This document shows positions 1-32,000 of a stretch of DNA of 32,000 nucleotides, in pieces; position 1 is the first letter of the stretch, and the number at the start of each line of letters is the position of its first letter. Both the position numbers and the translations under genes were made by a program. Source of the stretch: Pseudoalteromonas tetraodonis (GTDB taxonomy: Bacteria > Pseudomonadota > Gammaproteobacteria > Enterobacterales > Alteromonadaceae); assembly GCF_002310835.1 (NCBI RefSeq), contig NZ_CP011041.1, positions 1,440,001 through 1,472,000 on the forward strand, given 5' to 3'. The notes beneath the pieces are model-generated. The model did not search any database and was not told where the DNA came from. It saw nothing but the letters and a program-made list of their open reading frames with translations.

Positions 1-570
1 ACAGAAGATATAGTTGTTTCGGCTATTATTGTTATTTTAATCACCCCATTATTATTGACTATTGCTGCCGCAATAAAGCTAACATCTAAGGGGCCTATTA
101 TATTTAAGCAAGATCGCTATGGCTTAGATGGCCGCAAAATAAAAGTGTGGAAGTTTCGCTCGATGACCGTGACCGAGAATAGTGATGTAGTGACTCAGGC
201 AACCAAAAACGATGCCCGCATTACTCCACTAGGTGGTTTTTTACGCCGTACTAGCCTTGACGAACTGCCGCAATTTATAAATGTTTTAAAAGGCGATATG
301 TCGATTGTTGGGCCAAGGCCCCATGCTGTTGCTCATAACGAAGAGTACCGAAAAAAAGTAGAATTTTACATGTTTAGGCATAAAACCAAACCGGGAATTA
401 CCGGTTGGGCACAAATTAATGGCTGGCGCGGCGAAACCGATACTTTGGATAAAATGGCTAAGCGAGTTGAATACGACCTACATTACATTAAACATTGGTC
501 TTTATGGTTTGATGTTAAAATAATTTTTATGACAATTTTTAAGGGATTTAAAAGTGAAAATGCGTACTAA
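1..570 (+). CDS. Bacterial sugar transferase (undecaprenyl-phosphate glycosyl-1-phosphate transferase family), C-terminal part; 5' end lies outside the window
   Basis: Frame 1 is open from nt 1 (TEDIVVSAIIVILITPLLL...), so the ATG at 55 is internal. Family-typical motifs: PIIFKQDRYGLDGRKIKVWKFRSM, DELPQFINVLKGDMSIVGPRPH, KPGITGWAQING. Its stop overlaps the next gene. Confidence 0.9.
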   Translation, partial: TEDIVVSAIIVILITPLLLTIAAAIKLTSKGPIIFKQDRYGLDGRKIKVWKFRSMTVTENSDVVTQATKNDARITPLGGFLRRTSLDELPQFINVLKGDMSIVGPRPHAVAHNEEYRKKVEFYMFRHKTKPGITGWAQINGWRGETDTLDKMAKRVEYDLHYIKHWSLWFDVKIIFMTIFKGFKSENAY

Positions 571-1768
571 TACAATTACCACTTTACTTGTTGCGTTAGG
601 CTTAAGTGCACCTGCATTGGCAGTAGAATTACAACCAGGCAGTGTAATGACTAAAGACGGCGCTGAGATTACACCTACGCTACAGTTAGGTGTGAGCAGC
701 AACGACAACTTTTTTATGACGCCGTCTGCCACTCAGTCACGTTTAATATGGAATATAGCGCCGAGTTTAAATGCATTGATTGAAGATGGCCCAGACAGTT
801 ATAAATTTGATATTGCATCAAGCACGTCGTTTCATAATAAAGACACAACCGATAACTTTACTCAAGTAAATGTAGGCGCAGGTGTGCATAAAGAGTTTAC
901 TAGTCAACACCGTTTAGATGTTACTGGTGATGCCGACTGGTTGTACGAGCCACGTGGTGGCGGATTAACTGAAGGCCAGGGCAGCGCTCTAGATGAGCTT
1001 GTAAATTATCAGCAACAAAACCTAACTGCTCGCTACGAATACGGCGCACAAAGCTCTAAAGCAATGGTTGCTTTAACTGCGGGTTACTATAACAAAAATT
1101 ACCAAAATTTTACGGCTATATCTCAATTTCGTAATTACGATAAACCTATGTTAGGTGTTATTGGTTATTATAATACCCAAGCAGGCACGCGCGCATTTTT
1201 AGAAGTAAAGCAAGAAAACTACCAATACGATGTGATTGATTCAAACGGTATTACCCGTGACTCAGACGACGTAAAAGTATTATTAGGTATGGAATGGGAA
1301 GCCACAGCCGTTACTACTGGTTCATTTAAAGTCGGTTACCAAAATAAAGATTTTGAGTCAAGCCTGCGCGATAACTTTAGTGGTTTAAGCTGGGAAGCCG
1401 CAGCTGTTTGGAAGCCGTTGACCTATTCAACTTTACAATTAGTTACCAGTCGTGCCGCTAAAGACCCTTTATTAGAAGGCGATTACATTCGCGAGAGTGT
1501 TTACGGTGCAACGTGGCAGCATGATTGGAGCGAGTATTTAAGCTCGGTAGTCAGTGCTAATTATGTTGATCAACAGTACTCTGGTAATTTTAATCGTAAA
1601 GATAAAGTTAAAAATGCCCGCCTAGGCTTAAATTATTTAGCCAGTAACTTTGGTATGGTAACCGGCTATGTTGATTTTATTGATCGTAATTCAACTCAAG
1701 CGGACATTGAATTTGACCGCGTGATTGTGGGCCTAAACTTTACATTTGCATTAAAGGGAAATGAATGA
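554..1768 (+). CDS. Secreted, probably outer-membrane beta-barrel protein of the polysaccharide locus (function unknown)
   Basis: 404-aa ORF. Signal peptide MKMRTNTITTLLVALGLSAPALA|VE. Y/G/N/T-rich alternating sequence, aromatic-rich C-terminus (LNFTFAL). GTG start at 554 or ATG at 560. Overlaps both neighbouring genes (operon). Occupies the position of vpsM in the V. cholerae vpsL-M-N-O order (from memory). Confidence 0.6.
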   Translation: MKMRTNTITTLLVALGLSAPALAVELQPGSVMTKDGAEITPTLQLGVSSNDNFFMTPSATQSRLIWNIAPSLNALIEDGPDSYKFDIASSTSFHNKDTTDNFTQVNVGAGVHKEFTSQHRLDVTGDADWLYEPRGGGLTEGQGSALDELVNYQQQNLTARYEYGAQSSKAMVALTAGYYNKNYQNFTAISQFRNYDKPMLGVIGYYNTQAGTRAFLEVKQENYQYDVIDSNGITRDSDDVKVLLGMEWEATAVTTGSFKVGYQNKDFESSLRDNFSGLSWEAAAVWKPLTYSTLQLVTSRAAKDPLLEGDYIRESVYGATWQHDWSEYLSSVVSANYVDQQYSGNFNRKDKVKNARLGLNYLASNFGMVTGYVDFIDRNSTQADIEFDRVIVGLNFTFALKGNE

Positions 1769-2286
1769 AGGTTAAAATTTTAACTGGCTTAATATTGTTA
1801 CTGAGCTTTTGTAGTTTTGCGAACGATTCGCAAAACTACATTTTAGGTGCAGGTGATAAAATAGAAATTAAAGTATTTGGCCAGCCTGATTTAGATGTAA
1901 CCTCACTGCTTGGCAATAGTGGTGAGATTAACTACCCATTTTTAGGTAAGGTGAAACTTGTGGGTTTAAGTGTTTCGCAAGTTGAGCAAACAATAAGCGA
2001 AGGCCTGCAGCCAGATTATTTAGTTAACCCTAATGTGTATGCGCAAGTTATAGAATACCGGCCTTTTTATATACATGGTGAAGTTAAAGAGCCAGGCGCA
2101 TACCCCTATCAACCCGCTATGACAGTAAATCAAGCAATAGCATTAGCCGGTGGGTTAACTGAGCGCGCCTCAGTTGACAAAATATTTATTTTTAAAGAGC
2201 AAACCAAACAGCAGCAACAAAAAGGTAGTTTAAACAGCCAAATTGCAGCGGGTGACACCATAAAAATAGAGCAGCGCTTGTTTTAA
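1765..2286 (+). CDS. Polysaccharide export protein, short Wza/OPX-like (Poly_export + SLBB type)
   Basis: Signal peptide. YILGAGDKIEIKVFGQPDL matches the Poly_export signature (Y.lg.GD.l.i.v). ATGA start/stop overlap with the upstream gene. Confidence 0.85.
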   Translation: MKVKILTGLILLLSFCSFANDSQNYILGAGDKIEIKVFGQPDLDVTSLLGNSGEINYPFLGKVKLVGLSVSQVEQTISEGLQPDYLVNPNVYAQVIEYRPFYIHGEVKEPGAYPYQPAMTVNQAIALAGGLTERASVDKIFIFKEQTKQQQQKGSLNSQIAAGDTIKIEQRLF

Positions 2287-2310
2287 GCAGTTTAAGGCAG
2301 TAATAATAAA

Positions 2311-4518
2311 ATGAATACACACTCTGAAAAACCTAGCAACAACGAGGAAGTTATTGATTTAGGTGCTTATCTTAATGTTATTAAGCAAAGCAAATGGAAG
2401 ATTTTAGGTTTTGCTATTGTAGTTACATTACTCACTATAATGGTTGCTTTAACGTTAGTGCCTAAGTATGTGGCTACAGCCACTTTATTGATTGAGTCGG
2501 AGCAAACCAAAGCGGTGAGTTTTGATGAAATTTATGGTTTAGATTCTACTAAAAAAGAGTATTATTTAACTCAGTTTGAAGTGATTAAGTCAAATAGCAT
2601 TGCCCGTGAGGTAATTACTAAACTTAACTTAAAAGATCATACCGACTTTATTGCTAGGCCTTCACTCACTGGTGAGCTTAAAGCTATTGTTAAGCAGCTT
2701 TTACCCTTTTTAAATAAAAAAGAAGGCTCTGTTCTTAGTGAAGAAGAGCAAGCAGAACGTGAAATGCTGGGCTTATTAGCTGCATTTAAGTCTCGTTTGA
2801 GTGTATCCCCAATAATTAAAACTCAGTTGGTTCGCGTTAGCTTTGAGTCGAGCGATCCTAAGTTGGCTGCGTTAGTCGCTAATACTGTGGGTGAGGTTTA
2901 CATAGAAAGCCAAATGCGCGCAAAAATGGGCATTACCCAGCAGGCATCGAGCTGGTTAAACACGCGTTTATCTGAATTACGTATACAACTAGATAGCTCT
3001 GAGGTACGTTTACAAGCCTATCGAGAAGAGCAAAAGCTGGTTGATATAGAAGGTATAGCAGGGCTGGTTACCCAAGAGCTTGAGCAAACTTCCAAACAAT
3101 TAGTTGATGCTCGCGCGACTAAAAATAACCTAGAAAGCATTAACCGTGTAATTAACGAATATGGTAACGAAAACATAGAGCTACTTGGCAGTATGCCAGA
3201 GATTACTTCACACCGTGTAGTACAAGATGTTAAACGCGAAGTAGTATTGGTTGAGAGAAAGGTAAGTGAGCTTGGTGAGGTTTATGGCCCTAAACATCCT
3301 AAAATGATTTCAGCAAAGGCTGAGCTTGTTACAGTTAAAACTAACCTAAATAAGCAAATTAAAGGTTTAATTACCGGTATAGAAAAAGAGCTCAACAGAA
3401 CCACACGTACAGTAAATGCGCTTGAACGCGATTTAGCTAAAATTCGTGATGAGTATCAAGATATTACCCGCAAAGAAACCCAATATAACCAACTAAAGCG
3501 TGAAGTAGAAACAAACCGTAATATTTTTAATACCTTTTTATCTCGCTCTAAAGAAACTGAAGTGACCAGTGACTTTAGTTCAGCTGCTGCTCGCTTTACT
3601 GACCGTGCTTATGCACCAAACCAACCTAGCAAGCCTAACAAAAAGTTAATTGTTATTTTAGCTTTTGTGGCAAGTTTTGGTTTTGCAGTGGTAATGACCT
3701 TTGTTTTTGATGCCTTAAATGACACAGTTAAAAACAAAAACGATGTAGAAAATAAACTTGCGCAGCGTATGCTTGGTTTGTTGCCTCACGTTGCAGTTCC
3801 TAAAAAGAGCTATTTTCCTATTCATGCTTATTTAGAAGATACTTATCGCCGCTTTGCTGAGTCGGTACGTACATTCCGCACTAGTTTATTGTTAACTCAT
3901 CTTGACCGAGCGCATCAGGTTATAGCGGTTACCTCTACCTCCCCAGGAGAGGGTAAAACCACCACCTCTGCCAATTTAGCGATGTCGTTGGCACAAATGG
4001 GCAAGGTATTACTGATAGATGCCGATTTACGTAAACCAACGTTAGCTAAACGTTTTGATATACCTGTATTTCACCCAGGTTTAAGTAATTTAATGATAGG
4101 TACTGAGCAACTAGCTGAGTGTGTACATGTTGATACACAATCGGGTGTCACTATTATGCCAAGCGGGCAAATACCGTCGAATCCACTTGAGCTTTTATCA
4201 AACCCACGTTTTGCTGAGTTACTTGGCGAGTTAAAAGCGCAGTACGATCACATTATTGTTGATACACCGCCTACACAGGCAGTAAGTGATGCATTAGTAA
4301 TTGCGCAAAGTGTTGACTCGGTTGTTTATGTTGTTAAGTCAGACATAACCCGTATTAAACCAATTACAGCTGGCCTTGAGCGTTTATTTGAAGTAAAAGC
4401 CCATGTTGCTGGTGTGGTACTTAACAAGGTAGATATGAGTAAGTCTAAAGATGAGCATAGTCATGGTTACTATGATTATTACGATTACTCTCAGCAACCT
4501 GAAAAGCCACAAGCGTAA
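2311..4518 (+). CDS. Polysaccharide co-polymerase / bacterial tyrosine autokinase (Wzc-like, PCP-2a)
   Basis: 735 aa. N-terminal TM plus Wzz-like periplasmic coiled-coil region and a second TM. Walker A TSTSPGEGKTTTSANLA, Walker A' LLIDADLRKP, Walker B IIVDTPP. C-terminal Tyr cluster HGYYDYYDY. Confidence 0.95.
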   Translation: MNTHSEKPSNNEEVIDLGAYLNVIKQSKWKILGFAIVVTLLTIMVALTLVPKYVATATLLIESEQTKAVSFDEIYGLDSTKKEYYLTQFEVIKSNSIAREVITKLNLKDHTDFIARPSLTGELKAIVKQLLPFLNKKEGSVLSEEEQAEREMLGLLAAFKSRLSVSPIIKTQLVRVSFESSDPKLAALVANTVGEVYIESQMRAKMGITQQASSWLNTRLSELRIQLDSSEVRLQAYREEQKLVDIEGIAGLVTQELEQTSKQLVDARATKNNLESINRVINEYGNENIELLGSMPEITSHRVVQDVKREVVLVERKVSELGEVYGPKHPKMISAKAELVTVKTNLNKQIKGLITGIEKELNRTTRTVNALERDLAKIRDEYQDITRKETQYNQLKREVETNRNIFNTFLSRSKETEVTSDFSSAAARFTDRAYAPNQPSKPNKKLIVILAFVASFGFAVVMTFVFDALNDTVKNKNDVENKLAQRMLGLLPHVAVPKKSYFPIHAYLEDTYRRFAESVRTFRTSLLLTHLDRAHQVIAVTSTSPGEGKTTTSANLAMSLAQMGKVLLIDADLRKPTLAKRFDIPVFHPGLSNLMIGTEQLAECVHVDTQSGVTIMPSGQIPSNPLELLSNPRFAELLGELKAQYDHIIVDTPPTQAVSDALVIAQSVDSVVYVVKSDITRIKPITAGLERLFEVKAHVAGVVLNKVDMSKSKDEHSHGYYDYYDYSQQPEKPQA

Positions 4519-4530
4519 CGAAGTTAATTT

Positions 4531-5259
4531 ATGATTGATATTCATACGCATATTTTGCCGGGTATTGATGATGGCGCTAAAGATTTAACTGAATCTTTAG
4601 CGCTTTTAAAATTGGCTGAAAACGACGGCATTACTCATATGGTGGCAACGCCACATATACATATGGGTCGCTTTAACAATGCGACTGCTCAAATCAAAAA
4701 CGATTTAGAGAGTTTAAAGCTAGAGGCACATAAAGAGGGTATTAATGTTAAATTAGCGGCTGCTGCTGAGGTGCGTTTAGACGTAGAACTTATGGCAATG
4801 GTGATGGCTAATAAGCTGCCTTTTATTGGTAAAATAGCAGACAAAAATGTGTTGTTATTAGAGTTACCGCATTCACACATGCCACAAGGTTACGATAAGT
4901 TTATACAGTGGCTCGCTAAACAAAACACACGCGTTATTATTCCGCACCCTGAGCGTAATCGCGATATTCAGTCAAACCTTTATTATATTCAGCACTTAAA
5001 GCAGTTAGGCTGCGACTTTCAATTAACTGCATCGAGTATTGAAGGCGAGTGGGGCGAAAGCGCTCAAGCTATAGCGTTACAAATGCTAAAAGATGGTTTA
5101 GTGAACTATGTTGCCTCTGATGCCCATTCAGTAAAGCGCCGACCGCCTATTTTAAGCCAAGCTAAAAATACAGTAGCGCAGTTAATAGGTGAAGAGCAGG
5201 CAACAGCGCTTTTTGTAACTAACCCGCTGCAATTAACCGAGAGCTTATTTAATGACTAA
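4531..5259 (+). CDS. PHP-family protein-tyrosine phosphatase (CpsB/YwqE-like)
   Basis: MIDIHTHILPGIDDGA N-terminal metal motif, ATPHIH, HPERN, ASDAHS. 242 aa. Immediately follows the BY-kinase. Confidence 0.9.
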   Translation: MIDIHTHILPGIDDGAKDLTESLALLKLAENDGITHMVATPHIHMGRFNNATAQIKNDLESLKLEAHKEGINVKLAAAAEVRLDVELMAMVMANKLPFIGKIADKNVLLLELPHSHMPQGYDKFIQWLAKQNTRVIIPHPERNRDIQSNLYYIQHLKQLGCDFQLTASSIEGEWGESAQAIALQMLKDGLVNYVASDAHSVKRRPPILSQAKNTVAQLIGEEQATALFVTNPLQLTESLFND

Positions 5260-5965
5260 ATTAAACATGGTCAAGGTAGTGCCTGCTGTTATTTTAGCTC
5301 TAATAGTGCTTGTAATTGCATATAGCAGCATGCAAAGTATGCGCGCTAATGCATGGTACTTTCATGCACTTAATATTGTGCAAGAGTCGGATGGTGCTTT
5401 ATCTGGTTCATCGCTTCAAGCTGCAGAAAATGCGATTACGTTAGCTACGAATATGGATCCCGAGCATCCTCATTATTGGCATTTTTTAGCCCATATCAAA
5501 TTACTAAGCCTCAGTGGTATAGATAGCACATCAAGTGAGCAATCAGATAAAGTAAAGCAAACATATCAACAAGCTGAGCAGGCGTTATTAAAGTCAGTTG
5601 AGCTTAGACAAACTTGGGCACAAACTTGGATGAGCTTAGCGCAAGTTGTAAGTTATCAAGAGGGACCAACAGAGCGGGTATACAATTATATTCAGCAAGC
5701 CAAAAAAGTAGGCCCATATAAGTTAGATATTCATTTAGGCATTATTCAAATTGCGTTAATGCACTGGAGTGAACTACCACCTACCTACAAAGCCCTTTAT
5801 GTGAATGAGCTTAAATTAGCTTCTAAATATGGTTATAAATTTTATGATGTGTTTAGTATGGCTGAGCAAATGAATCGTTTGCCAATAGTGTGTTTATCGC
5901 TGCAATTTGGTTCTCATTATGAGGCTATCAGAGGCAGCTGGATGTTTAATAAATACTGTGGTTAA
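5252..5965 (+). CDS. Hypothetical membrane-anchored helical-repeat protein, last gene of the polysaccharide operon
   Basis: 237-aa ORF overlapping the phosphatase stop by 8 nt. One N-terminal TM (VVPAVILALIVLVIAY), the remainder looks helical/TPR-like. I recognise no motif. Confidence 0.55.
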   Translation: MTKLNMVKVVPAVILALIVLVIAYSSMQSMRANAWYFHALNIVQESDGALSGSSLQAAENAITLATNMDPEHPHYWHFLAHIKLLSLSGIDSTSSEQSDKVKQTYQQAEQALLKSVELRQTWAQTWMSLAQVVSYQEGPTERVYNYIQQAKKVGPYKLDIHLGIIQIALMHWSELPPTYKALYVNELKLASKYGYKFYDVFSMAEQMNRLPIVCLSLQFGSHYEAIRGSWMFNKYCG

Positions 5966-5975
5966 AACACGAGCC

Positions 5976-6014
5976 ACGAGCTTCGAGTAACGGGCCTTGA
6001 ACCTCGCAGCTCGT
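5976..6014 (+). terminator. GC-rich hairpin just after the polysaccharide operon (possible terminator)
   Basis: ACGAGCT-t-CGAG (5976-5987) pairs with CTCG-c-AGCTCGT (6003-6014), 15-nt loop. The T-run (CCTTTTTT, 6031-6038) is about 17 nt downstream, so this is not a canonical intrinsic terminator. Confidence 0.3.
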
Positions 6015-6020
6015 CTACTC

Positions 6021-6926
6021 TGAACTTTAACCTTTTTTGAACCACAGAGAGCACCGAGGCGCTTCGTGCTGCACAGAGAAAAAGCTTCAATTTTGGAAAT
6101 CTAATAACTAAGAACAGTTCTTTAATCTTTGTCTTTAATTACTTTCTCTGTGTTCTCCTATCCTCTGTGGTAAATAAATTTTTAAGAGCTTATTGTAATG
6201 CCCAGGTCCGGTTGTCCGATCCCCGCAACCAGTTAACTTTCTCCTAAAACCTTTATTTTTGAACCACAGAGAACACCGAGGCGCTTCGCGCTGCACTGAG
6301 AAAAAGCTTCAATTTTGGAAATCTAATAACTAACAACAGTTCTTTAATCTTTTTCTTTAATTACTTTCTCTGTGTTCTCCTATCCTCTGTGGTAAATAAA
6401 TTTTTAAGAGCTTATTGTAATGCCCAGGTTCGGTTGTCCGATCCCCGCAACCAGTTAACTATCTCCTAAAACCTTTATTTTTGAACCACAGAGAGCACCG
6501 AGGCGCTTCGCGCTGCACTGAGAAAAAGCTTCAATTTTGGAAATCGAATAACTAACAACAGTTCTTTAATCTTTGTCTTTAATCACTTTCTCTGTTTTCT
6601 CCTATCCTCTGTGGTAAATAAATTTTTAAGAGCTTATTGTAATGCCCAGGTCCGGTTGTCCGATCCCCGGAACCAGTTAACTTTCTCCTAAAACCTTTAT
6701 TTTTGAACCACAGAGAACACCGAGGCGCTTCGCGCTGCACAGAGAAAAAGCTTCAATTTTGGAAATCTAATAACTAACAACAGTTCTTTAATCTTTGTCT
6801 TTAATTACTTTCTCTGTGTGCTCCTATCCTCTGTGGTAAATAAATCACTAAGTTCTTATTGTAATAATAGGGCTGGGTGAGTGATTAAGCTCGTAACCCG
6901 ACTCCCGAGGCCCGTTAACTTTTGCC
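6021..6926. repeat. Tandem array of a 222-bp non-coding unit: 3 full copies, a 4th with a diverged tail, and a degenerate partial unit at the left edge
   Basis: Anchor GAACCACAGAGA at 6039, 6261, 6483 and 6705 (period exactly 222). Copies differ by only a few substitutions. Nested inverted repeats in each unit (copy 1: CCACAGAG 6042-6049 / CTCTGTGG 6163-6170; CACAGAGAAA 6072-6081 / TTTCTCTGTG 6143-6152). No ORF longer than about 12 codons on either strand. Confidence 0.95.
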
Positions 6927-6931
6927 TAGAC

Positions 6932-6965
6932 AAAAAAAGACCCAGAGCTAAAAGAACTCTGGGTT
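6932..6965 (-). terminator. Rho-independent terminator on the minus strand, downstream of rsmF
   Basis: Minus-strand reading AACCCAGAG-ttcttttag-CTCTGGGT followed by CTTTTTTTG. Stem 6940-6947 / 6957-6964. A second hairpin GGGCTC-gtattt-GAGCCC lies at 6972-6989. Confidence 0.7.
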
Positions 6966-7140
6966 ATAGAGGGGCTCGTATTTGAGCCCTGCGCTAACTA
7001 AAGACACTTTCAGATTCTTAGGGAGAAGAAGAAAGTTATTTAAGTATAGTCAAAAGTGCTAAAAATACACATTTTTGTTCGTTTTTTATACTACTGTAAT
7101 TACAGCAAGTTACATTTGTTATACACACCTTTATTAGAAT

Positions 7141-8592
7141 TTACGCCCAGTTTATTAACTGCGTATTTTGTACTAAATCTCGTGGTAAAGAGTTTTTAAC
7201 TTTATTTTTTTGCCATTTCCCTAAGCCAATAGGGCAACCACATAAAGTTAGGATTACCTCGCCGCTGGATTTGGTTACCTCTTCTAGGCGTATATCTTTA
7301 CCATTAAAGTAATCGTTAGCCTGTTCATTGGTTAATGCCAGTACATTACTTTTACACTGCTTACCAAATACGGTGGCAAATTCGTGCGTTAGGCGTACGC
7401 CATTTTTATGAATAACGCCTACTTGTATCCCTAATCGCGCATATTTAATTTTGTTTTGTATCGCTTCAAACTCATCAGGAAACAGCCAAAGCTCTTTGTC
7501 GCGTTGTTTTAACGTACCTGGCAGGCTTGTTAAACCAAATTGCTTTTTGAGAGAGCTCATAAACTCATCTTGCTGTTTACTGTCAAATTGGTTAAACGGG
7601 AACGCGCCTTTTTTAACTTTTAATGTTTGGTTTTCGCAGCTGCTGTGCTTTTTAAATTTGGCAATAAAAAAGCCTTCGCTGTCAAAGGTTTGCGGCCAAA
7701 CATGTAAGTAGCCCTCTGCGGTGGTGGCTTTATCAGCTCCAGGGAATAAATCGCTTAATGACTCAGGGCTTATATATTCGCCAAACTCATCTAATAATGC
7801 GCTGCATACTTGCTGGTTTTCGAGTGGGGTTAACGTACAGGTTGAATACACTAATGTGCCACCTGGTTTAAGTGCATAAAACGCACTTTTAATCAGATCT
7901 TTTTGTACTTGGGCAATGGTAATATTTGACTCGATTGACCAATTTTTTAGCGCGTCGCTATCTTTACGTACTGTGCCTTCGCCAGAGCAGGGCGCATCAA
8001 GTAAAATGCTGTCGAAGCACTCAAACATGTAGTTGCCAAATACCACACCATCAAAATGCGATAGCGCACAGTTACCTACACCCATACGCTTTAGCGTGGC
8101 ACTGAGTACTTTTAAACGTGATGACGAAAGCTCATTTGCAACTAGCACGCCTTGATTGTTCATTAGTGCAGCCAGTTGTGAGGTTTTAGAGCCCGGTGCC
8201 GAGGCCATATCGAGCACTGTGTTACTGGTTTTAAGGCTTTGCTTTAGTGCCATTGGCGGCAACATTGAGCTTGCCTCTTGAACGTAAATAGCCCCGCTTA
8301 AGTGTAAATCGGTATTGCCCAGCGCTAGGTTTTGCTCTTCATCGTTTGGGCGCTCTAACCAAAAACCTTCGTCGCACCAAGGAATAGCGGTAAGTTGCCA
8401 GTTTTTTTTAGCCGCTTGTTGCTTAAACTCTTCAACACTCATTTTTAATGTATTAACGCGAACAGATTTACGCAGTGGACGACGACATGCACTTAAAAAG
8501 TCATCTAAGTTTAGGTGCTCGGGTAAATAGGTTTTTACGTCGTTAATAAATGGCTCAGGGATGTAAGTGTTTGCGTCCACGTTTTGGCTCAT
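7141..8592 (-). CDS. rsmF: 16S rRNA m5C methyltransferase, RsmF (YebU)-like
   Basis: m5C RNA methyltransferase motifs DAPCSGEG and YSTCTL. No NusB-like N-domain, so not RsmB. Starting at ATG 8592 ([10 protein letters not shown]...) gives 483 aa, close to E. coli RsmF (about 480 aa). The upstream 50 codons of the 533-aa ORF look like promoter read-through. Confidence 0.85.
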
Positions 8593-8671
8593 ACAGTCAA
8601 AATAAAGCATGATAATAGCATTTTTAACGATTTTTTTCAGTGTTAAAAACGAAATAGTAACCCTTAAAAGG

Positions 8672-8828
8672 TGTCGACATCTTGTTGGGTAAAACAGCTT
8701 AAATACATTTTTTATTATACTTTCGGCTAATAATGTCGACAATATGGTGGTTTTTCACTCGATTTAAGTGGTTCTAGGGTTGACAGGTATAAATAATAAG
8801 CACATAGTTAGACCATAAATTGTCGACA
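8672..8828. promoter_or_regulatory. Divergent rsmF / prp-regulator control region with three TGTCGACA palindromes (candidate GntR-family operators)
   Basis: TGTCGACA at 8672-8679, 8734-8741 (within AATGTCGACAATAT) and 8821-8828 (within AATTGTCGACAATAT). The GT-n-AC core palindrome is the general form of FadR-subfamily GntR operators. The last site lies 16 nt upstream of the regulator ATG. Confidence 0.55.
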
Positions 8829-8843
8829 ATATAAAAATACTTT

Positions 8844-9557
8844 ATGACACAGCACTTGTTAAATGAAACATCTATCACAACCGCTTCCGATAAAGTGTTT
8901 GTAGATATGCGCCGCGAAATTGTAGAGGGCAGCATTGCACAAGGCAGTAAAATATCTGAGCCGGAACTAGCAAAGCGTTATGGTGTGAGTCGTGCAACGC
9001 TTAGAGAGGCATTAAACCGTTTAGAAAGTTGTTATTTAGTTGAGCGTAAAGCCAATATAGGTTGCCGTGTTGTGGCATTAACCGCAGAGCGTTTAATTGA
9101 GGTGTATCAAGTGCGCAGTGCTCTTGAGGGACTTGCATGTAGGTTAGCTGCCGACAATATGGAACCAGATGAAGTGCAAGGCTTGAAACAATTACTTAAT
9201 CAGCATTTGCAAACTCAGCGTGTTAAAGAAGGTGAGTCGTACTATCAAGAAGCAGGCGACTTAGATTTTCATTACAGAATAATCAAAGGCAGTAAAAACG
9301 CGCACTTAATTCATTTGTTATGCCACGATCTGTACCAGTTAATAAGAATGTACCGTGTACAAATGGGTATGGTAGGGCCGCGGGTATCGAAAGCATTTGA
9401 CGAACACTTAGCCATTATTAACGCCATTGAAAATCATGATGGTGAGTTGGCCGAAATGCTAATGAAGCGCCATATCAGTGCATCACAGGCAAATATACAA
9501 ACAAAATTTGATAGATATCAATCAGTACAAGCCACTCAAAATGAAATGGCTAACTAG
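8844..9557 (+). CDS. GntR-family (FadR/FCD subfamily) transcriptional regulator, likely regulator of the methylcitrate operon
   Basis: N-terminal wHTH ELAKRYGVSRATLREALNRLE. All-helical FCD-like C-domain. Sits directly upstream of prpB on the same strand. Confidence 0.85.
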   Translation: MTQHLLNETSITTASDKVFVDMRREIVEGSIAQGSKISEPELAKRYGVSRATLREALNRLESCYLVERKANIGCRVVALTAERLIEVYQVRSALEGLACRLAADNMEPDEVQGLKQLLNQHLQTQRVKEGESYYQEAGDLDFHYRIIKGSKNAHLIHLLCHDLYQLIRMYRVQMGMVGPRVSKAFDEHLAIINAIENHDGELAEMLMKRHISASQANIQTKFDRYQSVQATQNEMAN

Positions 9558-9676
9558 ATTCTGTTGATCTTTGCGGATTAAACCCTGAAAGGTCAATAGA
9601 CCCTAATACATATGTCACATTATTAAAAAATACTAAGTTGCCAATGAGCAGCCCCGTTCAAAGTTAGGAGAAGGTA

Positions 9677-10555
9677 ATGTCAGCAGGATTAAAATTTAAA
9701 CAGGCAATTGCAAATAACCACCCGTTACAAGTGGTAGGTACTATTAACGCGTACACCGCGATGATGGCTGAAAAAATGGGCCATCAGGCTATTTATTTAT
9801 CGGGTGCGGGTGTGGCTAATGCCTCATTTGGTATGCCAGATTTAGGGATGACCAGCCTTGATAACGTGCTTGAAGATATTCGCCGTATTACCGGTGCTAG
9901 CGATTTACCTTTGTTAGTGGATGCCGACACAGGTTGGGGTGGGGCGTTTAATATTGCCCGTACCGTTAAAGAAATGACTAAAGCGGGGGCAGCAGGCTTT
10001 CATATTGAAGACCAAGTGGCGCAAAAGCGTTGTGGCCATCGCCCTAATAAAGAAATAGTTACCCAAGCTGAAATGGTAGACCGAATTAAAGCTGCGGTTG
10101 ATGCTAAAACCGATAGCGATTTTTACATTATGGCGCGTACCGATGCGTTTCAAAAAGAAGGCTTAAATGCGGCGATAGACCGTGCAGCAGCTTGTGTTGA
10201 AGCCGGTGCCGATGCGATTTTTGCAGAAGCGGTTCATGATCTTGCTGATTATCAAGCATTTACTAAGGCGATTAATGTGCCTATTTTGGCCAATATTACT
10301 GAGTTTGGCCAAACCCCAATTTACACCAAAGAGCAACTAAGCGATGTGGGCGTAGAAATGGTGCTTTACCCATTAAGTGCATTTAGAGCAATGAACAAAG
10401 CCGCACTCAATGTGTATTCGGCTATTTTGAATGAAGGGTCGCAACAAAGCCAAATTGAAAACATGCAAACGCGTGCAGAGCTTTACGACTTTTTAGATTA
10501 TCACTCGTACGAAAACACGCTCGATAACCTTTTTTCAGCAAAATCTGACAAATAA
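9677..10555 (+). CDS. prpB: 2-methylisocitrate lyase
   Basis: 292 aa. ICL/PEP-mutase family signatures ([40 protein letters not shown]). Good RBS AGGAGAAGG. Context with prpC/acnD/prpF. Confidence 0.95.
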
Positions 10556-10580
10556 TAATAAATTCAACAGGAGACACATC

Positions 10581-11708
10581 ATGGTAGATAAAGCATTAGG
10601 TGGCGCAGGTTTACGTGGCCAAGTAGCAGGACAAACCGCATTATGTACAGTAGGGCAAACAGGTTCTGGTTTAACTTACTGTGGTTACGACATTAGCGAA
10701 CTGGCTGAAAAAGCACAGTTTGAGGAAGTGTCGTTTTTACTTTCTCGCGGTGAGTTACCAACATCAAGCGAACTGGCAGAGTACAAAGCTAAACTTAAAA
10801 GTTTACGCGGTTTACCAGAGGCGCTAAAAACAGTGCTTGAGAATATTCCAAAAGAGGCACATCCAATGGATGTAATGCGCACAGGGTGTTCTATGCTAGG
10901 TAACCTTGAAATGGAAAATGACTTTAGCGAAGCAAACGATGCGATTGATCGCATGGTGGCAATTTTCCCAAGTATTATTTGTTACTGGTATCGTTTTACT
11001 CATGACGGTGTTCGCATCGAAACACAAACTGATGATGATTCAGTAGGTGCACACTTTTTAACGCTATTACACGATAAAGCGCCAAGTGAATTATTTGCAC
11101 AAGTAATGAATGTATCACTAATTTTGTACGCAGAGCATGAGTTTAATGCCTCTACCTTTACCGGTCGCGTGTGTGCATCAACGCTTTCTGATATTCACTC
11201 ATGTGTAACTGGCGCAATTGGTACCTTACGTGGCCCACTGCATGGTGGTGCCAACGAAGCCGCCATGGATATGATTGAAGGCTTTACCAGCGCCGATCAA
11301 GCTGAAGATGCACTGATGGGGATGCTAGAGCGAAAAGATAAAATTATGGGCTTTGGCCACGCAATTTACCGCGAGTCAGATCCACGTAATGTTATTATTA
11401 AAAAATGGTCTGAAAAATTAGCCGCAGAAGTGGGTGATGATGTGCTTTACCCAGTATCAGTTCGCTGTGAAGAAGTTATGTGGCGTGAGAAGAAGTTATT
11501 CTGTAATGCTGACTTTTTCCATGCATCGGCGTATCACTTTATGGGTATTCCTACCAAGTTATTTACGCCTATCTTCGTAATGAGCCGCGTAACTGGTTGG
11601 ACAGCGCATGTAAAAGAGCAACGTGCAAATAACCGTATTATTCGCCCAAGTGCTGATTACACCGGGCCAGATGCGCGTAGCTATACGCCAATTGAATCAA
11701 GAGGCTAA
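10581..11708 (+). CDS. prpC: 2-methylcitrate synthase
   Basis: 375 aa. Citrate-synthase family motifs (GPLHGGANE, GFGHAIYR, SRVTGW). RBS AGGAGA. Prp context. Confidence 0.95.
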   Translation: MVDKALGGAGLRGQVAGQTALCTVGQTGSGLTYCGYDISELAEKAQFEEVSFLLSRGELPTSSELAEYKAKLKSLRGLPEALKTVLENIPKEAHPMDVMRTGCSMLGNLEMENDFSEANDAIDRMVAIFPSIICYWYRFTHDGVRIETQTDDDSVGAHFLTLLHDKAPSELFAQVMNVSLILYAEHEFNASTFTGRVCASTLSDIHSCVTGAIGTLRGPLHGGANEAAMDMIEGFTSADQAEDALMGMLERKDKIMGFGHAIYRESDPRNVIIKKWSEKLAAEVGDDVLYPVSVRCEEVMWREKKLFCNADFFHASAYHFMGIPTKLFTPIFVMSRVTGWTAHVKEQRANNRIIRPSADYTGPDARSYTPIESRG

Positions 11709-11721
11709 TTAGTTAGCGTTT

Positions 11722-11749
11722 AAGGTGAGCCTAGCTCACCTTTTATTGT
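11722..11749 (+). terminator. Hairpin plus T-run between prpC and acnD (partial terminator/attenuator or processing site)
   Basis: AGGTGAGC (11723-11730) / GCTCACCT (11734-11741), 3-nt loop, followed by TTTATTGTTT. Located inside the apparent operon. Confidence 0.5.
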
Positions 11750-11821
11750 TTATAGCGCTGATGATTACTCATTATAGCGCTTTAGCGTACTCTCCTCTGT
11801 CACCAAATTAGCGAATTTATT

Positions 11822-14431
11822 ATGACCATTATTAATAACACCCAATACCGTAAGCCTTTACCAGGCTCAAATGTTGATTACTACGATACCCAAGCCGCCG
11901 TCGATGCCATTAAGCCAGGCGCATACGCTACACTACCTTACAGTTCGCGTGTATTTGCCGAAAACTTAGTGCGTCGCTGTGAGCCCGAAATGCTAACCGA
12001 TGCGATTAGCCAAATAATTGAACGTAAACAAGACTTAGATTTTCCGTGGTATCCGGCACGCGTTGTATGTCATGACATTTTAGGCCAAACCGCACTGGTT
12101 GATTTAGCGGGCCTGCGTGATGCTATTGCTGCAAAAGGCGGCGATCCTGCAAAAGTAAATCCGGTTGTACCGACTCAACTGATTGTGGATCATTCATTAG
12201 CTGTTGAGCACGCAGGTTTTGATCCCGATGCATTTGAAAAAAACCGCGCCATTGAAGATAGACGCAACGATGACCGTTTTCATTTTATAAACTGGACCAA
12301 AACAGCGTTTAAAAATATTGATGTGATCCCACCGGGTAATGGCATCATGCATCAAATTAACCTTGAAAAAATGTCGCCGGTGATTCAAAACCGCGATGGC
12401 ATTGCGTTCCCAGATACCTTAGTAGGTACCGACAGCCATACCCCACATGTTGATGCTTTAGGTGTTATTGCTGTTGGCGTAGGTGGCCTTGAAGCCGAAA
12501 GCGTAATGCTTGGGCGCGCATCATATATTCGTTTACCAGATATAGTGGGCGTAGAGCTTACCGGTAAACGCCAGCCTGGCATAACTGCAACCGATATTGT
12601 ACTGGCGATTACCGAATTTTTACGTGAGCAACGTGTGGTATCGACTTACCTTGAGTTTTACGGTGAAGGGGCTGATGCACTAACCCTGGGTGATAGAGCG
12701 ACCATTTCGAACATGACCCCAGAATTTGGCGCAACCGCTGCTATGTTCTACATTGACGATAAAACTATTGATTACTTGCGCTTAACAGGCCGTGATGAAG
12801 AGCAAATTGCCCTGGTAGAAAACTACGCTAAAACAGCGGGTTTATGGAGTGATAGCTTAAAAACCGCTCAATACGATCGCGTACTCAAGTTTGATTTATC
12901 AAGCGTAGGGCGCAACATTGCAGGGCCTTCAAATCCGCATCGTCGTGTATCTACCAGCGATTTAGCAGCGCAAGGTATTTCGGGTGTTGTTGAAAATGAA
13001 GAAGGCTTAATGCCAGATGGCGCCTGTATTATCGCCGCTATTACCAGCTGTACTAATACCAGTAACCCGCGCAATGTAATTGCTGCAGGTTTATTGGCGC
13101 GAAATGCAAACGCTAAAGGCTTAATGCGTAAACCGTGGGTTAAAACCTCATTGGCGCCGGGTTCAAAAGCGGTGCAGTCGTACCTTGAAGATGCAAACTT
13201 ACTCACTGAACTAGAGCAACTCGGTTTTGGTATTGTGGGTTTTGCCTGTACTACCTGTAACGGCATGAGTGGTGCGTTGGACCCTAAAATTCAACAAGAA
13301 GTGATTGATCGCGACCTATATGCAACGGCTGTGCTTTCGGGTAACCGTAACTTTGATGGCCGAATTCATCCGTATGCTAAGCAAGCGTTTTTAGCGTCAC
13401 CACCTTTAGTAGTTGCTTATGCAATTGCGGGTACCATTCGTTTTGATATAGAAAAAGATATACTCGGTAAAGATCAACAAGGTAACGATGTAACCTTAAA
13501 AGATTTATGGCCATCTGATGAAGAAATAGATGCGGTTATCAAACAAAGCGTAAAACCAGAGCAGTTTAGAAAAGTATACGAGCCAATGTTTAACTTAACC
13601 GTTGATTACGGCGAAGATAACGACCCTCTATACGATTGGCGCCCAGAAAGTACGTATATTCGCCGCCCACCTTATTGGGAAGGAGCTTTGGCAGGTGAGC
13701 GCAGTATGACAGGTATGCGCGCGTTAGCAGTACTTGGCGATAACATTACAACCGATCACTTATCACCTTCTAATGCGATTATGGCCAGCAGCGCAGCAGG
13801 TGAATACTTAACTAAAATGAACGTACCAGAAGAAGACTTTAACTCGTACGCAACGCACCGAGGCGATCACTTAACCGCACAACGAGCTACATTTGCAAAC
13901 CCTAAACTATTGAACGAAATGGTATTAGATGAAAACGGAGAAGTGAAGCAAGGATCGTACGCACGTATAGAGCCAGAGGGTGAAAATACGCGTATGTGGG
14001 AAGCAATCGAAACCTACATGCAGCGTAAACAGCCACTCATTATTGTGGCAGGCGCTGATTACGGCCAAGGCTCTTCGCGCGATTGGGCAGCAAAAGGCGT
14101 TAGGCTTGCTGGTGTTCAGGTTATTGCAGCCGAAGGGTTTGAACGTATTCACCGTACTAATTTAATTGGTATGGGCGTATTGCCGCTTGAATTTAAACCA
14201 GGCACAACGCGTAAAACACTTAACCTAGATGGTAGCGAAAGCTACGACGTGAAGGGCGAACCAACACCAGGCGCAACCCTAGAGCTTGTTATTACGCGTA
14301 AAAATGGCGAGGTATTAAACGTACCGATGAAATGTCGACTAGATACGCAAGAAGAGCTCTCTATTTATGCGGCAGGCGGTGTGTTACAACGCTTTGCGCA
14401 AGACTTTTTAGAAGCCACGCAAGCATCATAA
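11822..14431 (+). CDS. acnD: Fe-S-dependent 2-methylcitrate dehydratase (aconitase family, AcnD type)
   Basis: 869 aa. Aconitase A-like (cluster-binding region IAAITSCTNTSNP, CTTCNG; swivel domain GQGSSRDWAAKG). Located between prpC and prpF, the signature AcnD/PrpF arrangement. Confidence 0.95.
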   Translation: MTIINNTQYRKPLPGSNVDYYDTQAAVDAIKPGAYATLPYSSRVFAENLVRRCEPEMLTDAISQIIERKQDLDFPWYPARVVCHDILGQTALVDLAGLRDAIAAKGGDPAKVNPVVPTQLIVDHSLAVEHAGFDPDAFEKNRAIEDRRNDDRFHFINWTKTAFKNIDVIPPGNGIMHQINLEKMSPVIQNRDGIAFPDTLVGTDSHTPHVDALGVIAVGVGGLEAESVMLGRASYIRLPDIVGVELTGKRQPGITATDIVLAITEFLREQRVVSTYLEFYGEGADALTLGDRATISNMTPEFGATAAMFYIDDKTIDYLRLTGRDEEQIALVENYAKTAGLWSDSLKTAQYDRVLKFDLSSVGRNIAGPSNPHRRVSTSDLAAQGISGVVENEEGLMPDGACIIAAITSCTNTSNPRNVIAAGLLARNANAKGLMRKPWVKTSLAPGSKAVQSYLEDANLLTELEQLGFGIVGFACTTCNGMSGALDPKIQQEVIDRDLYATAVLSGNRNFDGRIHPYAKQAFLASPPLVVAYAIAGTIRFDIEKDILGKDQQGNDVTLKDLWPSDEEIDAVIKQSVKPEQFRKVYEPMFNLTVDYGEDNDPLYDWRPESTYIRRPPYWEGALAGERSMTGMRALAVLGDNITTDHLSPSNAIMASSAAGEYLTKMNVPEEDFNSYATHRGDHLTAQRATFANPKLLNEMVLDENGEVKQGSYARIEPEGENTRMWEAIETYMQRKQPLIIVAGADYGQGSSRDWAAKGVRLAGVQVIAAEGFERIHRTNLIGMGVLPLEFKPGTTRKTLNLDGSESYDVKGEPTPGATLELVITRKNGEVLNVPMKCRLDTQEELSIYAAGGVLQRFAQDFLEATQAS

Positions 14432-14443
14432 GGACACACGTTT

Positions 14444-15619
14444 ATGTTTAAACCACAAATTAAAGTGCCTGCGACCTATATGCGTGGTGGCACGAGTAAA
14501 GGGGTTTTTTTTAATTTAACCGATTTACCCGCACCTGCCCAAGTGGCAGGTGCGGCGCGCGATAGCTTATTATTACGCGTTATTGGTAGCCCAGATGCAT
14601 ACGGTAAACAAACCGACGGCATGGGCGGAGCAACCTCAAGTACCAGTAAAACGGTTATTTTGAGTAAGAGTGAACAGCCCGATCACGATGTTGATTATTT
14701 ATTTGGTCAAGTCGCCATTGATAAAGCGTTTGTTGATTGGAGTGGTAACTGCGGAAACTTAACCTCTGCCGTGGGCGCGTTTGCCATCAGCAATGGTTTA
14801 GTTGATAAATCTCGCGTACCGGATAATGGCATTGCTATTGTGCGCGTATGGCAGGCGAACATTAAAAAAAGTATTTTAGTGCATGTACCCATGACTAACG
14901 CTCAAGTTCAAGAAACCGGTGACTTTGAGTTAGATGGTGTGACGTTTCCTGCCGCTGAAGTAAAGCTTGAATTTATTGACCCTGCTGATGGTGATGGTGC
15001 GCTATTTCCAACAGGCAATGTGGTTGATGATTTAGAAGTACCAGGTGTGGGGACATTAAAAGCAACTATGATCAACGCAGGTATCCCGACTATTTTTGTA
15101 AATGCCCGCGATATTGGTTATACCGGTACTGAGCTACAAGATGATATAAACGCTGATGAAGCCGCACTCACTAAGCTTGAAACCATTCGTGCCTATGGCG
15201 CGGTAAAAATGGGACTAATTAGTACTATTAATGAAGCGCAAATACGCCAACACACACCTAAAGTGGCGTTTGTGGCTGCACCGCTTAATTACAAATCATC
15301 AAGTGGTAAGCAGGTTAATGCAAGCGATATAGATTTGTTAGTACGTGCAATGTCAATGGGTAAGTTACACCATGCGATGATGGGCACAGCCGCTGTCGCT
15401 ATTGGCACAGCAGCCGCAATTGACGGAACATTAGTTAATTTGGCCGCTGGTGGCGGTGCTATTAACGAGGTTAACTTTGGTCACCCATCGGGCACACTTA
15501 AAGTAGGTGCCGAGGCGGTTGTTACAAATGGCCAATGGCAAGTGACTAAAGCGAGTATGAGCCGCAGCGCACGTGTATTAATGGAAGGCTGGGTAAGAGC
15601 GCCATTTGATTATGACTAA
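14444..15619 (+). CDS. prpF: 2-methylaconitate cis-trans isomerase
   Basis: 391 aa. N-terminal YMRGGTSKGVFF typical of the PrpF family. Immediately downstream of acnD. Confidence 0.95.
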   Translation: MFKPQIKVPATYMRGGTSKGVFFNLTDLPAPAQVAGAARDSLLLRVIGSPDAYGKQTDGMGGATSSTSKTVILSKSEQPDHDVDYLFGQVAIDKAFVDWSGNCGNLTSAVGAFAISNGLVDKSRVPDNGIAIVRVWQANIKKSILVHVPMTNAQVQETGDFELDGVTFPAAEVKLEFIDPADGDGALFPTGNVVDDLEVPGVGTLKATMINAGIPTIFVNARDIGYTGTELQDDINADEAALTKLETIRAYGAVKMGLISTINEAQIRQHTPKVAFVAAPLNYKSSSGKQVNASDIDLLVRAMSMGKLHHAMMGTAAVAIGTAAAIDGTLVNLAAGGGAINEVNFGHPSGTLKVGAEAVVTNGQWQVTKASMSRSARVLMEGWVRAPFDYD

Positions 15620-15656
15620 CTAGCATCCAAAATACGTACTATAGTAAAATAATAAG

Positions 15657-15687
15657 CCGCGAACTTAACTTAGTTTGCGGTTTTTTT
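15657..15687 (+). terminator. Rho-independent terminator of the prp operon
   Basis: CCGCGAACT (15657-15665) / AGTTTGCGG (15672-15680), one G-U pair, followed by TTTTTTT. Confidence 0.85.
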
Positions 15688-15839
15688 ATTTAGCAATTCA
15701 GTAGGTTGTAAAATGTACTTTGTTGAGGGGTGCTCAATAAACAGCAACATTTTTTCTGTTATGTCGGCAAATATTCACTTATATTAAAATGAACACTAGC
15801 CCGTGTATTTTTTCAATACAGTTTGTACGGAGTACATTA

Positions 15840-17135
15840 ATGGATTTATCAAGGCTAAATGCAGAAAGGTTAATACAAAACTTACAAACCGGTGTGGTGG
15901 TGCATTCACCAGACACAGGAATTTTGTATGCAAATCCTGCGGCTTTAAATATTTTACGTTTAACAAAAGAGCAAGCGTTAGGGCGCGATTCGTTTGATAG
16001 TAAATGGAAATTACTGGATGAATTTCGTCAACCACTGCAGAATTCTCAGTATCCTGTTAGTGTTGTTATTAAAACCCAAAAACCATTGATGAATCTTGAA
16101 ATAGGTATATGTGATAGCTCAAGCGACGAAATTACATGGGTGCTATGTAACGCTTATCCAGAGTTTGACAAGCAGAACAACATTGCTGAAATAGTCGTCA
16201 CTTTTATCGATATTACTCATCAAAAACAAGCTATTCCATTTAAAGAAATTGTTGAATTAGCCAGCGACGTTATTTTAGTTACCGAGGCAAGCCCTATTAC
16301 TAATGATGGCCCTAAAATTGTTTATGCAAACCAATCATTTACTAAAGTAACGGGTTATCATTTAGATGAAGTTAGAGGTAAAACGCCGCGCATTTTACAA
16401 GGCGCTAAAACTCAACAAGCCACACGCGATAAAATTAGGCATGCGCTAGAAAATAAACAGCAAGTATCTGAGCAAATACTAAATTATAAAAAATCAAGTG
16501 AGCCTTATTGGATTGATATGAATATTTTTCCATTAAAAAATGCGTTAGGTGAGGTGGCTTACTATGCAGCGATTGAGCGCGATATTACAAAAATGAAGCA
16601 GTATCAAGCACAACTAAAAGATTTAACCATTAAAGATCCGCTTACTAATTTGCTCAACCGAAGAGGGTTTATGGAAACAGCTAAACTTGCACTTGATGAG
16701 TGTATTAAAGACAGCCAGCACTTAACCCTTACGATGATAGATATAGATCACTTTAAGCGCATTAACGATCAATTTGGCCACGAAGGCGGAGATAGTGTGT
16801 TGCAAAGCATAGCTGCTACGTTTAAATCATTTTGTGACAGTGATGATATTATAGCGCGTTTAGGAGGAGAAGAGTTTTGCATTGTTTCGCCTACCAAATG
16901 TGTCAGTACCGTTGTTAAAACCTTAGCAAAGTTGCAAGATCATTTAAAAGATAACCCAGTGCAGTTATCAAGTGGCGGGCAGGTGAGTTATACAATAAGC
17001 AGTGGTGTATCAAGTTTGACTTCTGAGTCGTGTTCGCTGCAGGGATTATTAAGAAATGCCGATACAGCACTTTATAATGCAAAAACAACCGGACGGAACC
17101 AAACGGTGGTGTTTAACCAAAGCCTTAGACTATGA
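15840..17135 (+). CDS. PAS-PAS-GGDEF diguanylate cyclase
   Basis: GGEEF active-site motif (RLGGEEFCIV) and DHFKRINDQFGHEGGD. Two PAS-like segments. I prefer ATG 15840 (MDLSRLNAERL; GGAG about 10 nt upstream) over the track start at 15789. Confidence 0.85.
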   Translation: MDLSRLNAERLIQNLQTGVVVHSPDTGILYANPAALNILRLTKEQALGRDSFDSKWKLLDEFRQPLQNSQYPVSVVIKTQKPLMNLEIGICDSSSDEITWVLCNAYPEFDKQNNIAEIVVTFIDITHQKQAIPFKEIVELASDVILVTEASPITNDGPKIVYANQSFTKVTGYHLDEVRGKTPRILQGAKTQQATRDKIRHALENKQQVSEQILNYKKSSEPYWIDMNIFPLKNALGEVAYYAAIERDITKMKQYQAQLKDLTIKDPLTNLLNRRGFMETAKLALDECIKDSQHLTLTMIDIDHFKRINDQFGHEGGDSVLQSIAATFKSFCDSDDIIARLGGEEFCIVSPTKCVSTVVKTLAKLQDHLKDNPVQLSSGGQVSYTISSGVSSLTSESCSLQGLLRNADTALYNAKTTGRNQTVVFNQSLRL

Positions 17136-17182
17136 GTAGATATAACTGAAAACAGGCACGCTCAAATTTAGCTGCCTATGGC

Positions 17183-18082
17183 TTAATCGAGGTTATAACA
17201 CTGCTGTTTTTTATTTTTTATAAAGCGCTCAAATTCATTATTTGCACGCATATTCGCTATTTCTGCGTTGATATCATCTAAGATAAATTGCCAATTTGGC
17301 GTACTTTTACTGATTTCATAATACAGGGCTTTGTATTCTATGCTTGGCGTTAATGCAACTAGCGCGCTAAGCATCCTCTTTTTTTCTCTAGCTGATAATA
17401 GTGATTTATAAATACTGGCTTTTAGCACTTCTAAGTCGGCAACAATAAGCTCAACCCGACCATTTAAAAGCAAATGAATAAGCTGATACTCACTGTTAGC
17501 AACGATGGTTTTTATTTCGCCTTGTTCAATAAGTTCATCTAATTCTTTACTATTTTTATATGAACGTACCACCCCCATAACCCTGTTTTTTACAGACTCA
17601 ATACTGCCATCGTAATTTATGCTGTGATCTTTAAGTGCTACAAATGATAAGTCACCACCAGGAATGGGCTCAGATAACGCCAATAACTGATTACGTGTTT
17701 TGGTTAAAATGTTTTCTGACATTACATCGTCACTAATAAAATACTCAGGAAATAAAATATCAGCTTTACCTAATTCAGCTTCACGAACGGCACGCGCCCA
17801 AGGGTAAAACTCTATATGTACACCATAGCCGCGTTTTACTAACATGCTTACTGTAAGTTGATATAGCCAGCCCTTATTGCATAAGTGATCGTCTATATAA
17901 GGGGGCCAATTAAGTGTAACTAAGCGAAGAACTGTATCGGCTTTTAAATTATAGCCATAGCCGCTTTTGTATTTCTCTCCGAGAAGTGTGATATTTTTAT
18001 TGTCGACCGTATAGGTTACTGGCGCAGGTTGTGCGTAAGTGAAAAATGATAGTACTAAGGCAGCGATTAAAAATATTCTCAT
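17183..18082 (-). CDS. Periplasmic solute-binding-protein-like protein (SBP family 3 fold), orphan
   Basis: Signal peptide MRIFLIAALVLSFFTYA. NWPPY and PWARA...GKADILFPE pattern typical of family-3 SBP-like proteins. No adjacent permease or ATPase. Confidence 0.6.
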   Translation of the reverse strand: MRIFLIAALVLSFFTYAQPAPVTYTVDNKNITLLGEKYKSGYGYNLKADTVLRLVTLNWPPYIDDHLCNKGWLYQLTVSMLVKRGYGVHIEFYPWARAVREAELGKADILFPEYFISDDVMSENILTKTRNQLLALSEPIPGGDLSFVALKDHSINYDGSIESVKNRVMGVVRSYKNSKELDELIEQGEIKTIVANSEYQLIHLLLNGRVELIVADLEVLKASIYKSLLSAREKKRMLSALVALTPSIEYKALYYEISKSTPNWQFILDDINAEIANMRANNEFERFIKNKKQQCYNLD

Positions 18083-18278
18083 AAGGATAATGCATTTTTA
18101 TCTTTAATTTTAAGTTTAGTGCGTTATTTGGAATAAACAACTTAAATAGTGAGGTTCTTCTAGTATACAAACAATTAAATATAGCCTTAAAAAGCGATAG
18201 CTATTAACATGCAAAGGTAAGTAATTTCACTTTAATACGACATAACAACAAAAAGTCTTTTTACTAGAGGGAATTTTT

Positions 18279-19202
18279 ATGGCTAACAAGCCAATAAGTG
18301 AAGACAATCCATTTGCTAATTTATCTGATGTGCAGTGTGAGCAGATCCAAAATTGGTACCAAAAGCATATTTCTTCAACTTTACATTCTTTACTTAAAGG
18401 CAGTAAGTCTGGGCAAGTTATTGAGAGTAAGTTAGAAAGTACTTTAAATAAAGCGCTCTCTCAGAGCAAACAGCTTACTACTTATGCTATTGAGGGTAAT
18501 TCGAGTATTAAATTAAAAAATGCCAGTGTTATGGCTGAGCTTAATGATACCCGTGATTTGTTTTATGGCGCGCAAGTTAAAATAAATAAACTAGAGCAAA
18601 AAATAACAACCAGTGCTCAAGAAATACAATTATTAGAGACAGAAAAAAGCGAATTGCAGCTAGAAGTACGTAGCTTAAAGCAACGTTTAAATCACGTACT
18701 TTCAAGGCTAGAATCGCAAGGTGTCTCATTCCAAAAAAGCCATTATGTAGGACGTATATTAGTTCAGGCTTTGCGAGCAAGTTTTGAAAATTGGCAGCAA
18801 ACTCCACAAGGAGAGCCCTTTAAAAATCATGATTTTTACAAGCTTTTCCCGCGTGTTTTGTACTCAAGCTTATTAAAGGAAATAGAAAAACTGCTAGGGG
18901 AGCACGATTATAATCAAATCGAGCGTTCACTTAGTGATTTTGTGTTTAAGCAAAAGGGCTCGCCTGTAGAAAATTGGCCAGATGAAGACCCGATTTACGA
19001 GACGCGGTTAATTAACCAAAAGCAGTCAGAGCTGTTAATAAAATTACATAGCCAACACCTGCAACGAAAAAACTTTACGTCCTATTTAGAAAAACGCCTT
19101 TCTAGTACTGGCTTTACCCATAAACACAGTAATTTATTGATGACTTTAGTTGAGTTTGCGACGCACGATGAAAATAGCAAATTTTCTAGTTATTGCCATT
19201 AA
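18279..19202 (+). CDS. Hypothetical cytoplasmic protein with a central coiled coil
   Basis: 307-aa ORF with RBS GAGGGAA. Heptad-like segment KINKLEQKITTSAQEIQLLETEKSELQLEVRSLKQRLNHVLSRLE. No motif I recognise. Confidence 0.6.
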   Translation: MANKPISEDNPFANLSDVQCEQIQNWYQKHISSTLHSLLKGSKSGQVIESKLESTLNKALSQSKQLTTYAIEGNSSIKLKNASVMAELNDTRDLFYGAQVKINKLEQKITTSAQEIQLLETEKSELQLEVRSLKQRLNHVLSRLESQGVSFQKSHYVGRILVQALRASFENWQQTPQGEPFKNHDFYKLFPRVLYSSLLKEIEKLLGEHDYNQIERSLSDFVFKQKGSPVENWPDEDPIYETRLINQKQSELLIKLHSQHLQRKNFTSYLEKRLSSTGFTHKHSNLLMTLVEFATHDENSKFSSYCH

Positions 19203-19238
19203 GTTATTAGTAATGTTATTAGTATTAAAGCAGCACCA

Positions 19239-20012
19239 CTAAATATCATGTTGTTGTAGGCCAAGTATTTTTAATTTGGTTGCTAGGGTATTTTGTGCAA
19301 GTGTTTTTTTTACTATTTTATAAAGTGTGTTTACATTAAGTTGGTGTGTAGCGCGAATTAATAATTGGTGTTTATAGGTTTGCGCGACGCGTTCAGAGAT
19401 AAGCAGCTTTTTTTTACTTTCTGGGTATTTATTGAGGTATTGATTTAAGTAAGAACGGGTAACAATCGCCATATCGCTGCGTTTTTTTAATACTAATTCA
19501 ATACTTTTTTTATGACTGCTCAGTAACGTCATTTTATATTCGTTTTCAAGTATTGAGGGATTGTTTTCAAAGTTTGCTAACTGATAGTGATAGCCTAAAA
19601 TCCCAATTAGGGTTTTATCGTCTAAGTTATCAAACCAAGCTTGTGACTTTGCAAATTGCTTTAAAGCAATAAATACTTCGCTGTCTGTTGCTATCACAGG
19701 GGAGTTACTGATTATATGGTTGCCTTGTAGCCACCCCCAGTTTGGATCTTCAAAAAATACCGCATCGAACAAACCTTGCTGATAATCTTTAAAGCGCCGA
19801 ATAGGTGTGGTGAGCACAAGCTCAAAATGATAGTCAGATTGTATTTTATTAAGTTCAGCAATTAGCTCTACGGTGAGACCTGAAGCACGGCCGTCAACAA
19901 TCTCTATGTAGGGAGGAAATTCATAGCCACCCACTTTGACCAGAGTTTTAGCTTGAACTTGCCCAGCAAAAATAAATAGCAATAGTAATGTAATGAGTGC
20001 GGCAGACTTCAC
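19239..20012 (-). CDS. Periplasmic solute-binding-protein-like protein (SBP family 3 fold), orphan paralogue
   Basis: Signal peptide MKSAALITLLLLFIFAGQVQA. YEFPPY motif and the same overall pattern as 17183-18082. No transporter genes nearby. Confidence 0.6.
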   Translation of the reverse strand: MKSAALITLLLLFIFAGQVQAKTLVKVGGYEFPPYIEIVDGRASGLTVELIAELNKIQSDYHFELVLTTPIRRFKDYQQGLFDAVFFEDPNWGWLQGNHIISNSPVIATDSEVFIALKQFAKSQAWFDNLDDKTLIGILGYHYQLANFENNPSILENEYKMTLLSSHKKSIELVLKKRSDMAIVTRSYLNQYLNKYPESKKKLLISERVAQTYKHQLLIRATHQLNVNTLYKIVKKTLAQNTLATKLKILGLQQHDI

Positions 20013-20240
20013 AGGTAAATCCTTTCCTAGAATACTTTCTGATATTTCATCTTATAAGATAGCCTACTTGTTAACATAGTATTAATTTTCAAGCAATAAA
20101 TTCTGACTTTGCAACGTGATTATATGGATGTTACCTGATATTTATTAAGGAAGTTTAGATCGTGAGCGTTTTTTTGGAGCTTTTTGATGTTGGCGTTGCT
20201 TGATGGCGGGTGTTTCACCAATGTCGGGTGTTTCCCCAAT

Positions 20241-20325
20241 GTCGGGTGGCGCGGCTTCGCCACTTAACCAACCTACGTTCTTAATAATTAACGTAGGTTG
20301 GATAAGCCAGAGGCGCCATCCGACG
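20241..20325. repeat. REPIN: inverted pair of REP hairpins upstream of the RAYT gene
   Basis: GTCGGGTGGCGCGGCTTCGCCACTTAACCAACCTACG (20241-20277), 14-nt spacer, then CGTAGGTTGGATAAGCCAGAGGCGCCATCCGACG (20292-20325). CCAACCTACG/CGTAGGTTGG is a perfect 10-nt inverted repeat. Partial CAATGTCGGGTG copies at 20218-20240. Confidence 0.85.
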
Positions 20326-20405
20326 ATGTTGGATAATTCAAAGGCGTTATCCTAAGGTATTGAATAACCCAGAGGTATTAGTCGTTTATTATAAGGAGAT
20401 TTTAT

Positions 20406-20903
20406 GTGAGATATCGTAGAAATTATCAACCGGGAGGAACGTATTTTTTTACGGTTAATTTGCAGGATCGTAAAGAGTCATTATTGGTTGAGCATATTGA
20501 TTTATTGCGTGGGGCTGTGCGCTGGGTAAAAATGCATAAACCATTTTATATTGATGCGTGGGTGGTGTTGCCTGATCATATGCATGCAGTGTTAACTTTA
20601 CCCGAAGGTGATAGCGATTATTCTGGTCGTTGGCGCGAAATTAAAAAACGTTTTTCTAAAGGCTTGCCTAAAAACGAACATGTATCACTCGCACGCGTTA
20701 ATAAAAATGAACGAGGGATTTGGCAACGCCGTTTTTGGGAGCATACCATTGTTGATGAACGTGATTATTGGCACCATGTAAATTATGTTCATTTTAATCC
20801 GCTTAAACATGGTTTGGTTGAACGGGTGGTTGATTGGCCTTATTCAAGCTTTCATAAAGCGGTCGCATCAGGAATGTACAGCCGTAATTGGTGTGGGGAA
20901 TAA
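20406..20903 (+). CDS. REP-associated tyrosine transposase (RAYT; IS200/IS605-like Y1 HUH transposase family)
   Basis: 165 aa, GTG start. HUH motif in VVLPDHMHAVL. Catalytic-Tyr region YVHFNPLKHGLV. Flanked on both sides by REP hairpins. Confidence 0.85.
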   Translation: MRYRRNYQPGGTYFFTVNLQDRKESLLVEHIDLLRGAVRWVKMHKPFYIDAWVVLPDHMHAVLTLPEGDSDYSGRWREIKKRFSKGLPKNEHVSLARVNKNERGIWQRRFWEHTIVDERDYWHHVNYVHFNPLKHGLVERVVDWPYSSFHKAVASGMYSRNWCGE

Positions 20904-20950
20904 TTAATACATTTTATGTCGGGTGTTTCACATACGTTACCAATAATGAA

Positions 20951-20984
20951 CGTAGGTCGGATAAGCCGGAAGCGTCATCCGACG
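20951..20984 (+). repeat. REP hairpin downstream of the RAYT gene
   Basis: CGTAGGTCGGATAAGCCGGAAGCGTCATCCGACG with perfect stem GTCGGAT/ATCCGAC, followed by ATGTTGG as in the upstream copy. A truncated inverted partner (ATGTCGGGTGTTTCACATACGTT) lies at 20916-20938. Confidence 0.8.
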
Positions 20985-21077
20985 ATGTTGGTATTGGTCA
21001 TTACCTGTGCATGCTTTGCTTTATGTTGGATGGTGTTTAGTGTTGGAATGTTACCTAATTTATGGTGTTTTACCAAT

Positions 21078-21114
21078 GTCGGGTGGCGCGGCTTCGCCAC
21101 TTAACCGACCTACG
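21078..21114 (-). repeat. REP hairpin (second sequence type), inverted orientation, abutting the tRNA-derived repeats
   Basis: GTCGGGTGGCGCGGCTTCGCCACTTAACCGACCTACG, one mismatch from the 20241-20277 copy. Confidence 0.8.
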
Positions 21115-21126
21115 TTCTTTTTTTAT

Positions 21127-21302
21127 TGGTACGACTGAGTGGATTTGGAGCATTGACCCTTGGAGCGGGTGATTAAGAGTAGGTAGTGCTTTTTCTTGGG
21201 GTGTTTTTTTGAATTGGTACGACTGAGTGGATTTGGAGCATTGACCCTTGGAGCGGGTGATTAAGAGTAGGTAGTGCTTTTTCTTGGGGTGTTTTTTTGA
21301 AT
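21127..21302 (-). pseudogene. Two tandem 88-bp tRNA-Val-derived units (type A), not functional tRNAs
   Basis: Units 21127-21214 and 21215-21302. Each begins (+ strand) with TGGTACGACTGAGTGGATT, which is the CCA end, discriminator, 3' acceptor and part of the T arm of the adjacent tRNA-Val. The T stem is degenerate and the D arm and 5' acceptor are absent. Confidence 0.8.
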
Positions 21303-21379
21303 TGGTACGACTGAGTGGATTCGAACCACCGACCCCTACCATGTCAAGGTAGTGCTCTAACCAACTGAGCTACAGTCGT
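21303..21379 (-). tRNA. tRNA-Val (anticodon GAC), CCA encoded
   Basis: Minus strand: ACGACTG-TA-GCTC-AGTTGGTTA-GAGC-A-CTACC-TTGACAT-GGTAG-GGGTC-GGTGG-TTCGAAT-CCACT-CAGTCGT-A-CCA. 77 nt, full cloverleaf. Very similar to E. coli tRNA-Val(GAC). Confidence 0.95.
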
Positions 21380-21405
21380 ACAATATGAAATTCTTAAACT
21401 TTGTT

Positions 21406-21609
21406 TGGTACGACTGAGTGGATTCGAACCACCGACTTCTGGACCGGGTGATCAAGAGTAGGTAGTGCTTTTTCCTTCAACGTACTTTAATTAAATCTTT
21501 AAAAATTTGGTACGACTGAGTGGATTCGAACCACCGACTTCTGGACCGGGTGATCAAGAGTAGGTAGTGCTTTTTCTTTCAACGTACTTTAATTAAATCT
21601 TTAAAAATT
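21406..21609 (-). pseudogene. Two tandem 102-bp tRNA-Val-derived units (type B), not functional tRNAs
   Basis: Units 21406-21507 and 21508-21609. They retain 31 nt of the tRNA 3' end (TGGTACGACTGAGTGGATTCGAACCACCGAC on +, an intact T arm) and GGTAGTGCT. The anticodon/variable region is replaced and the D arm and 5' acceptor are lost. Confidence 0.8.
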
Positions 21610-21686
21610 TGGTACGACTGAGTGGATTCGAACCACCGACCCCTACCATGTCAAGGTAGTGCTCTAACCAACTGAGCTACAGTCGT
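21610..21686 (-). tRNA. tRNA-Val (anticodon GAC), CCA encoded
   Basis: Identical 77-nt sequence to 21303-21379. Confidence 0.95.
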
Positions 21687-21790
21687 ACTATGAGTTTACG
21701 TACTATTTAATTCATCCATGAAGCTTCATCCTGTCGGCGTCCTGCCTCCACCTCGTTCGGCTGCGAAGCTTCGCTTCGGTCCAATCTCGC

Positions 21791-21809
21791 CCAACTGAGC
21801 TACAGTCGT
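21791..21809 (-). pseudogene. Isolated 5' fragment of tRNA-Val (5' acceptor strand plus first half of the D arm)
   Basis: + strand CCAACTGAGCTACAGTCGT is identical to the 5' 19 nt of the tRNA (minus strand ACGACTGTAGCTCAGTTGG). What follows in the transcription direction is unrelated GC-rich sequence. Confidence 0.75.
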
Positions 21810-21853
21810 ACTGCATGTATTTAAGAATTGTTAATTGCTTAACAACGGTCGCT

Positions 21854-21882
21854 AATATATAGCGTGATGAGTGGTGAATCAA
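21854..21882 (-). promoter_or_regulatory. Sigma-70 promoter of the tRNA-Val operon
   Basis: Minus strand TTGATT (21882-21877), 17 nt, TATATT (21859-21854), followed by a GC-rich discriminator AGCGACCG. AT-rich UP-like sequence upstream. Confidence 0.65.
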
Positions 21883-21922
21883 GCATGTTTATGGTTTTTA
21901 AGTTTATTTGCCGTTTTTTTAT

Positions 21923-22972
21923 TCATATTGGACTGATTTCGCACGTTTTATAAAATTTTTGCCACCAGATAACATGCTCTTTTGCTGACGCTTTTAGCTG
22001 AGAGAGTAAGTTGTTAGAATTTGGGTCAAGTAGGGCATTTACCGCTTCACTACTCACTGCTTGATTAAACCATAGCTGCATATAAAGCGGCTGCAATGTT
22101 TCTAAATACCCGCTCAGCTGTGCTTGATAAGGCTGTATTTGTTTTAAATAATATTTATTAAATATATTACTGACAATTTTAGCCTGCTGCTTGTTTTTCC
22201 CTTTAGGGCAAATATCTTCTACTACTAATGAATTTACAAACTGGGTTGCTGTATGATTTAAGCTAATTTGTTCTCGCGCAGCTTGAATAAGCTGTTGGTC
22301 AAATTTGTATCTGTTGAGCGGTTCAAGCGCTGACAAAATATCATCGCTGTTTATTGCCATACTCCCTTTAGTTTCTATTTGGTGTTTAATGGTCGTTAGC
22401 TTTTTAAGCGCCTCAACCGTGTCACTAAACCCAGCCGGTTGAGTGCTGAGTTCTTGGCCAGTAAGCTGCCAAGTGCTGCTCAGTTCAGGTTCACTATATA
22501 AAACATTATTAAAATAATGAGCGAGTTGAGTTTGTTTTTGGGTTTTTGCCGCTGCAATTTTACTGTGAACGTTGCTTTGTTTATCTAAGGTGTTTAAACA
22601 GTTTTGCGCGCTTTGAATAAAATCTATTTGGTACTTCAATTGGCTAGCAGCGGTGGCTGTTTTGCCTAATTGATTATTATGCTCGCTTATCAGAACGTTA
22701 AGTTTACATTGGCTAATACCAGCTAGTTCAGTTATGCCAATTTTAATGGCAGGTTGCAACGCTTCAACTGGCTCTATTAAGGCTAATTGTTGCAGTGGCT
22801 TTGTGTGTGGCTCAGGCGTTTGTAAGGTATTACTCAAGCGAGACAAATAGGTTTTATTTGCCTCACTGGGCTGCTCTGAGCAGCCCAAAAGCACCATACA
22901 ACATGCCGCCAATAACCAATTAAGCGGCAGTTTGGTATAGATTGATTGTTTAAGTGAGAATAAATGGTTCAC
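21923..22972 (-). CDS. Lipoprotein of unknown function (possibly the DUF3080 family; unverified)
   Basis: 349 aa. Lipobox in ACCMVLLGC|SEQ. Start overlaps the norM stop by 23 nt. Confidence 0.5.
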   Translation of the reverse strand: MNHLFSLKQSIYTKLPLNWLLAACCMVLLGCSEQPSEANKTYLSRLSNTLQTPEPHTKPLQQLALIEPVEALQPAIKIGITELAGISQCKLNVLISEHNNQLGKTATAASQLKYQIDFIQSAQNCLNTLDKQSNVHSKIAAAKTQKQTQLAHYFNNVLYSEPELSSTWQLTGQELSTQPAGFSDTVEALKKLTTIKHQIETKGSMAINSDDILSALEPLNRYKFDQQLIQAAREQISLNHTATQFVNSLVVEDICPKGKNKQQAKIVSNIFNKYYLKQIQPYQAQLSGYLETLQPLYMQLWFNQAVSSEAVNALLDPNSNNLLSQLKASAKEHVIWWQKFYKTCEISPI

Positions 22973-24305
22973 GTTTAAATCGCCTATGAACGGTCAGCAT
23001 CAGTAGTATAGCTGCAACTGATAGGCCAACGATAATGCCTATCCAAAAACCATGCGGGCCCATTGCTGGCACTATCATGTCTGTTCTTGCTAATACGTAG
23101 CCTAAACTAAAGCCGATTAACCAATAAGAAATAAAAGTGATATACGAAATCGGCGCTGTGTGTTTTAAACCACGTAAAATACCGTTTGCAGCTACCTGTA
23201 ATGCATCAGGAAGTTGGTAAATACAGGCTAAAATCATAATTGATGAAGCAAGCGCAAGTACCGCAGGGCTATCGCTATATAATTGGCTGATCACGTCACG
23301 CCCTATAAATGTAATAAAAGCGATAAACAACGCGACCATAGCCGCCATAATATAACTTGTCGATACCGCTACTTTTAATTGATCTAAATGATTTTGCCCA
23401 AATAAATTACCAATTCGTATGCTAATGGCAATTGAGAGGCTCAGAGGCATCATAAATAATAGTGCAGTCACACTGGCTGCAATTTGATGGCCAGACACAG
23501 CCACCGCACCCAAATGCGCAATAAACAGGGGAATACAGGCAAACAAGGTCACTTCAAAAAAAGTAGCGAGTGAAATAGGAATACCGAGTTTGGTAATAAT
23601 ACCAATGGTTTTAAAATTGGGTTTTTCAAAGCCAGTTAATAAGCCTTTGGCATCTATTTTTTTACTCAGCTGGCAATAAGTAACTTGCGCAATAGCCATT
23701 ACAGTAAATACCAGTGCGGTGGCAATACCACAGCCAGCGCCCCCAAATGCGGGTAGACCAAATAAGCCCTTAATAAAAATATAATTGAGTGGGATATTTA
23801 CCGCAAGTCCGAGTAGGCTGATATAAAACGCAGGCTTGGTCATCCCCATGCCTTCGGTCATATTTCTATACACGGTAAAAATTAAAAAACCAAATACACC
23901 CCATTTAACAAAATGAATGTAATCAAAAGCAAGTCCCGCAATCGCCGGGCTAGTATCAAGCTGTAAAATAACGGTGTTGGCAAGCTGGGCAGCACAAAAA
24001 CCTGCAATACTCAAAAGGAGCGTTAAATAAAGCGCTTGCTGAAAATAATGGCTAATGCCGTTGCGGTCTTTAGCACCCGCAAATTGAGCAATGACTCCCG
24101 TTAGGGCTAATAGAATACCTTGTATTGCTAATAAAATTGGGTTCCATATTCCTGTAGCAATTGAGAGGGCAGCGAGATCGGTTGGACTCACTTGTCCGGC
24201 CATAATGGTATCAACCACTGACATTAATACTAAGGTCACTTGTGCTAAAAAAACGGGAAAGGCGAGGGAAAGTAAACGTTTAGCTTCCCAACTACAAAAA
24301 GTCAT
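22950..24305 (-). CDS. norM: MATE-family multidrug efflux pump (NorM/MdtK-like)
   Basis: 451 aa and about 12 TM segments. The N-terminus KRLLSLAFPVFLAQVTLVLMSVVDTIMAG is typical of MATE pumps. Divergent from ribE, as mdtK is from ribC in E. coli. Confidence 0.85.
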   Translation of the reverse strand: MTFCSWEAKRLLSLAFPVFLAQVTLVLMSVVDTIMAGQVSPTDLAALSIATGIWNPILLAIQGILLALTGVIAQFAGAKDRNGISHYFQQALYLTLLLSIAGFCAAQLANTVILQLDTSPAIAGLAFDYIHFVKWGVFGFLIFTVYRNMTEGMGMTKPAFYISLLGLAVNIPLNYIFIKGLFGLPAFGGAGCGIATALVFTVMAIAQVTYCQLSKKIDAKGLLTGFEKPNFKTIGIITKLGIPISLATFFEVTLFACIPLFIAHLGAVAVSGHQIAASVTALLFMMPLSLSIAISIRIGNLFGQNHLDQLKVAVSTSYIMAAMVALFIAFITFIGRDVISQLYSDSPAVLALASSIMILACIYQLPDALQVAANGILRGLKHTAPISYITFISYWLIGFSLGYVLARTDMIVPAMGPHGFWIGIIVGLSVAAILLMLTVHRRFKREPFILT

Positions 24306-24497
24306 AAAAAACAGCTATTCAGAAAAACATGGGCGCATTGTAATCTATTGTGATTACTCTATCTATGTAGACAATCAGCGAATCTATTAAATTGCTGCAT
24401 AAGCTTACTTTTGTTGCGAATAAAAGTGCTATTAAGTGAATTATTTTAGCGATTGATACGTTAAACTAGCACTTTGTTAGAAAGAGAAGCGATTTTT

Positions 24498-25124
24498 ATG
24501 TTTACCGGTATTATTCAAACTCAAGCAACAGTAGTCTCTAGAACCCATACGCAGGGAGTATTACGTTTAGTCGTTTCTGTTAATGAACAATACGTAAAGC
24601 ATTTAGACTTAGGTGCTAGCATCGCTATAAATGGTTGCTGCTTAACGGTAGTTAAAGTAGAGCTTAGTAATCAAGATGTGGTGGCTCAAGTGCATTTTGA
24701 TGTTATTGACGAAACTCTGCAGCTTACTAACCTTGGACAACTGGAATTGGGTAGTTTAGTCAATTACGAGCGTTCTGTGTCGTTTGGTACTGAGCTGGGT
24801 GGGCACATAGTCTCTGGCCATATTCATTGTACTGCCAAAATAGTGCAAATAGTTAAACTAGAAAATAACTACAAAATGCAGCTTAGCCTTCCAAAAAAAT
24901 GGCAAAAATATGTTTTATATAAAGGGTTTGTATCTATTAATGGCGCCAGTTTAACGGTTGGCAATATTGATGAGCATGGCTTTTGGTTACACTTAATACC
25001 AGAAACACTCGATATTACTAATTTAGGTGCAGCTGTTGTAGGTGATGAATTTAATATAGAAGTTGATCAGCAAACATACACTATTATAAACACCGTCGAA
25101 AACTACATGCGCCAACATAGCTAA
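24498..25124 (+). CDS. ribE: Riboflavin synthase (alpha chain)
   Basis: Starts MFTGIIQ. Internal duplication (second lumazine-binding repeat GHIVSGHI...SINGASLTV). ATG 24498 with RBS AAGAGAAG is preferred over the TTG at 24474. Confidence 0.95.
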   Translation: MFTGIIQTQATVVSRTHTQGVLRLVVSVNEQYVKHLDLGASIAINGCCLTVVKVELSNQDVVAQVHFDVIDETLQLTNLGQLELGSLVNYERSVSFGTELGGHIVSGHIHCTAKIVQIVKLENNYKMQLSLPKKWQKYVLYKGFVSINGASLTVGNIDEHGFWLHLIPETLDITNLGAAVVGDEFNIEVDQQTYTIINTVENYMRQHS

Positions 25125-25324
25125 AATATTTGTTCGTCATCGCTGTCCACGTGTAACTCTAACTTATTACGTGCATAGTCTATATGCATATTTAAATGAA
25201 TTAGATTACAGCAAGCACTGCATTCTTCATAGTAGTCTTGGTCGCCCATACTGGCATCAAGGTCTAAATGAATATGGTGTCCACAATGTGGGCAGGCGAT
25301 ACGTTGTGATAAAAAGTCTTTCAT
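25121..25324 (-). CDS. CPXCG-motif cysteine-rich small protein
   Basis: 67 aa. CPHCG ... CSACC four-Cys arrangement and an acidic C-terminus. Matches the CPXCG mini-protein family as I remember it. Confidence 0.7.
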   Translation of the reverse strand: MKDFLSQRIACPHCGHHIHLDLDASMGDQDYYEECSACCNLIHLNMHIDYARNKLELHVDSDDEQIF

Positions 25325-25536
25325 AACACCCCCTTAAAAATTAAGTTATTTTACCTAGATAGTACATAATGGCTTGACACTAAGTAGCTTAAACTCTGAC
25401 TAAATGATTTACTTATATTGAGCTCTCAACAGTGACTTATTACAAGTAAATTTAATCAATTAGCGTTAAAAATAACGCTTGAATAGATTTATTTTGTAGA
25501 GTTCAAGTATAAGTATAGTGCTTATATTTTGTTTAC

Positions 25537-26406
25537 TCATTTATTTAAGTTTAGTAGTTTTTCAACGTGTTCTTTAGCCTGATTTAAGTAATGGCCTGCA
25601 TAAATATTGGCGTGGTTTAAAATAGGGTAAAGCTGATAAATAAGCTTACGATGTTGGTAGTTCTGAGAGAGTGGATAATGATGATTATAGGCGCTATAAA
25701 ATTCATCGGGTAATGGGGCAAAAAGCTCACTCATAGCAATATCGACCTCCCGATCACCGTAATAGCAGGCAGGGTCAAATAGGGTCGGAATATTATTTAC
25801 AAATCCCATGTTTCCGCGCCAAAAGTCGCCATGTAATAATGAGGGCAAAACATGATGATTATGCAGTTGCTCTTTTACTAAATTTATCAGTTGTTCGGGG
25901 TCTGCCAGCACAATGTCTTTTTCAGCTAATAGCTGTAATTGCCAACCAATACGTTCTTCTGCAAAAAATACATCCCATTTTTTATGCCATTGATTTGGTT
26001 GAGGTGTAGAGCTTAAATAATTGTCTGTATCAAAACCAAACATCGCTTGCTCGTGTTTTTGATGTAACATGGCAAGGTGTTCACCCATCGTTGACCAATG
26101 CGTGTGGGGAAGGTCATCAAGTGTAAGCCACTCTAATACAATAAACGCATATTCTATATTGGCGCCAGTTGTAATACAGTCGGGCACCATAAATATACTG
26201 TTTTGAGTGAGTTGTTTTAAGCCCTGTGCTTGTGCTTCAAAGCGATCGAGCTCATTCTTTTGCGCAATTTTAACTAAATAATTGTGCTTGCCATCACTTA
26301 TATGGAAAAGCTTATCGGTTGATGTGTTTTGCAACTGACGTTTATGGGTGTGTTTAAAATCGTAATGGATAGCTTGGCTGATCTGTTGATTGATTGTTTT
26401 CCACAT
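25537..26406 (-). CDS. Fructosamine/ketosamine kinase family protein (YniA-like)
   Basis: 289 aa. Catalytic-loop motif LLHGDFWRGN and DPACYYGDREVD. Confidence 0.9.
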   Translation of the reverse strand: MWKTINQQISQAIHYDFKHTHKRQLQNTSTDKLFHISDGKHNYLVKIAQKNELDRFEAQAQGLKQLTQNSIFMVPDCITTGANIEYAFIVLEWLTLDDLPHTHWSTMGEHLAMLHQKHEQAMFGFDTDNYLSSTPQPNQWHKKWDVFFAEERIGWQLQLLAEKDIVLADPEQLINLVKEQLHNHHVLPSLLHGDFWRGNMGFVNNIPTLFDPACYYGDREVDIAMSELFAPLPDEFYSAYNHHYPLSQNYQHRKLIYQLYPILNHANIYAGHYLNQAKEHVEKLLNLNK

Positions 26407-26529
26407 AACAATTGCTCACCTTTTAAACCTATAAATAAACTATGGCAAAAAGGGATTAAATAAACAAATTAATCGGTGTAAAATTAAGACTATCAATTTC
26501 TGATACAAATCACTGAAATGGAATAAAAA

Positions 26530-27222
26530 ATGAATAAAAGTTTTATCACTAACTTATTGGCAGCGTGTTGTGTTGTTATTGGTTTTGTATTTGATCAAGC
26601 CATTGTACTTTCGGTGGGCTTATTTGCACTCTCTGGTGCGGTTACAAACTTACTCGCTATTCATATGCTATTTGAAAAAGTCCCGTTTTTATATGGATCG
26701 GGGGTGATTGCGCTCAAGTTTGAAAGCTTTAAAGTAGCTATAAGAAATTTAATACTTACGGAGTTCTTTTCTGAGCATAAAATAGACAAGCTTCTAAGCA
26801 AGGCGCAGCCAACGATAGACTTTGAAGCGGTAATTGAAAAGGTAGATTTAAATCCCGCTTTCGATAATTTGTTAGTGGTGATAGAGCAATCACAATTTGG
26901 CAGCATGCTGGCAATGTTTGGCGGCACTGAAGCCGTTGAGCCAATGCGAGAAAAATTTATCGAAAAAATGCAATTATCACTGGTGCAAATAAGCGGCACC
27001 GACGATTTTAAAATGCTACTAAGCGATATGCTTACTCAAGGCAATAACGCGGAAAATTTACATAATACAGTACTTAAATTAGTGGATGAACGCCTAGATG
27101 AACTCACCCCTAAAATGGTAAAAGAAATAATTCAAACTATGATCCGCGAACACTTAGGCTGGCTCGTTGTATGGGGTGGGGTATTTGGTGGCTTGTTTGG
27201 TTTGTTGGCAGCGCTTATTTAA
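26530..27222 (+). CDS. DUF445-like membrane protein
   Basis: 230 aa. N-terminal TM pair and a C-terminal amphipathic/TM segment HLGWLVVWGGVFGGLFGLL resembling the DUF445/UPF0754 C-terminus. Assignment is from memory only. Confidence 0.55.
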   Translation: MNKSFITNLLAACCVVIGFVFDQAIVLSVGLFALSGAVTNLLAIHMLFEKVPFLYGSGVIALKFESFKVAIRNLILTEFFSEHKIDKLLSKAQPTIDFEAVIEKVDLNPAFDNLLVVIEQSQFGSMLAMFGGTEAVEPMREKFIEKMQLSLVQISGTDDFKMLLSDMLTQGNNAENLHNTVLKLVDERLDELTPKMVKEIIQTMIREHLGWLVVWGGVFGGLFGLLAALI

Positions 27223-27230
27223 TAATAAAT

Positions 27231-27266
27231 ACACGTTAAGCAGGTACTAAGCCCTGCTTAACGTGT
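27231..27266. terminator. Long perfect hairpin between convergent genes (bidirectional terminator candidate)
   Basis: ACACGTTAAGCAGG (27231-27244) / CCTGCTTAACGTGT (27253-27266), 8-nt loop. TTTG follows on the + strand and ATTTATT on the - strand. Confidence 0.7.
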
Positions 27267-27319
27267 TTGATTCGCGTAAATTGAACGTATTAAAACCGAT
27301 TTCCTAGTTATAATTTGGG

Positions 27320-27682
27320 TTATTTAGATCCCGCCATAATAACCACCATCGGTTTATTTACCTTTGCCAAATCCCTTATTGATGTGCTGGTGGTAGCCTC
27401 AATATTGAAAAAGCGTGCAGATTTTTCTAAATCATAAAGCGCTACAAAATCATTCATTGATAAATCATTGCAGCGTAATTTTTTGCCAATTACATGCTTG
27501 TTGGTATGGAGCTCTTTAATTGTTTTGTGCAGTGTCAGTTGTTTGTTAGATGCAACGGCCATGCAAACTTGTGTACCGGGTGATGAATCAGCGGCAACAA
27601 AAGTGGTTGCCATTACAGGCGCTGTTAATGTTGCTGCGCCCAATAATACAGTTGAATATAGAGTTGCTTTGAAAGAAATCAT
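27320..27682 (-). CDS. Small secreted protein of unknown function
   Basis: Starting at ATG 27682 (RBS AAGAGG 8 nt upstream) gives 120 aa with signal peptide MISFKATLYSTVLLGAATLTAPVMA. Two Cys in the mature part. Possibly DUF3718-like (unverified). Confidence 0.6.
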   Translation of the reverse strand: MISFKATLYSTVLLGAATLTAPVMATTFVAADSSPGTQVCMAVASNKQLTLHKTIKELHTNKHVIGKKLRCNDLSMNDFVALYDLEKSARFFNIEATTSTSIRDLAKVNKPMVVIMAGSK

Positions 27683-28125
27683 AGTATTTGCCTCTTTGTT
27701 TATGTGCAACTTAAGTATTGCTTAATGTAGCCAGAATGTTGTTAACTGAATGGGGCAAGCTGTAAGAAGATGTGTATATAAATCGTGCAATTTTGTAGGT
27801 GTATGAAAAGTTGTATATAAGTAACCTGAACTATGGATAATAAATCTATCTCAAGCAGCTATTTTCAGCGCTAACTGCGTTGAATTTACTTGCAATAGGC
27901 CCACTATTGACGCGAAAATTCGCCTTGTTTTCACTGTAAATTTCTGGCTGGAGAAAACGAACTAAATTATAGATATAATTCAATATATTAGTAAATCTCT
28001 TAACCAAAGTTCAGGTTAAATAATTTATTTTTGACACACTTTAGCGTTTTCATACTGAAATATTTTTTCAGACTGTTATTATCGCGCCCTAAATTTGTGG
28101 CATTTTATATTTTTGGAGCGCAATT

Positions 28126-28911
28126 GTGAATAAAACGTTAGCCAGTTACTACCAGCAAGCTTATGCGTGTGAGCAACAGCATTTTAACCAATGTTTTTAT
28201 TGCGGGTGTGAGGCAACAGAGCGCGATCATTGCCCACCATTGCACATGTTACAAAGTATTATTGATTTAGGCGAAGAAGCAGATTTTGTTGCTATTGCGG
28301 CTTGTTATGAATGCCATGCATTACTTCATAATGAACGCTTAATGACCATTGATGAGCGTTTTAGTAAGCTTAAAAAGAAACTATCAAATAAATACGCCAA
28401 GCCCTTACGTGTGTACAACATGTGGGAAGAAAGCGAGCTTGGCGACATGAGCGATGAATTTGCGCACAGCATTCAAGCGGGCATGAAACTCGGTAAAGAA
28501 GCGGCTGAGCGACTCGCCTTTACAGGGTTTAGTTATGCCACTGAAGAAGCGCGCGTTACGGTGCGCGAAAAAACCAAAGAGTTTGATGTAGAAGGCACCG
28601 TATTTACCGACTTTAAAGAAGCGCTTAACTATTGCATTACTGTATTAAAAGTACAAAAAAGTGATTTTTATAAAATTTTAGTCGAGGATTATCAAGGCGA
28701 TTTTAATAAGGCATTGAGCCAATACAGGCATCGTCATGATAAAGTCACCGCCGCAAAAGATGGTAATACATTAATTAAAGATTTTTCAAAATTACATAAG
28801 CAAAATTCGGATTTTGTAACCCGAACGGTTAAACACTTTATTAGTAAAGATCCATCGCTCACCACAGAAGGGGCACTGGATAAGCTTTATAACAATTATA
28901 TAAAAAAATAA
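28126..28911 (+). CDS. Hypothetical protein with an N-terminal HNH-like Cys/His module and an uncharacterised C-terminal region
   Basis: 261 aa, GTG start, RBS TGGAGCG. CFYCGCEATERDHCPP...ACYECHALLHN gives CxxC...DH...CxxCH...H spacing. The rest is Lys/Glu-rich and helical. Confidence 0.6.
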   Translation: MNKTLASYYQQAYACEQQHFNQCFYCGCEATERDHCPPLHMLQSIIDLGEEADFVAIAACYECHALLHNERLMTIDERFSKLKKKLSNKYAKPLRVYNMWEESELGDMSDEFAHSIQAGMKLGKEAAERLAFTGFSYATEEARVTVREKTKEFDVEGTVFTDFKEALNYCITVLKVQKSDFYKILVEDYQGDFNKALSQYRHRHDKVTAAKDGNTLIKDFSKLHKQNSDFVTRTVKHFISKDPSLTTEGALDKLYNNYIKK

Positions 28912-29011
28912 TTACAGAAACTCACCTTAAATAACCGCCTTTTCACCTGTTTTTTTAGCTTTATGCGTTTGCTTTCGCTAAAGTAGTAAAAAAACAGGAG
29001 AACCTAAAAAC

Positions 29012-30394
29012 ATGCAAAAATTTGCTCCCTCATTGTTAGCTGTTGGTTTAGCAGCGGCTCTTGTTGGTTGCCAAGAAAGCGGCCCGCAAGATGCAAAAGT
29101 AACCATTAATAAAAACCCATACCCAAGTACTTATCAACCCGTTGCTACATCAAGCACATTAATTACCAATGCCACTGTATTAACTGGCACGGGTGAGCGT
29201 TTAGATGAAGCCGATGTATTACTTGTTGATGGTAAAGTACAGCAAGTAGGTAAAGATTTAACCGCTAACGCAGACACCACTATCGATGCGCAAGGCAAAT
29301 GGGTAACACCAGGTATTATTGATGTTCACTCTCATTTAGGTGCTTACCCAAATCCGTCGGTTGAGTCTCACCAAGATGGCAACGAAATGACTAGTCCAAA
29401 TACAGCGGAAGTATGGGTTGAGCATTCAATTTGGCCACAAGATCCAGGCTTTAATCGCGCACGTGAAGGCGGTATTACCTCGTTACAAATTTTACCAGGT
29501 TCAGCTAATTTATTTGGTGGACGTGGCGTTACCCTTAAAAATGTACCGGCTCACACCATGCAAGGGATGAAGTTTCCTGATGCACCATACGGTTTAAAAA
29601 TGGCGTGTGGTGAAAACCCTAAACGCGTTTATGGCCGTAAAGGTGAATTACCGATGACACGTATGGGTAACATGGCAGGCTATCGCACAGCTTGGATTGG
29701 TGCGCAAGAGTACAAGCGTGCTTGGGACAAATACGATGCTGATTACGCTGCGGGTAAAAACCCAGAAGCTCCACACCGCGATATTAAATACGATACCCTT
29801 CGCGGTGTTTTAGAGGGTGAGGTTCGTATTCACAATCACTGTTATAAAGCTGAAGAAATGGCGATGATGATCGACCTTTCTAAAGAGTTTAATTACCATG
29901 CGGGTACATTCCATCACGGTATTGAAGCCTATAAAATCGCAGATTTACTGGCTGAAAATGGCTCGTGTGCAGCACTTTGGCCAGACTGGTGGGGCTTTAA
30001 AATGGAAGCCTACGATATGGTACAAGAGAACGTAGCGATTGTTGATGCAGTTAAAAACTCATGTGCCGTTGTGCATTCAGACTCAGACACGACCATTCAG
30101 CGCTTAAATCAAGAAGCCGCAAAAGTAATGTACAGTGCAAACCAAAATGGTTTTGATATTTCTGAGCAGCATGCAATTAAGTGGATCACGGCTAATGCCG
30201 CTAAATCACTCGGCATTGAAGATAAAACAGGCTCACTTGAAGCGGGTAAACAAGCTGATGTGGTTATTTGGAATCAAAGCCCATTTAGCGTTTACGCAAA
30301 AGCTGAGCAAGTGTTTGTTGATGGCGCAAAAGTTTACGATAGAAACGATAGCGCATTCCAAGCACAAAGTGATTTTATGTTAGGTCAACAATAA
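29012..30394 (+). CDS. Secreted/lipoprotein amidohydrolase-superfamily enzyme (COG1228-like)
   Basis: Lipobox ALVGC|QE. HxH metal motif in TPGIIDVHSHLG. Later His/Asp ligand candidates (IHNHCY, FHHG, VVHSDSD). RBS AGGAGA. Confidence 0.85.
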   Translation: MQKFAPSLLAVGLAAALVGCQESGPQDAKVTINKNPYPSTYQPVATSSTLITNATVLTGTGERLDEADVLLVDGKVQQVGKDLTANADTTIDAQGKWVTPGIIDVHSHLGAYPNPSVESHQDGNEMTSPNTAEVWVEHSIWPQDPGFNRAREGGITSLQILPGSANLFGGRGVTLKNVPAHTMQGMKFPDAPYGLKMACGENPKRVYGRKGELPMTRMGNMAGYRTAWIGAQEYKRAWDKYDADYAAGKNPEAPHRDIKYDTLRGVLEGEVRIHNHCYKAEEMAMMIDLSKEFNYHAGTFHHGIEAYKIADLLAENGSCAALWPDWWGFKMEAYDMVQENVAIVDAVKNSCAVVHSDSDTTIQRLNQEAAKVMYSANQNGFDISEQHAIKWITANAAKSLGIEDKTGSLEAGKQADVVIWNQSPFSVYAKAEQVFVDGAKVYDRNDSAFQAQSDFMLGQQ

Positions 30395-30406
30395 GGAGCA
30401 CCCAGA

Positions 30407-31648
30407 ATGAAAAAATTATCACGTTCGTTTTCGCTTTCTCTGGTTGCTGCAGGGTTACTAGCATCGGGTGCGGTGAGCGCTCAATCTCTTGCTATAATTA
30501 ACGCAACACTGCATACATCCTCAGATCAAGGCGTATTAGAGTCTGCCAGCATCGTAATGAATGATGGCAAAATTACTGCAATCAATCCTAGCGATGTTAA
30601 AGCAGATGAAATTATTGATGCCAAAGGTCAAATCGTTACCCCTGGTTTTATTGCCACTGTAAATCAACTTGGTTTAGTTGAAGTCGGTGCGGTTGCAGGC
30701 TCTCGCGATGCGGGAGAAGAAAAAGCAGGTATTGATTTTGATGCAAGCTTGGCATTTAACCCTCGTTCAAGCCTAATCCCTTATGCACGTAAAGGCGGTG
30801 TTACTCGCGATTTGATCACCCCGTACGGCGGTGACAGCATATTTGCAGGCCTTGCCAGTGTGGTGGATTTAAGCGGAAGCTTTGAAAGCGTAAACAAAAA
30901 GCAAGCGGCATTAGTGGTTCATTTGGGTGAGCGTAGCAAAGGCTCTCGTGCATTTACGTTGCAAACACTGATCAATAAGCTAGATGATCACCAAACCAAA
31001 GCAATCAAAGAAGCTAAAAAAGACGATGCTAAGCCAAGTGCTGAAGATAAAATAATGGCTAAAGTACTAAAAGGCGATATGCCATTACTAATTAGTGTGT
31101 CGCGTGCATCGGATATTATTGAACTTATAAAAGTGAAACAGCAGTTTGGGGTAAATATTGTTCTTAATGGTGCGCAAGATGCCGTTGTAGTTAAAGATCG
31201 TATCGCAAAAGCGGGTATTCCTGTGATCATCAGTGCAATGGATAACTTACCAGGCAGTTTTGATTCATTACATGCAAGCCTAAATAATGCCGGCATACTA
31301 GAAAAAGCCGGTGTTAAAATACTTTTAACTGTGGGTGGCGATGCCAGTCATAATGTTTACCAGCTCCGCTATGATGCCGGTAACGCAGTGTCTTATGGTA
31401 TGAGCCAGCAAGGCGCATTAAAAGCGATGACTTCAAATGTGGCTGATGTATTTGGTATTAATGCTGGTAGCTTAGAAGTGGGTAAAGCCGCTGATGTTGT
31501 AATGTGGAGTAATGACCCGTTTGAGCTGAGCAGCCACGTAAATAAAATGTTTATTAATGGGGTTGAGGTAAGTACTGAATCTCGCCAAGATAAACTGCGT
31601 GAGCGCTATACAACAGAATCAAACATGCCACGTGCATACACTAAATAA
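30407..31648 (+). CDS. Secreted amidohydrolase-superfamily paralogue lacking the N-terminal HxH motif
   Basis: Signal peptide ...SGAVSA|QS. Same fold pattern (GKITAI..., GQIVTPGFI, GKAADVVMW), but the HxH position reads ATVNQLG. RBS AAGGAG. 12 nt after the upstream stop. Confidence 0.8.
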   Translation: MKKLSRSFSLSLVAAGLLASGAVSAQSLAIINATLHTSSDQGVLESASIVMNDGKITAINPSDVKADEIIDAKGQIVTPGFIATVNQLGLVEVGAVAGSRDAGEEKAGIDFDASLAFNPRSSLIPYARKGGVTRDLITPYGGDSIFAGLASVVDLSGSFESVNKKQAALVVHLGERSKGSRAFTLQTLINKLDDHQTKAIKEAKKDDAKPSAEDKIMAKVLKGDMPLLISVSRASDIIELIKVKQQFGVNIVLNGAQDAVVVKDRIAKAGIPVIISAMDNLPGSFDSLHASLNNAGILEKAGVKILLTVGGDASHNVYQLRYDAGNAVSYGMSQQGALKAMTSNVADVFGINAGSLEVGKAADVVMWSNDPFELSSHVNKMFINGVEVSTESRQDKLRERYTTESNMPRAYTK

Positions 31649-31663
31649 ACTTGTTTAGTTGAA

Positions 31664-31692
31664 TAAAAAAGGCCGCATTAGCGGCCTTTTTT
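31664..31692 (+). terminator. Rho-independent terminator after the amidohydrolase pair
   Basis: AAAAAA-GGCCGC-atta-GCGGCC-TTTTTT. Confidence 0.85.
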
Positions 31693-31760
31693 ATGAACAG
31701 CTTTTACTTATACCAATCCGCAAAGTAAACCACTTAAATAAACGAATTGGTATTAGGCAC

Positions 31761-31790
31761 AAAAAAAAGGCGCTCTTTGGAGCGCCTTTT
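31761..31790 (-). terminator. Rho-independent terminator of the minus-strand gene at the window end
   Basis: Minus strand AAAAGGCGCTC-caaa-GAGCGCC-TTTTTTTT. Confidence 0.85.
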
Positions 31791-31806
31791 CATTCATTTA
31801 ATGGAT

Positions 31807-32000
31807 TTATACCAGTTTAGATAAAATCTCGTTAAATGTTGTGCTTGGGCGCATTGCTTTAAAAGCTGCATCATCATTTGGCTGGAAGTATCCGCCAATG
31901 TCCATTGCTGGGCCCTGTGCATCGTTTAACTCGCTAACAATTTGCTCTTTGTTAGTTTCAAGGTCGCTAGCAATTTGCGTAAACTGCGCTTTAAGCTCGC
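31807..32000 (-). CDS. 3' end of a gene, probably monomeric-type NADP-isocitrate dehydrogenase (5' part outside the window)
   Basis: My own translation of the minus strand: ...ELKAQFTQIASDLETNKEQIVSELNDAQGPAMDIGGYFQPNDDAAFKAMRPSTTFNEILSKLV*. The DIGGY..P....MRPS..FN ending matches my memory of monomeric IDH C-termini. Not in the supplied ORF track because it is partial. Confidence 0.5.
   Translation of the reverse strand, partial: ELKAQFTQIASDLETNKEQIVSELNDAQGPAMDIGGYFQPNDDAAFKAMRPSTTFNEILSKLV

Follow-up and report, generated by a model that had tools for sequence, protein, structure and literature searches.

Arms of tandem palindromic elements in Pseudoalteromonas tetraodonis match the inverted repeats of GxxExxY gene cassettes

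Introduction

Among the described systems closest to the repeat analysed here are IS/MITE pairs, in which gene-less copies are intergenic, dispersed and hairpin-forming and carry the terminal inverted repeats of a gene-bearing element. The same holds for our A-type elements, gene-less copies of ~80-170 nt. Their gene-bearing partner differs, however: it encodes a 123-amino-acid PD-(D/E)XK protein in place of a DDE, HUH or serine/tyrosine transposase, measures ~435 bp, is strongly polar to host transcription and tends to occur in tandem arrays, and its transposition is something that we infer. The ends of IS21, Tn7 and Mu carry several iterated sub-sites, as do the A-type arms. REP/REPIN-RAYT systems likewise tie abundant intergenic palindromes to a single small nuclease-type gene flanked by repeats, with most repeat copies far from any gene copy. 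REPs, however, are 20-40 nt long with a conserved GTAG head, whereas A-type elements are longer and have heptamer triplets and no GTAG; RAYTs are Y1 HUH enzymes (IS200/IS605-like), whereas the gene here is of the PD-(D/E)XK type. Neither a 20-40-nt GT(A/G)G palindrome nor a Y1 HUH gene, the hallmarks of REP/REPIN-RAYT systems, was found in the system described here.

Other likenesses are architectural. E. coli BIMEs, pneumococcal BOX (boxA-(boxB)n-boxC), ERIC/IRU and the Correia elements of Neisseria share the modular build, the variable number of tandem modules, the long imperfect palindromes (~100-150 nt) and the expected co-transcription with neighbours. The array qualifies as a BIME/BOX-type mosaic by organisation only: the A-type element has no sequence relationship or Rfam match to these families, which lack a cognate gene between arms. 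Invertible segments of the fim and hin/gin type are also cassettes bounded by inverted repeats and found in both orientations at an orthologous site; unlike them, our cassette has no dedicated serine/tyrosine invertase, and its inversion is seen between lineages. Finally, ORF-bearing IVSs of 23S rRNA hold a small ORF in a stem loop that is transcribed within the host transcript. In the cassette, too, flanking inverted repeats form a long stem with a small ORF in its loop, but the hosts are 3' regions of protein genes and not rRNA, and the known 23S IVS ORFs belong to another family (four-helix bundle). Processing of the cassette stems by RNase III would be a matter of conjecture.

Here we analyse a window, the whole 32,000-nt stretch of P. 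tetraodonis DNA studied, that contains an array of A-type elements. In the literature searched on Pseudoalteromonas repeats, MITEs, REPs and PF13366/TIGR04256, no description of this repeat or of its link to GxxExxY genes was found; a superfamily survey lists the function of GxxExxY / PDDEXK_3 as 'unknown' (PMC3424549).

Results

A 222-bp unit is repeated between a vps-like operon and rsmF

A vps-like polysaccharide operon borders the array on one side, an SdsR-like sRNA gene and rsmF on the other. The features of this region are as follows.

5252-5965, plus strand: VpsP-family gene, last in the polysaccharide export operon (NCBIfam NF038257, 257 bits)
5966-6041, no strand: left flank, a GC-rich CGAG/CTTCGAG low-complexity stretch and an AT-rich leader
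6034-6926, no strand: whole tandem array, made up of three complete 222-bp units, a fourth hairpin and the original right flank (Tandem Repeats Finder, alignment)
6042-6170, minus strand: hairpin of unit 1, an A-type palindromic element (minus is the putative 'gene-sense' strand, from the orientation rule and cassette polarity)
6058-6070, and again 6280-6292, 6502-6514 and 6724-6736, minus strand: GC mini-hairpin (sequence and family loop statistics)
6171-6263, 6393-6485 and 6615-6707, no strand: locus-specific spacers between hairpins
6264-6392, minus strand: hairpin of unit 2
6486-6614, minus strand: hairpin of unit 3
6708-6836, minus strand: hairpin of unit 4, the last copy
6837-6927, no strand: 'diverged tail' after the hairpin of unit 4, the right flank of the single ancestral element
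6928-7074, plus strand: SraC/RyeA-like gene antisense to the SdsR-like one (RF00101, 32.9 bits against a gathering score of 37, E 0.00027)
6932-7028, minus strand: SdsR/RyeB-like sRNA, a neighbour outside the array (Rfam RF00111, terminator scan)
7141-8742, minus strand: rsmF, 16S rRNA m5C1407 methyltransferase (NCBIfam NF008898, 694 bits)

Tandem Repeats Finder reported positions 6034-6865 with a period of 222, 3.7 copies, 95% matches and 0 indels, and a repeat search spaced the four copies at 222/222/222, confirming the 222-bp tandem unit proposed in an initial annotation; GAACCACAGAG starts at 6039, 6261, 6483 and 6705. A four-unit alignment bore out its further description of three full-length copies and a fourth with a diverged, longer tail: copy 4 keeps the hairpin, then diverges with 16 additional nt and ends near 6926. 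The claimed likeness to a unit tail just ahead of copy 1 also holds, over ~20 nt, and these last ~20 nt of the left flank belong to the duplicated unit. The units are 96-98% identical to one another, each consisting of a 129-nt imperfect palindrome and a locus-specific spacer. By homology, the spacer corresponds to the right flank of the original element followed directly by its left flank. A unit comprises one hairpin and both flanks, fused right to left, of the single copy from which the array descends; the tail of unit 4 is conserved in relatives with 0, 1 or 5 units. The entire 222-bp unit repeats, spacers included, in contrast to the unique spacers of a CRISPR array, and no further hairpin copy was found outside the array within the 32-kb window.

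On the plus strand, the hairpin of unit 1 reads CCACAGAG-AG-CACCGAGG-(mini-hairpin)-CTG-CACAGAGAAA ... TTTCTCTGTG-TTCTCCTATC-CTCTGTGG. Each arm holds CAC[N]GAG heptamers ~9 nt apart, and one arm carries the GC mini-hairpin, GGCGC-TTC-G(T/C)GCT on the plus strand and of the GCGAAGC type (a GNA triloop) on the minus strand. The 13 CACAGAG sites of the window, counting both strands, all fall within the ~800 bp of the array, against 1.75 expected by chance. Together with folding below that of shuffled sequence (-31.2 kcal/mol, z -2.9, on the plus strand; -39.3 kcal/mol, z -3.8, on the minus strand), this enrichment establishes the nested stems described from the letters. A 'second GC hairpin' placed in the spacer is present but weak (z -1.2 on the plus and -2.4 on the minus strand), locus-specific, and hypervariable between units in one relative. 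Similarly, an A-to-T change (CACTGAG) is indeed uncompensated in its partner, but it falls on the heptamer centre, a position that varies and is frequently mismatched throughout the family.

Copy number varies at the same locus in relatives

Relatives carry different numbers of units at the vpsP-rsmF locus. Against four in the window, strain DL-6 (L038) has five, another relative (L039) none, and a further P. tetraodonis genome (L040) one degenerate unit; a fourth relative (L036) has 10 units of a sister 'B-type' together with two GxxExxY genes (PF13366, PD-(D/E)XK). The earlier view that the copies are recent duplicates thus holds in part: the units are nearly identical within the window, but the array is older than the divergence from a relative in which the units share 83-94% identity with one another. 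By sequence comparison, the 222-bp repeat is no private duplication of the source strain.

The same comparisons bear on whether the array is a collapsed or expanded repeat introduced by assembly. Three short-read assemblies with an identical vpsP do break exactly within unit 1, as such an artefact would have it. The units nevertheless differ at scattered positions, an independent complete genome carries five diverged units at the same locus, and both flanks join cleanly to conserved sequence, leaving an artefact only a negligible probability.

Probably, a non-autonomous A-type palindrome has been amplified locally here in the manner of a VNTR, and this palindrome is the gene-less, MITE-like counterpart of the GxxExxY cassette described below. 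A single element would have lodged between the convergent vps operon and sdsR/rsmF and been duplicated, after which unequal recombination or slippage between units would have lengthened or shortened the array and partly homogenised it. Neither a target-site duplication nor an empty site was found, since the vpsP-rsmF gaps differ too much between relatives for a clean filled/empty pair, and for this reason transposition at the locus is again what we infer. Taken alone, the array is an ordinary amplified intergenic palindromic repeat.

The array lacks the signals of autonomous sRNA genes

The repeat could instead be an array of tandemly duplicated sRNA genes, with a promoter and a terminator in every unit. 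Its units are structured and nearly identical, it adjoins the SdsR/RyeA-like sRNA locus, and tandem arrays of sRNA genes exist in other bacteria. A consensus scan, however, found 0 sigma-70-like promoter sites in the array against 2.7 expected, and no terminator-like site within it; the only one found belongs to the SdsR-like gene (6964-6940). The Rfam check that had been called for returned no match to the array at E<=10 (Rfam 15), and none was obtained for the repeat in L029, L005, L011, L021, L024 and L035. At other loci only the arms are conserved, the loop and spacer of the window unit not, and related copies lie in every type of intergenic context and also in huge arrays. With promoter-like sites, internal terminators and Rfam matches missing from the array, Rfam matches missing from five related loci and loop and spacer unconserved, the initial annotation's 'tandem structured ncRNA genes' are largely refuted, and we regard such genes as highly improbable.

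The statement that no ORF exceeds ~12 codons is correct for ATG starts, but GTG and TTG starts give ORFs of 24-53 codons, those of 53 codons spanning only two of the three unit junctions. Three further candidates were rejected: type I toxin-antitoxin repeats (Ldr/Ibs-like), suggested by the tandem layout, for want of a conserved small hydrophobic ORF; a CsrB/RsmZ-like sponge, suggested by minus-strand GGA motifs, as the motifs are few and the family is dispersed; and an integron attC/VCR, suggested by GTTAAC, as there is no attC architecture and there are no cassettes.

The neighbouring SdsR-like gene scores 30.8 bits with RF00111 (gathering score 38, E 0.0029), has a -10-like box, CTATACTTAA, at 7049-7040 in addition to its terminator, and is 88-92% conserved in L036, L038 and L040. 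Translation of rsmF probably begins downstream of the TTG at 8742; RsmF measures 479-493 amino acids in relatives.

The A-type palindrome is a dispersed family

Pseudoalteromonas, Colwellia and Psychromonas all carry A-type palindromes scattered between genes and often arrayed. When 185,579 species genomes were scanned for an exact 22-mer, 30 loci were returned, in these three genera, and nhmmer over those loci found 147 arm copies, with a maximum of 39 per 8 kb. BLAST against plasmid and chromid records matched the 5' arm in second chromosomes of Pseudoalteromonas, at 2-7 places per record. Exact-pattern matches occur at six loci in P. apostichopi (21 arm copies in 48 kb) and on three contigs in P. 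atlantica. Between loci the arms are kept and the loops are entirely different; the outer arms CCACAGAG/CTCTGTGG can be extended in relatives to TTGAACCACAGAG/CTCTGTGGTTCAA. Depending on the locus, arrays mix A and B modules with half-elements and linker motifs and have periods of 145, 212, 222 or 239 bp.

At 129 nt, with terminal inverted repeats and no credible ORF, the window palindrome has the size and ends of a MITE. The initial annotation's alternative of a 'locally amplified MITE/REP-like element' gains support from the dispersed module, from arms common to a gene-bearing cassette and from copy numbers of 0, 1, 4 and 5. An IS3-family element beside the L001 hairpin was rejected as parent because its inverted repeats are unrelated, and neither blastn against a phage collection nor a pattern scan of IMG/VR gave a match that would point to a phage origin. 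The same Pseudoalteromonas loci also contain REPs of the classical GTAG type, which form a family of their own.

Matching arms bracket a GxxExxY nuclease gene

The arms recur around a gene. The cassette, ~435 bp in all, consists of an ORF of ~123 amino acids (GxxExxY / PDDEXK_3) between terminal inverted repeats of ~27-30 nt, each made of three heptamers at 9-nt spacing, CAC[N]GAG here and CACGAAG in most other lineages. The window arm ACCACAGAGGATAGGAGAACACAGAGA is nearly identical to the arm of one such cassette (L102), ACCACAGAGGACACGGAGAGCACAGAGA. Because the window arms match inverted repeats that tightly bracket the GxxExxY gene, the array looks like amplified gene-less cassette copies. 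Judged from sequence alone, the A-type element thus has a partner with the same terminal repeats, for which a transposase role is putative. The GxxExxY gene is here the cargo of a tightly bounded inverted-repeat cassette with gene-less derivatives.

This association extends well beyond the window. A or B arrays flank the GxxExxY gene in all five independent Alteromonadales contexts examined (13 loci), and metagenomic loci retrieved by the protein alone also carry A or B elements. Significant inverted repeats (z>4) abut the ORF in 55 of 71 metagenomic loci. Triple-heptamer arms in the order forward arm, ORF, reverse arm were present at 31 of 80 loci, which are the closest relatives of one query (51-94% identity) and not a sample of the whole PF13366 family; 15 more had a single arm, against a background of 0.157 arms/kb. 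Strict CAC[N]GAG clusters occurred in 26 of 160 flank windows and in 20 of 1,368 background windows. Heptamer type follows protein similarity, the nearest neighbour being of the same type in 41 of 49 cases (~25 expected). Within the 32-kb window itself, tblastn with 85 GxxExxY proteins gave no significant match, and the 60-nt hairpin loop holds no recognisable ORF remnant.

Arrangements vary around this theme. In Pseudoalteromonas, a leader of ~170 nt precedes the GxxExxY gene, and the flanking arms are of the B type, not the A type. Gene and B elements are also oriented to each other in the opposite sense to that usual between B elements and host genes. In Psychromonas, Colwellia and Paraglaciecola, the gene has a complete hairpin on either side and is not enclosed in one.

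The protein has a PD-(D/E)XK fold with invariant D...ExK residues, and the bracketed gene matches only PF13366 / TIGR04256, of that fold. A structure search returned only weak PD-(D/E)XK matches, the best of them Cas4 and lambda-exonuclease-like, and a sequence search found no relative in the PDB. The family is large: more than 7,800 cluster representatives were matched at E<=1e-20 in one search, and many of the genes are alone on contigs of 0.5-1.5 kb.

Several observations suggest that the cassette is probably mobile. Cassettes 87-90% identical in nucleotide sequence occur within unrelated flanks, and L075/L080/L104 and L086/L122/L112 hold the cassette in opposite orientations between one and the same pair of convergent host genes; an arm follows each host stop codon after no more than a few nt, and the break points are at the arms. 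Inversion could be plain homologous recombination between the 27-30-bp arms. As the cassette seems to leave its ORF no room for a promoter of its own, orientation would decide which of the convergent host genes can read into it.

The regularly spaced heptamers resemble iterated binding sites, and the most plausible candidate binder is the GxxExxY nuclease, for which the arms would be recognition sites, also in trans on gene-less copies. A host DNA-binding protein, such as a polysaccharide regulator or a nucleoid protein, could instead use the array as a platform unrelated to any mobile element, in keeping with the iteration of heptamers about one helical turn apart on both arms and with the excess of CACAGAG. 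The same arms, though, lie at many unrelated loci and in several genera beside unrelated genes and bracket a nuclease ORF in distant bacteria, and 0 or 1 unit is found in relatives that share the vps operon; we consider a host platform quite improbable.

Extending the nuclease reading to the whole family leads to a bolder proposal, which is possible though on balance doubtful. GxxExxY cassettes would be an unrecognised selfish element of ~435 bp, in which a lone PD-(D/E)XK nuclease recognises its own triple-heptamer repeats, moves or inverts itself, parks within a few bases of host stop codons for read-through, and mobilises or amplifies ORF-less hairpins in trans; the window array would be its footprint. 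If the nuclease acts on its own arms, the GxxExxY family gains a testable function. Such action would add a second, mechanistically different 'nuclease plus palindromic repeat' partnership beside RAYT/REP and would account for the repeat-rich gaps that break draft assemblies of Pseudoalteromonas, Colwellia and Psychromonas.

Elements are polar with respect to host transcription

Both cassettes and gene-less hairpins show strong polarity relative to neighbouring genes. Upstream of the cassette, 42 of 48 ORFs pointed the same way as it did (median gap 51 nt), and the hairpins had the same orientation relative to genes in 19/19 regions between co-directional genes, a polarity that to our knowledge has not been described for BIME, BOX, ERIC or Correia repeats. 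An element in a Bacillota MAG (L029) violates the rule. Hairpins tend to be closer to the upstream stop codon than to the next start codon, and 5 of 32 regions are divergent promoter regions. Without room for its own promoter, the cassette would depend on read-through from the upstream gene; elements dependent in this way would share the transcript of their neighbours and form long RNA stems, and this would account for the polarity. Polarity and placement right after stop codons offer a handle on how the element is expressed and tolerated.

Polarity and the better folding of the minus strand are equally compatible with an RNA function selected by the host. Hairpins would then be cis-acting 3'-end stabilisers, RNase III/E sites or transcription insulators, the four stems of the window would serve to end or process transcripts reading through between the vps operon and sdsR/rsmF, and the link to GxxExxY would be secondary, the gene merely using or targeting such hairpins. 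Besides the 19/19 polarity and the proximity to upstream stops, several findings fit: the gene-co-oriented strand gave the better RNA fold in 49 of 52 distinct hairpins (318 G-U pairs versus 130), as it does in the window, the mini-hairpin loops are GNA triloops on that strand, and the scan found no intrinsic terminator downstream of vpsP. The G-U excess, however, lies mostly in the variable loops and tracks base composition; wobble-type mismatches in stems favour the gene-co-oriented strand only 14 to 8, and the strand energy difference falls to 1.2 kcal/mol when G-U pairing is disallowed. The asymmetry, mostly an effect of G/T-rich loops, was accordingly downgraded as proof of RNA function. 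Neither orientation ends in a U-tract, divergent promoter regions also carry hairpins, and copy number ranges from 0 to 5 among close relatives while the flanking genes are unchanged, and we judge host-selected RNA function unlikely to be the primary explanation of these repeats.

One apparent compensatory double change in a mini-hairpin, GGTAC-TGC-GTACT, proved to be a second mini-hairpin on the other arm in Psychromonas and is thus not covariation. Across the family, the mini-hairpin loop was TTC in 69 copies, TGC in 17 and TAC in 2.

A dispersed hairpin family in the vpsP-rsmF gap

The best reading of the array between vpsP and rsmF is that the hairpin of a GxxExxY cassette has been amplified without its gene; in such a cassette, a small ORF of a nuclease-like family (TIGR04256; PF13366, PDDEXK_3) is bracketed by inverted triple-heptamer arms. 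On the same reading, the gap itself is a hot spot within the genus for elements of this kind. Tandem Repeats Finder returned an array (6034-6865; period 222, 3.7 copies, 95% matches, no indels) and a repeat search gave four copies spaced 222/222/222, confirming the tandem 222-bp repeat reported in the initial annotation. Aligned, the units comprise three full copies and a fourth in which the 129-nt hairpin gives way to a tail that is still related but has diverged, exceeds the usual length by 16 nt and ends at ~6926; the annotation had likewise described a longer, diverged tail on copy 4.

Features of the array and its surroundings
Ends at 5965, + strand: polysaccharide export operon upstream of the array (Wza-like, Wzc-like tyrosine kinase, Cps4B-like phosphatase, VpsP-family protein)
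6135-6296, - strand: 53-codon GTG-start ORF spanning unit junction 1/2
6579-6740, - strand: 53-codon GTG-start ORF spanning unit junction 3/4
6932-7028, - strand: SdsR/RyeB-like sRNA (Rfam 30.8 bits, below gathering score, full length)
Within 6928-7074: SraC/RyeA-like antisense partner of the SdsR-like gene (below Rfam gathering score, full length)
7141-8742, - strand: rsmF, downstream of the array; then prpB, prpC, acnD

CACAGAG occurs at 13 sites over the two strands, all within the array, against 1.75 expected. The unit 2 hairpin folds at -31.2 kcal/mol on the + strand (z -2.9 vs shuffles) and -39.3 kcal/mol on the - strand (z -3.8); the second hairpin proposed for the spacer proved weak (z -1.2 and -2.4, respectively). 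The claimed absence of ORFs above ~12 codons holds for ATG starts and fails for GTG and TTG starts, which open frames of 24-53 codons that are not preserved over all unit junctions: a 24-codon TTG ORF is present in each unit, and the 53-codon frame is disrupted over junction 2/3. No homology of these ORFs to GxxExxY was found, and they are probably non-coding.

The hairpin belongs to a dispersed family. Its first 50 nt have several matches, arranged as other tandem arrays (periods 145, 212 and 239 bp), on the second chromosomes of P. shioyasakiensis and of another strain. An exact scan for CGCTTCGYGCTNCACWGAGAAA, with one genome per species, found 30 loci across many Pseudoalteromonas species, Colwellia, Psychromonas and one Bacillota MAG, against ~1 match expected by chance (our own estimate from pattern and collection size); an arm profile counted 147 copies among them, with a maximum of 39 in 8 kb. 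Read on the window's + strand, the common design of these A-type elements has a 5' arm of CCAC[N]GAG, 2 nt, CAC[N]GAGG, a GC mini-hairpin (GGCGC-TTC-GCGCT), 3 nt and CACAGAGAA; a loop that varies freely in sequence and length; and a 3' arm of TTCTCTGTG, often a third CTCTCTGTG, then CTC[N]GTGG. Heptamers in these arms are spaced ~9-10 nt apart, and a paralogous B-type module (CACAAAGAG ... GACGCT[T/G]CGCTTTAGAG) is intermixed with them in many arrays. The repeat matched no Rfam family in the window, the Bacillota locus or further repeat loci, and the window unit's 60-nt loop and spacer were not found elsewhere among the dispersed loci, which leaves the annotation's option of sRNA genes unsupported. 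Its MITE/REP-like option was right, given the dispersed family, the varying copy number and the arms common to the GxxExxY cassette. Phage and viral contig collections gave no match to the repeat.

Very large arrays occur in Psychromonas MAG loci L019 (700-3200) and L022 (1600-7200), with 22 and 39 arm matches in 8 kb; both arms of their elements bear a mini-hairpin (GTAC-TGC-GTAC and GCGC-GAA-GCGC), and the loops are microsatellite-like GTTTTAATG/GTTTTAGTG runs of variable length. The Bacillota MAG locus (L029, 1090-1300) has a GC-rich version with CACAGAG arms, the identical GGCGCTTCGCGCT mini-hairpin and a second GGCC-TAAA-GGCC one, lying between fabG and fabF, where acpP is expected; no GxxExxY gene was present on its 7.9-kb contig. 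The heptamer elements share Pseudoalteromonas intergenic regions with a distinct family of the classical REP-like type, made up of short GC palindromes with CCTAC/GTAGG ends (for example, CGCGAAATAAATTTCGCGCCTAC and GTAGGCGGGAGTTTACCTCGCG; L016 7650-7900, L024 ~1800, L028 ~7640 and L032 ~3960).

Copy number varies at the same locus in relatives

Using VpsP homologues, we obtained four syntenic loci, in which the number of A-type units was 5, 1 or 0, compared with four hairpins in the window.

Contents of the vpsP-rsmF gap in the window and at syntenic loci
Window, source strain: 4 hairpins (3.7 units)
L038, strain DL-6, complete genome, VpsP 87% identity: 5 units, spacing 190-237 bp
L040, P. 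tetraodonis, VpsP 90% identity: 1 unit, left arm decayed
L039, Logan assembly ERR14335724, VpsP 82% identity: none
L036, MAG ERZ21849169, VpsP 91% identity: 10 B-type units and 2 tandem PDDEXK_3 genes, no A-type

The diverged tail of unit 4 also occurs in L036, L038 and L040, immediately preceding the SdsR-like gene, and is the ancestral right flank. In one L038 spacer this flank is visibly fused to the left flank, a signature of tandem duplication of a segment with one element. Unit identity is 96-98% inside the window, 83-94% in L038 and 85-96% from one genome to the other, indicating that the array predates their split and was homogenised only partly. Such arrays may grow through unequal recombination. 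No target duplication or empty site was found.

Two Pseudoalteromonas draft genomes and one read-set assembly encode an identical VpsP; their contigs end inside unit 1 or, in one case, continue past the first hairpin straight into an IS3-family insertion. In that contig (L001, GCA_000497975.1), the element (6920-8555; HTH_Tnp_1 + rve, 515 aa) starts a few bases past the first hairpin's CTCTGTGG and takes the place of the remaining array; we rejected it as a possible parent element, since its inverted repeats bear no relation to the arms of the hairpin. In MAG locus L036, positions 4860-7560 contain ~10 B-type units together with two GxxExxY genes that share 98% identity and lie in a ~1036-bp tandem duplication, and the right arm of the upstream B element is seemingly truncated at the start of the gene segment.

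Three relatives conserve the SdsR-like stretch (88-92%), which adjoins rsmF; it has a clean intrinsic terminator (6964-6940) and a CTATACTTAA box on the - strand (7049-7040), which we take to resemble a sigma-S -10. Directly after the vpsP stop lies a GC-rich stretch (5966-6020) of short CGAGC/CTTCGAG/CGGG motifs, ~40 nt longer in P. tetraodonis L040 (4715-4810), which marks a second, unrelated variable low-complexity element at the vpsP junction.

The hairpin family is physically associated with GxxExxY genes

PF13366 (PDDEXK_3) and TIGR04256 (GxxExxY) are the only families matched by the two small genes in the L036 array. A 66%-identical homologue sits within the Psychromonas L019 array, starting 24 nt past one hairpin and followed 16 nt later by the next. 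B-type units lie on both sides of the gene at nine Pseudoalteromonas loci (Wzy_C-PhoD/TatD gap), A-type units on both sides in Colwellia piezophila and A-type units after it in Paraglaciecola psychrophila, giving array association in 5/5 independent contexts. Many homologues in public assemblies stand alone on 0.5-1.5 kb contigs, as expected for genes enclosed by repeats. The 32-kb window has no GxxExxY gene, and the Pseudoalteromonas arrangement (long leader, B-type neighbours, orientation opposite to that usual for B elements relative to host genes) is an awkward, weak point for reading the array as gene-less cassette copies. All GxxExxY contexts seen in Alteromonadales (L041-L051, L036) are polysaccharide loci (Wzy_C ligase, NDP-sugar enzymes, glycosyltransferases, vps-like export); the window's array likewise adjoins a polysaccharide operon.

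A protein-guided scan of metagenome contigs yielded 80 loci (51-94% identity), and the marine ones carry A- or B-type elements. Of the 71 loci whose flanks were long enough, 55 showed a significant inverted repeat between the 120 nt preceding and the 120 nt following the ORF (z>4 against shuffles). Typically, 0-16 nt separate the upstream arm from the start codon and no more than ~5 nt separate the stop from the downstream arm; in a minority this second distance reaches several tens of nt. Arms consist of three 9-nt repeats NNCAC[G/A][A/G]AG, CACGAAG being the commonest heptamer, then CACAGAG, CACGGAG, CACAGAT and CATGAAG. When arms had to be strict triple heptamers, the order forward arm, ORF, reverse arm was seen at 31 of the 80 loci and one arm at 15 more (background, 0.157 arms/kb). 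The window's - strand arm is nearly identical to that of metagenomic cassette L102, which reads CAC-CACAGAG-GA-CACGGAG-AG-CACAGAG-ATTTTAA-ATG upstream and TAA-T-CTCCGTG-CT-CTCTGTG-TC-CTCTGTG-GTG downstream.

Heptamer type tracks protein similarity (nearest neighbour of the same type in 41/49 cases vs ~25 expected). On the proposed reading, the GxxExxY nuclease would recognise the arms and act in trans. In a nine-sequence alignment, D67 and E77-x-K79 are invariant. The AlphaFold model (pLDDT 86.7) has weak structure matches, the best to Cas4 SSO0001 (probability 0.97, E 0.011) and others to lambda-exonuclease-like enzymes; no sequence relative was found in the PDB. A survey of the PD-(D/E)XK superfamily lists PDDEXK_3 function as unknown, with multiple transfers between divisions (PMC3424549).

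The cassette is inverted between lineages. In L075/L080/L104 the cassette lies one way round between two convergent host genes, and in L086/L122/L112 it lies the other way round between the same genes; the flanks are 77-88% identical and the ORFs ~87-89%. Flank homology ends a few bases beyond the arms; the cassette fills the entire stop-to-stop gap, its ORF within a few bases of a host stop codon in either orientation. L101 and L120 form another such pair. Other cassette pairs, 87-90% identical in nucleotides, have unrelated flanks, which fits movement or transfer without proving transposition.

The finding itself is real, and its general kind, nuclease-linked palindromic repeats, is known. 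Our literature search turned up no mention of the repeat sequences, and we could not find the partner gene and architecture of this system described.

Elements have a strong polarity relative to host genes

Counting each intergenic region once, with ORFs >=130 aa as neighbours, the GGCGCTTCGCGCT-bearing arm is antisense to the genes in 19/19 regions between co-directional genes; our first tally also included 7 convergent regions (the window's among them) and 5 divergent ones. The Bacillota fabG-fabF element has the polarity opposite to this Alteromonadales rule. The window's gene-sense strand is the - strand, that of rsmF and the SdsR-like gene. Upstream ORFs are co-oriented with the cassette in 42/48 cases at a median gap of 51 nt, which would leave no promoter room and suggests expression by read-through; the elements themselves may likewise be copied into read-through transcripts and form RNA stems.

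The hairpins could also have an RNA role selected by the host. The gene-co-oriented strand is the better RNA fold in 49/52 distinct hairpins, but without G-U pairs the difference between strands falls from 6.8 to 1.2 kcal/mol; the excess G-U pairing lies mostly in G/T-rich loops, and wobble-type mismatches in the stems favour that strand by just 14 vs 8. Its mini-hairpin loops are GAA, GCA or GTA, and GNA triloops are unusually stable in DNA.

Elsewhere in the window, two intact - strand tRNA-Val(GAC) genes (21303-21379 and 21610-21686) lie inside tandem repeats of period 88 and 102 bp (21118-21686). The remaining copies, uncalled by ARAGORN, combine the 3' half of the tRNA (T-arm plus acceptor) with another 5' part and look like tRNA-like remnants or variant copies.
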